Origin: an uncultured virus (IMG/VR IMGVR_UViG_3300035670_000158)
Lineage: Duplodnaviria; Heunggongvirae; Uroviricota; Caudoviricetes
DNA: 64,000 nucleotides
Direction: 5' to 3' (one strand)
Virus record (IMG/VR): IMGVR_UViG_3300035670_000158
Coordinates: 1 to 64,000 of that record
Each line of letters opens with the position of its first letter. Position 1 is the stretch's first letter. The notes under the pieces were generated by a model. That model ran no database searches. It saw nothing but the letters and a program-made list of their open reading frames with translations, and had not been told where the DNA came from. This document shows, one piece after another, positions 1 through 64,000 of the stretch. The position numbers and the translations under genes are program-made.

Positions 1-8
1 ATGATAGT

Positions 9-851
9 ATGCAAGATGCTGGATATACCGAAACTCTTACATTACTCGGCGTTGGAGTAACAGCAACAGCAACAGCAACATTTGTAAATGGTGGTTTGCA
101 ATTTATTAAATTATTGAATGATGGTTCTGGATATTCATCCACTCCAACTGTTGCGATATCTTCTGCTCCAGCAGGTTCATTAACAGCAACTGCTGTTGCA
201 ATAACAACATCTAAAGTTGGTTTTGCAACGCAATCTTCTATAAAACAAGTTTTGATTACAAATCCAGGTTATGGATATACGATTCCACCCTCTATTGTTT
301 TTGTAAGTGGTGGTGGTGTTGGGGCAGCTGCCACGGTAGGAATTGCAACAACTGGTGGAGTTGGAATAATCACTGTAACAAACAGTGGATCTGGTTATTC
401 AACGTCACCCACAGTGACATTTAGTTCACCTGGAATTGGAGTCACAGCGATAGGAGAAGCTATTGTTTCTTCTGGAGGATCAATTACTGCAATTAGAATT
501 TCAAATGCAGGATACGGTTACACAGTGTCTCCAATAATAACGATTTCAAATCCATCTTTGATCGGATCTGGTGACTATGAATACAATGAAATTATTACTG
601 GATCTATTTCTGGTACTCAAGGCAGAGTAAAATCTTGGAATGCTTCTGATAGAACTCTAAAAGTTTCAATAGCGAATGGAACATTCACCTCAGGAGAAAC
701 AATTACTGGTTCAGAGTCTGGAGCGGTTTATACTTTACAACGATCTAACACGGATGATCTTCTCGACACATATGCCGAAAATGATGTCATTCAGTCTGAG
801 GCAGATGCTATTTTGGACTTTTCTCAGAAAAATCCATTTGGAGAGGTGTAA
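9..851 (+). CDS. Neck protein gp14-like, C-terminal part (frame is open to the window start)
   Basis: Ends DFSQKNPFGEV as in T4-like gp14; directly upstream of gp15; repeated GSGY(S/T)xxPx(V/I) modules. Confidence 0.75.
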   Translation: MQDAGYTETLTLLGVGVTATATATFVNGGLQFIKLLNDGSGYSSTPTVAISSAPAGSLTATAVAITTSKVGFATQSSIKQVLITNPGYGYTIPPSIVFVSGGGVGAAATVGIATTGGVGIITVTNSGSGYSTSPTVTFSSPGIGVTAIGEAIVSSGGSITAIRISNAGYGYTVSPIITISNPSLIGSGDYEYNEIITGSISGTQGRVKSWNASDRTLKVSIANGTFTSGETITGSESGAVYTLQRSNTDDLLDTYAENDVIQSEADAILDFSQKNPFGEV

Positions 852-887
852 AATTGTTAAATAGTTATTATTAACGCGGAAAGTGTA

Positions 888-1937
888 ATGTTTGGATACT
901 TTTACAATGAGGTTCTGAGGAGAACTGTCATAGGATTTGGAACATTATTTAATAATATAACTGTTAAGCACTTTGATGATAATGGTTCCTCAGTTAGTGT
1001 AATGAAGGTTCCTTTAGCATATGGACCAACACAAAAGTTTCTTGCGAGAGTGGAACAAAATCCAAATCTGAACAAACCAACTCAAATTACACTTCCTAGA
1101 ATGTCATTTGAGTTCACTGGATTAAACTATGATCCAACAAGAAAAGTAACACAAACTCAAACATTTCTCACAAAGAAAACTAGCGACTCTACATCTATAA
1201 AAAAGATGTATATGCCGGTTCCATATAATATGGAATTTGAATTGAATATTATGGTAAAACTTAATGACGACGCATTACAAATTGTAGAACAAATTTTACC
1301 ATATTTTCAACCTTCATATAATATAACAATCACTCTTGCAGGAGATATAAACGAAAAGAGAGATGTTCCTATTATATTGGATAGTGTAAATTTTACTGAC
1401 GATTATGAAGGTGATTATTCAACCAGAAGAGCACTAATTTATACATTATCATTTACTGCAAAAACATTTTTGTTTGGTCCTGTTCCAGATCAGACTGCTG
1501 GTATTATCAAAAGAGCTACTTTGGATTATATGTCTGGTATGGACACAAAGAATCCACGCAGAGAACTTCGTTACTCAGTAACTCCAAGAGCAACACAAAA
1601 CTACACTGGAGATGCGACTACATACTTGTCGCAGGACATTGATTCCGAAGACAACATTGTTTCTGTTGCAGATTCATCCGCTTTATCTGCGTCTACTTAC
1701 ATTACAATTAATGACGAAGAACTTTACATTGAATCTATCAATGGAAATAGTCTCATAGTCAGAAGAGGTCAAGATGGAACTATAGCATCCTCTCACGTTG
1801 GAGGATCTGGAGTAAATATTCTCAATGCTGCTGATGATGCATTGATTGAGATTGGAGATGATTTTGGTTTCAATGAAACCGTATCGTTCTTCCAAGACTT
1901 CAAGGAATATAGCCCATCTGAAGGTACTGATGTATGA
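888..1937 (+). CDS. gp15: Tail sheath stabilizer / tail terminator gp15
   Basis: FGTLFNNI, VPLAYGP, LPRMSFE, QIVEQILPYFQP motifs. Confidence 0.9.
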   Translation: MFGYFYNEVLRRTVIGFGTLFNNITVKHFDDNGSSVSVMKVPLAYGPTQKFLARVEQNPNLNKPTQITLPRMSFEFTGLNYDPTRKVTQTQTFLTKKTSDSTSIKKMYMPVPYNMEFELNIMVKLNDDALQIVEQILPYFQPSYNITITLAGDINEKRDVPIILDSVNFTDDYEGDYSTRRALIYTLSFTAKTFLFGPVPDQTAGIIKRATLDYMSGMDTKNPRRELRYSVTPRATQNYTGDATTYLSQDIDSEDNIVSVADSSALSASTYITINDEELYIESINGNSLIVRRGQDGTIASSHVGGSGVNILNAADDALIEIGDDFGFNETVSFFQDFKEYSPSEGTDV

Positions 1938-2347
1938 AGTATGATGACCTAAACAAAACTTTCGATGTTGCTGGGGAAATTGTAGAATCGGCAAAAGAGG
2001 TTGATATTAAATCAATTACGACTACAGAAAAAAGTGACGTTAGAAAAGATTACGAGTACACGAGAGGAAATCTTTATAGTATCATAGAGAAAGGTCAAGA
2101 GGCAATCAACGGCATTCTTGAACTTGCCCAAGAAAGTGATATGCCAAGAGCGTATGAAGTTGCTGGTCAACTTATAAAAAGTGTCTCTGATGCCACGGAT
2201 AAACTAATGGATCTTCAGAAAAAATTGAAGGACATTGAAGAAGATATTCAAAAGGGTCCAACAAACGTCACTAATGCATTATTTGTTGGTTCAACTGCGG
2301 ATTTGACTAAGATGCTAAAAGATATGCAAAAGTCTCAAAATAAATAG
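1934..2347 (+). CDS. gp16: Terminase small subunit gp16
   Basis: DYEYTRGNL, PRAYEVAGQL, NALFVGST motifs. Confidence 0.9.
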   Translation: MKYDDLNKTFDVAGEIVESAKEVDIKSITTTEKSDVRKDYEYTRGNLYSIIEKGQEAINGILELAQESDMPRAYEVAGQLIKSVSDATDKLMDLQKKLKDIEEDIQKGPTNVTNALFVGSTADLTKMLKDMQKSQNK

Positions 2348-2365
2348 ATAAAACTGTGACTAAAA

Positions 2366-5300
2366 ATGCCCGAGGAACATAATTATTCTGAAAATAAAGA
2401 TTTACCTTCTATTGAGGAAATACTTGGGCAACCAGAAATTCTTCCTTCTGTAGAAGAATTTATTGAGGAAGAACAAGATATTCAAACTATAGAAGATGCA
2501 GAAGGAAACACTTTTATAGAAGTTGAAGATCTAGTAAAACCAGAACCTTGGGTCGAACTGGTACGTATGATTAATGATGTTCGTGAGAGCATCCCAGAAA
2601 TACCAGAAATTAAGAATTACGATAAGGAACTTGAAGCAATATGCGATATCATCGATAATGTAAAGGAAAGTATTCCTGTAGTTCCTGAAATACGATATTA
2701 TGAAGATGAATTAGAATTAATAAAGGAATCTATTGAGAATGTAAAAAGTTCAATTCCAGAACTTCCTCAGTGGATTCAAAATGTAAATGAAGTACCCGAC
2801 TTTTCGTGGATTGGTAAAACCTTCAATGTTATTGATGAAAATTTTAGAATTATAAGAGATTCTGTAGAAACAGTATCTGAACAGGTTCAAACAGAACTCA
2901 ATAAACTCATTGAACAAAATGATGTAGAAAGTTTCGAAATAAAAACAGATTTCAAAACAATTCATGAAAGAGTTTCTACTGTAAAAAAAGAAATATTTGA
3001 TCAACTAAAAGAACAATCTCAAGTAATTTGGAATCTTCAAAAGAAACTAAAAGATAATCAAAAAGAATTTGAAATTGTAACGGAAGACAATTTAGATTCA
3101 TTCAAAAGCACAACCCTAGAAATTGTCTCAAAGTTAGAACAGAAATTTTTAGAAACAACTGAGTCTTTCGGAAATAAACTTGATAGCGAAGTAGAAGTTC
3201 TTCAGGATAAAATAAAGTCACTTCCAAAACCAAAATATTATGAAGAAGAACTAAAAGACATTAGAGAAAAACTTTCTGAAGTAAGTGATCTTAAAGTTCT
3301 GATTGAGGAAATAAAAGAAAAACAACAGGACCTTCAAGAAGGATACTTACTCAGCGAACCTCCTACTGAAAATAATTCAGATCCACTTACACCTTTAGAT
3401 CAAAAATTTGCCACGTTAGATGATCTTTCTAATCACTATAGAGTATTCATAAATCGAATTCAAACACAACTTGCTGCCATAGGTGGTGGTGGTGCTGGAT
3501 TTATCAGAGATCTTGATGATGTAGATATTACTGGATTGTCTGATGGATATGTTCTTAGATGGAACTCGTCTTCAAATAAGTGGAAAACAGTTCCTTCAAC
3601 AGGAATTGGAGTAACTCTCATTGATCAGTTATCTAATGTAGCAATAAACACATCTACATTGCAGAATGAGGATGTTCTAAATTATGATTCAAGCTCTGGT
3701 CTTTGGAGAAATAATAGACAAGCAGTTGGAGCTGCTGGCACATGGGCAGTAGGTACTGCAGGTATTCATACAACAAAAAATGTTGGAATTGCAACCACTG
3801 CTAGGCAAGATTATGCACTATATGTTCAAGGTGATACGTACATTACAGGAAATATTTCTGTAGCAGGCACAGTAACGTATGAGGATGTAACAAATGTAGA
3901 TTCCCTTGGAATTGGTACATTTAGAGATGGTTTGATTGTCAATGCAGGATCAGCTACAACTGCTTTGATTGTTAATGGCAATGCTCGCGTAACAGGAATT
4001 ATTACTATCGGTACAGCATCAGTTACTATCGATGGTAATAATAATAGTATCAATTTAGGCGATATTACCATTAGTGGGACAGGTATCAACTCTGCTCCGA
4101 ACGTCATTTATGTTGCAAAAGATGGAAATGACTCCAATAATGGAACCTCTATTGATAATGCATTTTTGACAATTGCAGCTGCCGTTGGCATTGCAACAAC
4201 TGGTACGACAATTAGAGTCAAAGCAGGAAATTATCTGGAGAGTAATCCAATTGAAATTCCTGCATTTGTTTCTATCGTAGGTGATGACTTAAAAACCGTA
4301 ACTGTAAGTCCCAATACTGCAAATCAAGATCTTTTCCATGTAAGAAAAGGTTGTTATATTGCAAACATGACTTTTACAAATCATGTTGCACCAGCAGCTG
4401 CGGTTGCTTTTCCAACCACTGGTATTGCAAATAATCAAGACGGAGGAAGTTGGGAAAGTCCATACATTCAAAACTGCACTAGTAATACAACTACTGGTAC
4501 AGGATTGAGAATTGATGGAAATCAAGCAGAATCATTGAAATCAATGGTTTGCGATAGTTATACACAGTATAATCAAGGAGGAGTTGGAGTTGCAGTAACT
4601 AATGGAGGATTTGCTCAGTTAGTTTCTGTATTCACTATCTGCTGCAATGAAGCGATTACGTGTGATACTGGTGGTCAGGTTGATCTTACAAATAGTAACT
4701 CTAGTTTTGGAACTTATGGTCTTGTTGCCAGGGGAGTTGGAGAAAGACAGTTTGTTAGTGCTTCTGTAGGAATTACAACCGCTGCAGCGCAGGATCAAAT
4801 AACTATTTCTGGTCTTGGAACAGAAAGACCCTACGATGGTCAAGTAGTTTATTTTGACAAGTTATATCAATCTATCAATACAATTACTCTTTCAAATGTT
4901 GGATCTGGATATACAGTAACTCCAAATGTAATCATTGCCGCTCCAACAGGACCAAGTGGAACTGCGGCAACAGCGTTTGCCACTTTGAATGGAGATAAAA
5001 TTGATTCGATTACTATTATTTCAAGTGGAACTCAATACGAATCCACTCCAACAATTACAATAGATCCACCACTATCAGGAACTCAAGCAACGGCAGTTGC
5101 ATCAATGTCTCCCATTTACTATACAATAAATAGTTCGACCACTCCAATATCTGGAATTTCCACTATAACTCTTGAGGAGAATTTACTAAATTCTGTAAGT
5201 GCAGGAACAACAGCATATTTTTACCAAGTAAGTAGAATCGTTGCTAGTTCTCACACTTTCGAATATGTTGGATCTGGAAATACAATTCAACAAGCGACTC

Positions 5301-5506
5301 CAAGACTTGGTGGAGTAACAGTACAAGCAAATGAAGTTGTTACTGTGGATGGTGGAAAAGTTGTATATACTAGTACGGATCAAGCAGGCAATTTTAGAAT
5401 TGGAGATGGTTTGCAAATAAATCAAAATACCGGTACAATTAGTGGTAGAGCATTTTCAAGAAGTTTATTCTCGGAGATCACACCATTCATCCTAGCTCTG
5501 AGTTAA
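2366..5506 (+). CDS. Large virion structural / fibre-like protein (acidic coiled coil, fibre repeats, beta-helix-like C-terminus)
   Basis: 1046 aa; E/K-rich N-terminus, GGGG hinge, LDDVDI-type repeats, NVIYVAKDGNDSNNG motif; TAAATA upstream. Confidence 0.6.
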   Translation: MPEEHNYSENKDLPSIEEILGQPEILPSVEEFIEEEQDIQTIEDAEGNTFIEVEDLVKPEPWVELVRMINDVRESIPEIPEIKNYDKELEAICDIIDNVKESIPVVPEIRYYEDELELIKESIENVKSSIPELPQWIQNVNEVPDFSWIGKTFNVIDENFRIIRDSVETVSEQVQTELNKLIEQNDVESFEIKTDFKTIHERVSTVKKEIFDQLKEQSQVIWNLQKKLKDNQKEFEIVTEDNLDSFKSTTLEIVSKLEQKFLETTESFGNKLDSEVEVLQDKIKSLPKPKYYEEELKDIREKLSEVSDLKVLIEEIKEKQQDLQEGYLLSEPPTENNSDPLTPLDQKFATLDDLSNHYRVFINRIQTQLAAIGGGGAGFIRDLDDVDITGLSDGYVLRWNSSSNKWKTVPSTGIGVTLIDQLSNVAINTSTLQNEDVLNYDSSSGLWRNNRQAVGAAGTWAVGTAGIHTTKNVGIATTARQDYALYVQGDTYITGNISVAGTVTYEDVTNVDSLGIGTFRDGLIVNAGSATTALIVNGNARVTGIITIGTASVTIDGNNNSINLGDITISGTGINSAPNVIYVAKDGNDSNNGTSIDNAFLTIAAAVGIATTGTTIRVKAGNYLESNPIEIPAFVSIVGDDLKTVTVSPNTANQDLFHVRKGCYIANMTFTNHVAPAAAVAFPTTGIANNQDGGSWESPYIQNCTSNTTTGTGLRIDGNQAESLKSMVCDSYTQYNQGGVGVAVTNGGFAQLVSVFTICCNEAITCDTGGQVDLTNSNSSFGTYGLVARGVGERQFVSASVGITTAAAQDQITISGLGTERPYDGQVVYFDKLYQSINTITLSNVGSGYTVTPNVIIAAPTGPSGTAATAFATLNGDKIDSITIISSGTQYESTPTITIDPPLSGTQATAVASMSPIYYTINSSTTPISGISTITLEENLLNSVSAGTTAYFYQVSRIVASSHTFEYVGSGNTIQQATPRLGGVTVQANEVVTVDGGKVVYTSTDQAGNFRIGDGLQINQNTGTISGRAFSRSLFSEITPFILALS

Positions 5507-5507
5507 A

Positions 5508-5843
5508 ATGGCACAATTAGCACTCAATAGATTTCAAACAGAAACCGTTGCACTCACCACGAGTAATCAAACGATTTATACTGCACCCACTGGTTATACT
5601 GGTATTATTCTCTATGCTCATGTAACCAACGTTGGTGTGTCTGATACAACTGTTACAGTTTCTCATGTTAGAAGTGGAACTTCTACAGAATTAATCAAAC
5701 AGGGAACAGTTCCAGTAAATGATGCTTTTATTCCTTTAGATGGGAAATTAGTTCTTGAAACTGGTGATTCAATTACAGCAAGTGCTGGTGCAAATAGCAC
5801 TCTAAAAATTCTACTCTCTGTTTTAGAGACAGCAAATGCCTAA
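5508..5843 (+). CDS. Hypothetical beta-rich structural protein
   Basis: 111-aa ORF abutting the upstream fibre-like gene; IYTAP...KLVLETGD pattern. Confidence 0.55.
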   Translation: MAQLALNRFQTETVALTTSNQTIYTAPTGYTGIILYAHVTNVGVSDTTVTVSHVRSGTSTELIKQGTVPVNDAFIPLDGKLVLETGDSITASAGANSTLKILLSVLETANA

Positions 5844-6078
5844 ACTCATCAGTCAAAAAAATCTTAGAAAACCAATCGCTGATGGATATGTACTATCAAG
5901 TAGTACAGTTGGAGTACAAAGTTGGGTGAATAATAAGTCTGTAGGAATTGATAGTGGCGGGAGCGTAGTTGGAACTGCACAAACCATTAATTTTTATAAT
6001 AGAAATAGTATAGTAATAAGTTCAGGTGTAGCATCGGTAACTTCATTATCGGACCCACTTACAATCATTGGACTATAA
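5836..6078 (+). CDS. Hypothetical protein
   Basis: 80-aa ORF overlapping the previous stop; S/G/V-rich. Confidence 0.5.
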   Translation: MPKLISQKNLRKPIADGYVLSSSTVGVQSWVNNKSVGIDSGGSVVGTAQTINFYNRNSIVISSGVASVTSLSDPLTIIGL

Positions 6079-6103
6079 ATAAAAAGAGGTCTCTTTTTAT
6101 TTG

Positions 6104-8398
6104 ATGAAGAACGGTAAGTGTCCTGCTGGAAAATACTATTGCTACACAGATGAAGTGTGCAAAGATATCCCCAAAGGATTCATGGTAGATCCAGAGGGAA
6201 TGCTTCGCAAAGAAAATGGTGCTTCAGTTTCTGAAGATATGTCTGGAGTTAAATATTCAAAATTTACTCATAAAACTCCACACCTAAAAGGTAAGCAGCA
6301 TCAGCTAGATCCTAATTTAGATCTAAAGCAATTAGTACATCACGCAACAGTACAGTATGTTGATCGTGATGCCGATGGAGATGTTGATATCTATGATAAA
6401 CCATCAAAGAAAACACCTGACGAAAATCCAGCAGATATTAATGTTGCGACTGCTTCCAAGAAATTGTTAGCAAAACAAAAAGGTGAACTGAAGCATACTA
6501 AAAGAGGTATGGCTTACGAAGAAAATAAATCTGGCGATAGCTCTTTACATGATTGGTTTTCTAAAAGCAAATCTTCAGATGGAAAACCTGGATGGGTTCA
6601 ACTGGGTGGTAAGTACGCTGGAAAACCCTGTGCAAAACAACCAGGTCAAACAACCAAACCAAAATGCGGTTCTAGTAAAATGAAACGTGCTTTAGATAAG
6701 GGAGAAGAAGAAGCAGCGTTTCGTCGCAAAAATCGTCAAGATCCAAATCCAAATAGAAGTGGAAAGGCAATCAACGTGAAGACAGAAGCAAAAGACCACG
6801 AGTACTCAATGGCTAGATCAGAAATTTCAACAATAATGAATGCCGCAAAAAGATTGCAGAAAAAAATGGCAAAGGGTGAAGGAGAAGTTGAGGCGTGGGT
6901 TCAATCCAAAATTACAAAAGCAGCTGATTATCTAGATTCTGCTGCTGATTATGTAGATAGTGGAGAGATGAATAAAGAAGAATTTGTTCAAGAAGGTGGA
7001 CTTGCAAGAGCAATGAGCAAGTCCAAGACTCAAACTACAGGTCATATTTCTGCAGATCGTGGATCTGATGAAAAAACAAATCGCACTAAAAGAAAAGGTT
7101 TGGAAAAGGACCTTAAGAAGCATGGTATTGGATATAAAAAGGGTGTAGGTGAATATAAGTATGGTAGTGGAGAAACAGGAAGAGAAGTTTCATATCACAC
7201 CAGTCCTGGAAAAGGAATGTCAAAAAGACGTTTTGGAAAAGTAATGCGTCGTCTTGGCAGAAAGCATGATCAAGAATCTGTAATTACAAAGGATAAAGAT
7301 AAACCAGCAAAGTTACATTATACTGAAAAAGGAAGCAAAGCAAAGTCAGACACAATTGGTAAGACAAAAACTGGTAAGCATCCAGAAGGATATGGTGAGA
7401 CTTCTTCAACAAAAGTAAGAAGTGGTAAACTCCCATCAAAAACTAAAAACAGAAGTTTTCACTATGAAGAAAAGGATGCATGTTATCATAAGGTCAAGTC
7501 ACGTTACAAGGTTTGGCCTTCTGCATATGCCTCTGGTGCCCTTGTAAAGTGCCGCAAAGTTGGCGCTGACAGTTGGGGCAATAAAACCAAAAAGGAAGGG
7601 TTTACGCCCTCACAAATTGCCGCTCTGGAATCAATTGGTGCTATTGAAATCAATGAGGCAGGCAAGAAGTGTTGGAAAGGTTATAAAAAAGTAGGCACGC
7701 AGAAACTCTTCGGTAAGACCTACAACCGTTGCGAAAAGGAGGGTTATTCCCATGAAGATAGCAGTGGACAAACAGATTTTTCATATGTCTCTGAGGCTGT
7801 TACTCTTCCCCGCGAGAATGGTCAGGTAATGAATGTAATGCTTGTCTTTAGAGGCAAGTTTTATATGATGCAACTATTCTTCCCAACACTTCACGTTCCA
7901 ACAAAACAGGAGGTCACGGCAGCGGTTCAGAAAATATATCCAGATGCCCGCGTCTCTCAGTATCATAAATCAACAATTGATCCAACACAACCTCTATTGA
8001 GAGTTGCAGAACAAACGGAGCAAAATGATTCTGAAGAAAAGCAAGCACAACAAATTGCAAGACGCCAACTAATGCTGAACCGCCAAAAAATTCAATTGCA
8101 AGCAAAAGCAGTTCAAAAGAAAAAAGGAACTGATATGATGATGCAAACAGAAGTTGCGGCGTGGCAACGCAAAGAAGGAAAAAATCAAAGTGGTGGACTA
8201 AATGAAAAAGGTCGCAAGTCATATGAGCGTGAAAACCCCGGTTCAGATCTAAAAGCACCTTCAAAGAAAGTTGGTAACAAACGTCGTGCTTCATTCTGTG
8301 CCAGAATGAGTGGAATGAAAAAGAAACTAACTTCTGCTAAAACTGCTAACGATCCAAATAGCAGAATCAACAAATCACTCAGAGCTTGGAATTGCTGA
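6104..8398 (+). CDS. Lys-rich multi-module protein, probable head-internal polyprotein
   Basis: Short basic modules separated by xxE junctions (e.g. KDACYHKVKSRYKVWPSAYASG, AAWQRKEGKN...RRASFCARM); TATAAATA at 6074; ATG at 6104. Confidence 0.6.
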   Translation: MKNGKCPAGKYYCYTDEVCKDIPKGFMVDPEGMLRKENGASVSEDMSGVKYSKFTHKTPHLKGKQHQLDPNLDLKQLVHHATVQYVDRDADGDVDIYDKPSKKTPDENPADINVATASKKLLAKQKGELKHTKRGMAYEENKSGDSSLHDWFSKSKSSDGKPGWVQLGGKYAGKPCAKQPGQTTKPKCGSSKMKRALDKGEEEAAFRRKNRQDPNPNRSGKAINVKTEAKDHEYSMARSEISTIMNAAKRLQKKMAKGEGEVEAWVQSKITKAADYLDSAADYVDSGEMNKEEFVQEGGLARAMSKSKTQTTGHISADRGSDEKTNRTKRKGLEKDLKKHGIGYKKGVGEYKYGSGETGREVSYHTSPGKGMSKRRFGKVMRRLGRKHDQESVITKDKDKPAKLHYTEKGSKAKSDTIGKTKTGKHPEGYGETSSTKVRSGKLPSKTKNRSFHYEEKDACYHKVKSRYKVWPSAYASGALVKCRKVGADSWGNKTKKEGFTPSQIAALESIGAIEINEAGKKCWKGYKKVGTQKLFGKTYNRCEKEGYSHEDSSGQTDFSYVSEAVTLPRENGQVMNVMLVFRGKFYMMQLFFPTLHVPTKQEVTAAVQKIYPDARVSQYHKSTIDPTQPLLRVAEQTEQNDSEEKQAQQIARRQLMLNRQKIQLQAKAVQKKKGTDMMMQTEVAAWQRKEGKNQSGGLNEKGRKSYERENPGSDLKAPSKKVGNKRRASFCARMSGMKKKLTSAKTANDPNSRINKSLRAWNC

Positions 8399-8399
8399 C

Positions 8400-8714
8400 A
8401 TGAAAAGTTTTCAACAGTTTCTCTCAGAAAGCGTAAATATCGCTGGAGACTTCAACGGAACAATGATTATAGGTGGATCAACTTCACAAGAAGAAATGGG
8501 TGAAAGTTTTGTTGCTGATGTTCTATGGAAAGGAAATTTACTCCGAATGGAAATGACCACGAAAAATGGTCTTCCCTCATCAAGAGAACTGACAGAACAA
8601 TTGCAAAATGAATACCCAGGTGCCGTAGTTCAACAAATTTATCCTCAAACAGAAAACAGTACCAATATCAAAAATGTAAAACGTTACCACCCAGCAAAAT
8701 TAGACTGGATTTAA
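8400..8714 (+). CDS. Hypothetical protein with a capsid-targeting-like N-terminus
   Basis: Starts MKSFQQFLSE. Confidence 0.6.
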   Translation: MKSFQQFLSESVNIAGDFNGTMIIGGSTSQEEMGESFVADVLWKGNLLRMEMTTKNGLPSSRELTEQLQNEYPGAVVQQIYPQTENSTNIKNVKRYHPAKLDWI

Positions 8715-8717
8715 ACT

Positions 8718-9458
8718 ATGGCTTTTCGTAACTATATTTGGGATGAACAATTTGATTTGAATGTTGCTCGTGGGAAAGTTCGTGGAGCATCAACACTTCA
8801 TAAGTTTGGTGCAACTCCAGGACAATCAACAAATACAACTGCAACAGTGTGGGATAAAGCAGATACTCTATATCCTTGGAGTGCTTTTAATACTCCAGGA
8901 GTTCTTGTAGCAGCACAAGTTGGTGCAGACGATAATGATAAAGTTATAACTATTGTTGGACTAGATTCCAATTGGGATCAAATTGAAGAGGATTTTACAC
9001 TATCAAGTTCTGGAACTGTTACAGGAACTAAAATTTTTAAAAGAGTATTTCGTGGATATGTAAAAACCGGAACTACAAATGTAGGACAATTAAATTTTTC
9101 TAGAGGTGGTACAGAAGTTCTTAGAATTACCGCAGGACTTGGACAAACTTTGATGGCAATATACACGGTTCCTAATGGATATACGGGATACTTGTATCAA
9201 GGAGTCTGTTCTGCTCAGTCAGGTGCTGATGCAACTGGATTTATGATGGTAAGATATAATACAATTGGACAGTCATTTAGAGTAGGGCATACATTTGAAG
9301 TTAGTGGTTCTGGTGGAGAGTATGTTTATAAGTTTTCCTTCCCTCAGGAACTTCCACAACACTCCGATATTGATGTAAGACTGACTACTAGAAGTAATAA
9401 TGGTAGATACACTGCTGCTTTTGATATACTTTTAATTCAAAACGATAGTGGCGGTTGA
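8718..9458 (+). CDS. Hypothetical (probably structural) protein
   Basis: 246-aa beta-rich ORF in the late operon. Confidence 0.6.
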   Translation: MAFRNYIWDEQFDLNVARGKVRGASTLHKFGATPGQSTNTTATVWDKADTLYPWSAFNTPGVLVAAQVGADDNDKVITIVGLDSNWDQIEEDFTLSSSGTVTGTKIFKRVFRGYVKTGTTNVGQLNFSRGGTEVLRITAGLGQTLMAIYTVPNGYTGYLYQGVCSAQSGADATGFMMVRYNTIGQSFRVGHTFEVSGSGGEYVYKFSFPQELPQHSDIDVRLTTRSNNGRYTAAFDILLIQNDSGG

Positions 9459-9522
9459 TACAAAAAATTGTTAAGAAAAAGTGTATCATATAGATACTAT
9501 TATTCAATAGCTCTGTGCCTTC

Positions 9523-9729
9523 ATGGACCCATCTATCCTTAGTCTTTATTTGACTATTACTATTATTGCTTGCATGATCATCTATGCAGGATTTGAAGGA
9601 ACCATGCGCGTTTTTGTGTATCTTGACCTGCAGTTGCGCTATGCATATGTCAAGATTAGAATGTGGATGATGAAGAAGCAGTTGGAAAGACAACTTATTC
9701 ACCCATCCAAATTCAAGGATTTCAAATGA
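9523..9729 (+). CDS. Small membrane protein
   Basis: Hydrophobic N-terminal helix. Confidence 0.55.
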   Translation: MDPSILSLYLTITIIACMIIYAGFEGTMRVFVYLDLQLRYAYVKIRMWMMKKQLERQLIHPSKFKDFK

Positions 9730-9938
9730 ACACTAAAACCTGCCCTAAATGTGGTGCTACGTGGATAAACGGACAGCATTTTTGGACTGGCACAAATAAA
9801 CCAGGAAATGAAGATGACCTCGCTGGACTTGTCTGCAATAATTTTGGAGATGATACTTGTATAAATCCTAAAAGAGGTTCTGAAAAAGGAACCACTTGGG
9901 AAAAAAGATTAACAGAGTTAGAAAACGATCATCCATGA
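9726..9938 (+). CDS. Small Cys-containing hypothetical protein
   Basis: ATG at 9726; CPKC...LAGLVCN...CINP. Confidence 0.6.
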   Translation: MNTKTCPKCGATWINGQHFWTGTNKPGNEDDLAGLVCNNFGDDTCINPKRGSEKGTTWEKRLTELENDHP

Positions 9939-10057
9939 GTATTGAGATCAAAGAAGAAGACTTGATTCAATTACAACAAAGAGTTATTCAACAAAAAATG
10001 CAAGAACTCTTTGAGGAACCTTCAACCTATGAGGATGAGGATGAAGAAAATGAATGA
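9935..10057 (+). CDS. 40-aa acidic hypothetical protein (not in ORF track)
   Basis: ATGA overlap with the previous stop; MSIEIKEEDLIQLQQRVIQQKMQELFEEPSTYEDEDEENE. Confidence 0.5.
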   Translation: MSIEIKEEDLIQLQQRVIQQKMQELFEEPSTYEDEDEENE

Positions 10058-10172
10058 TGTAGTTTGGTCTGTAAATATTGGCGTTGGGTTAGTTTTGATT
10101 GGTACTATTATTTGTGTTGGATATATATTGAAAGAAGCATATGATGAACAACATGGAAAAGATGACTGCTGA
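10050..10172 (+). CDS. 40-aa single-TM hypothetical protein (not in ORF track)
   Basis: MNDVVWSVNIGVGLVLIGTIICVGYILKEAY... Confidence 0.45.
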   Translation: MNDVVWSVNIGVGLVLIGTIICVGYILKEAYDEQHGKDDC

Positions 10173-10311
10173 AGAGCGAATGAAAATTTGCGAATCGTGT
10201 GAATATCTAAAAGGAAAGTATAAAAGATGTGCTATTTGTAATTGCTTTATGGAAATAAAAACTAAACTTCCATTTGCAAAATGCCCACATAATCCGCCAA
10301 AGTGGATCTGA
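10141..10311 (+). CDS. Small Cys-rich (Zn-binding) protein (not in ORF track)
   Basis: ERMKICESC...RCAICNCFMEIKTKLPFAKCPHNPPKW; start codon uncertain (10141, 10153 or 10162). Confidence 0.6.
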   Translation: MMNNMEKMTAEERMKICESCEYLKGKYKRCAICNCFMEIKTKLPFAKCPHNPPKWI

Positions 10312-10314
10312 TTT

Positions 10315-11964
10315 ATGGCAAATGAAGTATATCTTGGTAATCCCAATCTAAAGAAAGCAAACACAAAAATTGAATTTACTGCTGAGCAAATTCAGGAGTT
10401 TATTAAGTGTAAAGAAGATCCAGTATATTTTGCTAGAAATTATATCAAAATTGTTAACGTTGATGAAGGTCTCGTTCCTTTTGAGATGTGGCCATTTCAG
10501 GAGAAATTGATATCACGATTTCATGAAAATAGATTTAATATTTGTATGATGCCTCGTCAGACTGGTAAGTCTACTACGTCGGTATCATATCTTCTTCATT
10601 ACTTAGTCTTCAACGACAATGTTAATATTGGTATTCTGGCAAACAAAGCATCTACTGCCAGAGACCTATTATCAAGACTAGCCACTGCATATGAGAATCT
10701 TCCTAAGTGGATGCAGCAGGGTGTTTTGGCATGGAATAAAGGTAACATTGAATTAGAAAATGGAAGCAAAATTTTAGCAGCATCTACATCGGCTGCTGCT
10801 GTTCGTGGTATGACCTTCAACATTATTTTCTTGGACGAATTTGCGTTCGTTCCAAATCATATTGCTGATGACTTCTTTAGTTCAGTTTATCCCACAATTT
10901 CATCTGGTAAATCCACAAAAATTATTATTGTTTCTACCCCCAAGGGTATGAATCACTTCTATCGCATGTGGCATGATGCGGAAAGAGGTGCAAATGAATA
11001 CGTTCCCACTCAAGTTCATTGGTCTGAAGTTCCAGGAAGAGATGAAGCTTGGCGAGAACAAACAATCAAAAACACTAGCGAACAGCAATTCAAAGTTGAA
11101 TTTGAATGTGAATTCTTAGGATCTGTTGATACGCTAATTGCTCCAGCAAAATTAAGGAGCATGATTTATGATACTCCCATTAAATCAAATCAAGGTTTGG
11201 ATGTTTATGAAGATCCAATTTCAAATCATGATTATGTTTGTACGGTTGACGTAGCAAGAGGAGTTGGTGAAGATTACTCTGCATTTGTAGTAATTGATAT
11301 CACATCTTTCCCACACAAGCTTGTGGTGAAATACCGAAAGAATGATATCAAACCAATGCTGTTTCCAAACATTATTTGGGAAACTTGTAAAGCATACAAC
11401 AATGCCTTTATTTTATGTGAGGTTAATGATATTGGAGATCAAGTAGCATCAATCTTACAGTATGATTTGGAATATCAAAATCTTCTCATGTGTTCTATGA
11501 GAGGACGAGCAGGACAAATAGTTGGACAAGGTTTTAGTGGAAAGAAAACACAACTTGGCGTCAAGATGTCTAAGACTGTAAAAAAAGTTGGTTCACTCAA
11601 TTTGAAAACAATGATTGAGTCCGACAAATTATTATTCAAAGATTATGAAGTAATATCAGAACTAACTACTTTTATATCAAAGCATAATTCCTTTGAGGCA
11701 GAAGAAGGATGTAATGATGACCTTGCAATGTGTTTGGTCATATATGCTTGGTTAGTTGCTCAAGATTACTTCAAAGAACTTACGGATCAAGATGTTCGTA
11801 AGAGGTTGTATGAAGAACAAAAAAATCAGATTGAACAAGATATGTCTCCTTTCGGATTTTTGGATGATGGACTAACAGATACCAATAGTTTTGTTGATGC
11901 TGATGGAGATAGATGGTTTACTGATGAGTATGGTGATCGTTCATACATGTGGGACTATCTGTAA
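10315..11964 (+). CDS. gp17: Terminase large subunit gp17
   Basis: YLGNPNLK, PRQTGKST Walker A, FLDEFAF Walker B, DDLAM nuclease motif. Confidence 0.97.
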   Translation: MANEVYLGNPNLKKANTKIEFTAEQIQEFIKCKEDPVYFARNYIKIVNVDEGLVPFEMWPFQEKLISRFHENRFNICMMPRQTGKSTTSVSYLLHYLVFNDNVNIGILANKASTARDLLSRLATAYENLPKWMQQGVLAWNKGNIELENGSKILAASTSAAAVRGMTFNIIFLDEFAFVPNHIADDFFSSVYPTISSGKSTKIIIVSTPKGMNHFYRMWHDAERGANEYVPTQVHWSEVPGRDEAWREQTIKNTSEQQFKVEFECEFLGSVDTLIAPAKLRSMIYDTPIKSNQGLDVYEDPISNHDYVCTVDVARGVGEDYSAFVVIDITSFPHKLVVKYRKNDIKPMLFPNIIWETCKAYNNAFILCEVNDIGDQVASILQYDLEYQNLLMCSMRGRAGQIVGQGFSGKKTQLGVKMSKTVKKVGSLNLKTMIESDKLLFKDYEVISELTTFISKHNSFEAEEGCNDDLAMCLVIYAWLVAQDYFKELTDQDVRKRLYEEQKNQIEQDMSPFGFLDDGLTDTNSFVDADGDRWFTDEYGDRSYMWDYL

Positions 11965-11975
11965 AAGGTCTTAAT

Positions 11976-11983
11976 TATAAATA
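11976..11983 (+). promoter_or_regulatory. T4-type late promoter
   Basis: TATAAATA upstream of gp18. Confidence 0.75.
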
Positions 11984-12017
11984 TTTTTAGACAAAAATGG
12001 ACCTTTAGGAGAATCAA

Positions 12018-14237
12018 ATGGCAGTAGCATTATTGTCTCCTGGTGTACTTATCAGGGAGGTTGACCTCACTGTAGGTAGAGCAGAAAACGTTTTAGATAA
12101 TATCGGAGCTATCTGCGGTCCTTTTCAAAGAGGACCTGTAGACGAACCATATACCATTGAGACAGAGCAAGAACTTATTGAAGTTTTTGGAAAACCAATT
12201 AGTACGGATGCTCAATATGAGTATTGGATGTGTGCTAGTTCTTTCCTATCGTATGGTGGCGTTCTAAAAGTAGTAAGAACTAATGGTGCCACCCTCAATA
12301 ATGCTAATGCTGGTAGCGATGTTTCTTCAGATACATCTCTGAAGATTAAAAATTACGACGATTATAAGCAGAACTATCAATCTGATACTGGTTGGACTTT
12401 TGCTGCAAAAACCCCAGGTAGATGGGCAAATGGTCTGAAAGTATGCTTTATTGACGATCTTGCCGACCAAACCGTTGGCATCAATACTACAAGTCTTGCT
12501 GGTTTTGGCATCACTGTTGGTTACGCTGTAACCATGGGTCTGAGCAACCTAGTTCTACCAAATGCATCAACCGGAACTATTTCCACATTCACTGGTTACC
12601 TCAAGGGTATTGTTACTGGAGTAAAGACTGACTCCAATGCTGGAAATTCAACCTTTGATGTTAAATGGTTCTCACGTGTAGAAACCGTTGGTGCTGGCGC
12701 AACTGAGACTAGAATTTCTTATGAGAAGAATAGTGATGCTGCTTCAATCTCAATTGGTAGCACTTTCCAAGATGATACTTCACTAGTTTTCAAAGATAGT
12801 TCTGGAACAGTAACTGGAACAGGAAGAAGTGCTGCTACAGCTATTGATTGGTACGATCAACAACAACTTCCAATTGTAAATGGAAACATCTTCTGGAAGT
12901 CTATTGCACCAAAACCAGTAAGCAATAATTACGTAAGTGAGCGTCAAGGATACAATGATGGTATCAATATTTGTATTGTTGATGATGAAGGTGCAGTAAC
13001 TGGAATTCAAGGAAACATTGTTGAGAAGTTTTCTTCTCTTTCCAAAGCACTTGATACCGTTTCTTCGGTAAATGCTCCACAGAAAATCTGGTACAAGGAT
13101 TTCCTCGCAGATTTCTCTGGTTATGCTTATGCGGGTGTAAATCCATCTGCCGATCCAGATACATACTGGAATACTGTTCCTAGAGCAACTGGTTTCTCTA
13201 CTGCTTTTGTTCCAGTTACAACTTCTGAAGGTCTATGGGGACAAAATGCTCAGGGCATTACGTTCTCTGCAATTGGTAATGTTGGATATGCATTTAGCGG
13301 TGGTGTTGATTACAGTGCTGCTGGAGGACATAAAGCAACTCTTGGAGATCTAATTACTTCATATAATCTTTTCCGCAATAAGGAAGAGATTGCTGTTGAT
13401 TACTTAATCATGGGACCAAGCATCAATGGAATTGAAGAGTCTCAAGCAAAAGCAAACAGACTTATTTCCATTGCTGAAGAAAGACTTGATTGTGTTGCTA
13501 CCATTTCTCCACATAGAGATGGTGTTGTTGGAGTTATTGATGATGATACACAAGCAGCAAACATTATCAAATTTGCTAACGGTATTAGATCTTCATCTTA
13601 TGGCATCATTGATTCTGGTTATAAGTATACTTACGATAGATTCAATAATCAGTTCCGTTACGTTCCAACGAACGCTGACGTTGCTGGTCTCATGGTTCGT
13701 ACTAATATTAGAGCGTTCCCATGGTTCTCACCTGCTGGACAACAGCGTGGTGTGTTGAACAATGCAATTAAACTTGCATTCAATCCAAATCAAAATCAAA
13801 GAGATGAACTTTATCAGGCTCGTGTAAATCCAATTTCATTCCAACCTGGTATCGGAATTCTGCTCTTCGGTGATAAGACTGCTCTTGGTTATGCCTCCGC
13901 GTTTGATAGAATCAACGTTAGAAGATTGTTCCTGACTGTGGAGCAAGCTCTAGAGGGTGCTGCTAAAGCGCAACTATTTGAACTCAACGATGAAATCACA
14001 AGAGCGAACTTTGTAAACATCGTAGAACCTTATCTCCGCGATGTTCAAGCTAAGAGAGGTCTTTACGACTTCTTGGTTATTTGTGACGAAACAAATAACA
14101 CACCTGATGTTATTGACAATAATGAGTTCAGAGCGGACATCTTCCTGAAGCCCGCCAAGTCGATCAACTACGTCTCCCTCACCTTTGTTGCCACCAGAAC
14201 TGGTGTCAGCTTTGAGGAAGTCGCTGGTAGAGTCTAA
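12018..14237 (+). CDS. gp18: Tail sheath protein gp18
   Basis: LLSPGVLIRE, WFSPAG, FDRINVRRLF motifs. Confidence 0.97.
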   Translation: MAVALLSPGVLIREVDLTVGRAENVLDNIGAICGPFQRGPVDEPYTIETEQELIEVFGKPISTDAQYEYWMCASSFLSYGGVLKVVRTNGATLNNANAGSDVSSDTSLKIKNYDDYKQNYQSDTGWTFAAKTPGRWANGLKVCFIDDLADQTVGINTTSLAGFGITVGYAVTMGLSNLVLPNASTGTISTFTGYLKGIVTGVKTDSNAGNSTFDVKWFSRVETVGAGATETRISYEKNSDAASISIGSTFQDDTSLVFKDSSGTVTGTGRSAATAIDWYDQQQLPIVNGNIFWKSIAPKPVSNNYVSERQGYNDGINICIVDDEGAVTGIQGNIVEKFSSLSKALDTVSSVNAPQKIWYKDFLADFSGYAYAGVNPSADPDTYWNTVPRATGFSTAFVPVTTSEGLWGQNAQGITFSAIGNVGYAFSGGVDYSAAGGHKATLGDLITSYNLFRNKEEIAVDYLIMGPSINGIEESQAKANRLISIAEERLDCVATISPHRDGVVGVIDDDTQAANIIKFANGIRSSSYGIIDSGYKYTYDRFNNQFRYVPTNADVAGLMVRTNIRAFPWFSPAGQQRGVLNNAIKLAFNPNQNQRDELYQARVNPISFQPGIGILLFGDKTALGYASAFDRINVRRLFLTVEQALEGAAKAQLFELNDEITRANFVNIVEPYLRDVQAKRGLYDFLVICDETNNTPDVIDNNEFRADIFLKPAKSINYVSLTFVATRTGVSFEEVAGRV

Positions 14238-14267
14238 TTCACGAAGATCACCTGAGAGCAAAGACCA

Positions 14268-14900
14268 ATGGCAGAATCACCTTCAATTAAAACTATTTCG
14301 AACTTCAAATCCGTCCTAAAAGGCGGTGGGGCACGCCCCAATTTATTTGAAGTTACGATTCCAGAATTCCCATCTTATGTTACTAAAGATGGAGAAATGC
14401 TGAAGGATCTAACCTTCATGTGCAAAGGAGCTAACCTTCCTGCTTCAAACGTTGCATCAATCGATGTTCCTTTTAGAGGTCGTACTCTAAAAGTTGCTGG
14501 AGACAGAACCTTTGATCCTTGGACCATCACTGTTATCAATGACGAAGACTTCAGAATTCGTCACGCATTTGAAACTTGGATGAACGGTATCAGCAAGTTG
14601 TCTAACAACACTGGCGCATCTAATCCAAATGCTTACATGAAAGATGCGTATGTGTATCAACTTGGAAGAGGAACTAGTGGGCAAATAGAAACCACTACGG
14701 CAGTTCCAGATGCAGGTCCAGGAAGAGTAACACAGACTAAGGCTAATGTACTGAGATCATATCGTTTTTACGATATCTTCCCAACATCAGTTTCTGAAAT
14801 TGCTCTGTCATATGACACTGGAGACACAGTTGAAGAATTCACTGTTGAACTACAAGTTCAATATTTCGAAATCGACGGTGGACCTGGTGCGTTGAACTAA
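14268..14900 (+). CDS. gp19: Tail tube protein gp19
   Basis: GGARPNLFEV, GDRTFDPWTIT motifs. Confidence 0.95.
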   Translation: MAESPSIKTISNFKSVLKGGGARPNLFEVTIPEFPSYVTKDGEMLKDLTFMCKGANLPASNVASIDVPFRGRTLKVAGDRTFDPWTITVINDEDFRIRHAFETWMNGISKLSNNTGASNPNAYMKDAYVYQLGRGTSGQIETTTAVPDAGPGRVTQTKANVLRSYRFYDIFPTSVSEIALSYDTGDTVEEFTVELQVQYFEIDGGPGALN

Positions 14901-14928
14901 TAAATAGTTCATACGACAAAATTACACG

Positions 14929-16611
14929 ATGGCGAAATTATTCGGGTTTTCAATTGAGGATACTGATGAAGTATCAAAATCAGTGGTCAGTCCTGTTCCT
15001 CCAAGTGATGAGGACGGGAATGACCACTATATTACTTCCGGATTTTTTGGTTCTTATATTGACTTAGAGGGCACATATAAAAACGAAGTTGAACTTATTC
15101 GTCGTTATAGAGAAATGGCACTGCACCCAGAGGTGGACAGTGCCATTGAAGATATTGTACATGAAGCAATTGTAAGTGATCTCAACGACAGTCCTGTAGA
15201 AATTGAACTATCAAATCTCAATGCTTCGGATGGGATAAAGAAAAAAATAAGAGAAGAGTTTAAATTTATCAAAGATCTATTGGATTTTGATAAAAAGTCT
15301 CATGAAATTTATAGAAACTGGTATGTAGATGGTAGACTATATTACCACAAAGTAATTGATCTTAAAAAACCTGATAAAGGAATTCAGGAGTTGAGATACA
15401 TTGATGCAGCAAAAATGCGTTATGTTCGTCATGCAAAAAAGACCACAAAGGATCAAGGAATTATTGCTAGAAAAACAGATCTAAATTCAGTGGATCAGGC
15501 ATTTCCAGAGATTGAAGAGTATTTCATTTATACTCCAAAACTCAGTTACCCTGTAGGAAATCCAGCTGCTGCTCAAGATCAAAAGGGAGTTAGATTTTCA
15601 AAGGACTCAATTACATATTGCACATCTGGTCTTGTAGATAGAAATAAAGGATCAACACTTTCATATCTACACAAAGCAATCAAAGCACTCAATCAACTTC
15701 GTATGATTGAAGATAGTCTCGTTATCTACAGACTATCTCGTGCTCCAGAGCGTAGAATTTTTTATATCGATGTAGGCAATCTTCCAAAAGTAAAAGCGGA
15801 ACAATACTTGCGTGATGTAATGTCTCGTTATAGAAATAAACTAGTTTATAATGCTGCGACTGGTGAAATTCGTGATGATAAAAAGTTTATGTCTATGATG
15901 GAAGATTTTTGGTTACCACGTAGAGAGGGTGGTCGTGGTACAGAAATTACAACTCTTCCTGGTGGACAGAATCTTGGTGAACTAACAGACGTTGAATATT
16001 TCAAAAAGAAACTTTACAAATCACTAAATGTTCCCATCTCTCGTATTGAAGGAGATGGTGGTTTCAACCTTGGACGTTCGTCAGAAATTCTAAGAGATGA
16101 ACTCAAGTTCAGTAAGTTTGTTGGTCGTCTAAGAAAAAGATTTTCTGCTATGTTCCTTGATATGTTGAGGACACAACTTCTCCTTAAAAATATCATTACC
16201 CCAGAAGATTGGGAGTCAATGTCTGAACATATTCAGTTTGACTTCCTATATGATAATCATTTTTCCGAATTGAAAGAAGCAGAATTGATGGAAAATAGAA
16301 TCAATCTTGCAACCTTAGCAGAACCTTACATTGGCAAGTACTTCTCACAAGATTATGTTCGTCGTAAGATTATTCGTCAAACAGATGCAGACATTCTTGA
16401 AGAAGATGCAAAGATCAAAAAAGAAATTGAAGATGGAATCATTGTAGATCCATTGGAAGCAGCAATGGCAATGGATGGGGTTGGACAAATGGGTGCTCAA
16501 GAGGGAGCAGTTGGTGCTGGTCCAGACCTAGGCAAACCAGTAATGGAACCAGATTTAGAATCTCAAGGAAGTACAACAGAAGTAAAAACACCCAAAGGTG
16601 GTGAAATATAA
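14929..16611 (+). CDS. gp20: Portal protein gp20
   Basis: YRLSRAPERRIFYIDVGN, EDFWLPRREGGRGTEI motifs. Confidence 0.97.
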   Translation: MAKLFGFSIEDTDEVSKSVVSPVPPSDEDGNDHYITSGFFGSYIDLEGTYKNEVELIRRYREMALHPEVDSAIEDIVHEAIVSDLNDSPVEIELSNLNASDGIKKKIREEFKFIKDLLDFDKKSHEIYRNWYVDGRLYYHKVIDLKKPDKGIQELRYIDAAKMRYVRHAKKTTKDQGIIARKTDLNSVDQAFPEIEEYFIYTPKLSYPVGNPAAAQDQKGVRFSKDSITYCTSGLVDRNKGSTLSYLHKAIKALNQLRMIEDSLVIYRLSRAPERRIFYIDVGNLPKVKAEQYLRDVMSRYRNKLVYNAATGEIRDDKKFMSMMEDFWLPRREGGRGTEITTLPGGQNLGELTDVEYFKKKLYKSLNVPISRIEGDGGFNLGRSSEILRDELKFSKFVGRLRKRFSAMFLDMLRTQLLLKNIITPEDWESMSEHIQFDFLYDNHFSELKEAELMENRINLATLAEPYIGKYFSQDYVRRKIIRQTDADILEEDAKIKKEIEDGIIVDPLEAAMAMDGVGQMGAQEGAVGAGPDLGKPVMEPDLESQGSTTEVKTPKGGEI

Positions 16612-16639
16612 ATAAATATAGTCTTTGTTTATTAATAAA

Positions 16640-16846
16640 ATGGAAGAATTAATGGATTTAATGGTGACTGATGAATCTCCATCTTCTATTTCAGATAAAA
16701 TGAAGGAGATTCTCTTTTCAAAAGCATCTGAAAGAGTTGATGGTATGAAACCATATGCTGCTTCATCTTTGTTTGGAGAGCATGATGTAGATGATGAAGA
16801 AGTTGAAGAAGATGATTATGAAGAAGAATCCGAAGAGGAAGAGTGA
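16640..16846 (+). CDS. Small acidic protein, putative prohead core component
   Basis: Acidic tail; lies between gp20 and gp21; ATG at 16640. Confidence 0.5.
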   Translation: MEELMDLMVTDESPSSISDKMKEILFSKASERVDGMKPYAASSLFGEHDVDDEEVEEDDYEEESEEEE

Positions 16847-17370
16847 TGGCATTAAAGATTGTACAAACATATAATCAACTTACTGCAGGTTCTGGTGCTG
16901 CAACTACAACCGGTGGCATTGCACTAAAAACTGGATACCTTAGAGTATCAACAGCAGCAACCGCAGTTTATCTTGATATCGGTGGAGATCCTGTTGCCAC
17001 GATTAATTCTTTCCATGTCCCAACTCAAAGATCTGAAATTATAAAAGAGAGAGTTGCAAGACAAAGAATTTCTGGCATTACAACAGGAACAACCACAGTT
17101 ATTGCTTTTGCTGAAAATGCTGGTAATCCATTTTTAGTTGGGGATTATGTAACGATTGAAAATGCACATCCTGCAGGCATTAATACAACACATAATCTTG
17201 TCACGGCAACAACAGATTCTTCGATTACCATTTCTCATAATAGTTCAGCAATAACAGGTATTGCACTTACCAGTGCTACCGTTGCCAGGAGCATAAAAAT
17301 TTCTGCATTAGGTACAGTTTCAGCGGCACCACTCAGTATTGCCGAAATACAAATTTCATCTCAGGCATAA
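16843..17370 (+). CDS. Hypothetical virion protein
   Basis: 175-aa T/A-rich ORF in the head cluster. Confidence 0.55.
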   Translation: MMALKIVQTYNQLTAGSGAATTTGGIALKTGYLRVSTAATAVYLDIGGDPVATINSFHVPTQRSEIIKERVARQRISGITTGTTTVIAFAENAGNPFLVGDYVTIENAHPAGINTTHNLVTATTDSSITISHNSSAITGIALTSATVARSIKISALGTVSAAPLSIAEIQISSQA

Positions 17371-17372
17371 AA

Positions 17373-18023
17373 ATGAAGCTCATCACAGAAGAAATCGAAT
17401 CAGTTGAGTTTCTTGTCGAGTCAAAAAACGGCAAGAAACAACTCTATATCGAAGGAATCTTCCTCCAAGGTAATATCAAAAACCGCAATGGTCGTATGTA
17501 TCCAATGGAAACGCTCAGGCGTGAAGTTGGTAGATACAATGAGAATCATGTGATGAAAGGAAGAGCTCTAGGTGAACTAGGACATCCAGAAGGTCCAACG
17601 GTAAACCTTGATAGAGTTTCTCACAAAATTATTTCACTCAGAGAAAGTGGTAACAATTTTATTGGCAAAGCGAAAATTCTCAATACTCCAATGGGAAAGA
17701 TTGCATCTTCTCTTATTGATGAAGGTGTAAAACTGGGGGTTTCTTCTAGAGGAATTGGTTCTCTCAAATTAACAAGAGAGGGAATCAATGTTGTCAGCGA
17801 TGATTTCATGTTAGCAACTGCTGCTGATATTGTTGCCGATCCTTCTGCTCCTGATGCTTTTGTTGAAGGTATTATGGAAGGAAAAGAGTGGGTATGGGAT
17901 GGAGGCGTATTGCGTGAAGCATACGCTAAAAAGACATACAAAGAGATCAATACTTTAGTTGATCAAAAGAGACTTGATGAGAATAAATTACGTCTCTTTA
18001 ATGACTTCTTACAAAATATCTAA
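17373..18023 (+). CDS. gp21: Prohead protease gp21
   Basis: NRNGRMYP, ALGELGHP, GVSSRG motifs. Confidence 0.96.
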   Translation: MKLITEEIESVEFLVESKNGKKQLYIEGIFLQGNIKNRNGRMYPMETLRREVGRYNENHVMKGRALGELGHPEGPTVNLDRVSHKIISLRESGNNFIGKAKILNTPMGKIASSLIDEGVKLGVSSRGIGSLKLTREGINVVSDDFMLATAADIVADPSAPDAFVEGIMEGKEWVWDGGVLREAYAKKTYKEINTLVDQKRLDENKLRLFNDFLQNI

Positions 18024-18024
18024 T

Positions 18025-18032
18025 TATAAATA
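18025..18032 (+). promoter_or_regulatory. T4-type late promoter
   Basis: TATAAATA upstream of gp22. Confidence 0.75.
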
Positions 18033-18072
18033 AATATAGACTAATACAAAGGTTTAAATCGGAGAACTTCAA

Positions 18073-19155
18073 ATGTCGCGTGGAAATCTACAAGAAATGG
18101 AAGTAGGCACAAAGCAATCCAAAACCGCTGTTAATGCTGGTGCAAAGGCTGCCGAATCCATGCCAAAAATGGCAGACCCTGGCACTCAACTAGGCAGCGT
18201 AGAGGATTTGGGAGGTCCTACCCCAGAAAACTATCGTTCTGATGACGATAGTGCAAAACTGAAAACTCCTGGTGGGACTTTGAAGCAAGTTCGTGATGTT
18301 GTGAATAAAGGTGCCAAGAGTGCCGATGGCATGAAAGGTATGAAAGAAGAAGAAGAACTTGATGATGAAGAAGTGCTATCCGAAGTTGATGAAACTGAAG
18401 AAGATGAAGATGAAATCGTAGAAGAAGAAATTGATGTCGAAGAAGATGTCAATGCTCTTCTCGGTGGAGAAGAACTTTCAGAAGAGTTCAAGGAAAAAGC
18501 AAAAACCATTTTTGAAGCTGCCCTTAAGTCTAAGGTAGCAGAAATCAGAGAATCCCTGGAAGAGCAATATGCTATGGCTCTTGCAGAGGAAGTAGAAGAA
18601 CTCAAAGTAGAACTTCAAGAGCGTGTTGATTCTTATCTAGAGTATGTTGCAGATGAGTGGATCTCAGAGAATCAAATCGCTGTAGAAAGAGGACTTAAAG
18701 TTGAAATGACTGAATCCTTCTTAGAAGGTATGAAGTCACTTTTTGAAGAACATTATGTATCAATTCCTGAAGAGAAATATGATGTCTTGTCTGCCATGGC
18801 AGATAAGTTAGATGACATGGAGACTAAACTCAACGAGCAAATCGAAAAGAATATTTCCCTCAATCGCCGTCTCGCAGAGTCGGTTGCTGATGGAATTCTT
18901 GCTGATGTCTCTGAAGGTCTTGCTGAGACCCAGAAAGAGAAGCTCGCTTCACTTGCCGAAGGTGTTGAGTTTGATGGTGAAGAATCGTTTAGAGAAAAAC
19001 TGGTCACACTGAGAGAATCATATTTCTCTAATACCAGATCAGTGACTCAATCATCAACTGCTGATACCCTATCTGAAGGTGTAGATCATACCGAAGTTCC
19101 TACTGGTGGTATGTCATCCTACATCGAGATGCTCAGCAAGATGAATACCAAGTGA
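18073..19155 (+). CDS. gp22: Prohead core scaffold gp22
   Basis: Acidic coiled coil, TIFEAA, YLEYVADEW; between gp21 and gp23. Confidence 0.92.
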   Translation: MSRGNLQEMEVGTKQSKTAVNAGAKAAESMPKMADPGTQLGSVEDLGGPTPENYRSDDDSAKLKTPGGTLKQVRDVVNKGAKSADGMKGMKEEEELDDEEVLSEVDETEEDEDEIVEEEIDVEEDVNALLGGEELSEEFKEKAKTIFEAALKSKVAEIRESLEEQYAMALAEEVEELKVELQERVDSYLEYVADEWISENQIAVERGLKVEMTESFLEGMKSLFEEHYVSIPEEKYDVLSAMADKLDDMETKLNEQIEKNISLNRRLAESVADGILADVSEGLAETQKEKLASLAEGVEFDGEESFREKLVTLRESYFSNTRSVTQSSTADTLSEGVDHTEVPTGGMSSYIEMLSKMNTK

Positions 19156-19199
19156 ATTTAAGATTAACAAACCCAAACGTTTACCAAAGGTAAAAACCA

Positions 19200-20615
19200 A
19201 TGTTCCATTCAGAGCATCTGGTAGAAAAGTGGAAGCCGCTTCTTGATCATGATGGAGGCATTCAAGACTCCCATCGTAGAGCTGTAACCGCTGTTCTGCT
19301 AGAGAACCAAGAGAAATTCCTCCGTGAAGAACATGCCTTCAATAGTGGCATGAACCTCATGGAAACTCCAACCATCAATACCAATAGTTCAGTTTCAGCC
19401 GCTGGTTTCAGTGCTGATGCTGCTAGTGCTGGTCCTGTTGCTGGTTTCGATCCAGTTCTGATCTCATTGATCAGACGTGCAATGCCCAACCTGGTCGCTT
19501 ATGACCTCGCTGGCGTTCAACCAATGAACGGTCCTACTGGACTCATCTTTGCAATGCGTTCACGCTATGCTGCTCCTGGTACTCCAGGAATGAGTGGCAC
19601 TGAAGCCTTCTATAACGAAGCTGATACCTCCTTCTCAGGTATGGATCATGGCTTCGATAACACCAGCTACTTCTCTGATGTTGCTGCTGGTTTCGGTACT
19701 ACTTCACAGACTGGCACTAACCCTTCAGTTCTGAACCCTGTTGGTGCTGCTACTTCAACGCAGTACAACGTTGGTCAGGGCATGGGTACTGCTGATGCTG
19801 AAGCACTTGATGGCACTACCACCAATGCTTTCAACGAAATGGCTTTCTCAATCGAGAAAGTTACCGTTACTGCTAAGTCACGTGCTCTCAAAGCTGAGTA
19901 TTCACTAGAACTCGCTCAAGACCTTAAGGCAATTCATGGTTTGAATGCTGAGGCTGAACTTGCCAACATTCTCTCAACTGAGATTCTGGCTGAGATCAAC
20001 CGTGAAGTCATCAGAACCATCTACAAGGTTGCTGAACAGGGTGCTACCGTCAACACCGCTACCGCTGGTGAGTTCAACCTTGACGTTGACTCCAACGGTC
20101 GTTGGTCAGTTGAGAAGTTCAAGGGTCTCCTCTTCCAGATTGAGCGTGATGCCAACGCTATCGCTCAGAGAACTCGTAGAGGAAAGGGCAACATCATCAT
20201 GACTTCTGCTGACGTTGCTTCTGCCCTAACCATGGCTGGTGTACTTGATTACACCCCTGCTCTGAACGCTAACCTCAACGTTGATGACACTGGCAACACC
20301 TTTGCTGGAACCATCAATGGTAAGTATCGCGTCTATATTGACCCATATGCTGCTAACGTTGCTGCTAATCAGTACTACGTTGTTGGTTATAAGGGTTCTT
20401 CACCTTATGACGCTGGTATCTTCTACTGCCCTTATGTTCCTCTCCAAATGGTTCGTGCCGTTGGTGAGAACAACTTCCAGCCTAAGATTGGCTTTAAGAC
20501 CCGTTATGGTCTAGTTGCCAACCCATTCGCTGAAGGTACTGATCAGGGTCTAGGACGCCTTGCTCCTTCTCTGAACCGTTACTACAGAAGAGTCAAGGTT
20601 ACCAACCTAATGTGA
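19200..20615 (+). CDS. gp23: Major capsid protein gp23
   Basis: GVQPMNGPTGLIFAMR, KSRALKAEYS, FQPKIGFKTRYG motifs. Confidence 0.98.
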   Translation: MFHSEHLVEKWKPLLDHDGGIQDSHRRAVTAVLLENQEKFLREEHAFNSGMNLMETPTINTNSSVSAAGFSADAASAGPVAGFDPVLISLIRRAMPNLVAYDLAGVQPMNGPTGLIFAMRSRYAAPGTPGMSGTEAFYNEADTSFSGMDHGFDNTSYFSDVAAGFGTTSQTGTNPSVLNPVGAATSTQYNVGQGMGTADAEALDGTTTNAFNEMAFSIEKVTVTAKSRALKAEYSLELAQDLKAIHGLNAEAELANILSTEILAEINREVIRTIYKVAEQGATVNTATAGEFNLDVDSNGRWSVEKFKGLLFQIERDANAIAQRTRRGKGNIIMTSADVASALTMAGVLDYTPALNANLNVDDTGNTFAGTINGKYRVYIDPYAANVAANQYYVVGYKGSSPYDAGIFYCPYVPLQMVRAVGENNFQPKIGFKTRYGLVANPFAEGTDQGLGRLAPSLNRYYRRVKVTNLM

Positions 20616-20652
20616 TTTGTGCTATAATTCACTTGTGTGAAGGAAGTGCATC

Positions 20653-20680
20653 AGAGGGTCCGAAAGGACCCTCTTTTTTT
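20653..20680 (+). terminator. Intrinsic terminator after gp23
   Basis: AGAGGGTCC-GAAA-GGACCCTCT followed by a T-run. Confidence 0.9.
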
Positions 20681-20709
20681 CTAAATAGATTGTTCCCATA
20701 TTCAATTAT

Positions 20710-20919
20710 ATGGCAAGGGAATGGAATACTTCTTTTAGGGAACCCTGGAACCCAATCATAAAGAAGTGTCTAGACGCAATAGACTTGCATTCAAGACTTC
20801 ATTTATCCACAGGCGATATTTTTCATCACGAACAAGCAGAGATATTAAGAAAATATGTAAGTGATTTGAAAGATTGGATACATGCCACAGAACCAGAGGG
20901 ATGGCACAGAAATAAATAG
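20710..20919 (+). CDS. Hypothetical protein
   Basis: 69-aa ORF with CTAAATA upstream. Confidence 0.6.
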   Translation: MAREWNTSFREPWNPIIKKCLDAIDLHSRLHLSTGDIFHHEQAEILRKYVSDLKDWIHATEPEGWHRNK

Positions 20920-20942
20920 CATGATGGAGACCTGCGGAACTA

Positions 20943-21512
20943 ATGGCACGTTCAATATACGATAAGCAAATACAGAATAGAAATTATCTTTCTCCGACTG
21001 GATTTAATTTTACAATCCAACGTTGTCCAAAGGTAAGTTTTTTTTCAAATACTGCACAAATCCCAGGAATTGATTTGGGAGTTGCTGTTCAACCGACATA
21101 TCTAAAAGATATACCTAGGCCAGGGGACAAATTAGAATTTCAAGATTTCAATCTTCGTTTTTTGATTGATGAAGATCTTTCCAATTATATGCAGTTGCAA
21201 AATTGGATGAGAGGAATGGGGTTTCCAGAAAGTTTGAGAGAAATTTATTCTGAAATTTCTGGCAAAAATTCAGACCTTTACAATCAACAATTTTATAAAT
21301 CAGAAGAAGTTCTATATTCTGACGCAACCCTTGAAGTTCTTAATAGTACTTTGAACCCACAATTCCTTGTAAAGTTTTATGGAATGTTTCCAGTATCACT
21401 TTCTACTCTGCAATTTGATGCAACAGAGAATGATATTGAATACTTTACAGCAGATGTAACTTTCAAGTATACTTTATATACTATCACCGACTTGGCTGGC
21501 AATCCTTTATGA
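20943..21512 (+). CDS. gp3: Tail completion / tube terminator gp3
   Basis: NYLSPTGF, IPGIDLG, FLIDEDLSNY, FPVSLS motifs. Confidence 0.85.
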   Translation: MARSIYDKQIQNRNYLSPTGFNFTIQRCPKVSFFSNTAQIPGIDLGVAVQPTYLKDIPRPGDKLEFQDFNLRFLIDEDLSNYMQLQNWMRGMGFPESLREIYSEISGKNSDLYNQQFYKSEEVLYSDATLEVLNSTLNPQFLVKFYGMFPVSLSTLQFDATENDIEYFTADVTFKYTLYTITDLAGNPL

Positions 21513-21940
21513 ATCTTGAAACTATACAAAGTATGTGGGAAAAAGACTCACAGATTGATCAAGATAATTTGCACGAAGAATCACTAAAAATACCTTCTTT
21601 ACACGCAAAATATCATGAACTATTCAATAGCGTGCTTTTGTTGCGTAAAAAAGCAGAACAGCAACGTAAAAATATTAGACATGACAGATATGAATACTAT
21701 TCTGGAAAGGCAGATCCAGAGGTATATGTAGAGAATCCATTTCCTAAAAAAATACGAGATAAAGATACTCTTACAAAGTACCTGGATGCAGATGAATCTT
21801 TGATGAATATCAATCTCAAAATTGACTATTATGAAACAATGCTAAATTATATTGAGAGCATTCTCAAACAGATAAGTAATCGCACTTATCAGATAAAGAA
21901 TGCCATCGAGTGGCAAAAATTTGTAGCAGGTTATGGTTGA
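21509..21940 (+). CDS. uvsY: Recombination mediator UvsY
   Basis: IPSLHAKY, YYSGK, RTYQIKNAIEW; precedes uvsW. Confidence 0.9.
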   Translation: MNLETIQSMWEKDSQIDQDNLHEESLKIPSLHAKYHELFNSVLLLRKKAEQQRKNIRHDRYEYYSGKADPEVYVENPFPKKIRDKDTLTKYLDADESLMNINLKIDYYETMLNYIESILKQISNRTYQIKNAIEWQKFVAGYG

Positions 21941-23396
21941 AATTAGTATTGAAAAGAAAAATGAAGTATATCTTAAAGTAAACGCAGAACCTCACGTTTA
22001 TCAAGAACTATCGGATGAATTTACATTTGATGTTCCAGGTGCAAAATTTATGCCTCAATATAGAAACAAATATTGGGACGGAAAAATTCGCCTATTCTCT
22101 ACAGCAACAGGCGAAATTTATGTTGGACTTCTAGACAAACTTATATCTTTTTGCAAACGTTACGGATACGAATATAAGTTTGTAGACAATAAATTTTTTG
22201 GAACTCCTTTTGAAGTAAATGAAGACATTTCAAAGGAGGGTGTAGAAAATTATATGAAATCTATTTGCTCTCATTCTCCAAGAGAGTATCAAGTAGAGGG
22301 AGTATACGATGCTTTACGGCACAATAGAAGACTATTGATATCTCCCACTGCTTCAGGCAAATCGTTGATGATTTATTCAATCGTAAGATACTATTCAGAA
22401 AGGAATTTACGAATACTTCTAGTTGTTCCAACGACCAGTCTTGTAGAACAGATGTATAAAGACTTTCAGGACTATGGTTGGGATGCAGAATCTTATTGTC
22501 ACCTAATCTATTCTGGTCGTGAAAAGGTTGATGATCGTCCAATTACTATTACCACGTGGCAATCTATCTATAAACTTGAAAGGAAGTGGTTTGAAAAATA
22601 CGATGTTGTAATTGGAGATGAGGCACATCTTTTCAAATCAAAGTCTTTGATTCAAATCATGACTAAACTTCATACTGCAAAGTATAGGTTTGGATTTACT
22701 GGAACACTTGATGGAACTCAAACTCATAAATGGGTATTGGAAGGATTATTCGGTCCATCATACAAGATTATTCGTACAGAAGAATTGATGGAGAAAGGAT
22801 TCCTATCCAAACTTGATATCAACTGCATTGTACTCAAACATTCTCCAAAAAAATTTGAAACCTATGAAGACGAAATTCAATATTTAATTACTCATGAACA
22901 AAGAAATAAGTTCATTACAAATCTTGCAATAGATCTAAAAGGAAACACTCTCGTATTATACAGTAGAGTCGAAACTCATGGTGAGATCCTTTATAAGGAA
23001 ATAAATAACAAAAAGGCGAATGAAAGTCGAAAGGTTTTCTTCGTACATGGTGGAGTGGATGCTCAAGAACGTGAGGAAGTTAGAACCATTACTGAGTCAG
23101 AAGATAATGCAATTATTGTCGCTAGTTATGGAACTTTTTCCACAGGTATTAACATTAAAAATCTTCATAATGTAATATTTGCATCACCTAGTAAATCGAG
23201 AATTCGTAATTTACAAAGTATTGGAAGAGTTTTGCGTAAAGGCAATAATAAAACAAAAGCAATTCTTTTTGACATTGCAGATGATTGCACTCATAATTCT
23301 AAAAAAAATTATACTCTAAATCATTTGATAGAACGTATTAGAATTTACAATGAGGAAAACTTCAACTACGAAATCATCACCGTCAATCTAAAATAA
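21933..23396 (+). CDS. uvsW: RNA-DNA/DNA helicase UvsW
   Basis: WDGKIRLF, PTASGKS, DEAH, LQSIGRVLR motifs. Confidence 0.95.
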   Translation: MVEISIEKKNEVYLKVNAEPHVYQELSDEFTFDVPGAKFMPQYRNKYWDGKIRLFSTATGEIYVGLLDKLISFCKRYGYEYKFVDNKFFGTPFEVNEDISKEGVENYMKSICSHSPREYQVEGVYDALRHNRRLLISPTASGKSLMIYSIVRYYSERNLRILLVVPTTSLVEQMYKDFQDYGWDAESYCHLIYSGREKVDDRPITITTWQSIYKLERKWFEKYDVVIGDEAHLFKSKSLIQIMTKLHTAKYRFGFTGTLDGTQTHKWVLEGLFGPSYKIIRTEELMEKGFLSKLDINCIVLKHSPKKFETYEDEIQYLITHEQRNKFITNLAIDLKGNTLVLYSRVETHGEILYKEINNKKANESRKVFFVHGGVDAQEREEVRTITESEDNAIIVASYGTFSTGINIKNLHNVIFASPSKSRIRNLQSIGRVLRKGNNKTKAILFDIADDCTHNSKKNYTLNHLIERIRIYNEENFNYEIITVNLK

Positions 23397-23397
23397 C

Positions 23398-23793
23398 ATG
23401 GAAGAAGATTTTTACGCAACCATTAAACTTATAACTGGTGAAGAACTTTTTTCAAAAGTTGCAGTATGTGATGAAGATGATAGGACTTTGCTTCTACTTT
23501 CTCATCCAATTATAGTAGAAGAAATTAAATTAAAAAAATATGGGACTGTTGGTTGGAAAGTTGAACCTTGGATAAAAACTACAGATGAAGATTTGTTCAT
23601 CATTGATATGAACAGAGTTGTAACAATTACTGAAAATAATAATATTGAAATAATCTCTGTTTATCATCAATACGTCCGTGAATCTTCATCAAATAGTTCA
23701 ACTCCAAACAAAGAAACACTAAATCGTAAAATGGGATATATATCTAGTGTGATTGAAGCTAAAGAGATCTTAGAGAAACTCTATAGAATATAA
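23398..23793 (+). CDS. Conserved T4-like hypothetical protein (possible Sm-like fold)
   Basis: IKLITGEE N-terminus; typical position between uvsW and gp55. Confidence 0.6.
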   Translation: MEEDFYATIKLITGEELFSKVAVCDEDDRTLLLLSHPIIVEEIKLKKYGTVGWKVEPWIKTTDEDLFIIDMNRVVTITENNNIEIISVYHQYVRESSSNSSTPNKETLNRKMGYISSVIEAKEILEKLYRI

Positions 23794-23840
23794 TTATCTC
23801 TTCAACCCGGACAAAGGTAGTCTACACACATTTTGGGGAC

Positions 23841-23868
23841 TTGTCAAGCCCTTTGTTTGTGCTATAAT
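23841..23868 (+). promoter_or_regulatory. Sigma70-type promoter for gp55
   Basis: TTGTCA-16 nt-TATAAT with extended -10 TG. Confidence 0.65.
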
Positions 23869-23897
23869 GATATTACGTTATAAATTAAAACTTATAC

Positions 23898-24395
23898 ATG
23901 CTAATAACTAACATGCCTAAAACCCGTAAGAGGTCAGAGCATTACGTAAACAATAAAGAATTTCTTGCGGCTATCATCGAATATAAAAAAGAAATCGTTG
24001 TGGCACAAGAACAGGGTCTGCCAAAACCACGTATTCCAAATTATATTGGGGAATGCTTTCTAAAAATTGCAACTCATCTATCATACAAACCAAACTTTGT
24101 CAATTATATGTTCAAGGATGACATGGTTTGTGATGGAATTGAAAATTGTGTACAGTATATCAATAATTTCAATCCAGAGAAATCGCAGAATCCTTTTGCT
24201 TACTTTACTCAAATTATTCACTACGCTTTTTTGAGAAGAATTCAAAGAGAAAAGAAGCAGTTGGAAATCAAGAATAAGATTCTTGAAAGGTCTGGATACG
24301 ATGAGGTGTTTGTAGATAACAACACACTTGACGGGAGCAACTATTCCGACTATAATTCCATCAAGGACAACGTACAGCTGAAACTTCGTTCGTGA
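23898..24395 (+). CDS. gp55: Late transcription sigma factor gp55
   Basis: HYVNNKEF, NPFAYFTQI, AFLRRI motifs. Confidence 0.95.
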   Translation: MLITNMPKTRKRSEHYVNNKEFLAAIIEYKKEIVVAQEQGLPKPRIPNYIGECFLKIATHLSYKPNFVNYMFKDDMVCDGIENCVQYINNFNPEKSQNPFAYFTQIIHYAFLRRIQREKKQLEIKNKILERSGYDEVFVDNNTLDGSNYSDYNSIKDNVQLKLRS

Positions 24396-25432
24396 AAATT
24401 GCCGTAATTACTGACCAACACTTTGGTGCTCGTAAAAATTCCAAATTGTTTCATGACTTCTTTTTGAAGTTTTATAATGAAGTATTCTTTCCTACCATAA
24501 AACGGGAAGGTATCACCACAGTTATTGATATGGGTGATACCTTTGATAGTCGTAAAGGTATTGATTTTTCTGCTCTTGCTTGGGCAAAGGATAATTATTA
24601 TGATACTCTAGAAAAAATGGGTATCACAGTTCATACTATCGTTGGAAATCATACGGCATATTATAAAAACACAAATGATGTGAATGCGGTTGATCTTCTA
24701 CTTAGAGAATATAAAAATGTAAATGTATATTCAAAACCAACAGAAGTAACATTGGACAAATTGAATGTTCTTTTTGTGCCTTGGATTAATCAAGAGAATG
24801 AAGAACTGACATATAAAACTTTACAAAAAACAACTTCTCCAGTTGTTATGGGGCATTTGGAACTTACTGGTTTTTATGCCAATAGAGTTCATTTGATGGA
24901 ACATGGTGCTGATAGATCTCCATATAAAAAATTCAAAAAAGTATTTTCTGGACATTATCATCACAGAAGTAGTGATGATAATATTCATTATCTTGGCAAT
25001 CCATATGAAATTTATTGGAGTGATTTGGAGGAAACCAGAGGATTTCATATCTTTGATACAAACACTTTGGAAGTGACCCCAATCAATAATCCTTTTAGAA
25101 TGTTTTATAGATTGTATTATGATGACACTCCTTATCAAACATTCAATGTGTCCGATTTTGAAAATAAAATTGTAAAAATTATTGTTCGTAAAAAGACAGA
25201 TCCAAAGAATTTTGAAAAGTATATTGACAAAGTTATGAGTTCTGGTGTTGCAGATCTCAAAATCGTAGAAAACTTTGCAATAAATGAAAACGAAAATTTT
25301 GAAGTAGAGCAATCAGAAGACACTCTTACAATATTGAGTCGATACCTTGATGAATCCGAAACTGATATAGATAAGAATGCCGTAAAAGATATTATAAAAA
25401 ATATCTATCAAGAAGCATGTGAGGTATTCTAA
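24392..25432 (+). CDS. gp47: Recombination endonuclease gp47 (Mre11/SbcD-like)
   Basis: DQHFG, GDTFD, GNH, GHYH phosphoesterase motifs. Confidence 0.93.
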   Translation: MKIAVITDQHFGARKNSKLFHDFFLKFYNEVFFPTIKREGITTVIDMGDTFDSRKGIDFSALAWAKDNYYDTLEKMGITVHTIVGNHTAYYKNTNDVNAVDLLLREYKNVNVYSKPTEVTLDKLNVLFVPWINQENEELTYKTLQKTTSPVVMGHLELTGFYANRVHLMEHGADRSPYKKFKKVFSGHYHHRSSDDNIHYLGNPYEIYWSDLEETRGFHIFDTNTLEVTPINNPFRMFYRLYYDDTPYQTFNVSDFENKIVKIIVRKKTDPKNFEKYIDKVMSSGVADLKIVENFAINENENFEVEQSEDTLTILSRYLDESETDIDKNAVKDIIKNIYQEACEVF

Positions 25433-25709
25433 CGTGTTTGTTCTTACCATAGAAGGTAAAGAAGATGAAGGTGCATATTCTGTAGTTAATGATGATGGAG
25501 ATCAGGTTTTATACCTGTTCCAAGAAGAGGATGATGCTATGAGATATGCTATGATGTTAGAGGAAGATGATTTTCCAACCATGCATGTTATCGAAGTCGA
25601 TGATGAAATGATGGTCAAAGCTTGCGAATTTTCTTCCACAAGATATGCTATCATTACTCCCAATGATATTGTAGTTCCTCCAAAAGTTTCTTTTCATGAT
25701 CACATTTAA
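25419..25709 (+). CDS. Conserved hypothetical protein
   Basis: 96 aa; FQEEDDAMRYAMML; between gp47 and gp46. Confidence 0.6.
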   Translation: MRYSNVFVLTIEGKEDEGAYSVVNDDGDQVLYLFQEEDDAMRYAMMLEEDDFPTMHVIEVDDEMMVKACEFSSTRYAIITPNDIVVPPKVSFHDHI

Positions 25710-27411
25710 GAATATTCGCTGGAAGAATTTTCTTTCTACTGGCAATCAATGGACTGAAGTAAAACTAAATGAGTCTGAAAATACTATCATCATAGGAACA
25801 AATGGTTCTGGTAAGTCAACCATTTTGGATGCTCTTACCTTTTCGTTGTTCAATAAACCATTTCGAAAGATCAATAAACCTCAACTTATTAATTCAGTAA
25901 ATGAAAAGGATTGTGTTGTAGAGGTTGAATTTGATATCAAAGGAAAGGAGTATAAAATTATACGTGGTCTCAAACCGACTAAGTTTGAGATATGGGTTGA
26001 TGGTAAAATGGTTGACCAGGACGCTTCTTCCAATGATCAACAAAAGCAGTTAGAACAAAATATTCTCAAATTGAACTTTAAGTCGTTTACTCAAATTGTT
26101 ATTTTGGGTAGTAGTACTTTTGTACCTTTTATGCAACTTCCTTTGGCACATCGGAGGGAAGTTATTGAAGATCTTTTGGACATCAAGATCTTTTCCTCAA
26201 TGAATTATCTCATCAAAGATAAGATTCGTATGTTGAAGGATGATGTGAATGTTCTTGATTTGAAGAAAGATTCTTTGAAAGATAAAATCAAGATGCAGCA
26301 AGAATTCATAGATTCTATTGAACAGAAAGGTAAGGATGATATTTTAGATAGAAAGCAAAAGATAAAAAAGTTTGCAGGTGAAGCAACTGTTCTTCTAAAG
26401 TCTAATGATGACCTATCAAAAAAAATTGAAGAAGTAAATGTTCATATTAAAGAGTTTGAGGGAGCAGGTAAAACTTTATTCAAGTACGCACAACTGAGAG
26501 CACAAATTCAGCAAAAGAAAGAAACCGCAAATGAAGAGTCAAAGTTTTTCTTTGATAATGAGGTTTGCCCTACCTGTACTCAATCTATTGAGCAAGATTT
26601 TCGTGTAAATAGAATAGCGGAACTCAATGCTTCAATAGAAAAGTTACATGAAGGTCTGTGCGATTTAGAATCTAAAATACAAACAGAGGAGTCAAGAGAG
26701 GTCCGCTTTACCGAACTCACACAGGAGGTTGCTTCCCTAACTAATGAAATTACTCAAAACAATGCTATTGTTTCTGGCATACAACGACAATGCAGAGATC
26801 TGGAATCGGAAGTTCAAAGAATTACCGAACAACTTGAAAACAGAAATGCTGAGCACGAGAAACTAAAAACATTCAATGAGTCTTTACAGGGAACATATGA
26901 AGAGTTAGCAACAAAGACTGAATCAATTAAAAATCACGACTTTGTGTATTCCTTATTGAAGGATGGGGGAGTCAAAACCAAAATTATTAAACAGTACCTC
27001 CCCTTCATCAACAAACAAGTCAATCGTTATCTTCAACTGATGGATTTCTTTATCAATTTTCAACTTGATGAAGAATTCAATGAAAGTATTCAATCTCCAA
27101 TTCATGCAGATTTTTCATACGCTTCTTTTAGTGAAGGAGAAAAAATGAGAATTGATTTGGCACTTCTTTTTACTTGGAGAGAAGTTGCCAGATTCAAAAA
27201 TTCCATCAATACAAATCTTTTGATTATGGATGAGGTATTTGATAGTTCTCTTGATGGATTTGGTACAGATGATTTTCTAAAGATTATCAAGTTTGTAATT
27301 GGTGATGCTAATGTGTTTGTAATCTCTCATAAGGAGGGATTGTATGACAAATTTGAAAGTGTCATACGCTTTGAGAAAGTCAAAGGATTTAGTAGAAAGA
27401 TAAATACCTAG
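25696..27411 (+). CDS. gp46: Recombination ATPase gp46 (Rad50/SbcC-like)
   Basis: GTNGSGKST, CPTC hook, FSEGEK, DEVFDSSLD motifs. Confidence 0.95.
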   Translation: MITFKNIRWKNFLSTGNQWTEVKLNESENTIIIGTNGSGKSTILDALTFSLFNKPFRKINKPQLINSVNEKDCVVEVEFDIKGKEYKIIRGLKPTKFEIWVDGKMVDQDASSNDQQKQLEQNILKLNFKSFTQIVILGSSTFVPFMQLPLAHRREVIEDLLDIKIFSSMNYLIKDKIRMLKDDVNVLDLKKDSLKDKIKMQQEFIDSIEQKGKDDILDRKQKIKKFAGEATVLLKSNDDLSKKIEEVNVHIKEFEGAGKTLFKYAQLRAQIQQKKETANEESKFFFDNEVCPTCTQSIEQDFRVNRIAELNASIEKLHEGLCDLESKIQTEESREVRFTELTQEVASLTNEITQNNAIVSGIQRQCRDLESEVQRITEQLENRNAEHEKLKTFNESLQGTYEELATKTESIKNHDFVYSLLKDGGVKTKIIKQYLPFINKQVNRYLQLMDFFINFQLDEEFNESIQSPIHADFSYASFSEGEKMRIDLALLFTWREVARFKNSINTNLLIMDEVFDSSLDGFGTDDFLKIIKFVIGDANVFVISHKEGLYDKFESVIRFEKVKGFSRKINT

Positions 27412-27426
27412 AGGATTTTTTTTCTG

Positions 27427-29562
27427 ATGGGCACCTTTGCTAAGATAAAGAAATATAAAAAACCTCTTGTTGAGATTGAAGAAAAAATTTGTCGCTTAAA
27501 TGAGGCAATGAGAACAACCGGTCTTTATACTGTGACTGGATTTGAACCAGGTGATCCTGCAATTCCAGAAGTTCCTGCAGTTCCAGCAGTTCCTCCAACT
27601 TATGAAAATGTAACTGGTGGTATTTCTAATCCAGATGATTTTGTGTGGGGAGATCAAGGGGATGGTAGTGATCCTGATGCTCCAGTGAATGTGCCTGCAA
27701 ACCTATACACCACTTATAATGGAGAACAAGTTGCTGCAACACGACAAATTGAAGGCACATATCCTGAAGGTGTAGTTCCAGTTGGATTTATAATAAGAGA
27801 TGGTTGGTTATCTACCAATTATGTTGGATACTTAAGTTCTGGTGGATTTACATCAGTTGCATCTGTGGGCGTTTTTGGGAATGCCTCCACCGATCTTGGG
27901 AGAGCATATGCAGAGGCTTATTATAGATGGCCCTATCCTGGTAAAATAACAAAAACAATTTATCTTTGGAGACAATTAGATTGCCTTTTTGGAACTTGCA
28001 AAGGTGCTACACAATATTATCCATCAAATCTGTCAAATAATAGCACTCCAAAAGCAGATTATGCTTTATATGCATTTACATTATGGATTGCTGCTGATGC
28101 GAACGGTAATCCTTTACCAAACAGAATAATGACAGATCCAGGTGTTCCCGAAATACCTGCAATTCCTGGGGTTCCTGAAGGACCACCTAAACCTGTTCTT
28201 GTACGACAAAATAATCTAGGTGATCCAAATTATTATCCTGGATTTATTAAATCTGCGATTGCATTTGCAAAAAATGTTGGAAAAGCACTCAATGAATTTG
28301 GTAAAAATACGGAAAAAGCAATTAATAAAGTTGGGGAGAATATTAGATCAATAGAAAAATCTATATCAAAACAAGATTTTACTAAGCCAATAACAAAAAT
28401 TACTGATGGTATTGAAGATGGAATAAATTTATTGTCTAATGTGAAAAATGTAATAGGATCTACGAAGTTAGGTCCTCAAGGTCCTGATGGTCGATATACG
28501 TTACCTCCCAATTCTATCGGAACAAAAAGTAATCCATTGCAAAATAAAGTCTCATCATCGACACAAGAATATCTCTTAAAGGGATATCAACCTAAAATTG
28601 ATGGTCCTATAGATCAATATTTACAAAGACAAACCAGCAGAGGAATAGAACAGGGTGGGAATATAGGAGCGAAGGGGACTCATAATAATATTACTGGAAA
28701 ACCTTATATTGATAAGGAAGGAAATATTCGTATTCCAGATACCTATGGATTTGGTCCATCGTCGGATATTGCGAATAAACCAATTGTAAAATTAGTCTCT
28801 AGTTTTGTTACTGATTTTGTTGGAGCACTTTATGATGATGCTAAGGGTAGTAAGCAGGCAGAAAAAAGCAAAGCTCAGAAAGAAGCAAGTGAAAGTGTTC
28901 AAACTTTTTTTGACCAATCTGGATTTGGATTGATTCCTGGAACTCCTGGAAAAAACGCTCCTATAGTTCACTTTGAAACTGTTATTCCCGCAAAAGATGC
29001 ACAAAAATTAGCACCAGGTTATAAAAATCAACCTGTAAAAGAAGAAACTCTTTTTGAAAAATATAAAAGAAGGGAAAAAATAAATGAAGAAAATGTTATA
29101 AATGAATTTGATTTGCTAATTAATGGAATAAAAAATCTTCCAGATCCAATTAAAAAATATTTGTTGATCGAATTTCAAACTTCTATAAAATTGTCTACAT
29201 TATCTCCAGAAGAAAGAATATATCGAGAAAAAGAAATAAAAAATGATCTTCTAGTTCAAACTTCAAATTTGTATGTTGACACTCACTTTCCAGAAAATAA
29301 ACAACAAACTTCAAGGGTGAAAAAAATTCTGGCAAGAAATATTAAACTTTCTGATCCAAAGACTTTCAAAACGGTAAAAGAACCACTGACTTATGGTAAA
29401 TTATTTGGTGGAGAGTCAAAAAATAAAAAAGTAGATGTTGAAGATCCAAATAGAAAATCATTAGCAAGATTTTTTAAAAAACCAAAAGCAAAAACAAAAG
29501 ATCAACTTAGAACTGAAAAATTAAAAGAGCTTGACATGTTAGAGAACATGCTGCTATCCTAG
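27427..29562 (+). CDS. Large mosaic hypothetical protein, probably virion-associated
   Basis: 711 aa; ATAAATA upstream; Pro-rich linkers flanking an internal domain. Confidence 0.55.
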   Translation: MGTFAKIKKYKKPLVEIEEKICRLNEAMRTTGLYTVTGFEPGDPAIPEVPAVPAVPPTYENVTGGISNPDDFVWGDQGDGSDPDAPVNVPANLYTTYNGEQVAATRQIEGTYPEGVVPVGFIIRDGWLSTNYVGYLSSGGFTSVASVGVFGNASTDLGRAYAEAYYRWPYPGKITKTIYLWRQLDCLFGTCKGATQYYPSNLSNNSTPKADYALYAFTLWIAADANGNPLPNRIMTDPGVPEIPAIPGVPEGPPKPVLVRQNNLGDPNYYPGFIKSAIAFAKNVGKALNEFGKNTEKAINKVGENIRSIEKSISKQDFTKPITKITDGIEDGINLLSNVKNVIGSTKLGPQGPDGRYTLPPNSIGTKSNPLQNKVSSSTQEYLLKGYQPKIDGPIDQYLQRQTSRGIEQGGNIGAKGTHNNITGKPYIDKEGNIRIPDTYGFGPSSDIANKPIVKLVSSFVTDFVGALYDDAKGSKQAEKSKAQKEASESVQTFFDQSGFGLIPGTPGKNAPIVHFETVIPAKDAQKLAPGYKNQPVKEETLFEKYKRREKINEENVINEFDLLINGIKNLPDPIKKYLLIEFQTSIKLSTLSPEERIYREKEIKNDLLVQTSNLYVDTHFPENKQQTSRVKKILARNIKLSDPKTFKTVKEPLTYGKLFGGESKNKKVDVEDPNRKSLARFFKKPKAKTKDQLRTEKLKELDMLENMLLS

Positions 29563-29588
29563 ATAGGATAGGAAATCTCACCAGACCC

Positions 29589-29804
29589 ATGAAGGTCCCA
29601 AATTGGCAGCATCACTCCAAAAAAGATCAGAAACGCCATCTCAAACCACAAGCAATGCGCCAGGCACGTGCCAGGCGCAGACAGTTGAAAAACCGTCTAC
29701 TGAACCTCCCCAAGCGGGAGGTTTCGTCGTATTATGGTAAGACAAACAAGGAAGACCGATGCCCATCAATCTTGAAGTCAAAGGAACTGTTGCCAAACTT
29801 CTAG
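29589..29804 (+). CDS. Small basic hypothetical protein
   Basis: MKVPNWQHHSKK...; TTGACA at 29531 upstream. Confidence 0.5.
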   Translation: MKVPNWQHHSKKDQKRHLKPQAMRQARARRRQLKNRLLNLPKREVSSYYGKTNKEDRCPSILKSKELLPNF

Positions 29805-31882
29805 CACAAGAAAATCTTCTGGTTGAGCATCGTCAAGTTCAGACAGCACAATTCAATGTGGAAACACGTGTTCTGACTCTTCCAATTTGGGATAAAGCAA
29901 CTGATACTATCTTTGATCTTCTGGTGGCGCATGAAGTTGGTCATGCTTTGTATACTCCTAATGAAGATTGGACTGAAAAGTGTAAAGCACCTCAAACCTT
30001 TTTGAATGTCGTAGAAGATGTTCGAATTGAAAAATTGATCAAACGTCGTTTTCCTGGTCTTTCAAAAACCTTCTATAAAGGTTATGGAGAACTCCATGAG
30101 ATGGATTTCTTCATGCTTGCCGATGAAGATATCTCCAAGATGAATCTTGCGGATCGCATCAACTTACATTTCAAAATTGGTTCTTTCCTTGGAATTAAAT
30201 TTACCGCTAAAGAACAAACAGTTGTTGATACAATCTCTCAGTGCGAAACGTTTGAAGATGTACTTCGTGCATCAGAACTTCTTTACAAATATTGTAAAGA
30301 AGAACTAGAAAAAGAAACCAAAACAGAAATTCCTCCTCAACAAAATCAACAGCAATCTGGTCAACCTGGAGGTCAAACTGAAAGTAGTGATGACTCCTCT
30401 TTTGATGAAGATGGTGAGAGCGATGACTCTTCAAAAACTGAAGAATCAAATGAGGAACCTGGTGAAAACGCAGAAGATTTTAGAGAGGGCAATGAAAATC
30501 GCCTAAATGAAGATCCTTCTGTGAGTACCATGGAAAGACTTGCTGATAAACTTAAGGATTTGATTGACTCTCATCGTAGGGATTTCAAGTACATTGAACT
30601 TTCAAATATTCCTCTTGGTAAAGCAGTGATCAAAAATACTCAAATCAATGAAGTGCTTGAAACTTTTTGGGATAGAATTTATGTTGAAGATGCCATGAAA
30701 GATTATTATATTGGTGCTGCCAAAAAAGAATACCGAAAATACAAAAATGAATCTCAAAAAGAAGTTAATTATTTGGTAAAAGAATTTGAGTGTAAGAAAT
30801 CTGCAGATTCTTATGCCCGTGCTTCTACTTCTCGATCAGGTGTTCTTGATTGTTCTAAACTTCATACGTATAAGTACAATGAAGATTTGTTCAAAAAAGT
30901 AACTACCTTTGCAGATGGAAAAAATCATGGTTTGATTTTTGTTTTGGATTGGTCTGGATCCATGGGAAATACAATTGGATCAACTGTAAAGCAAATGCTG
31001 AATCTTGTGTGGTTTTGCCGTAAAGTAAAAATTCCTTTCAAGGTTTATGGATTTACAAATGCCTGGTATGTCAATGAGGATGATGAATACAATCTAAGAA
31101 GTTTGATTGAAACTCCAATCAAAGATACTTTTTGGATTGATAAAAACTTTCGTATGCTTGAATTTCTCAATAGTGATTGCAATGCTCAAGAATTTGAACG
31201 TCAGTGTGTGAATTTTTGGTGCCTTACTACTGGAGTAAGCAATGATCTCTCTGGACATGTTGATTACCCTCCAGTTTTTCAGTTATCAGGAACACCTCTG
31301 AATGAAGCATTGATGACTTTGCATAAGATTATTCCCGCATTCAAAACAAAACATCAACTTCAAAAACTTCATACAATTATTTTGACTGATGGTGAAGCTG
31401 CTCCTGTTGCATATGCATCGGAACGTTATGGATATAGCGGTCAAAAAGAGATCAAACCTTACCACATTCGTTGGGGCGATAACATTTACATTCGAGATCG
31501 TAAACTTCGCACTACCTACAAATTAGGAGAAAATCACACCACTGCAATTTTGAAAAATCTTAGTGACAACTATCCCGAAGTAAACTTCATTGGTATTCGA
31601 ATTGCTAATGCTTCTCAACTTAGTAGATTTGTTAGAGAGTATTCATTAAATGAACACGATAAAATTCAATTTCAATTCAAAAAAGAAAAGTCTGCTTCAA
31701 TCTCTATTCCCTCATTCACTAAGTTTTTTGTCATTAGTTCCAATAATTTGCATGAAGATTCCTCTTTTGATGTTGAAGAGGGTGCTGGAAAAGCTACAAT
31801 TCGTGCTGCTTTCAAAAAATCTTTGAACAAATCAAAATTTAATCGTAAAATTCTTTCAGAGTTTGTCACACTTGTTGCATGA
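29759..31882 (+). CDS. CobT-like protein with N-terminal HEXXH metallopeptidase-like and VWA domains
   Basis: AHEVGHAL, NVVEDVRIE, DWSGS MIDAS, LTDGE motifs. Confidence 0.8.
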   Translation: MPINLEVKGTVAKLLAQENLLVEHRQVQTAQFNVETRVLTLPIWDKATDTIFDLLVAHEVGHALYTPNEDWTEKCKAPQTFLNVVEDVRIEKLIKRRFPGLSKTFYKGYGELHEMDFFMLADEDISKMNLADRINLHFKIGSFLGIKFTAKEQTVVDTISQCETFEDVLRASELLYKYCKEELEKETKTEIPPQQNQQQSGQPGGQTESSDDSSFDEDGESDDSSKTEESNEEPGENAEDFREGNENRLNEDPSVSTMERLADKLKDLIDSHRRDFKYIELSNIPLGKAVIKNTQINEVLETFWDRIYVEDAMKDYYIGAAKKEYRKYKNESQKEVNYLVKEFECKKSADSYARASTSRSGVLDCSKLHTYKYNEDLFKKVTTFADGKNHGLIFVLDWSGSMGNTIGSTVKQMLNLVWFCRKVKIPFKVYGFTNAWYVNEDDEYNLRSLIETPIKDTFWIDKNFRMLEFLNSDCNAQEFERQCVNFWCLTTGVSNDLSGHVDYPPVFQLSGTPLNEALMTLHKIIPAFKTKHQLQKLHTIILTDGEAAPVAYASERYGYSGQKEIKPYHIRWGDNIYIRDRKLRTTYKLGENHTTAILKNLSDNYPEVNFIGIRIANASQLSRFVREYSLNEHDKIQFQFKKEKSASISIPSFTKFFVISSNNLHEDSSFDVEEGAGKATIRAAFKKSLNKSKFNRKILSEFVTLVA

Positions 31883-32394
31883 ACATCTTCGTCACAAATC
31901 CATTTCCTGCCGAGAGTGCTATTTGTTTGCCAGATAAACATATCGTAAAGATGCCACTAGAATGTTGCCAAATGCTTTCTATTGTGGCATCTAAAAAATG
32001 GGGACATAATTATGGTCCTCTTTATAAAAAAGATAATACTCCCTATCAAACTGAAAAAGGAGCATTTAGAAATCATCCATGTACCAAATGGGCATCTGAA
32101 AGTATTCATAATGCCTACTGGTTAATCAAATGGGGAATGAACTTATGTGATGAGTATCATTTGAGGTATAAAAAAACCCATTCATGTTACAATACTCTTG
32201 TTCACGCTTATTATATTTTTCCAAAAGGAAAGATTACAAAAGTAACTCCATTTGTCAGAGCTATGCCAGATGAGTACAAATTTGATTCTAGTATAGATAC
32301 TTATACTGCGTATAAAATGTACATTGCATCCAAACCATGGGTAGCATCAAATTACATTCGTATGCCAGAACGCAAACCTAATTGGATAGGGTAA
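31879..32394 (+). CDS. Pyrimidine-dimer DNA glycosylase-like protein
   Basis: MNIFVT, DKHIVKMPLECCQML, NHPCTKW motifs. Confidence 0.65.
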   Translation: MNIFVTNPFPAESAICLPDKHIVKMPLECCQMLSIVASKKWGHNYGPLYKKDNTPYQTEKGAFRNHPCTKWASESIHNAYWLIKWGMNLCDEYHLRYKKTHSCYNTLVHAYYIFPKGKITKVTPFVRAMPDEYKFDSSIDTYTAYKMYIASKPWVASNYIRMPERKPNWIG

Positions 32395-32799
32395 TTGAAA
32401 CATGTACTTTTTACTCTCTACAGGTGTGATGTAGAGCTTCTCAATGATCGGATGTTCATTGAAAAACTTTTATACGAAACTGCTAATTATTGTGGTTCCA
32501 CTTTTTTGAATACAGTATCACATCAATTTGAACCACAGGGGATAACAGCAGTTACTCTTTTGGCTGAATCTCATATTTCAATTCACACATGGCCTGAAAA
32601 AGAAATGGCTGTGTGTGATATTTTTACATGTGGGGATCATACTGATCCTATGAAAGGATTTGCTTATATGAAAACAGCACTTAAATCTTGGGTGTCTTCT
32701 CATAAAGTTTATGAAAGACCTTTTGATGATGTGACACTTGAAGAACCGTCTTATGGTCTGCCATGGCCTGACGGAATCCCTGCTATAATAACAGAGTAA
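32395..32799 (+). CDS. speD: S-adenosylmethionine decarboxylase proenzyme (class 1B)
   Basis: FEPQG, LLAESHISIHTWPE (ES self-cleavage site), DIFTCG; TTG start. Confidence 0.9.
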   Translation: MKHVLFTLYRCDVELLNDRMFIEKLLYETANYCGSTFLNTVSHQFEPQGITAVTLLAESHISIHTWPEKEMAVCDIFTCGDHTDPMKGFAYMKTALKSWVSSHKVYERPFDDVTLEEPSYGLPWPDGIPAIITE

Positions 32800-32816
32800 T
32801 CAACAAACCACTTGAA

Positions 32817-33869
32817 ATGTCAAATCACGTTGACGCCCTTCGTAATCTCTACGGTTCTGAATTTATTGCTGCAGATGTTCGTGGTTACTGTGCTTCTGCT
32901 GATATTTCTTATCAGACTGTTACAAAATATATCGAACCATACAAAGTTGGTCGTGGAAAATGGAATCTAGAAGTAACCAGTAAAGTTGTGGAAAATATTG
33001 AAAATGCCTTTAATGCCCCCTCTGTTATTCCTTCTTTCGAACAAAATCTGATTCCTAGTAAAGATGATACCTTCGTCAAGTTTGGTAACTTTGGTGATAT
33101 TAAAAAAATTATTGAGTCCCGTCTCTTTTACCCTACGTTCATTACGGGTCTTTCGGGTAACGGTAAAACGTTTGGTGTGGAACAAGCGTGTGCTCAATTG
33201 GGACGTGAATTGATTCGTGTCAACATTACCATTGAAACTGATGAAGACGATCTTATTGGTGGATTCCGTCTGGTCAATGGTGAAACTGCCTGGCATAATG
33301 GTCCAGTGATTGAAGCACTTGAGCGTGGTGCTGTTCTGCTTCTTGACGAGATTGATCTGGCATCTAATAAGATTCTGTGTCTGCAATCTATTCTGGAAGG
33401 CAAAGGTGTTTTCCTGAAAAAGATCGGTCGCTTTGTAAAACCCACTGCTGGTTTCAATGTGATTGCAACTGCAAACACCAAGGGTAAAGGTTCTGATGAT
33501 GGTCGCTTCATCGGCACTAACGTTCTTAATGAAGCATTTCTTGAACGTTTCTGTGTGACTTTTGAGCAAGAATACCCTTCTCCTGCAATTGAAAGTCGGA
33601 TTCTTAGTAAACTCTGTGATGATTCTATATTCTGTCAACGTCTTGCTGATTGGGCAGATATCATCCGTAAGACCTTCTATGATGGAGGTATTGATGAAGT
33701 AATCTCCACCCGTCGTTTGGTTCACATCATTCAGGCATACAAAATCTTTGGTGACAAAGCAAAGGCAATTCAAGTTTGTCTGAACCGTTTTGATGATGAA
33801 ACCAAGCAAGCATTCATGGATCTCTATGATAAGGTTGACACAGACGTTAAGTTTGAGGTAGAATCGTAA
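32817..33869 (+). CDS. cobS: CobS-like MoxR AAA+ ATPase
   Basis: GLSGNGKT, LLLDEID, ATANTKG, ISTRRL motifs. Confidence 0.88.
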   Translation: MSNHVDALRNLYGSEFIAADVRGYCASADISYQTVTKYIEPYKVGRGKWNLEVTSKVVENIENAFNAPSVIPSFEQNLIPSKDDTFVKFGNFGDIKKIIESRLFYPTFITGLSGNGKTFGVEQACAQLGRELIRVNITIETDEDDLIGGFRLVNGETAWHNGPVIEALERGAVLLLDEIDLASNKILCLQSILEGKGVFLKKIGRFVKPTAGFNVIATANTKGKGSDDGRFIGTNVLNEAFLERFCVTFEQEYPSPAIESRILSKLCDDSIFCQRLADWADIIRKTFYDGGIDEVISTRRLVHIIQAYKIFGDKAKAIQVCLNRFDDETKQAFMDLYDKVDTDVKFEVES

Positions 33870-33887
33870 TACAATCTCCTTTTTATT

Positions 33888-34301
33888 ATGGACGAGCATC
33901 CTTATTCACAATACGAATTCATTCTGTCTCAAAATCAAAAGACAGGAATGCTTAATTTGACAAAAACGCCCGTTATGAACGAACCAACCAACCATCTTTG
34001 GAAGTACAATGAAGATAAGATTCTTAAAGATATTGAAGAATATGTAACTAGCACTTATGGCAGTCATTACTGCGGACACAATCAAGACTACAAAGACATT
34101 CAAACAATTGATTTGATGGCTGCCAAAGATCTTGCTCCTGGATTTTGTCAAGCAAATATCCTAAAATACGGCAGTCGCTATGGTGATAAGGATGGACGAA
34201 ATAAGCGTGACTTGATGAAAGTCATTCATTATGCTATGCTTCTTCTTCACTTTGATGGTCATTATTCCCGCAAAGATAATGGTCTTTCTGAATTTCGTTG
34301 A
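33888..34301 (+). CDS. Conserved hypothetical protein (DUF3310-like)
   Basis: FCQANILKYGSRYGDKDG...DLMKVIHY; start uncertain. Confidence 0.6.
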   Translation: MDEHPYSQYEFILSQNQKTGMLNLTKTPVMNEPTNHLWKYNEDKILKDIEEYVTSTYGSHYCGHNQDYKDIQTIDLMAAKDLAPGFCQANILKYGSRYGDKDGRNKRDLMKVIHYAMLLLHFDGHYSRKDNGLSEFR

Positions 34302-34990
34302 TTATGAAACTGAAACCTCAAACTATGAAACTTTCTGACTCCACTGTTACTCTGCTGAAGAACTTCAGTAACATCAATCAATCTCTGATGTTCAAACAGG
34401 GTAACTCTATTCGTACTATTTCGGTAATGAAAAATATTCTTGCCGAAGCAACTATTACTGAGGAACTTCCAAAGGATTTTGGAATCTATGATTTGAACCA
34501 ATTTCTGAATGGTATGTCCCTTCACAAAGATCCAGAACTGGACTTTGAGAATGATAATTACGTTGTGATTCGTGAAGGTAAGTCACGGTCCAAGTATTTC
34601 TTTGCTGATCCCAATGTCATCATTTCGCCCCCTGAGAAGACCCTCACACTGCCCTCAGAGGACGTGTGCTTTGTCCTCTCTACTCAAAACCTAGATCGTC
34701 TTCTGAAGGCAGCAGCGGTCTATCAGTTGCCCGATTTTTCTGCAGTCGGTGAGGCAGGCGTGGTTAAACTGGTTGTCCGTGACAAGAAGAACGAAACCTC
34801 CAATGATTTCTCAATTGTAGTTGGAGAAACTATTAGCACCTTTGAATTCAACTTCAAAGTTGAGAACATCAAACTCATTCCTGGAACTTATGATGTGGTA
34901 GTATCTAAGGCAGGTCTTTCTAGGTTTACTAGCAAAGATCGTGACCTGACTTATTTCATTGCCCTTGAAGATACCAAGTATGAAGAGTGA
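34298..34990 (+). CDS. gp45: Sliding clamp gp45
   Basis: LLKNFSNINQS, FGIYDLNQFL, YFIALE; real start may be slightly downstream. Confidence 0.93.
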   Translation: MIMKLKPQTMKLSDSTVTLLKNFSNINQSLMFKQGNSIRTISVMKNILAEATITEELPKDFGIYDLNQFLNGMSLHKDPELDFENDNYVVIREGKSRSKYFFADPNVIISPPEKTLTLPSEDVCFVLSTQNLDRLLKAAAVYQLPDFSAVGEAGVVKLVVRDKKNETSNDFSIVVGETISTFEFNFKVENIKLIPGTYDVVVSKAGLSRFTSKDRDLTYFIALEDTKYEE

Positions 34991-35924
34991 TTTCCTTTGG
35001 GTTGAAAAATATCGCCCCAAAAAGGTTGAGGATTGTATCCTCCCCGACTCTATCAAATCTACTTTTCAGGAGTTTGTAGATAAGGGAGAGATTCCCAACC
35101 TTCTTCTTTCTGGTCCTGCTGGTTGTGGTAAAACAACCATTGCCAGGGCACTTTGCGAACAACTAGGATGTGATTACATTATTATCAATGGATCTGACGA
35201 AGGACGATTTTTGGACACGGTACGGAACCAAGCAAAAAACTTTGCTTCGACCTTATCACTTCAAGCAACTGGTAAACACAAAGTCATCATTATTGATGAG
35301 GCAGATAACACAACCCACGACGTACAACTCTTGTTACGGGCAAATATTGAGGCGTTTTATAACAACTGTCGATTCATTTTTACCTGCAACTACAAAAACA
35401 AAATCATTGAACCACTCCATTCTCGATGTGCAGTCATTGAGTTTAGTATCGCTGCCAAACAACGTCCAGTTATCGCAGGAAACTTTTTCAAACGTCTCCA
35501 AACGATTTTGGATCAGGAAAAAATTGAGTATGATCCAAAAGTTCTTGTTCAACTAATCAACAAGCATTTCCCAGATTGGCGTCGTGTTCTAAATGAATGC
35601 CAACGGTATGCTGCTGGTGGAGTAATTGACTCTGCTATTCTTGCTGAATTTTCTGATGTAAAGATCAATGATCTCATTAAATGTCTCAAAGAAAAAAACT
35701 TTACGGAGGTTAGGAAATGGGTCGTTGCTAATCTGGACAATGATCCTGCTGTACTTCTCCGTCGTCTTTACGATGCTCTTCTTGATGCCCTTGAGAACCC
35801 TAGCATTCCTGCTGCTGTGCTTGTTATTGCTAAGTATCAGTATCAAATTGCCTTCGTTGCTGATCAAGAAGTAAATGTTCTTGCTGCTCTGACAGAAATC
35901 ATGTGTGAGTGTGAATTCAAGTGA
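34980..35924 (+). CDS. gp44: Clamp loader large subunit gp44
   Basis: WVEKYRP, GPAGCGKTT, IIDEAD, SRC motifs; ATG at 34980. Confidence 0.95.
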   Translation: MKSDFLWVEKYRPKKVEDCILPDSIKSTFQEFVDKGEIPNLLLSGPAGCGKTTIARALCEQLGCDYIIINGSDEGRFLDTVRNQAKNFASTLSLQATGKHKVIIIDEADNTTHDVQLLLRANIEAFYNNCRFIFTCNYKNKIIEPLHSRCAVIEFSIAAKQRPVIAGNFFKRLQTILDQEKIEYDPKVLVQLINKHFPDWRRVLNECQRYAAGGVIDSAILAEFSDVKINDLIKCLKEKNFTEVRKWVVANLDNDPAVLLRRLYDALLDALENPSIPAAVLVIAKYQYQIAFVADQEVNVLAALTEIMCECEFK

Positions 35925-36109
35925 GTAGTAAAACTAATCCTAAAACTGTAGCAGAGGCAAATTGGGGATTATTTCGGTCCACAATGAATCTTCCTGCCGC
36001 CGCCACTCATTGTGGTATGACACAAAAGGAAATGAAATTGACCTTTCGTGAATTTTTGAAGTATCACGAACCAGACTATGATAAATTTACTGAAGAATCC
36101 GAAAACTAA
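35921..36109 (+). CDS. Hypothetical protein
   Basis: 62-aa ORF; MNLPAAATHCGMT. Confidence 0.55.
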   Translation: MSSKTNPKTVAEANWGLFRSTMNLPAAATHCGMTQKEMKLTFREFLKYHEPDYDKFTEESEN

Positions 36110-36617
36110 AGAATATGTTGACCTAAAGCAGAAAGTTTTAGGTCCATATTTTCCTTGGCATTATCATGAAACATGTACGAAGACCAATTTGGATGGATAT
36201 ACAAACAATCCAATTTATATGCATGAAGTTTTATCAGGTCCAAGTCCATCAAATGGAATTCATGTTTCAGTTCCAAGGTCTGATTTAGTGCAATTATGCG
36301 ATATCGTTGTAACTCAAATCTTCAGAGAGAATAATCTAAATGCAAAATTTATACACAGGATTGGTATAAATTGTGTTCATTATTATGATGGAAATCCAAG
36401 TGTTCCTCACTTAGATCATGATGATTTTGAACATAAAAATTTGATTTTCTACCTCAATAAATTTTCTGGTGGACAAATTGATGTCTTTTTTGATGGTCAA
36501 AAAAAGACCCATTTTCCGTCAGAAGATGATATAATAACATTTGATTGCGCTCTTCATTCCATTCATCAACCAACACCTGGATGCAGGAGAATTGTTATGA
36601 CAGTAACTTACTCATGA
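36078..36617 (+). CDS. 2OG-Fe(II) oxygenase-like protein
   Basis: PHLD (HxD), IFYLN, distal H and RIV. Confidence 0.65.
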   Translation: MINLLKNPKTKEYVDLKQKVLGPYFPWHYHETCTKTNLDGYTNNPIYMHEVLSGPSPSNGIHVSVPRSDLVQLCDIVVTQIFRENNLNAKFIHRIGINCVHYYDGNPSVPHLDHDDFEHKNLIFYLNKFSGGQIDVFFDGQKKTHFPSEDDIITFDCALHSIHQPTPGCRRIVMTVTYS

Positions 36618-37453
36618 AATCACTCAAAACACCTCTTCGCTATCCTGGAGGCAAGTCCCGTGCTTGCACCAAGATGGATCAATACTTTCCAGACCTCCGT
36701 AACTACAATGAGTTTCGTGAACCATTTCTTGGTGGAGGAAGCGTTGCGATTCATATTACTAAAAAATACCCAGACATCAAAATATGGGTAAATGACTTAT
36801 ATGAACCATTGGTAAACTTCTGGCAGCAACTCCAGATGTTTGGACCTGAAATGAAAGATAAGTTGCTAGATCTAAAGTCAAAAAATAATACTCCAGACAA
36901 AGCAAAAGTATTATTTTATCATTCAAAGGTATTTGTAAATGAACCACTTCTGTCTAATCTCGATCGTGCTGTGGCTTTCTACGTTGTCAATAAGTGCAGT
37001 TTCAGTGGCCTTACAGAGAGCTCATCATTTTCACAACAAGCGTCCAACAGCAACTTTAGTATACGCGGCATTGAAAAATTACCAGAATACTCCAAACTAA
37101 TTGCAAACTGGAGAATAACTAATTACTCATACGATTATTTGATGGATGACAATATGGATGCTTTTCTGTATTTGGATCCTCCTTATGACATTAAGGACAA
37201 TCTCTATGGGAACAAAGGATCAATGCACAAAGGATTTGATCACGATAAGTTTGCTACTGATTGCGATTCTTGTCGTATGCATCAGATGATTAGTTATAAT
37301 TCAGATCAATTGGTAAAAGATAGATTCAAAAACTGGAAAGCGGCGGAATTTGATTTGACCTATACCATGCGATCTGTTGGTGAATACATGCGCGAGCAAA
37401 AAGAACGTAAGGAACTTTTGTTATTTAATTATGGAACTGAAAGATTGGCTTAA
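36614..37453 (+). CDS. dam: DNA adenine methyltransferase (Dam/D12 class)
   Basis: LRYPGGKS, EPFLGGGS, DPPY motifs; ATG at 36614. Confidence 0.9.
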   Translation: MKSLKTPLRYPGGKSRACTKMDQYFPDLRNYNEFREPFLGGGSVAIHITKKYPDIKIWVNDLYEPLVNFWQQLQMFGPEMKDKLLDLKSKNNTPDKAKVLFYHSKVFVNEPLLSNLDRAVAFYVVNKCSFSGLTESSSFSQQASNSNFSIRGIEKLPEYSKLIANWRITNYSYDYLMDDNMDAFLYLDPPYDIKDNLYGNKGSMHKGFDHDKFATDCDSCRMHQMISYNSDQLVKDRFKNWKAAEFDLTYTMRSVGEYMREQKERKELLLFNYGTERLA

Positions 37454-37805
37454 TTCTATCAACTTCACAAAGGAAGATATTGCTGAACCAGAGAATATCC
37501 GATCTTATCCTCCTTACATTGTCAATCGTTGCCTTTCTGGACACATTGATTGTGTATTGTTTGTGAACGAGATGAATATTAATCATCACTTAGATAAAGA
37601 TATGCAATATCAGTTTTATCTAAATAGTCTGAGGAAAAGGAAGAGATTTTCTCCTTGGATCAAAAAGGATAAAATAGAAGACCTTGATATTGTAAAACAA
37701 TATTATGGTTATAGCAATGAGAAAGCATCACAAGCACTCAGAATTTTATCTAAACAACAACTCAATTACATCAGACAAAAACTTGAAACTGGAGGAAGAA
37801 AATGA
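37431..37805 (+). CDS. gp62: Clamp loader small subunit gp62
   Basis: YPPYIVNRCLS, RKRFSPW, YYGYS motifs; ATG at 37431. Confidence 0.9.
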   Translation: MELKDWLNSINFTKEDIAEPENIRSYPPYIVNRCLSGHIDCVLFVNEMNINHHLDKDMQYQFYLNSLRKRKRFSPWIKKDKIEDLDIVKQYYGYSNEKASQALRILSKQQLNYIRQKLETGGRK

Positions 37806-38230
37806 GTACGGTGAGAGAACCTGAAGTGAAGTGGTCACAAGACCAAATGATTGAAGTAATTTTGAGAGAACCAGATGACTTTCTCAAAGTTAGAGAAACT
37901 CTGACACGTATTGGTGTTGCATCTCGTAAAGAGAAGAAACTGTATCAATCCTGTCATATTTTGCATAAACAGGGTCGATATTTTATCGTTCATTTCAAAG
38001 AGTTGTTTGCTTTGGATGGTAAACATGCAAATCTTACTCCGAACGATGTTCAGCGTCGTAATCGTATTACTCAGTTACTATCTGATTGGGGTCTTATTGA
38101 AGTAGTCAATGCAGAGACTATTACTGAAATTGCTCCTCTGAACCAAATCAAAGTTCTCTCTTTCAAAGAGAAGGAAGAATGGACTTTGGAAACAAAATAC
38201 AATATTGGAAAGAAAAAAGTTCAAGAGTGA
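37802..38230 (+). CDS. regA: Translational repressor RegA
   Basis: DDFLKVRETLTRIG, LYQSCHILHKQG, VHFKELF motifs. Confidence 0.96.
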   Translation: MSTVREPEVKWSQDQMIEVILREPDDFLKVRETLTRIGVASRKEKKLYQSCHILHKQGRYFIVHFKELFALDGKHANLTPNDVQRRNRITQLLSDWGLIEVVNAETITEIAPLNQIKVLSFKEKEEWTLETKYNIGKKKVQE

Positions 38231-38784
38231 AAAAACAAATTATAAAAGATTGTATATGTAAGTTTACGCTAGATAATCACGAAAAAGTAAAAAAAATCAT
38301 CTTAGACTGCATTCATAATGATAATAATCATTCAAAAAATGCTTATATAGACACAATAACTAAATTTGATTGGAAAGTTGGAGATGATTTTGAAAGACCA
38401 TGGGTAAAATATTTTTTGCCACTATTTGAAAAAATATTAGAAAAATTTCTATTAGAGATAGGAGTGCAAAAAATTGGAAAACTAAGTGCAATTTGGTATC
38501 AACAATATGAAAACAAATCATATCATGGATGGCACATTCATGGTGGACATTACACTGGCGTTTATTATTTAGAACTTCCAAAAAATTCACCTCAAACTGA
38601 AATACTTCATCCGTTCAATAACAAAATAACAAAAATAAACGCTAAAGAAGGAGATATCATTTTTTTCCCTAGTCATATAATTCATAGAGCACCAAAAAAT
38701 GAAGGTAGTAGAAAAACAATAATATCATATAATTTTGATCTATTCGATAGAATAAATTGCCCCTTCTTAATAAACGAACTATAA
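38227..38784 (+). CDS. 2OG-Fe(II) oxygenase-like protein
   Basis: HGWHIH, GVYYL, FFPSHIIH, ISYN; GTGA overlap with regA stop. Confidence 0.65.
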   Translation: MKKQIIKDCICKFTLDNHEKVKKIILDCIHNDNNHSKNAYIDTITKFDWKVGDDFERPWVKYFLPLFEKILEKFLLEIGVQKIGKLSAIWYQQYENKSYHGWHIHGGHYTGVYYLELPKNSPQTEILHPFNNKITKINAKEGDIIFFPSHIIHRAPKNEGSRKTIISYNFDLFDRINCPFLINEL

Positions 38785-38788
38785 ATAA

Positions 38789-38868
38789 AGCGTCGCTCTT
38801 TCGTGCGCGACACGCTACATACGGAATATACGCTACTAAAGGACGGGTTTCGCCACCCGTCTTTTTTT
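38789..38868 (+). ncRNA. Candidate small structured RNA between a late promoter and a terminator
   Basis: TATAAATA at 38780; GC-rich stem with possible pseudoknot; GACGGGT/ACCCGTC-T7 terminator. Confidence 0.45.
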
Positions 38869-38890
38869 GTCTTTTGGTATAATTAATATT

Positions 38891-38943
38891 GGATGCCGAA
38901 AGGGTCCACAAAATACAAACTCGCTTTCAAAGGAGCTACCATA
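38891..38943 (+). promoter_or_regulatory. ROSE-like RNA thermometer 5' UTR of hsp20
   Basis: GAAA-capped hairpin, then CTCGCT opposite the AGGAG Shine-Dalgarno; TGGTATAAT promoter at 38875. Confidence 0.55.
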
Positions 38944-39378
38944 ATGACAAACCTTGCACGTTATACTGCTGCGGATCTTCCATCATTAATGGATAGAATC
39001 ACTCGCAATAGTATTGGATTGGATGATTATTTTGATCGTGTCTTTAGTCTTCATGAGACAAGTTCTAATTATCCACCATATAACTTCATCAAAGTAAGTA
39101 ATGTAGAATCTCGTCTGGAACTTGCACTTGCAGGATTTAAGAAGGAGGAAGTTCATGTATACACAGAGTATGGAAAACTTTTTGTTGAAGGACAAAAAGA
39201 AGATAAAGAATCTGATGCCAACTACATCCATAAGGGATTGGCTCAACGATCTTTCAAAAGGGCGTGGACTCTCTCCGACGATACAGAAGTACGAGATGTT
39301 ACCTTTGATAATGGACTATTGATAGTATCTTTGGGCAAAGTGATTCCAGAGCATCATACACGAAAGGATTATCTATAA
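38944..39378 (+). CDS. hsp20: Small heat shock protein Hsp20 (IbpA-like)
   Basis: NYPPYN, LALAGF, YIHKGLAQRSF, FDNGLL motifs; ATG at 38944. Confidence 0.95.
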   Translation: MTNLARYTAADLPSLMDRITRNSIGLDDYFDRVFSLHETSSNYPPYNFIKVSNVESRLELALAGFKKEEVHVYTEYGKLFVEGQKEDKESDANYIHKGLAQRSFKRAWTLSDDTEVRDVTFDNGLLIVSLGKVIPEHHTRKDYL

Positions 39379-39408
39379 ATACAATTGAATATCGTCGGCG
39401 CTATGCCA

Positions 39409-39450
39409 CGGGAGGTAACTGGCAAAATCCAGTTGACACCTCCCTTTTTT
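39409..39450 (+). terminator. Terminator-like hairpin after hsp20
   Basis: GGGAGGT-AACTGG...CCAGTT-GAC-ACCTCCC followed by T6. Confidence 0.7.
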
Positions 39451-39461
39451 ATTGCTATAAT
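39433..39461 (+). promoter_or_regulatory. Consensus sigma70 promoter
   Basis: TTGACA-17 nt-TATAAT with extended TG. Confidence 0.85.
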
Positions 39462-39483
39462 ACCTTGAGATATTAGGATATGC

Positions 39484-39834
39484 ATGAGCATTAAACTTGC
39501 AGTATTGAAGTCGGGAGAAGATGTAATTGCCGATGTAAAAGAACTTCTAATGAACGAACGTGTGGTAGGATATACGTTCAGCAATCCTGCAACAGTTCGC
39601 TTTTTAGATCCAGAATCAATATATTTTCCAAACAAAAATATTGATATTGTCTTTGCTCCATGGATTCCTCTTTCTGCAGAGAAAGAAATTCCAGTAGCAC
39701 CAGATTGGATTATCACCCTAGTTGACCCTATTCCCCAAGTGGTTGAAAAATACAAAGAAGGATTAAAAAATGGAAAAACAAATCAAAGTTCTATTACTGA
39801 CCAACAATTCAATTCTGATATCACAACTAATTGA
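39484..39834 (+). CDS. Conserved hypothetical protein (possible Sm-like fold)
   Basis: LKSGEDVIADV, PWIPLS; typical upstream of gp43. Confidence 0.6.
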   Translation: MSIKLAVLKSGEDVIADVKELLMNERVVGYTFSNPATVRFLDPESIYFPNKNIDIVFAPWIPLSAEKEIPVAPDWIITLVDPIPQVVEKYKEGLKNGKTNQSSITDQQFNSDITTN

Positions 39835-40030
39835 AGTTAGTTCTGAACTTGGTGAACCAGATTGCAAACTTATAGAACCCTACGTAATTGTGCAATCAAC
39901 TGGCGAACTTGTACCGTGGTGTATCGATTTCACAGTACAAAACACCTTCATGATTAGTTCAGATAAAATTTTGACAATTGTTGATCCCAACACCAAACTC
40001 CTTGAAAAGTACAAGTCTCTAATTTCTTGA
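39770..40030 (+). CDS. Conserved hypothetical protein
   Basis: LGEPDCKLIEP, ISSDKILTIVDP. Confidence 0.6.
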   Translation: MEKQIKVLLLTNNSILISQLIEVSSELGEPDCKLIEPYVIVQSTGELVPWCIDFTVQNTFMISSDKILTIVDPNTKLLEKYKSLIS

Positions 40031-42522
40031 TGCGATTTTACACTAACGTTCAACTTGTCGGGAATCAATTTCTCGTTCGTGGTTATGATAATGGAGAACA
40101 TTTCTCTCTAAGAGATGAGTTCAAACCAACACTTTTTGTGGATTCAAAGAGTGAAAAAGGAAAATACAAAACTTTAGATGGTAAGACTGTAGAACCTATT
40201 CAACCAGGTTATGTCAAAGATTGTCGTGAGTTTTTGGAAAAATATAAAGATGTTGATGGGTTCAACATCTATGGCAATGAGCGTTACATTTATCAGTATA
40301 TTTCTGAAAAATATCCAGAAGAAGAAATCAAGTTTGATATGTCAAAAATCAAACTTGTAACTCTTGACATTGAAACAACTTCTGAGGAAGGATTTCCTGA
40401 TGTAAATACTTGCTCCGAAGAACTTCTTACGATTACAATACAAGATTATGCCTCCAAGAAAATTATTACTTGGGGTGTAAAACCATTTAAGACTCAAAGA
40501 AAAGATCTCTTATATATTGTCTGCAACAATGAGCATGATCTTTTAGAAAAATTTATTTCTTATTGGGAACAACAGACACCAGAAGTAATAACTGGATGGA
40601 ATATTCAGTTATTTGATATGCCATACATTGGTGGTCGTCTCAAACGTGTTCTTGGCGAAAAAAGAATGAAAAGACTTTCTCCTTGGGGTCTTGTCACAGA
40701 ACAGGAAGTATACATCAAAGGTCGTTGTCACAAATCTTTGGATATTGGTGGCGTGACTCAGCTGGATTATCTTGATTTGTATAAGAAATTTACTTATACA
40801 AACCAGGAATCTTATCGTCTAGATCATATTGCAGAGGTTGAACTTGGTCAGAAAAAACTTGATCACTCTGAATTTGATACCTTCAAAGAATTTTATACAG
40901 GAAATTGGCAAAAGTTTGTTGAGTATAACATTATTGACGTAGAACTTGTTGACCGCTTGGAAGACAAGATGAAACTAATTGAACTTGCTATTACAATGGC
41001 ATATGATGCAAAGGCAAATTTTACCGATGTGTTTTATCAAGTCCGAATGTGGGATTCTATTATCTACAATTATCTCAAAAAAAGAAACATTGTCATTCCT
41101 CAAAAGAAAAAGTCATCAAAGGATGAAAAGTATGAAGGAGCATATGTAAAAGAACCTAAACCAGGTAGTTATGATTGGGTCGTATCTTTTGACTTGAATA
41201 GTCTGTATCCGCATCTCATCATGCAATATAACATTTCTCCAGAGACTCTTTTGGACACTCCTCATCCAAGTTGCTCTGTGGACAAAATCTTATCGGGGAC
41301 TTTTATTGCTGATGGTAAGTATGCCACTGCTGCCAATGGTGCAATGTATACTAAAAAGTTTCGTGGATTTCTTCCAGAATTGATGGAAAAAATCTATGAA
41401 GATCGTACCATCTACAAAAAGAAGATGATTGCTGCCAAACAGCAGTATGAAAAAACTCCTACGATAGAACTTGAAAAAGAAATTGCTCGTTGCAATAACA
41501 TTCAAATGGCAAGAAAGATTCAACTCAATTCTGCCTATGGTGCAATTGGTAATCAGTATTTTCGATATTATAAACTTGAAAATGCAGAAGCAATTACACT
41601 TTCTGGTCAGGCATCAATTAGGTGGATTGAAAATAAAATGAATGTCTACTTAAATAATATTCTCAAAACAGAGGGTGAAGATTATGTTATTGCTTCAGAT
41701 ACTGATTCTATCTATCTCAATATGGGCCCTTTGGTCAAAACTGTATACCAGGGAAGAGAAAAAACTACTGAAAGCATTGTTTCGTTCCTTGATAAGATCT
41801 GTGCAATGGAACTTGAAAAATATATTGAAAGTTCTTATAAAGAACTGGCAGAATATGTGAATGCATATGATCAAAAGATGCAGATGAAGCGAGAGAACAT
41901 TGCTGATCGTGGAATCTGGACTGCTAAGAAACGTTATATCCTCAACGTTTGGGACAGCGAAGGAGTTCGTTATGAATCTCCGAAACTAAAGGTAATGGGT
42001 ATTGAAGCAGTCAAATCATCAACTCCTGCACCATGCCGAAAGATGCTAAAGGATTCTTTCAAAATTATGATGAATGGATCGGAAGATGATATAATTAATT
42101 TTGTATCAACGTGTAAAAAAGAATTCAAGTCTCTCAAACCAGAAGAAGTTTCATTTCCTCGTTCCGTTTCTGATGTTGAAAAGTATAGATCAGTAAACTC
42201 AATTTACGAAAAAGGAACTCCTATTCATGTTCGTGGGGCACTTCTTTTCAATTACTACATAAAACAGAAAAAATTAACACACAAATATTCTCTCATTCAA
42301 AATGGGGAAAAAATCAAGTTCTGTTATTTGAAAAAACCAAATCCAATCCATGAAAATGTTTTGACATTTATTCAAGATTGGCCAAAAGAACTTGATCTAG
42401 AACAATACATTGATTATGACCTTCAATTTGAAAAAGCATTTTTAGAACCACTAAAAACAATTCTTGATGCTATTGGATGGTCTGTTGAAAAAACTGTAAC
42501 TTTGGAGTCTTTCTTCTCATGA
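40030..42522 (+). CDS. gp43: Family B DNA polymerase gp43
   Basis: DIET exonuclease, SFDLNSLYPH, KIQLNSAYG, DTDS motifs. Confidence 0.97.
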   Translation: MRFYTNVQLVGNQFLVRGYDNGEHFSLRDEFKPTLFVDSKSEKGKYKTLDGKTVEPIQPGYVKDCREFLEKYKDVDGFNIYGNERYIYQYISEKYPEEEIKFDMSKIKLVTLDIETTSEEGFPDVNTCSEELLTITIQDYASKKIITWGVKPFKTQRKDLLYIVCNNEHDLLEKFISYWEQQTPEVITGWNIQLFDMPYIGGRLKRVLGEKRMKRLSPWGLVTEQEVYIKGRCHKSLDIGGVTQLDYLDLYKKFTYTNQESYRLDHIAEVELGQKKLDHSEFDTFKEFYTGNWQKFVEYNIIDVELVDRLEDKMKLIELAITMAYDAKANFTDVFYQVRMWDSIIYNYLKKRNIVIPQKKKSSKDEKYEGAYVKEPKPGSYDWVVSFDLNSLYPHLIMQYNISPETLLDTPHPSCSVDKILSGTFIADGKYATAANGAMYTKKFRGFLPELMEKIYEDRTIYKKKMIAAKQQYEKTPTIELEKEIARCNNIQMARKIQLNSAYGAIGNQYFRYYKLENAEAITLSGQASIRWIENKMNVYLNNILKTEGEDYVIASDTDSIYLNMGPLVKTVYQGREKTTESIVSFLDKICAMELEKYIESSYKELAEYVNAYDQKMQMKRENIADRGIWTAKKRYILNVWDSEGVRYESPKLKVMGIEAVKSSTPAPCRKMLKDSFKIMMNGSEDDIINFVSTCKKEFKSLKPEEVSFPRSVSDVEKYRSVNSIYEKGTPIHVRGALLFNYYIKQKKLTHKYSLIQNGEKIKFCYLKKPNPIHENVLTFIQDWPKELDLEQYIDYDLQFEKAFLEPLKTILDAIGWSVEKTVTLESFFS

Positions 42523-42701
42523 CAAACGATGATGAATCAAAACAAGAAAAGTGGAATCGTGGACTGGATTTGTTTGTGGAATCTGTTCTGAAACCAGATC
42601 AAGATCTGAGACAATGTGCTCATGATCAAAAATGCTATACAGAATTGATGGATATTCGCCAGAATGTGCTAGAATATCTGAACAGTATGAGGTGGTATTG
42701 A
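42519..42701 (+). CDS. Hypothetical protein
   Basis: 60-aa ORF coupled to both gp43 and uvsX. Confidence 0.55.
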
Positions 42702-43708
42702 TGGATTTTTTGAAGGATATTGTAAAGGAAATAGGAGGTGAATACACACAACTTGCCTCCGATATTGACGAAACAGAAAAATATGTTGATACGGGTTCAT
42801 ACATTTTTAATGCACTGGTTTCAGGTAGTATTTTTGGTGGTGTATCTGGGAATAAGATTACTGCTATTGCTGGAGAGTCTAGTACTGGAAAGACTTTTTT
42901 CTCTCTCGCAGTGGTTAAGAACTTTCTTGATACTCATCCCAATGGTTACTGTCTCTACTTTGACACTGAGGCTGCTATTACTAAATCGCTTGTAGAATCC
43001 CGTGGAATTGATACTTCTCGTTTGGTTGTTGTCAACGTTGTTACTGTGGAAGAGTTTCGTGGAAAGGCACTCAAAGCAGTAGATATGTATTTGAAGGCAC
43101 CAGTAGATGAACGCAAACCTTGTATGTTTGTGTTAGACTCTTTGGGAATGCTCTCAACCGAGAAAGAGATTACTGATGCACTGAATGATAAACAAGTTCG
43201 TGATATGACAAAATCACAACTTGTAAAGGGTGCTTTCAGAATGTTGACATTGAAGTTGGGGCAGGCTAATATACCAATGATTGTTACCAACCACACCTAT
43301 GATGTTATCGGCGCTTATGTACCTACAAAAGAGATGGGTGGTGGTAGTGGTCTTAAGTATGCCGCTTCTACTATCATCTATCTCAGCAAGAAGAAAGAAA
43401 AGGATGGAACAGAAGTCATTGGAAATATTATCAAAGCAAAGACTGCTAAATCGCGTTTGAGTAAAGAAAACAAAGAAGTTGAGATTCGTTTGTATTATGA
43501 TGAACGTGGTCTTGATCGGTATTATGGACTTCTTGAACTCGGTGAGGTTGGTGGACTCTGGAAAAATGTAGCAGGGCGTTATGAAATGGACGGAAAGAAA
43601 ATTTATGGAAAAGAAATTTTGAAGAATCCAGATCAGTACTTTACACAACAAGTCATGCAAGCATTAGACGAAACTGCTAAGAGGGAGTTTAGTTATGGAG
43701 AAAGTTGA
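42701..43708 (+). CDS. uvsX: RecA-like recombinase UvsX
   Basis: [20 protein letters not shown] motifs; ATG at 42701. Confidence 0.95.
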
Positions 43709-45074
43709 GATTCTTGTAATCAGGAATCTCCTCTTTAATGAAGAATTTGTACGAAAAGTTATTCCATTTATCAAAAAAGATTACTTTGAAGATTCAAGTA
43801 ATCAAATTCTTTTTGAGGAGATTTCATCATTCATTGTCAAATATGATGAGTTACCCAATAAAGAAGCATTATCTATTGAGGTAGAAAACAGGGCAGACTT
43901 GAATGAAACTTCTTATAAAGAAGTTTCTAAGATTCTTTCCTACTTAGAAAAAGAACCAGTAGATTCTGAATGGTTGATGGACACCACAGAGAAGTGGTGT
44001 CGTGATCGTGCCATTTATCTAGCACTCATGGAATCTATTGCTCTTGCCGATGGCGGAGATGATAAGAAAGGTAGAGATGCGATTCCATCCATTCTCTCAG
44101 ATGCTCTAGCAGTTTCTTTTGATAATCATGTTGGGCATGATTATCTTTTAGATTACGAAGAACGTTATGCTTTATACCACAGAAAAGAGGAAAAAATTCC
44201 GTTTGACCTTGAATACTTTAACAAAATTACCAAAGGTGGTTTACCTAATAAGACTCTCAATATCGCTCTTGCTGGTACGGGTGTCGGCAAAAGTCTATTC
44301 ATGTGCCATGTTGCTAGTGCCTGTCTCATGCAAGGCAAGAACGTACTCTACATTACATGTGAAATGGCAGAGGAGAAAATTGCTGAGCGAATTGATGCCA
44401 ACCTCCTCAATGTAAATATTCAGGATATCACTGATCTGCCTAAACAAATGTTTGAAAGCAAGGTCAACAGTCTTGCTAAGAAAACACAAGGTCAACTCAT
44501 CATCAAAGAGTATCCAACTGCATCAGCACATGCTGGTCATTTCAGGTCTCTTTTGAATGAACTGGCACTGAAGAAATCCTTCCGTCCAGATATTATCTTT
44601 ATTGATTATCTAAACATCTGCGTTTCTTCTAGATACCGTGGAAATAGCAACATCAATTCATATACGTTTGTAAAGGCAATTGCCGAAGAACTTCGTGGTC
44701 TTGCCGTGGAAGCAAATGTCCCTATTGTTTCTGCTACTCAAACCACTCGTTCTGGTTATGGTTCTTCTGATGTTGAACTAACCGATACTTCAGAATCATT
44801 TGGTCTCCCTGCTACTGCTGACTTGATGTTTGCTCTAATCTCCACTGAGGAACTTGAAGGTCTTGGTCAAATTATGGTCAAGCAATTGAAGAATAGATAT
44901 AATGATCCAACTATGAATAAACGTTTTGTAGTTGGCATTGATCGTGCTAAAATGAGACTGTACGATTGTGAACAGTCAGCACAAAACGACATCCTTGACA
45001 ATGGCAAGGAGGAAGAGTATGATTATCCTGAAGAATCAAACCTAAAGAAAAAATTCTCATCACTTAAATTCTAA
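43695..45074 (+). CDS. gp41: Replicative helicase gp41
   Basis: [31 protein letters not shown] motifs. Confidence 0.96.
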
Positions 45075-45478
45075 TGATTGACCCACAAAATTACGTCGAA
45101 TTTGTACGTGAAACAACTAGTTCCACTTCTTTGGACTATGCTGTTTTTCTAACAAGACTCAACTCACTTGAACTTGAGGACAGGTGCAATGTTACTCAAC
45201 TTCTAACTGCTGCTCTTGGTATGACATCTGAAGCGGGTGAGTTTACTGAAGTTGTAAAGAAAATTATTTTTCAAGGAAAACCATACAATGAAGATAATAT
45301 TTTTCACATGAAACGTGAACTGGGTGATATCATGTGGTATGTTGCTCAAGCATGTATGGCACTTGATATTAGTATTGAAGAAATTCTTCAAATGAATTAT
45401 GAAAAACTTAGTGCTCGTTATCCAGAGGGAACATTCAGTGTTGAGCGTTCTGAACATCGCAAAGAAGGAGATCTTTAA
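45074..45478 (+). CDS. mazG: MazG-like NTP pyrophosphohydrolase
   Basis: EAGEFTEVVKK, RELGDIMWY, KLSARYP motifs. Confidence 0.9.
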   Translation: MIDPQNYVEFVRETTSSTSLDYAVFLTRLNSLELEDRCNVTQLLTAALGMTSEAGEFTEVVKKIIFQGKPYNEDNIFHMKRELGDIMWYVAQACMALDISIEEILQMNYEKLSARYPEGTFSVERSEHRKEGDL

Positions 45479-45488
45479 TGCAATTTAT

Positions 45489-45517
45489 ACCCCTCTAAAT
45501 ATTAGAGGGGTTTTTTT
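45489..45517 (+). terminator. Terminator hairpin containing a late promoter
   Basis: ACCCCTCTAA-ATA-TTAGAGGGGT plus T-run; CTAAATA at 45495. Confidence 0.75.
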
Positions 45518-45522
45518 ATCCG

Positions 45523-46698
45523 ATGGCAACTAACGCTATTGAAACTGCAAAACAAGAAAACGGATCTAAAGTTTTCTTTGAGCATTTTATAGAAAATGGA
45601 AAAGAACCATCGGATGCAATTATGCTGAAAGTTTATGATGGATATAATTCTGAGTGGAAAGAAACTTATAGAAAACAAGCAATAGCTCTAAAGAATTTTC
45701 TTGGTTCTAAAAAAGGATATGAATATTCTAGAGATTCTGGAATTATGCCATTTTTGGAAGACATTGCCAAAAGAGACTGTGGCGTTTCTGTAAAGGATCG
45801 TTGGAATCCAATGGATATAGTGCTTATTAAAAAAAGTGAGAAAGGAACAATAGAAGGAACTATAAGAGAACTCACCAATATTGATGGAATGACAAAACAA
45901 GCAAACCTTGTTTTGTTGAATGCTTATATGAGAGAAGCATTGGAAGAAAAAATTCTTGTAGGAGTTTCTCTCAAAGCAATTGCAAAAAATAAAAAAACTG
46001 CTAGTGCTGAACTAGCAAATATGGGCGGAGATAAAAGTGCGAGAATTAATATTGATTTAGTTCCAGGATCCTTGAAATGTACGCTTACACTTGGTAAAAA
46101 ACAAAATTACTTGTTTGATACTGGAGAGTTGGGATTTGATTTGCAAACGGAATCTGGTGGAAAAATTCATGGTCAATCTAGAAACTTTCAATATTCAAAA
46201 GAGAGAAATCTTGTTCAAACAGACCTAACACCTAAGGGAAAAGATGCTGGAGCAAAACTGGGAAAAGTTTCTAGTGTTGCCATGGATAAATTTTTATCAG
46301 ATCTTGGATTTACAAGACCATCTTCTGCCGCCAAACATCCTCATATTCCTCCAGTTGGTCAGTGGAATGATGCCGATAAAGATTATTGGATAAAACTTTA
46401 TAATCGATTAAGCACTAATACTATGGTTGATTTTGGAGAAGTTGCTGTATACCAAGACAAAAGAAAAATAGCAGATGGATTTGAAGCAGTTCTAGAAAAC
46501 GCTATCATCTATGAAACTGGAAAGGTAGATAGAAGTTCTGGAGGAAGATTTTCATCAAAACTTATTGCGATGGAATGGGCAAAAATATGGACTGAACTTG
46601 CTACAAAAAAAGAAATGCAAAACTGGTGTAGAGTTTTGTATTATGGAGCTAAGAAAGAATTTGGATCAACTAACGGACCATTTTTGAAGATTTATTGA
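45523..46698 (+). CDS. Hypothetical protein (possible PD-(D/E)xK nuclease-like)
   Basis: 391 aa; DRWNPMDIVL...GVSLK pattern. Confidence 0.5.
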   Translation: MATNAIETAKQENGSKVFFEHFIENGKEPSDAIMLKVYDGYNSEWKETYRKQAIALKNFLGSKKGYEYSRDSGIMPFLEDIAKRDCGVSVKDRWNPMDIVLIKKSEKGTIEGTIRELTNIDGMTKQANLVLLNAYMREALEEKILVGVSLKAIAKNKKTASAELANMGGDKSARINIDLVPGSLKCTLTLGKKQNYLFDTGELGFDLQTESGGKIHGQSRNFQYSKERNLVQTDLTPKGKDAGAKLGKVSSVAMDKFLSDLGFTRPSSAAKHPHIPPVGQWNDADKDYWIKLYNRLSTNTMVDFGEVAVYQDKRKIADGFEAVLENAIIYETGKVDRSSGGRFSSKLIAMEWAKIWTELATKKEMQNWCRVLYYGAKKEFGSTNGPFLKIY

Positions 46699-46731
46699 AT
46701 CAATAAATAATAGTTAAGAAGGATACTATAA

Positions 46732-48201
46732 ATGAAAAGTTTTTCGCAATTCATTTCGGAGGCAGTAATCTCACGCGCTGTAGAAAAAGCAAAGCGTTTG
46801 GGGTTGGTTTCGGATGGGCACGGGAACTGGTATGATCGTCAGGGACAATACAAGGGCAGAACTTATAAAGGCGATCTCCTCTTAAGTAAAGGAAGAGAGG
46901 GTAAAAAAGAAGAACCTGGTGCTCAAAAGCAATCCACTACTGCTGCTCCTTCTAAAGAAACTCAACCAACAGCACAGGCAAGACCTGAACCACGCCGCTC
47001 CTCTGGAGAAGAGGGTTCAGCACCAGAACAAACTGGTGAAAAAAGATTTTTAACGGTTGCGTTTGGTCGTTTCAACCCACCAACTGTAGGTCACGAAAAA
47101 CTTTTGGATGCTACTAAAAAACAGGCTGGTGGCGGAGCATACAAAATTTATCCATCACGTTCAGAAGATCCTAAGAAAAATCCTCTTTCTGCTGATGAAA
47201 AAATTTCATACATGAGAAAGATGTATCCAACACATGGAGAAAGGATCATCAACGATGAGGATATGAGAAGCATATTTGACGTTTTAACGAGGGCATATGA
47301 GGACGGATACACAGGTATCAACATCATGGTTGGTGCTGACCGAAAAGCAGAGTTTGAGAAACTCGCAAATAACTACAACGGCGAATTGTATGATTTTGAC
47401 GAAATTAACGTTGTGTCAGCAGGGGAGCGTGATCCCGATGCTGAAGGTGTCGAGGGCATGTCTGCCTCTAAACTTAGAAAAGCAGCTGCTGATGGAGATT
47501 TCAAGACGTTCAGATCGGGGGTCCCTAAAGCATTAGATGATGAAGACGCAAAGAAACTTTTCAATACTCTTCGTAGTAAGATGGGTATCAAGGGAAAGGT
47601 CACCGCAGAATCAATTAATCTTTGGGAGATTGCTCCAAAACTTGATTGGAAAGGTCTAAGAGAAAATTATGTCAACGAATTAATTTTTAGAGTAGGTGAC
47701 ATTGTAGAAAATCTCAATACTGGATTGATTGGTAAAATTATTCGTAGAGGAACTAATCATTTGATTTGTGTCACTGAGGATAATATGATGTTCAAGTCCT
47801 GGATTCGTGATTTGCGTGAAACAAGAGAGATTGAAAATCCATCGGGTAATCTTAGACAACTTGCTAAAAAAGCAGTCAATAGAAAAGATAACAATATTGA
47901 TGGATTTGTAGATAAGCAAGATCCAAACGTTGGACCATATGGTGCTTTTATTCCTCAAGCAAAAAATTTACCTAAAAATTTCAAAGAGGCATATCAAGAG
48001 AAGAGAGTTGAAGGAAAGACTAGAGTTCCTGGCAAACCAAATACTCTTGCCGGCACTGGGGGATACTTCAAGTATGCTTCTGATATGACACCTGGATTTG
48101 AAAAGGGAGATAAGATGAATTTGCAACCAGGTGGTAAAGCATATAGCGGATATAATCAGACAGGTATCAAAGAATTTATAAATAAGTATAAAAAGTCTTA
48201 G
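46732..48201 (+). CDS. Cytidyltransferase-like (HIGH superfamily) nucleotidyltransferase
   Basis: [23 protein letters not shown] motifs; ATAAATA upstream. Confidence 0.85.
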
Positions 48202-48205
48202 TGTA

Positions 48206-49930
48206 ATGGATCTCTACAATAACAAAAAGGCTCTTAGTGAGCTAACGAGTCTTTATATGCAAATGAATGAGTCTTCTTATTTGGAGACTGATATGGAGAA
48301 GCGTCGTAAGAATAATGAAAAAGCAGTTGAAGATATGAAGAAGACTAAGGCTCATAAGGATATGGCAGCTGCCGCCAGAAAGAAACTTGTTGGTGAAGGT
48401 GAAGACAGTGAGTATCGTAGAATGCTTGCAAAGGAACGTCAATCAGAGCGCGAGCGTGAAGCAAAGCGTCCTGGTGTAAAGAGCATCACTCCTGGAAAGA
48501 AAGCAGCAAGTGCTGGTAAAGACTATGCTGATTATCAATCAAAGAGTATTGAAGCTCATGATAAAGCAACTAAAAAAGCAAAGATCACTGTCGGAAATCC
48601 TTTCCCAGAAGAAGTTCAATACACTGAAGCAATTGATCCAAAGGGCGCAGCGAGACAAGATGCTGCAAAGGAAAAAAAGAAAATTGATGTATTTGCATAT
48701 GATAGAAAGATTGGTAGAAAAGATATTCCACCAGCTCCCAAAAATGAAGCACTTGATCCAGTAGGAAGAGAAGACTCTGACATTGATAATGATGGTGATA
48801 CTGATAAGTCAGATAAGTATCTTCATAAGAGAAGAAAAGCAATTGGTAAAGCGATTGCTAAGAAGAAAGGAATGAAAGAAAGTTTATCTAACTGGAGACA
48901 AGATCTTTCTGAGATTCTTGATACTGAAGATGATAAGCAAATCAAAGAAAAAAAGGTAAAGAATAAAGTTGTCATTGATCCAGATTTAAAATTAGAAGAT
49001 ATTGCTTATGAATTAGGTGCTGAGATTATAGAAGTGATTGAACTTGGCGAAGTATCCTATATGGATTATGCTAAGAGCAAACAGGCAGAGAAAAAAGATA
49101 CTCGCATGACTGTTACTGCTGCCGACAAAAAAGCAAATACTCTTGCATACCAAAAGTACAAAGCAGGTGATAAGAGATACAAAGCTGCTTCGCACCTTGG
49201 AGAAGACAATATTGAAGAAAAGGCATTGAGCAAATCACAGCAACGCTTCATGGGTATGGTTTATGCGGCAAAGAAGGGCGAAACCCCTGCCTCTCCTGAG
49301 GTCGCTAAAGCAGCTTCTGGTATGAGCAAGAAAGCAGCAAAGGATTTTGCTGGAACCAAACATAAAGGTCTTCCTGAAAAGAAAGTTGCTAAGGAAGAGA
49401 TTGAAATTGATGAAGCGAAGCAATCTTTCCCCTTCAAGAAAGTTGAAAAACAAATGGCGAAGGCAAGGGCAGGTTCTGTCTATGCTAAAAAAGGAAATCC
49501 TGCAGTTCCTAATACGACTGATGCTGAAAAGAAAAACACAACTCGTTTCAGCAAGATGCACCGTGCGTCTGAAAAAGCAAAGAGAGAAAAGCAAGAGGCA
49601 GATAAAGCAAGACGTTCACCAACTTTCTACAAGGACACTCATCCCGCAAGTGCTCCTAAGATGAAGAAAGCAAATGAGGAGGTTGAAATTCTTGACGAAA
49701 GAAGAAAAGAAGACAAAGTTGCAGGAACTCCAAGAAAACCCCGCAATAAAGCATTTGAGTTAGTTGCTAAATCAATGGGCACTAGTAGAATGGGAGTTCA
49801 ACCAAGAGGGAAAAAGAAAGTACCTGGTGAGAAGAAACCAAATACCCAAGTGACTCCTGCTCAAAAAGTAGCAAAACGTCGTGCTGATGCTCAAAGAGCA
49901 CAAGATATGATGCATTCAAGATTTGACTAA
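48206..49930 (+). CDS. Lys-rich multi-module protein, probable head-internal polyprotein
   Basis: Modules such as [16 protein letters not shown]...YLHKRRKAI and [14 protein letters not shown]...TKHKGLPEK separated by xxE. Confidence 0.6.
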
Positions 49931-49968
49931 TTCTAAATAAGCTAGGACACTCTTTTACGGAGGACATC

Positions 49969-50139
49969 ATGGGATCACTTGTAGAACTAGTAAAACCACT
50001 TCTTATCATGGCACTTAATTCTTGCCATACTAAGAGACTTGTATGCGATCTTCTAGATCGTTATGTAAAAACCACCGACAATGATATTGATAATGTCATT
50101 GCCGCAACAGTAAAAACAGCACTTCTCAAGAACTGCTGA
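49969..50139 (+). CDS. 56-aa hypothetical protein (not in ORF track)
   Basis: GGAGG SD and CTAAATA upstream; MGSLVELVKPLL...TDNDIDN. Confidence 0.65.
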   Translation: MGSLVELVKPLLIMALNSCHTKRLVCDLLDRYVKTTDNDIDNVIAATVKTALLKNC

Positions 50140-50160
50140 TAGGAAGAAAACAATACAATA

Positions 50161-50192
50161 AGGGACATCTATAAGTGGATGTCCCTTTTTTT
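50161..50192 (+). terminator. Intrinsic terminator followed by a late promoter
   Basis: AGGGACATC...GATGTCCCT, T-run, then TATAAATA. Confidence 0.8.
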
Positions 50193-50226
50193 ATAAATAT
50201 TGATAGAAAATCAATTAGGTAAAGAC

Positions 50227-50772
50227 ATGGCTCTTTGGGGAGATAGAGACAACTTTCAGTCAAATGCAACAGGTATTGCCACTGTAAATTTGTCCGCTAA
50301 AACTATTGATATTGGTGCTGGTCCATTCACATCTGGAATTGGAACCATTACACCTATGATCAAACTTGGACTTGGTGCGACTTGTGGATTTGCCCAGATT
50401 GTCGGTGTAACAAGTGCAAGACTTGTTACGATTGCTAGTACTGAAGCTCTAATTCCTGATGCAACTGGAGCAATTGCTGGTGTTGCCTACTCATTAACTC
50501 AGATGCCAGAATCTCTTGATGAAGATCCTCTGGCTGTCGCTCAAGAAAGAACAGGTATTGCCACTGTAAGATACTTTGGTGTTGGGTCAACTGCAATGAC
50601 CATTGGCTATCAAGGTCTTGCAACTGCTTCTGGATATCGTCCTGCTCACTCTGGTTGGGTTGGTGTTCAGACTTACACCGACAATCACGGAAACCTGAGA
50701 GTTAAGTCAGAAGTATTTGTTGCCATGTCTGGTATTCAAACTGGCAACGAACCATATCCAAATTATAGATGA
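50227..50772 (+). CDS. Virion structural protein (putative)
   Basis: MALWG N-terminus; HSGWVG...RVKSEVFVAM C-terminus; late promoter upstream. Confidence 0.6.
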   Translation: MALWGDRDNFQSNATGIATVNLSAKTIDIGAGPFTSGIGTITPMIKLGLGATCGFAQIVGVTSARLVTIASTEALIPDATGAIAGVAYSLTQMPESLDEDPLAVAQERTGIATVRYFGVGSTAMTIGYQGLATASGYRPAHSGWVGVQTYTDNHGNLRVKSEVFVAMSGIQTGNEPYPNYR

Positions 50773-50781
50773 TAAGAAAGC

Positions 50782-51180
50782 ATGATATTTCATGAACTAA
50801 ATGATGACAACTTTATGCTTTTTGCGATACGGCATTATGAGAATCCTCACTCCGTAACGAGAGATGATTTTTTGGATGATATGAAACGCTTCAAGTATAT
50901 CAAAAGATTACTGAAGCGTTTCAAAAAAACTGGCATCCTAAAATCTCATTTACTGCTCAATCATTTTATTATTTTATTCAACATATTTGGGGATGCAACT
51001 GTCCCATTACTGTTCTATAAAATTGATAAAGATTTGTGGTCAACGATGAAAGCATTCTTGTTATTTTTGAATCGTTTTCCACAGACTCCAAAATGTTACA
51101 TACACGATATCCAAGTTGATTTAGAATGCTTTAAACTTTTACAAACCGAGTATCATGGACAGGGACAAGATTCTGAATAA
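50782..51180 (+). CDS. Conserved hypothetical protein
   Basis: FAIRHYENP, RFKYIKRLL, LLNH motifs. Confidence 0.65.
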   Translation: MIFHELNDDNFMLFAIRHYENPHSVTRDDFLDDMKRFKYIKRLLKRFKKTGILKSHLLLNHFIILFNIFGDATVPLLFYKIDKDLWSTMKAFLLFLNRFPQTPKCYIHDIQVDLECFKLLQTEYHGQGQDSE

Positions 51181-51340
51181 AATACTTGGTTATCTCAGAG
51201 AAGAATCTCCTACTATAAATATTGGTAGTGGGAACATTGCTGGTTCTGTTGAATCTGGAGATGATCCTCCTGTAAGGAGGAAAAAGAAAAGGTACATTTC
51301 TCTAGGAACAGGAAGCAGATCCAGATGGACTGTCAAATAA
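51155..51340 (+). CDS. Hypothetical protein
   Basis: 61 aa; GDDPPVRRKKK. Confidence 0.5.
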   Translation: MDRDKILNKILGYLREESPTINIGSGNIAGSVESGDDPPVRRKKKRYISLGTGSRSRWTVK

Positions 51341-51729
51341 AAGTAGCCGTTTTGGAAGAAAAGGTCGATCATTTTGAGCGACTTGTTTCAAAATTAGATT
51401 CTGCAATTGAAAAAATTGCAGAGGTAAATAATACTGTGTCAAGGATGCTAGCCGTCCATGAAGAAAGAATTACAAAGCAGGAAGAAACTGACGAACTATT
51501 ATTTACTAAAGTTGACAAACTCCGTGATAAAGTGGACAGCGATAATGAGTCACTATCTACAAGAGTTTCGTTACTAGAAAAAAAACTTTGGATATCAATA
51601 GCCATTGTTGGTTTGATAATGGTTGCCACTAATCCAAAATCTTTAGAGCATGTAAAGGATATGATGACATCTAACAGCAAACCTGCTATAATGGCAGTAC
51701 ACGCTAAGACTGTGGATGGATCACATTGA
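51325..51729 (+). CDS. Coiled-coil protein with a C-terminal TM helix
   Basis: KLDSAIEKI, MLAVHEERI, LWISIAIVGLIMV. Confidence 0.6.
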   Translation: MDCQIKVAVLEEKVDHFERLVSKLDSAIEKIAEVNNTVSRMLAVHEERITKQEETDELLFTKVDKLRDKVDSDNESLSTRVSLLEKKLWISIAIVGLIMVATNPKSLEHVKDMMTSNSKPAIMAVHAKTVDGSH

Positions 51730-52687
51730 TGCAAAATATATTGGACTGCTCTCTTCACGACTGGATAAGTTCAAGAAAGTAAAGAATAACTTATACAATT
51801 TTAGATGTCCAATTTGTGGTGATTCGAAAAGGAATAAGAACAAAACACGGGGATATATTTACGCAGTAAAGGCAAATACAAACTTCAAGTGTCATAACTG
51901 TGGATCTTCCATGTCTTTCAATACTTTTTTGAAGAAACTTGATGTTACTTTACACAAACAGTATGCTTTAGAAAAATTTAAGGAAGGATTTACTGGTAAG
52001 AATTTTGTAGTCGAAGAACCAAAATTTGTTTACACTAAACCAGTATTTCGCAAAAAAGTAAATTTGCCCAAAGCATCAGAGGTAGAAGTCGCAAAAAAGT
52101 ATCTTGAGGCACGAAAGATCGATGCCTCAAAATTTTACTATGCCGAAAAATTTAAGACTTGGGTAAATACGATAAAACCTACGTTTGAGTTTACCCAACA
52201 TTATGATATTGGACGGATTGTGATTCCTATATTTTACAATCAAAGTTTAGTTGGATTACAGGGAAGAAGTATAGAACCAAATCCTGTTAAATATATCACT
52301 ATAATGTTTGACGATGATGCACCAAAAATCTATGGACTCGATGGGATTCAAAAAGACAAGACTGTTTACGTTACAGAAGGACCATTTGACAGCACGTTCA
52401 TTTGCAATGCGATTGCTATGTGCGGAGCTGACGGTGATGTTGGTAAGTGGGGTATTAGCAATCCTGTTTGGGTATACGATAACGAACCACGTAATACAGA
52501 AATCGTATCAAGAATTTCCCGTGTTATCGAAATGGGACAAAAAGTTGTCATCTGGCCTTCATCAATAACTGAAAAAGATATAAATGATATGGTGATGGCT
52601 GGACATAATGTTCAGACTCTGATAGAATCAAATACCTATTCTGGTCTAGAAGCAACTCTCAAATTTAACCTTTGGAAGAAGATATGA
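51716..52687 (+). CDS. gp61: DNA primase gp61
   Basis: RCPICGDS...CHNC zinc finger, EGPFDS, DNEPRN, KDINDM motifs. Confidence 0.95.
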   Translation: MDHIDAKYIGLLSSRLDKFKKVKNNLYNFRCPICGDSKRNKNKTRGYIYAVKANTNFKCHNCGSSMSFNTFLKKLDVTLHKQYALEKFKEGFTGKNFVVEEPKFVYTKPVFRKKVNLPKASEVEVAKKYLEARKIDASKFYYAEKFKTWVNTIKPTFEFTQHYDIGRIVIPIFYNQSLVGLQGRSIEPNPVKYITIMFDDDAPKIYGLDGIQKDKTVYVTEGPFDSTFICNAIAMCGADGDVGKWGISNPVWVYDNEPRNTEIVSRISRVIEMGQKVVIWPSSITEKDINDMVMAGHNVQTLIESNTYSGLEATLKFNLWKKI

Positions 52688-54981
52688 GCAACGGTATCAA
52701 AGTTACAAAACGAGATGGAAGAATCGAATCAATTGATTTGAACAAGATGCATCTCATGGTTGAGGAGGCGTGTAGAGGTCTTGCAGGAGTCTCTGCATCT
52801 CAAGTAGAAATGCAATCAGGCATTCAGTTTTATGATGGCATTACTACATCGGAGGTGCAAGAAATTCTTATTCGTAGTGCTTCTGACTTGATTGATCTTG
52901 ATCATCCAAATTATCAATATGTTGCTGCAAGGTTGCTTTTGTTCTCTCTTCGTAAGGGTCTATATGGTAGAACCAGAGAACTGCCTACGTTGAATGAGCA
53001 TATTACAAAACTTGCATATCAGGGATTGTATGATAAAGAAGTTTTCCAGAAGTATTCTTCTGAAGAGATTGATCGTGCTGATTCGTTCATCGATCACGAT
53101 CGTGATTTTATGTTCACTTATGCTGGTTTACGTCAAGTTGTTGACAAATATTTGGTGCAGGACAGATCATCTGGGGCAGTTTATGAAACACCTCAATTTA
53201 TGTACATGATGATTGCCTTGACAATCTTTCAAGAGTATCCAAAAGAAACCCGTCTTTCTTACGTAAAAAGGTACTACGATGCAATCTCAAGACACAGAAT
53301 CAACATTCCTACGCCAATCATGGCAGGTGTTAGAACCCCACTTCGCCAATTTGCAAGTTGCGTTCTTGTTGATGTTGATGACACCCTTGATAGCATCTTC
53401 AGCTCTGATATGGCAATTGGTCGCTATGTTGCTCAAAGAGCAGGAATTGGTATCAACGCAGGTCGTATCAGGGGCATCAATGCTAAAATCAGAGGCGGAG
53501 AAGTTCAGCATACGGGTATTATCCCATTCCTCAAAAAGTTTGAGGCAACTGTTAGATGCTGTACACAAAACGGGATTCGCGGTGGAAGTGCTACTGTCCA
53601 CTTTCCAATCTGGCACCAAGAAATAGAAGACATCATTGTATTAAAAAACAACAAAGGAACTGAAGATAACCGTGTTCGTAAGTTAGACTACTCTATCCAA
53701 ATCAGCAAACTGTTCTATGAACGATTCATTCAAGACGGAGAAATCTCACTCTTCTCTCCTCACGACGTTCCTGGTCTGTATGATGCTTTTGGCACTGATC
53801 GATTTGACGATCTATATGTGGGTTATGAACGAGATACAACTATTCCAAGAAAGACTGTTAGAGCACAGGGACTCATTCTGGATCTTCTGAAAGAACGTGC
53901 TGAAACTGGTCGTATTTACATTATGAATATTGACCATTGCAATTCGCACTCTTCTTTTAAAGATAAAGTGAACATGAGTAATCTTTGTCAAGAGATCACT
54001 CTTCCAACTGACCCTCTTCAGCACATTGATGATAGTATGGGTGAGATTGCCTTGTGTATTCTCTCCGCTATCAATGTTGGCAAAGTGAAATCTGATGAAG
54101 AACTTGCCGATCTTTGCGATCTTTCTGTTCGTTCTCTTGATGAGTTGATTGACTATCAAGAATACCCTGTAAAGGCAGCAGAGATTGCCACCAAGGCACG
54201 TCGTTCCCTTGGTGTAGGATTTATTGGTCTAGCTCATTATTTGGCAAAACTTGGTTACAAATATGAGTCTCAAGAAGCATGGGATGCAATTCATAAGTTG
54301 TCTGAAAGCTTCCAGTACTATCTTCTGGTAGCTTCAAACCAACTTGCGAAAGAAAAAGGACATTGCGAATACTTTGGTCGTACTAAGTACTCTGATGGTA
54401 TTTTGCCTATTGATACATACAAAAAAGATGTAGACGAAATTAGTAACCCAGAGTATCAACATGATTGGGAAACACTTAGAGCATCTATCCTGGAACACGG
54501 TCTTAGGCACTCAACACTGTCCGCACAGATGCCATCGGAGAGCAGTTCCGTTGTGTCAAATGCAACTAATGGAATCGAGCCACCTAGAGACTACTTGTCC
54601 GTTAAAAAATCAAAGAAGGGCCCTCTCAAACAAATCGTTCCTGGGTATCACAACCTCAAAAACAACTATACTCTTCTTTGGGACATGCCTGACAACAGTG
54701 GGTATATTAATATTGTTGCTGTGATGCAGAAGTTTTTTGACCAATCAATTTCTGGAAATTGGTCCTACAATCCAGAGCATTATCCAGATAGTGAAGTTCC
54801 AACTTCAGTTATGGCAAAAGACCTTTTGACTACATATAAGTACGGTTGGAAGACCTCTTACTATCAAAATACAAATGATCAGAAAACCGATGAAGTAGAG
54901 GACAAATCTGTTAAACTAGAAGCACTGATGTCCGAACTAGAAAACGTCAACGAAGGGGAGTGTGAGTCTTGTGCAGTATAA
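52684..54981 (+). CDS. nrdA: Class I ribonucleotide reductase alpha subunit
   Basis: ATP cone VTKRDG, PTPIMAG, SNLCQEI, C-terminal CESC. Confidence 0.97.
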   Translation: MSNGIKVTKRDGRIESIDLNKMHLMVEEACRGLAGVSASQVEMQSGIQFYDGITTSEVQEILIRSASDLIDLDHPNYQYVAARLLLFSLRKGLYGRTRELPTLNEHITKLAYQGLYDKEVFQKYSSEEIDRADSFIDHDRDFMFTYAGLRQVVDKYLVQDRSSGAVYETPQFMYMMIALTIFQEYPKETRLSYVKRYYDAISRHRINIPTPIMAGVRTPLRQFASCVLVDVDDTLDSIFSSDMAIGRYVAQRAGIGINAGRIRGINAKIRGGEVQHTGIIPFLKKFEATVRCCTQNGIRGGSATVHFPIWHQEIEDIIVLKNNKGTEDNRVRKLDYSIQISKLFYERFIQDGEISLFSPHDVPGLYDAFGTDRFDDLYVGYERDTTIPRKTVRAQGLILDLLKERAETGRIYIMNIDHCNSHSSFKDKVNMSNLCQEITLPTDPLQHIDDSMGEIALCILSAINVGKVKSDEELADLCDLSVRSLDELIDYQEYPVKAAEIATKARRSLGVGFIGLAHYLAKLGYKYESQEAWDAIHKLSESFQYYLLVASNQLAKEKGHCEYFGRTKYSDGILPIDTYKKDVDEISNPEYQHDWETLRASILEHGLRHSTLSAQMPSESSSVVSNATNGIEPPRDYLSVKKSKKGPLKQIVPGYHNLKNNYTLLWDMPDNSGYINIVAVMQKFFDQSISGNWSYNPEHYPDSEVPTSVMAKDLLTTYKYGWKTSYYQNTNDQKTDEVEDKSVKLEALMSELENVNEGECESCAV

Positions 54982-55567
54982 AGACTTATTTTTGGGAGTG
55001 CGACAGTACGACTGTGATTTGAGCGAAGATGATTGTGCGAATATTATAGAAATTAGTAAGAGTGCAATAAGAGATCCTTACATGCCAGGATTTCAGTTCT
55101 CTATATTTGGCACTCCTGGTGTTAAAAGTTTAGGACCAACTAAACATAAAGGAGTTGATCATCCAAGTGTACATAGAGTTCGTGAGTCTTTTGTTAAGTG
55201 TTGTAAAAATTATTTTAAAACTGATTATAATAACTATGAATGTTCTGGTTGGTTTTACTTAGATTGGAAAGATTTCCCTAATAAAGAGTTATACTGGCAT
55301 CGACATTCTGATACTCCAAATTATACATTGTCTGCTGTTTTATATTTAACTCTACCAAAAAATTCTACAACAACTGGATTTTCAAAAAATCCAAGAATTA
55401 TATATGATACTGGTGATGGTTCTACTATTGAAAATAGTGATATACTTCGTCTTCCTAAATTAACTCATAAATGGTTTGTTTATCCATCAACTTTGCCACA
55501 TGTCCCTGGTATCTCTGGGACAAATGAAATGCGTATTTGTATAGCATCAGATTTTTGGTTTACATAG
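54962..55567 (+). CDS. 2OG-Fe(II) oxygenase-like protein
   Basis: WHRH, SAVLYL, YPSTLPH, RICIASD. Confidence 0.55.
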   Translation: MSLVQYKDLFLGVRQYDCDLSEDDCANIIEISKSAIRDPYMPGFQFSIFGTPGVKSLGPTKHKGVDHPSVHRVRESFVKCCKNYFKTDYNNYECSGWFYLDWKDFPNKELYWHRHSDTPNYTLSAVLYLTLPKNSTTTGFSKNPRIIYDTGDGSTIENSDILRLPKLTHKWFVYPSTLPHVPGISGTNEMRICIASDFWFT

Positions 55568-55577
55568 GAGAAAAAGA

Positions 55578-56756
55578 GTGCAGTTTAAACTAAACACAAA
55601 AGGAGAATCCAAAATGGTTGATGGTATTACCGTTTTCAACCAAAAACAAGTAAATACTAAAAAACAACCAATGTTTTTTGGACAACCACTAGGAATACAA
55701 CGATACGATTCTTACAAATACCCAATCTTCGATAAACTTACAACTCAACAACTTGGATATTTTTGGAGACCTGAAGAGGTTTCTCTTCAAAAAGATCGTG
55801 CCGATTATCAAACTCTTAGATCAGAACAAAAACATATCTTTACATCAAACCTGAAATATCAAGTTATGCTTGATAGCGTTCAGGGTAGAGGTCCTGGTAT
55901 GGCGTTTATTCCATATTGTTCATTGCCCGAATTAGAGGCAGCAATGACGGTATGGGAGTTTATGGAAATGATTCATTCTCGTTCATATACTTACATCATC
56001 AAGAATGTTTATGCAAATCCCAGTGAGGTTTTTGATAAAATTTTGACTGATGATCGCATTTTAGAACGTGCGGAAAGTGTGACGGAATCCTATAATGACT
56101 TCATCAATGAGGCACATCTTTATGACTCTTCAAATGCTTGGATTCATGCAAATGAGGGTGTCGATTCCGCACGATTCACTAAGTTTGAACTCAAACGCAA
56201 ACTATTCAGGGCAATTGCCAATGTGAATGTATTAGAAGGTATAAGATTTTATGTGTCATTTGCATGTTCTTTTGCCTTTGGTGAACTCAAACTCATGGAA
56301 GGATCTGCTAAAATTATATCCCTTATCGCCAGGGATGAAAACCAACATCTAGTTCTCACTCAAAATATTATTAATAAGTGGGCAGAGGGTGATGACCCTG
56401 AAATGAAGCAGATCTTTGAAGAAGAACAAGAGTGGTTGTATGCTCTATTTGATCGTGCCGTAAACGAAGAAAAACGTTGGGCACAATACTTGTTCAAAGA
56501 TGGTAGTATGATTGGGTTGAACGACAAACTTCTACATCAATACGTTGAATGGATTGCAAACCGCCGCCTCAAGGCAATTGGTCTAAAACCAAAGTATGAT
56601 ATTGCTGCAAAGAATAATCCACTTCCTTGGACACAGCATTGGATTTCTTCAAAAGGACTCCAAGTTGCCCCTCAAGAAACAGAAGTGGAATCATATATTG
56701 TAGGTGGTATCAAACAAGATGTTACAAAAAACACCTTTACAGGATTTCAACTATAG
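55578..56756 (+). CDS. nrdB: Class I ribonucleotide reductase beta subunit
   Basis: FWRPEEV, EMIHSRSY, EGIRFY, RDENQH, VAPQETE motifs. Confidence 0.97.
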   Translation: MQFKLNTKGESKMVDGITVFNQKQVNTKKQPMFFGQPLGIQRYDSYKYPIFDKLTTQQLGYFWRPEEVSLQKDRADYQTLRSEQKHIFTSNLKYQVMLDSVQGRGPGMAFIPYCSLPELEAAMTVWEFMEMIHSRSYTYIIKNVYANPSEVFDKILTDDRILERAESVTESYNDFINEAHLYDSSNAWIHANEGVDSARFTKFELKRKLFRAIANVNVLEGIRFYVSFACSFAFGELKLMEGSAKIISLIARDENQHLVLTQNIINKWAEGDDPEMKQIFEEEQEWLYALFDRAVNEEKRWAQYLFKDGSMIGLNDKLLHQYVEWIANRRLKAIGLKPKYDIAAKNNPLPWTQHWISSKGLQVAPQETEVESYIVGGIKQDVTKNTFTGFQL

Positions 56757-56763
56757 GAGAATC

Positions 56764-56940
56764 ATGTTAATCGAAAATGCATCAAAAGACATCTGGACTG
56801 AAGTGTACCTTTCATGGAAAGGTGCTACTTTATCTGAAAAACAAATTCAACTTCTAACAGAAGGACCTAAGTCTCTAACAGATGCTTGGGCTCTTGGTGC
56901 AATGCACAACGAATACAAGAAACATTTTGTTCGAGAGTGA
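56764..56940 (+). CDS. Hypothetical protein
   Basis: AGGAG SD; LLTEGPKSLTDAW. Confidence 0.55.
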   Translation: MLIENASKDIWTEVYLSWKGATLSEKQIQLLTEGPKSLTDAWALGAMHNEYKKHFVRE

Positions 56941-56943
56941 TCA

Positions 56944-57099
56944 ATGCCTAGAAATTTTCTTTCAAAACAGGAGATGAAAATTAGGGTTCTAAAATTAAAA
57001 AATAGTTTATACGAAGAACACAGATCTGAGCATGATAAAGAACTTGCCCACAAGTACTTGAATCAGGTTCTTGACATTCTTGAAGAATATAGAGAGTAA
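56944..57099 (+). CDS. 51-aa hypothetical protein (not in ORF track)
   Basis: MPRNFLSKQEMKIRVLKLKNSL...AHKYLNQVLDILEEYRE. Confidence 0.55.
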   Translation: MPRNFLSKQEMKIRVLKLKNSLYEEHRSEHDKELAHKYLNQVLDILEEYRE

Positions 57100-57130
57100 A
57101 TAAATACCTCCATCTTGGAGGTATTTTATT

Positions 57131-57478
57131 ATGCGCCCACAATCAGCAAAAGCAAAAGGTCGCCGCCTTCAGCAGTGGGTAAGAGATAAACTGGTAGAGT
57201 GTCTTCATATTCATCCAGAAGACATTGAGTCTCGTAGCATGGGAGCAGGCGGTGAAGACCTTATTATGGCTAGAGCAGCCAGGTCAAAGTTTCCCCATAG
57301 TATTGAATGTAAGAATGTTGAAAAACTAAATATCTGGGATGCCTATGAGCAAGCATCTGCCAACTGTGGTGATTACGAACCTATCGTTGTGATGAAAAAG
57401 AACGGAAAGAAACCATTGGTTGTAGTGGACGCAGAGTATTACATTCAACTATTCGGAGACAAAGATGGCACGAATTGA
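57131..57478 (+). CDS. PD-(D/E)xK nuclease, putative Holliday junction resolvase
   Basis: KAKGRRLQ, GEDL, SIECKN motifs. Confidence 0.7.
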   Translation: MRPQSAKAKGRRLQQWVRDKLVECLHIHPEDIESRSMGAGGEDLIMARAARSKFPHSIECKNVEKLNIWDAYEQASANCGDYEPIVVMKKNGKKPLVVVDAEYYIQLFGDKDGTN

Positions 57479-58169
57479 TCTTCATAACTTTTTTAAACAT
57501 TACGACGAAAACAATCCAAAGCATGTAGAAGCTGTTAGATATTTTGAGGATGCTCTTAATAAAAAAGCACCAGAAGAAATGGAAGATTCTTCTGGGTGGG
57601 TTGTGACATATAGAAGTCAACCAAACAAACCAAAATCAAATATTCTTGATGTGCCTTTCTTTCCACAGACAGACAATTATAGAGATGCTAATCGCACCTG
57701 TAATTCATCTGCCTGTGCCATGGTGTTAGAATACTTCAAACCAGGCACACTCAAAGGAGCAAAAGGCGACGACGCTTATGTTCAAAAAGTCTTTTCAATC
57801 GGGGATACCACAGATCACTTGGTTCAAACTCGTGCTCTTGCGTCTTATGGAATTAAGTCAAGTTTCAGTTATTCCCTTACTTTTGCTGATCTTGATAGAG
57901 AGCTTGCCGCTGGCAGACCTGTTGTTATTGGCATTCTTCATAGGGGCACTCTATCTAATCCGACAGGAGGACATATGTTAGTTGTCATTGGCAAAACGCC
58001 ATCAGGTGATTACATTGTTAACGACCCCTATGGTAGTCTCAATGACGGTTACACCAGTGCCGTAAGCAACGGTAAGGGTGCAGTGTATAAGCGTAGTGTG
58101 TTGGCACGTAGATGGTGCCCAGCTGGCAATGATGGATGGGGTAGAATCTTTGATGCAAAAAAGGCGTAA
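57465..58169 (+). CDS. C39-like peptidase (putative cell-wall hydrolase)
   Basis: VPFFPQTDN, RTCNSSACAM (Cys), GGHMLVV (His), VNDPYG (Asp). Confidence 0.8.
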   Translation: MARIDLHNFFKHYDENNPKHVEAVRYFEDALNKKAPEEMEDSSGWVVTYRSQPNKPKSNILDVPFFPQTDNYRDANRTCNSSACAMVLEYFKPGTLKGAKGDDAYVQKVFSIGDTTDHLVQTRALASYGIKSSFSYSLTFADLDRELAAGRPVVIGILHRGTLSNPTGGHMLVVIGKTPSGDYIVNDPYGSLNDGYTSAVSNGKGAVYKRSVLARRWCPAGNDGWGRIFDAKKA

Positions 58170-58645
58170 GCTCCACTCTTGACGGTATTCCCGTAAAGGG
58201 ACTGGAGCTGATCAAAGAGTTTGAAGGATGCCATCTTTCAGCATACCCAGACCCATTTACAGGAAATCTTCCCATCACCATAGGTTGGGGAAGCACCAGA
58301 GACTTCAACGGCAAACCATTCAAACTTGGTGATAAGATTTCACAAAAGGTTGCTGATGATTTGCTCATCAGTCAAATCAAGCGGGAGTTTATTCCTGCCC
58401 TGTCTAAGATACCTTACTGGAGTGAAATGAATGACAATCAACGAGGAGCACTTTTATCATTTGCTTACAATCTCGGTGCTCGCTTTTACAATTCAAGCAA
58501 TTTCAATACTATTTCTCGCAATTTGCGTGAGAAAAATTGGGCAGCAATCCCAAAAACATTAGAGATGTATCGCAATCCTGGTAGCAGTGTAGAGGCAGGA
58601 TTGCTCAGAAGAAGAAAGGCAGAGGGTAAACTTTGGATAAGTTAA
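58154..58645 (+). CDS. GH24 phage lysozyme domain in the -1 frame, with no ATG before its catalytic motif; probably expressed by frameshift
   Basis: Frame opens after TGA at 58151: ...GLELIKEFEGCHLSAYPDP...ITIGWGST...ALLSFAYNLG...GLLRRRKAE. Confidence 0.85.
   Translation, partial: CKKGVSSTLDGIPVKGLELIKEFEGCHLSAYPDPFTGNLPITIGWGSTRDFNGKPFKLGDKISQKVADDLLISQIKREFIPALSKIPYWSEMNDNQRGALLSFAYNLGARFYNSSNFNTISRNLREKNWAAIPKTLEMYRNPGSSVEAGLLRRRKAEGKLWIS
58157..58209 (+). other. Programmed -1 ribosomal frameshift signal
   Basis: A-AAA-AAG heptamer, 5-nt spacer, 16-bp hairpin at 58169-58209. Confidence 0.8.
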
Positions 58646-58887
58646 TCATCCATCTTTGCTTTTAGTCCAAGTAGAGCAGTAAACAAAGTAAATAACGCAT
58701 TATATCCTCTACTCTCAGACTCTTTGCAGTCTAAGGGTGGAGGATTTACTAATCCACCTAAAGCATCTGCTCTTTCCATGGAACCTGGAACCATAAAATT
58801 GCAGTTTGCAAAAGTAATACCAACGTATCCTAGTGTTCCTATTACAAGAGTGACAATGAGTTTATCAAGTAGCTTTAGATTTTTCAT
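58642..58887 (-). CDS. Small protein with two hydrophobic segments, on the minus strand
   Basis: 81 aa; minus-strand ATAAATA at 58909-58915; stop overlaps the lysozyme stop. Confidence 0.6.
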   Translation of the reverse strand: MKNLKLLDKLIVTLVIGTLGYVGITFANCNFMVPGSMERADALGGLVNPPPLDCKESESRGYNALFTLFTALLGLKAKMDD

Positions 58888-58927
58888 CTTGCTTCTTGCT
58901 GACAGGTCTATTTATTTGGAGGGGGTC

Positions 58928-58957
58928 TTGACAAACCCCTAAATACTCACTTATAAT
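58928..58957 (+). promoter_or_regulatory. Sigma70 promoter with an embedded late-promoter-like CTAAATA
   Basis: TTGACA-18 nt-TATAAT. Confidence 0.7.
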
Positions 58958-58989
58958 GAATTTTCGTCATTAGTCCTTGACGTGTCTTA

Positions 58990-59052
58990 GAGCCGTGGGA
59001 TCTGCCCTCTGAGAAGAGGGAAGTGCGCTTTTCCTATACGGATGTAGAGTTC
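58990..59052 (+). ncRNA. Candidate structured 5' leader of the rlpA-like gene
   Basis: CCGTGGGA/TCCTATACGG stem enclosing a CCCTCT-GAGA-AGAGGG GNRA hairpin. Confidence 0.45.
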
Positions 59053-59063
59053 AATCGAATTTA

Positions 59064-59426
59064 ATGCTTTTCAAATCACTTTCAATTCTCGCCATTGCCG
59101 CTGCAGGACTAGCACCCCTTCAGGCAAAGGCAGCGAGCGGATGTTCCCTCGCATCACATTATGGAGTCGGTGATGGATATCATGGGCAGACAACTGCAAA
59201 TGGTGAAAGATATAACGCTTATGGAAAATCAGTAGCACATAAATGGCTTCCTTTTGGAACCAGATTGAGAGTTACAAATCAACGAAATGGTAAGTCAGTA
59301 ATTGTGCGTGTAAATGATCGCGGTCCCTACGTTGGTGGGAGAGACCTTGACTTGTCTTATGGTGCGTTCTCTTCTATTGCTCACCCAGGTCAAGGCGTTA
59401 CTAGCGTCTGTTATTCAAGGGTCTAA
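59064..59426 (+). CDS. rlpA: RlpA-like (DPBB) lytic transglycosylase with signal peptide
   Basis: ASHYG, TANGE, AHKWLPFGT, VRVNDRGPY, LDLS motifs. Confidence 0.9.
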   Translation: MLFKSLSILAIAAAGLAPLQAKAASGCSLASHYGVGDGYHGQTTANGERYNAYGKSVAHKWLPFGTRLRVTNQRNGKSVIVRVNDRGPYVGGRDLDLSYGAFSSIAHPGQGVTSVCYSRV

Positions 59427-59442
59427 TTGAATACTAAATATT

Positions 59443-59470
59443 GGGGAGTGCTGCAGACCTCCCCTTTTTT
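59443..59470 (+). terminator. Intrinsic terminator
   Basis: GGGGAG...CTCCCC followed by T6. Confidence 0.65.
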
Positions 59471-59881
59471 ATGTTTAATTTCGGAAAGAAAAAACCCGAT
59501 ATAAAACAATACGCAATTGTAGGAGTCGTATTATCTTCTATTATTGCAGTTCTTTCGCAGTGTACCGGAATTCATGAGAACAATCTTTGGGATTTGTTTG
59601 ATGAGATTCAAAGAAAGTATTTTCCACAAACTATGTTGAATGAGTTTATACTTAAAGATCCTGATAAACTGAATCGTAGAATTCAAAGAGATGTTGATAA
59701 AGCAATCAATAATGTAACACCAGAGTATGATCGGATTATTTCCGATTATACCCGAAAATATCAACCAAAATATGTGGAAGAACAAAATGACGAGACTGTG
59801 TGCTATACTAATGAATGTAAATCGTTAGCACCTCCCATGAGAATCTGTGCTCCTTGGGTTGACACCTGCCCTAAGGACTGA
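59471..59881 (+). CDS. Membrane-anchored hypothetical protein
   Basis: N-terminal hydrophobic helix ending LSQC; Cys-rich C-terminus. Confidence 0.6.
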   Translation: MFNFGKKKPDIKQYAIVGVVLSSIIAVLSQCTGIHENNLWDLFDEIQRKYFPQTMLNEFILKDPDKLNRRIQRDVDKAINNVTPEYDRIISDYTRKYQPKYVEEQNDETVCYTNECKSLAPPMRICAPWVDTCPKD

Positions 59882-59898
59882 TATAATAGGTGAGTTGA

Positions 59899-59970
59899 GG
59901 GCTCATAGTTAAATGGATATAACCCGATCCTTCTAAGATTGTGTTCTTGGTTCGATTCCAAGTGAGCCTG
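59899..59970 (+). tRNA. tRNA-Arg(TCT)
   Basis: GGGCTCA/TGAGCCT acceptor, anticodon loop CTTCTAA, TTCGATT T-loop; CCA not encoded. Confidence 0.88.
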
Positions 59971-59972
59971 TT

Positions 59973-60055
59973 GCTTCAGTGGTGGAACGGTAGACACAGC
60001 GGACTTAGAATCCGCCGCCCTAAAAAGCGTGGAAGTTCAAATCTTCTCTGGAGCA
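59973..60055 (+). tRNA. tRNA-Leu(TAG)
   Basis: GCTTCAG/CTGGAGC acceptor, GCGGA-CTTAGAA-TCCGC, long variable arm. Confidence 0.92.
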
Positions 60056-60056
60056 C

Positions 60057-60085
60057 TTGACAATCAAACCTAAATGGTTTATGAT
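60057..60085 (+). promoter_or_regulatory. Sigma70 promoter within an inverted repeat
   Basis: TTGACA-17 nt-TATGAT. Confidence 0.7.
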
Positions 60086-60139
60086 TGTCTTATATCAAAA
60101 GGTATGATATAATAAATAAATATATTATACCTTAAGATT

Positions 60140-60493
60140 ATGCCATATAAAAACAAAGAGGACTATAAAAACTGGGAAAAGAGATATCGTAACGAATATT
60201 ATCAAAGACCAGAAACAAAACAAAGATTGTCAGAGCAATCTAAGTTGCGTAGAGAACGAAATAAAAGTTTTGTTCTAGATAAAATGATTCCTTGTATTGT
60301 ATGTGGTGAGAGTGACCCTATTGTTATTGATTTTCACCATTTAGATGAATCTCAAAAAGATAAAGGAATTTCTCAAATGATGCAAAGTAATTATTCTTTG
60401 CAAAAAATACAAGAAGAACTTGACAAATGTGTTTGTTTATGTTCTAATTGTCATAGGAGAGTTCACGCAGGAACTCTTACTTTGCGGGTATAG
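60140..60493 (+). CDS. HNH endonuclease (putative homing endonuclease)
   Basis: CIVCG, DFHHLD, LCSNCHRRVH motifs. Confidence 0.85.
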   Translation: MPYKNKEDYKNWEKRYRNEYYQRPETKQRLSEQSKLRRERNKSFVLDKMIPCIVCGESDPIVIDFHHLDESQKDKGISQMMQSNYSLQKIQEELDKCVCLCSNCHRRVHAGTLTLRV

Positions 60494-60554
60494 TTTAGGG
60501 GTAAAATGCCATCCTTCCAAGTTGGAGTCACCGGTTCGATTCCGGTTACCCGCT
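60484..60554 (+). tRNA. tRNA-Gly(TCC)
   Basis: GCGGGTA/TACCCGC acceptor, anticodon loop CTTCCAA, T discriminator. Confidence 0.9.
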
Positions 60555-60576
60555 CTGAACCTTTGGGTTCTTAAAA

Positions 60577-60683
60577 TGTGGTTCTGGGTGGAATTCCCAG
60601 CGGTTCCGTTAGGGACTGTCCTTTGTAGGTTCGATACCTACATCTTCCTTATGGGAGATAAGAACGGCTATTGGAAACCACAA
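60577..60683 (+). ncRNA. Multibranch structured RNA with a T-loop
   Basis: TGTGGTT/AACCACA closing stem plus five internal stems, including TGTAGG-TTCGATA-CCTACA. Confidence 0.65.
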
Positions 60684-60755
60684 CCTCTGGTAGTCTATTG
60701 GTAAGGACAGGCAGACAATGCACTTGGATACTAGGTTCGATTCCTAGACAGAGGA
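60684..60755 (+). ncRNA. tRNA-like element with a non-canonical anticodon arm
   Basis: CCTCTG/CAGAGG acceptor, D-arm GTCT/GGAC, CTAGG-TTCGATT-CCTAG T-arm; no 5-bp/7-nt anticodon hairpin. Confidence 0.65.
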
Positions 60756-60759
60756 CAAC

Positions 60760-60832
<73 letters not shown>

Positions 60833-60851
60833 AAATAAATCAAAAACTATA

Positions 60852-61289
60852 ATGGAAACTTTATATGAAGTGCTTCATAAAGCACAGACAACATTATTTT
60901 GCTTGATGCAAAAGACTTGGGTATATCACTGGAATGTTGTGGGTAGTGAGTTCTTTCAATTGCATGAAGCATTTGGAAATCAATATGAGACTATGATTGA
61001 AGAAATTGATAGACTCACTGAACATATGAGGTACTTGAGAATGAAAGCAGTCGCACCAATTTCCATGGTTGCTGATACATCAGAAATTCCTGAAGCTACT
61101 TCTGGAGCGTCTGATAGAACCATGGTTGCTCAACTGTATAAAGACAACCAAAAACTGATTGAGGTCTTTACAGAAGCAATTGAAGCAGCAGAAAATAATA
61201 AGCAACGCTCTACTTCCAATTTACTTCAAGATCTGGTAGAATCTCATGGTAAAAATGTTTGGATGCTCAGATCATTTTTGAAAGAATGA
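60852..61289 (+). CDS. dps: Dps / ferritin-like DNA protection protein
   Basis: HWNVVGSEFFQLHEAF, IDRLTEH, HGKNVWML motifs. Confidence 0.9.
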   Translation: METLYEVLHKAQTTLFCLMQKTWVYHWNVVGSEFFQLHEAFGNQYETMIEEIDRLTEHMRYLRMKAVAPISMVADTSEIPEATSGASDRTMVAQLYKDNQKLIEVFTEAIEAAENNKQRSTSNLLQDLVESHGKNVWMLRSFLKE

Positions 61290-61486
61290 AAGACAAAAAA
61301 TTTAAAAAACTTATACAGAAACCATTGAGGTTTCATCACCAAGATATACATGAAGAACTTGATGAAATTAAAGGGATGCTAAAAAATGTTATCAGTCAGA
61401 TGCAAAGTTTGCAACAAAGAGTTGTCGAGCACGAACAAAACACAGTGCTGCGGATGCCCGAACATGACAACCGTGAGGGAGGATAA
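61286..61486 (+). CDS. Hypothetical protein
   Basis: ATGA overlap with the dps stop. Confidence 0.45.
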   Translation: MKDKKFKKLIQKPLRFHHQDIHEELDEIKGMLKNVISQMQSLQQRVVEHEQNTVLRMPEHDNREGG

Positions 61487-61634
61487 AATCTCTGCGGTTG
61501 ACTTAAGTAAAGTTCTATTGCTAAATTCCGAAAAGAAGGTAAATAATCATGGAATCCTGACAAATAAGGATTTAGAATTTCAAGAGAACAGACGGAAACG
61601 CAAAGTTCGTAAACTTTACTTTGAAGAAAGATGA
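61386..61634 (+). CDS. Zn-ribbon-like hypothetical protein
   Basis: CKVC...CCGCPN. Confidence 0.6.
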   Translation: MLSVRCKVCNKELSSTNKTQCCGCPNMTTVREDKISAVDLSKVLLLNSEKKVNNHGILTNKDLEFQENRRKRKVRKLYFEER

Positions 61635-61858
61635 TTAACCTTCACCAACGATTCAATCATTATCTCAATACAGATAAAACAATCAATGAACAAGACGTGA
61701 ATGAGAAATTGATTAGTTATGGTTGGTTAGATAATGGTGTAGACATCACGGGATACTATCTCTTGACAGAGAACTTTGAATTGGTGTATGATATGCAAGA
61801 GAACTTCAAGCATAAGGTCCCACGGAGATCCTATGCTTGCCTCAAAACAAAAGGATAA
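61631..61858 (+). CDS. Hypothetical protein
   Basis: 75-aa ORF translationally coupled to the previous gene. Confidence 0.55.
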   Translation: MINLHQRFNHYLNTDKTINEQDVNEKLISYGWLDNGVDITGYYLLTENFELVYDMQENFKHKVPRRSYACLKTKG

Positions 61859-61859
61859 T

Positions 61860-61883
61860 GGAAAGGTGGTCGAGTGGTTGAAG
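61860..61883 (+). pseudogene. Orphan 5' fragment of a tRNA-Ser-like gene
   Basis: GGAAAGG-TGGTCGAGTGGTTGAAG (acceptor 5' strand and D-loop), truncated by an AT-rich hairpin. Confidence 0.65.
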
Positions 61884-61921
61884 TTCTAATTTTTCTAAAT
61901 AAATTAGAACCATAAATAATT

Positions 61922-62311
61922 ATGCCATACAAGGATATAAAAAAGCAAAGAGAAGCGCAGCGACTCTGGGCTGAAAAACAATCTAGTGAGTTTAAAAAGG
62001 TAAAATACCAACGAGAACAAAACCACAAAAAGTTGATGGTTGAAAAACTAAATCAACTAAAATTAGAAAAAGGTTGTTGCGAATTGTGTGGTGAGTATCA
62101 TCCACCATGTTGTTTTGATTTTCATCATTTGGACAAAACAACTAAATCAAAAGAAGTATCTCAGTTAGCTGCAAAAGGATACAAATGGGACACAATCTTG
62201 ACTGAAGTTGAGAAGTGTGTTATGCTATGTGCTCCATGTCATCGTAAGATACATGCGGGACTGCTAACAATCTTGGAGAGTCAATCCGATTGGCGACGGA
62301 ACCTGTCTTGA
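61922..62311 (+). CDS. HNH endonuclease (putative homing endonuclease)
   Basis: CELCG, FDFHHLD, LCAPCHRKIH motifs; paralogous to 60140-60493. Confidence 0.85.
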   Translation: MPYKDIKKQREAQRLWAEKQSSEFKKVKYQREQNHKKLMVEKLNQLKLEKGCCELCGEYHPPCCFDFHHLDKTTKSKEVSQLAAKGYKWDTILTEVEKCVMLCAPCHRKIHAGLLTILESQSDWRRNLS

Positions 62312-62361
62312 AAACAGTTGAGGTGTTAAAGCCCTTGGGCGTTCGACTCGCCCACTCTCCG
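62275..62361 (+). tRNA. tRNA-Ser(TGA) with an atypical D-arm
   Basis: GGAGAGT/ACTCTCC acceptor, G discriminator, loop CTTGAAA, long variable arm, GGGCG-TTCGACT-CGCCC. Confidence 0.85.
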
Positions 62362-62389
62362 TTGCTTTTTTATAAAAAGCATATTTCTT

Positions 62390-62463
62390 CGGGCATTAGC
62401 GCAGTTTGGTAGCGCGTTCCGTTTGGGGCGGAAAGGTCATAGGTTCAAATCCTATATGCCCGA
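62390..62463 (+). tRNA. tRNA-Pro(TGG)
   Basis: CGGGCAT/ATGCCCG acceptor, TTCCG-TTTGGGG-CGGAA. Confidence 0.92.
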
Positions 62464-62490
62464 TATATAAAACAAGTAACTAAAACTCAA

Positions 62491-62673
62491 ATGTCGTTAC
62501 CAAAAAATCAAATCACAATTGATGAATTCAGATCTAATCATGAACATTACCTAGAAAGAATGCAAGCTGGAGAAACGTTTTCTTTCACAGATTTTGACCA
62601 AAATAAACATAACTTACATGAACCAGTAAACAATAAAGGAATACCGATCGATATTGAAGAGATCAAATTCTAG
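62491..62673 (+). CDS. Small protein with a Phd/YefM-like N-terminus
   Basis: ITIDEFRSNHEHYLERMQAGETFSFT pattern. Confidence 0.45.
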   Translation: MSLPKNQITIDEFRSNHEHYLERMQAGETFSFTDFDQNKHNLHEPVNNKGIPIDIEEIKF

Positions 62674-62683
62674 TCTAGTGTTT

Positions 62684-62756
62684 GCTGGTTTAGCTATCTG
62701 GTGAAAGCGCCCGACTCATAATCGGATACAGGTGAGTTCGATCCTCACAACCAGCA
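62684..62756 (+). tRNA. tRNA with CAT anticodon (elongator Met or Ile2)
   Basis: GCTGGTT/AACCAGC acceptor, loop CTCATAA; paired 1:72 argues against an initiator. Confidence 0.85.
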
Positions 62757-62762
62757 TTGGAG

Positions 62763-62791
62763 TTGACAGCAACTCCAAATTGTCCTAAAAT
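62763..62791 (+). promoter_or_regulatory. Sigma70 promoter
   Basis: TTGACA-17 nt-TAAAAT. Confidence 0.65.
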
Positions 62792-62813
62792 GACTGGGTA
62801 AACACAAAGTCCA

Positions 62814-63026
62814 ATGTCTATTTCAGAAAAGTTTCAAAAGTACCTTCCTATTCTTGAAGAAGCTGTTGAAGGATCCGTTTTTCTTGATCTTAAAAACCCC
62901 AAACTTTATAAAAAAATTGTTCGTTATTACGCAAATGAGGGTGTAAAGTTCTATGACGATCCCAACGAAGACTATGCCACAGTGGTAGAATGTCTTGCAA
63001 ATGATCTGAAGAAGGTTGCTCGATGA
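62814..63026 (+). CDS. Hypothetical protein
   Basis: 70 aa; NPKLYKKIVRYY. Confidence 0.6.
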   Translation: MSISEKFQKYLPILEEAVEGSVFLDLKNPKLYKKIVRYYANEGVKFYDDPNEDYATVVECLANDLKKVAR

Positions 63027-63256
63027 AACCAAATGTTCTTATGGAGCGGCACCCATACCGCTATGTGAGCACAGGAACTCTGGAAAATGGGTTCCCAGAT
63101 TACAGAATTCAAAAGTTCAATGAATGGTCAAAACGTTATTCTGACATGTATCTGTGTGACAATCAAATGCAAATTTTGACTGCCATTGAAGATTTTGAAT
63201 ATACAAAGTGGTTGGATCCAGATCCTGAAGTCGGTGCCTATAGGCATTGGACATAA
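63023..63256 (+). CDS. Hypothetical protein
   Basis: 77 aa; PDYRIQK, EDFEYTKWLDP. Confidence 0.6.
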   Translation: MKPNVLMERHPYRYVSTGTLENGFPDYRIQKFNEWSKRYSDMYLCDNQMQILTAIEDFEYTKWLDPDPEVGAYRHWT

Positions 63257-63286
63257 TAAATAACACAGAAGATTTTCAATTCACCA

Positions 63287-63460
63287 ATGGTAACTTCAAA
63301 GTCAACAACTGGATCGTTCACATCTGAAATTGAAAAGAGACTACAATCTCTTGAAGAAAAAGCACATGCTCCCTGTGGTGGTGCTTCTGTTCCTGCAGAT
63401 TTAGCTGCTAAGTTTGAAGAACTTTGGGGTTGGTATCAATCCGTAAAATCAAAAGTTTGA
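63287..63460 (+). CDS. 57-aa hypothetical protein (not in ORF track)
   Basis: ATAAATA upstream; MVTSKSTT...IEKRLQSLEEKAH. Confidence 0.55.
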   Translation: MVTSKSTTGSFTSEIEKRLQSLEEKAHAPCGGASVPADLAAKFEELWGWYQSVKSKV

Positions 63461-63896
63461 TTTCTTATTTTTTCAAAATAAGTGGCGCGTCTGATTTCCT
63501 AGTTTGGCAAACTAGGTGGTGGAGTCAATGACCCAAAGACACGGATGGTCTATAACAGCACTGGTCGGGAGAACCCCCCTTATGGCAAAGTCTAATGTAT
63601 TTCGATACATTGGTAACTTTCTTCTCCTAGCAGGATACTTTTTTCTGCTCTGGGGAGATATGAAGATTGGATTATTTGTAAAATGTATAGGAAACATATT
63701 TGTTGTTCCTTTTGCAATCAAATATAAGTTTTGGGACATTCTTTTTTTATGTGGGTTTTATGCCGCGATAGAAGTTCCAAAACTAATTCAATTACTGATT
63801 GTTAAATAGTTTCCAATTTTTCTCAAAAATTGGTGGTGCGGATGGGGAATTCTTTCTCCGCCTAGTTTCTTGGTTCTAGTCAAAAACCAAGTGGCG
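63458..63896 (+). repeat. Four TTT-hairpin-TGGYG RNA units (wcaG-RNA-like)
   Basis: Units at 63461-63487, 63495-63521, 63810-63838, 63866-63896. Confidence 0.65.
63582..63809 (+). CDS. Small membrane protein
   Basis: ATG at 63582; 75 aa with about three hydrophobic segments. Confidence 0.55.
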   Translation: MAKSNVFRYIGNFLLLAGYFFLLWGDMKIGLFVKCIGNIFVVPFAIKYKFWDILFLCGFYAAIEVPKLIQLLIVK

Positions 63897-64000
63897 AGCA
63901 TATTAGTTTCTTGAGTATAAGATGCAAAAAGTACATTGTATTGTAATGACGCGCAATGATGATTTGATCATTGAGCATTGGATCAAAAAGCACATCAACG

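Follow-up and report, generated by a model that had tools for sequence, protein, structure and literature searches.

A Candidate Programmed −1 Frameshift Between a C39-like Peptidase and a Lysozyme in T4-like Cyanophages

Introduction

In the genome of a T4-like cyanophage, a complete lysozyme domain lies in a reading frame that offers it no ordinary start codon, just behind a peptidase gene that ends on a run of adenines. How such an enzyme could be made, and in what company, is the question raised by this locus. The window, the whole stretch of DNA analysed here (64,000 nucleotides), makes up most of a 71,250-base viral contig, and a cyanobacterial host of the Synechococcus type is suggested by isolates that infect Synechococcus. 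At the locus, nrdA and nrdB are followed by a 115-aa ORF, the lysin gene, an RlpA-like gene and tRNA genes. The order is identical in phage S-PM2, whose p156 protein is 79% identical to the 234-aa ORF of the window. An earlier note on this DNA had proposed that a programmed −1 frameshift makes two lysins from one gene. Comparison with relatives supports this proposal. The reading favored here, with a probability of about 0.92, is that ribosomes undergo a programmed −1 shift of the kind known from dnaX, IS3 and lambda G. The junction comprises the following features:

57465..58169 (+): 0-frame ORF of 234 aa, in which the N-terminal module is followed by a C39-like peptidase of papain fold
57465..57620 (+): helical module at the N-terminus (residues 1-52), predicted to form a homodimer and common to many wall hydrolases of cyanophages
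58157..58163 (+): slippery heptamer A AAA AAG in X XXY YYZ phase
58167..58169 (+): 0-frame stop TAA, one codon past the heptamer
58169..58209 (+): putative stimulatory stem-loop, 16 bp, 5-nt spacer, 3′ arm within the first lysozyme codons
58163..58645 (+): 160 aa of −1 frame, a linker followed by the GH24 lysozyme, lacking a canonical start ahead of the catalytic residues

A Lysozyme Without a Start Codon

The 234-aa ORF ends in GAT GCA AAA AAG GCG TAA. The run that the earlier note called A7 is in fact six A plus G; the in-phase A AAA AAG near the end of the peptidase ORF and the 16-bp hairpin five nucleotides later are as it described them. Following TGA 58151-58153, the −1 frame is open from 58154 to 58645 and encodes, as had been claimed, a GH24 phage lysozyme, matching PF00959 Phage_lysozyme with 82.3 bits (cut-off 22.3) and PDB lysozymes with an E-value of 1.7e-13. 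The Glu-Asp-Thr set expected of such an enzyme is present, presumably as E 58223, D 58250 and T 58277, a placement that follows the usual motif spacing and has a 3-residue insert before T. The earliest ATG, GTG or TTG in this frame is TTG 58361, 3′ of all three putative catalytic residues, so that the ORF-track start at 58361 removes the active site, just as the note had warned. Its predicted products also agree with computation: a short form of 234 aa (25.9 kDa) and a fusion of 393 aa, about 43.7 kDa against the ~43 kDa first given.

Both the window and its relatives carry an overlapping −1 ORF that is under coding selection and lacks its own start. Over the lysozyme start omitted by annotators, differences from S-PM2 number 13/5/36 at first, second and third codon positions, which points to purifying selection on this part of the −1 frame. 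Within this genome, the shift would evidently be the only route to an intact lysozyme. Among its 70 plus-strand ORFs of at least 100 aa, only the lysin ORF ends in such a heptamer, and A AAA AAG encodes 9 of the 152 Lys-Lys pairs in the long ORFs. Two other A AAA AAG sites with long −1 frames were rejected as shift candidates for want of a stable stem. An Rfam scan of 56500-60500 returned two tRNAs and one sub-threshold leader hit, with no match at the junction.

The 0-frame product carries PF13529 Peptidase_C39_2 on residues 61-189 (49.8 bits, cut-off 24). Its fold is papain-like (Foldseek matches 3erv and 2bu3, E 2-4e-4), and Q68, C79, H170 and D187, the Cys-His-Asp set plus Gln of a C39-like peptidase, are invariant in 119 homologues; a search of the PDB by sequence gave no match at E up to 1. 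In other cyanophages, the C39-like peptidase is fused in frame with GH24, GH73 or GH19 domains, and it may act on peptidoglycan. Cellular cyanobacteria (L357:825-3158, L359:596-3004) encode the same C39-like peptidase within a protein of 780-800 aa, whose N-terminal region, judged by eye, is of membrane type and whose C-terminal domain looks chitinase/lysozyme-like.

Junctions in Relatives

At least 356 loci were gathered, some contigs more than once, using DNA search patterns made of flanking protein motifs alone, with the heptamer left out. A peptidase-to-lysozyme junction occurs in at least 278 loci and a peptidase without a nearby lysozyme in at least 53, the remainder showing neither pattern. 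The junction loci reduce to 142 distinct junctions listed, which were classed after viewing by their frame and length: 100 are in −1 and have no coupled start, 17+2 are start-coupled, 12 are two-gene and 11 are in-frame. The conservation foreseen by the earlier note is found in the first class, so that 100 of the 142 keep heptamer, hairpin and −1 phase.

All 100 uncoupled −1 junctions listed have an X XXY YYZ heptamer in phase for re-pairing (93 A AAA AAG, 6 C CCA AAG and 1 T TTT TTT, the last in S-CAM7). From the heptamer onward their −1 frame is open in every case, and a stop immediately 3′ of it is present in 91. The base ahead of AAA AAG is A under seven different amino acids, compared with 37% A at Ala/Val third positions. 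A replicate metagenome scan, in which 45 of 120 loci belonged to the family and gave 44 junctions, again had A AAA AAG in phase in 34 of 34 uncoupled −1 junctions, 27 of them previously unseen. Among the closest 120 proteins, 98 terminate in Lys-Lys or Lys-Lys plus one residue. These junctions are kin, as the 86 peptidases form 16 clusters at 80% identity and 5 at 70%; the 100 junctions therefore do not represent 100 independent events.

RefSeq annotates a truncated lysin at S-PM2 (L161:2184-2684) and S-CAM7 (L164:1480-2001), of 72 and 90 aa, respectively, without the catalytic half. In both phages the full lysozyme lies in the −1 frame, 3′ of a slippery site and hairpin.

The Downstream Hairpin

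With −20.6 kcal/mol and a z of −3.3, the window hairpin was equalled by 3 of 200 shuffles, and a 3′ structure at about 5-9 nt from the heptamer is found in the window and relatives alike. Among the junctions listed, downstream z falls below −2 in 90/100 shift, 5/17 coupled, 6/11 in-frame and 1/12 two-gene forms, while perfect stems of at least 9 bp occur in 85 of the 100 shift junctions listed and in 37 of 395 control windows. Within the window's stem family (33 sequences, S-PM2 included), 96% of cells pair and both sides have changed at 6 of 11 pairs, a conservation to be read with the caveat that protein coding constrains the 3′ arm. No shuffle in 500 matches this covariation, the shuffle ignoring kinship, and slid partners pair in 32-51%. 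Three stem families have different registers and arms that are not cross-compatible, and local GC-rich stems occur in several lineages. Judged from these alignments, the hairpin covaries and was rebuilt in several unrelated sequences.

A G-rich, SD-like tract had also been pointed out upstream of the heptamer. The tract is real, lying 14 nt upstream in 83 of the 100 shift junctions listed, whereas a role as stimulator is unsupported: GGNTGGGGN is forced by Gly-Trp-Gly codons and occurs in all designs, non-shifting ones included, and its wobble bases are not SD-biased.

Other Junction Designs and their Evolution

Since in-frame, coupled and two-gene relatives exist, the frameshift is dispensable; about 30% of the distinct junctions listed (42/142) use these other designs. 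Each gene of the 12 two-gene junctions listed has its own N-terminal module. A second junction type places the peptidase in a separate gene and has a 72-80-aa ORF made of module, linker and CPHC tail. In 24 of 24 family junctions (26 distinct matches), such module-only ORFs end in G GGA AAG followed by a stop and a hairpin, the heptamer again being in phase, and the −1 frame is open into the lysozyme in 23 of the 24. These loci are L364-L401 (e.g., L364, L384 and L399), and their CPHC tail contains one CxxC. Met codons stand just before the lysozyme in 21 of the 23, likewise in their in-frame relatives, and so an internal start may give a third product. The relatives show that it is the lysozyme which is gated, and that its constant partner is not the peptidase but the N-terminal module. 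This amends the earlier picture of two lysins from one gene, in which the peptidase was constant, and leaves its gated lysozyme in place. The three heptamers most efficient in E. coli are given as A AAA AAG, C CCA AAG as well as G GGA AAG in one study (PMC4066793). The family has all three and thus uses E. coli's top motifs, though the ranking may not be that of the host.

Among the 11 in-frame junctions listed, three (ACG-2014f, L015, L024) have retained A AAA AAG and the hairpin together with a −1 stop one codon further on, six have no heptamer and two have A7G. A further scan, with 4 family loci of 24, added three heptamer-keeping in-frame junctions, all ACG-2014f-like. Six distinct in-frame junctions therefore keep heptamer, hairpin and −1 stop (L163, L537, L539, L548, L015, L024). 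By analogy with dnaX, these forms are predicted to make the fusion by default, and a shift would truncate it. The A7G variants (L247, L291, L322, L280, L458), which encode a constitutive fusion and retain the hairpin, may be errors or recent mutants. In loci of the S-CREM1 type (L165, L126, L129, L027), the order is reversed to lysozyme-module-peptidase, fused in frame, with a Met at the module start that could yield a second product via internal initiation.

Unrooted trees (FastTree and small IQ-TREE trees) do not unite the shift forms as monophyletic for either domain (AU p 2e-10 and 4e-4; 30 chosen rows). In the lysozyme tree, coupled forms are nested among shift forms and S-CAM7 groups with in-frame forms. 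Because the trees have no root, gains, losses and recombination are indistinguishable.

Alternative Explanations

A sequencing or assembly error, or the decay of an in-frame fusion into a pseudogene, would also leave a broken frame, and in-frame fusions do exist, both as the 11 of 142 distinct junctions listed and as the 405-aa fusion modeled by PHROG 3617. The same phase, however, recurs in at least 208 loci and in the records of isolate S-PM2 and of S-CAM7, and the codon-position differences from S-PM2 reflect purifying selection. The indel that the earlier note had allowed for in the A run does not appear either: four runs belonging to three studies gave contigs that span the site ungapped. 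Those from X1 and X2 (either of which may be the source sample) are identical across it, and those from X5 and X8, which belong to two other studies, are more distant and likewise have no gap. This explanation is regarded as refuted by conservation, and the chance left to it is negligible. Transcriptional slippage, in which an extra A inserted by RNA polymerase within the run would leave a lengthened mRNA with a single reading frame, would be in keeping with the A7G in-frame relatives L247, L280 and L458 and is plausible for S-CAM7, given the length of its T8 run. For the locus in question we consider it highly improbable.

The lysozyme might instead be a separate protein. Its translation would begin at ATT 58187 or at CTG 58202, or ribosomes would terminate and reinitiate at the peptidase stop, and the hairpin would do no more than dampen initiation. 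The 19 distinct start-coupled relatives listed, in which ATG, GTG or TTG overlaps the peptidase stop, speak for such a route, as do the Met codons of the G GGA AAG group and the unpaired loop that holds the window's ATT 58187. A 1994 report by Shearman is said to describe an Ile start for the phiVML3 lysin, which counts on the same side, and at least one ATG/GTG/TTG/CTG/ATH lies between heptamer and lysozyme core in 85 of the 100 shift junctions listed. Yet the other 15 have none in this interval, and ATG occurs in 4 of the 100. No start codon is conserved in the −1 frame of relatives, the codon at the ATT position being freely Ile, Val or Leu and often non-initiating, and the bases 5-15 nt 5′ of ATT 58187 are paired (0.15 unpaired) without an SD. 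Independent initiation also leaves unexplained why three heptamer kinds are in phase and why the −1 frame is open in 100 of 100 junctions, and we rate it as very unlikely. Counting against the frameshift reading, A AAA AAG is retained in 14 of the 17 start-coupled forms listed, despite their weak hairpins.

The N-terminal Module

The module shared by both predicted isoforms is helical over residues 1-52 (predicted, pLDDT 90). It has no Pfam or PDB match: Pfam on 66 copies gave scattered weak hits only, a module profile against PDB sequences found nothing significant, and the ESM Atlas yielded no usable match to residues 1-56. Structure searching reached a best Z of 3.3, with none at 5 or above, and a BFVD search returned cyanophage lysins only, none at E 0.001. 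The absence of matches in these searches does not establish a new fold. Of 52 longer module proteins, drawn from the best 150 profile matches, 29 contain a known peptidoglycan hydrolase domain, 7 a C39-like peptidase only, 14 have no match and 2 have TPR, the last two being probably false matches. Tandem module copies are found in P0200, P0255, P0268, P0122, P0123, P0131 and L349; among these cases, a protein with GH25 and PG_binding_1 has five, and two long lysozyme proteins of secreted appearance have weak ones.

As a homodimer the module scores 0.66 in prediction, against 0.04 for the best control, with runs agreeing in at least 92% of contacts and pLDDT of at least 83. In calibration, 20 of 30 solved homodimers came up to the dimer mark, as did 1 of 23 single chains. 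The model supports the notion that short and long forms could pair via the module; wall-binding may equally be its role, the two standing on the same footing.

Possible Upstream Control and Neighboring Genes

Expression of the lysin gene may be timed from upstream, where the following features lie:

57099..57106 (+): T4-type late-promoter-like site AATAAATA, function inferred
57102..57126 (+): hairpin overlapping the late-promoter-like site and hiding the GGAGG ribosome-binding site of the 57131 ORF
57131..57478 (+): 115-aa ORF, first gene of the presumed late unit, overlapping the lysin start by 14 nt

Of 45 shift-type relatives whose flank is long enough, 33 have an ATAAATA no more than 500 nt 5′ of the peptidase start, compared with 0 of 86 coding controls. 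The overlapping hairpin has a z of −4.5 (−4.0 for its S-PM2 equivalent), and 12 of the 33 relatives carrying the promoter motif have such a hairpin over the ribosome-binding site. The 115-aa ORF had no match in a Pfam scan and is syntenic with S-PM2p155, annotated as a RusA-like resolvase. These signals suggest late timing of lysin expression. In the available part of the S-CREM2 virion table, the C39 and lysozyme genes are absent from the listed lysis proteins (PMC10665884), which speaks weakly for a non-virion role.

An 81-aa ORF on the minus strand (58642-58887) converges on the lysozyme end with a 4-base overlap and has a hydrophobic N-terminal stretch. It has no match in Pfam or PHROG and is possibly a membrane protein; S-SRM01 has an ORF of similar size at the equivalent position. 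Beyond it, a perfect sigma-70 consensus (12/12) at 58928-58957 (+) precedes an RlpA-like DPBB_1 gene (59064-59426, +) with a signal-like N-terminus, a second wall-active candidate under putative early control. Seven tRNA genes follow at 59899-62757 (Arg, Leu, Gly, Val, Ser, Pro and Met), with no tRNA-Lys among them, and two similar HNH-like ORFs, named by eye, lie in their midst (60140-60493 and 61922-62311).

Proposed Mechanism and Known Systems

Late in infection, translation would start at 57465, and most or many ribosomes would terminate at 58167 to release the 234-aa module-peptidase. The hairpin would slow a fraction of ribosomes while two tRNA-Lys occupy A AAA AAG, and slowed ribosomes that slip back one base would go on to make the 393-aa module-peptidase-lysozyme. 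The shift would in this way set the ratio of short to long isoforms, the N-terminal module being common to both. We infer the shift itself, its efficiency, its late timing and a lysis role for both products. It is close to an even bet that the purpose is to fix the proportion of the two isoforms in a lysin whose co-assembly the module may mediate. A fuller reading is more tentative, falling somewhat short of even odds: a heteromeric cyanophage lysin tuned by recoding, in which a dimerizing module of ~50 residues heads both isoforms and a portable heptamer-hairpin cassette sets the muramidase-bearing share. The extension to the cassette's history, held with the same reserve, is that it was gained, lost and inverted several times, across three to four heptamers, no fewer than four unrelated stems, both polarities and two partners upstream.

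The elements of this mechanism are familiar. E. coli dnaX and IS3/IS911, like the lysin gene, combine A AAA AAG with a 3′ stem-loop a few bases on, and in dnaX the shift meets a stop at once, as in the ACG-2014f-type forms. Unlike dnaX and IS3, the lysin gene gives no sign of a selected upstream SD stimulator; unlike dnaX, the window's shift extends the product rather than truncating it, the 0-frame stop adjoins the heptamer and the product is a wall hydrolase. Lambda gpG/gpGT and other phage capsid and tail extensions likewise pair a short default with a rarer, C-terminally extended product at a set ratio, according to two papers (PMC5009743, PMC10885494), and G GGA AAG of gpG/gpGT recurs in one cyanophage lysin subgroup. 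In contrast to lambda, the cyanophage case concerns a lysis gene with a strong hairpin, and polarity and partner differ among lineages.

Two isoforms from one gene with a small common module are also known in Lys170, LysIME-EF1, CD27L, CTP1L and LysP7951, two-polypeptide endolysins that in several cases form hetero-oligomers of fixed stoichiometry (PMC9430671, in the portion available, where the words ‘frameshift’ and ‘cyano’ do not occur). Their common part is C-terminal, arises from an in-frame second start and serves against Gram-positive hosts, whereas that of the cyanophage lysin is N-terminal and its second product needs a frame change. In T4, the late promoter of gene e is contained in a hairpin, which on read-through transcripts made earlier hides the ribosome-binding site, and S-PM2 is listed as having no apparent gene e (both PMC3014915). 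In the cyanophage version of this arrangement, present in 12 relatives, the lysin comes one gene further downstream and the frameshift is added as a second layer.

The MS2 lysis gene and the phiVML3 lysin also achieve low-level lysis function through overlapping frames. The latter reportedly relies on an Ile start plus a nested second gene, not on a shift, and to our knowledge neither has a conserved heptamer-plus-hairpin signal. The frameshift proposed for MS2 in 1982 was later ascribed to termination-reinitiation (reference list of PMC5009743), and PRFect cites the lactococcal phiVML3 lysin as frameshifted (PMC10885494). As far as its text was available, PMC5009743 does not contain the whole words ‘lysin’, ‘lysozyme’, ‘endolysin’ or ‘cyanophage’. 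No description of the −1 shift proposed for the cyanophage lysin was found in the part of the full-text literature that was searched.

Implications

While the mechanism itself is known, its use to produce a phage lysin in two isoforms, throughout a broad family of cyanophages and in either polarity, is apparently new. Frameshifting, known in phages for tail chaperones and capsids, would thereby reach a lysis enzyme too, in T4-like cyanophages, a group whose lysis genes are poorly understood. The annotation of S-PM2 is corrected with respect to p157, a 72-aa ‘putative lysin’ without its catalytic half, and an uncharacterized module common to cyanophage wall hydrolases is brought to attention. 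More than 150 variants of the junction form a natural series that covers the three strongest slippery sites of bacteria, various stems and both polarities; with it, the rules that govern −1 shifting in bacteria, and what isoform ratios are for, become directly testable. If the heteromeric lysin proves true, public annotations miss the true lysozyme throughout, and the isoform ratio would tune the timing or efficiency of lysis in abundant aquatic phages.
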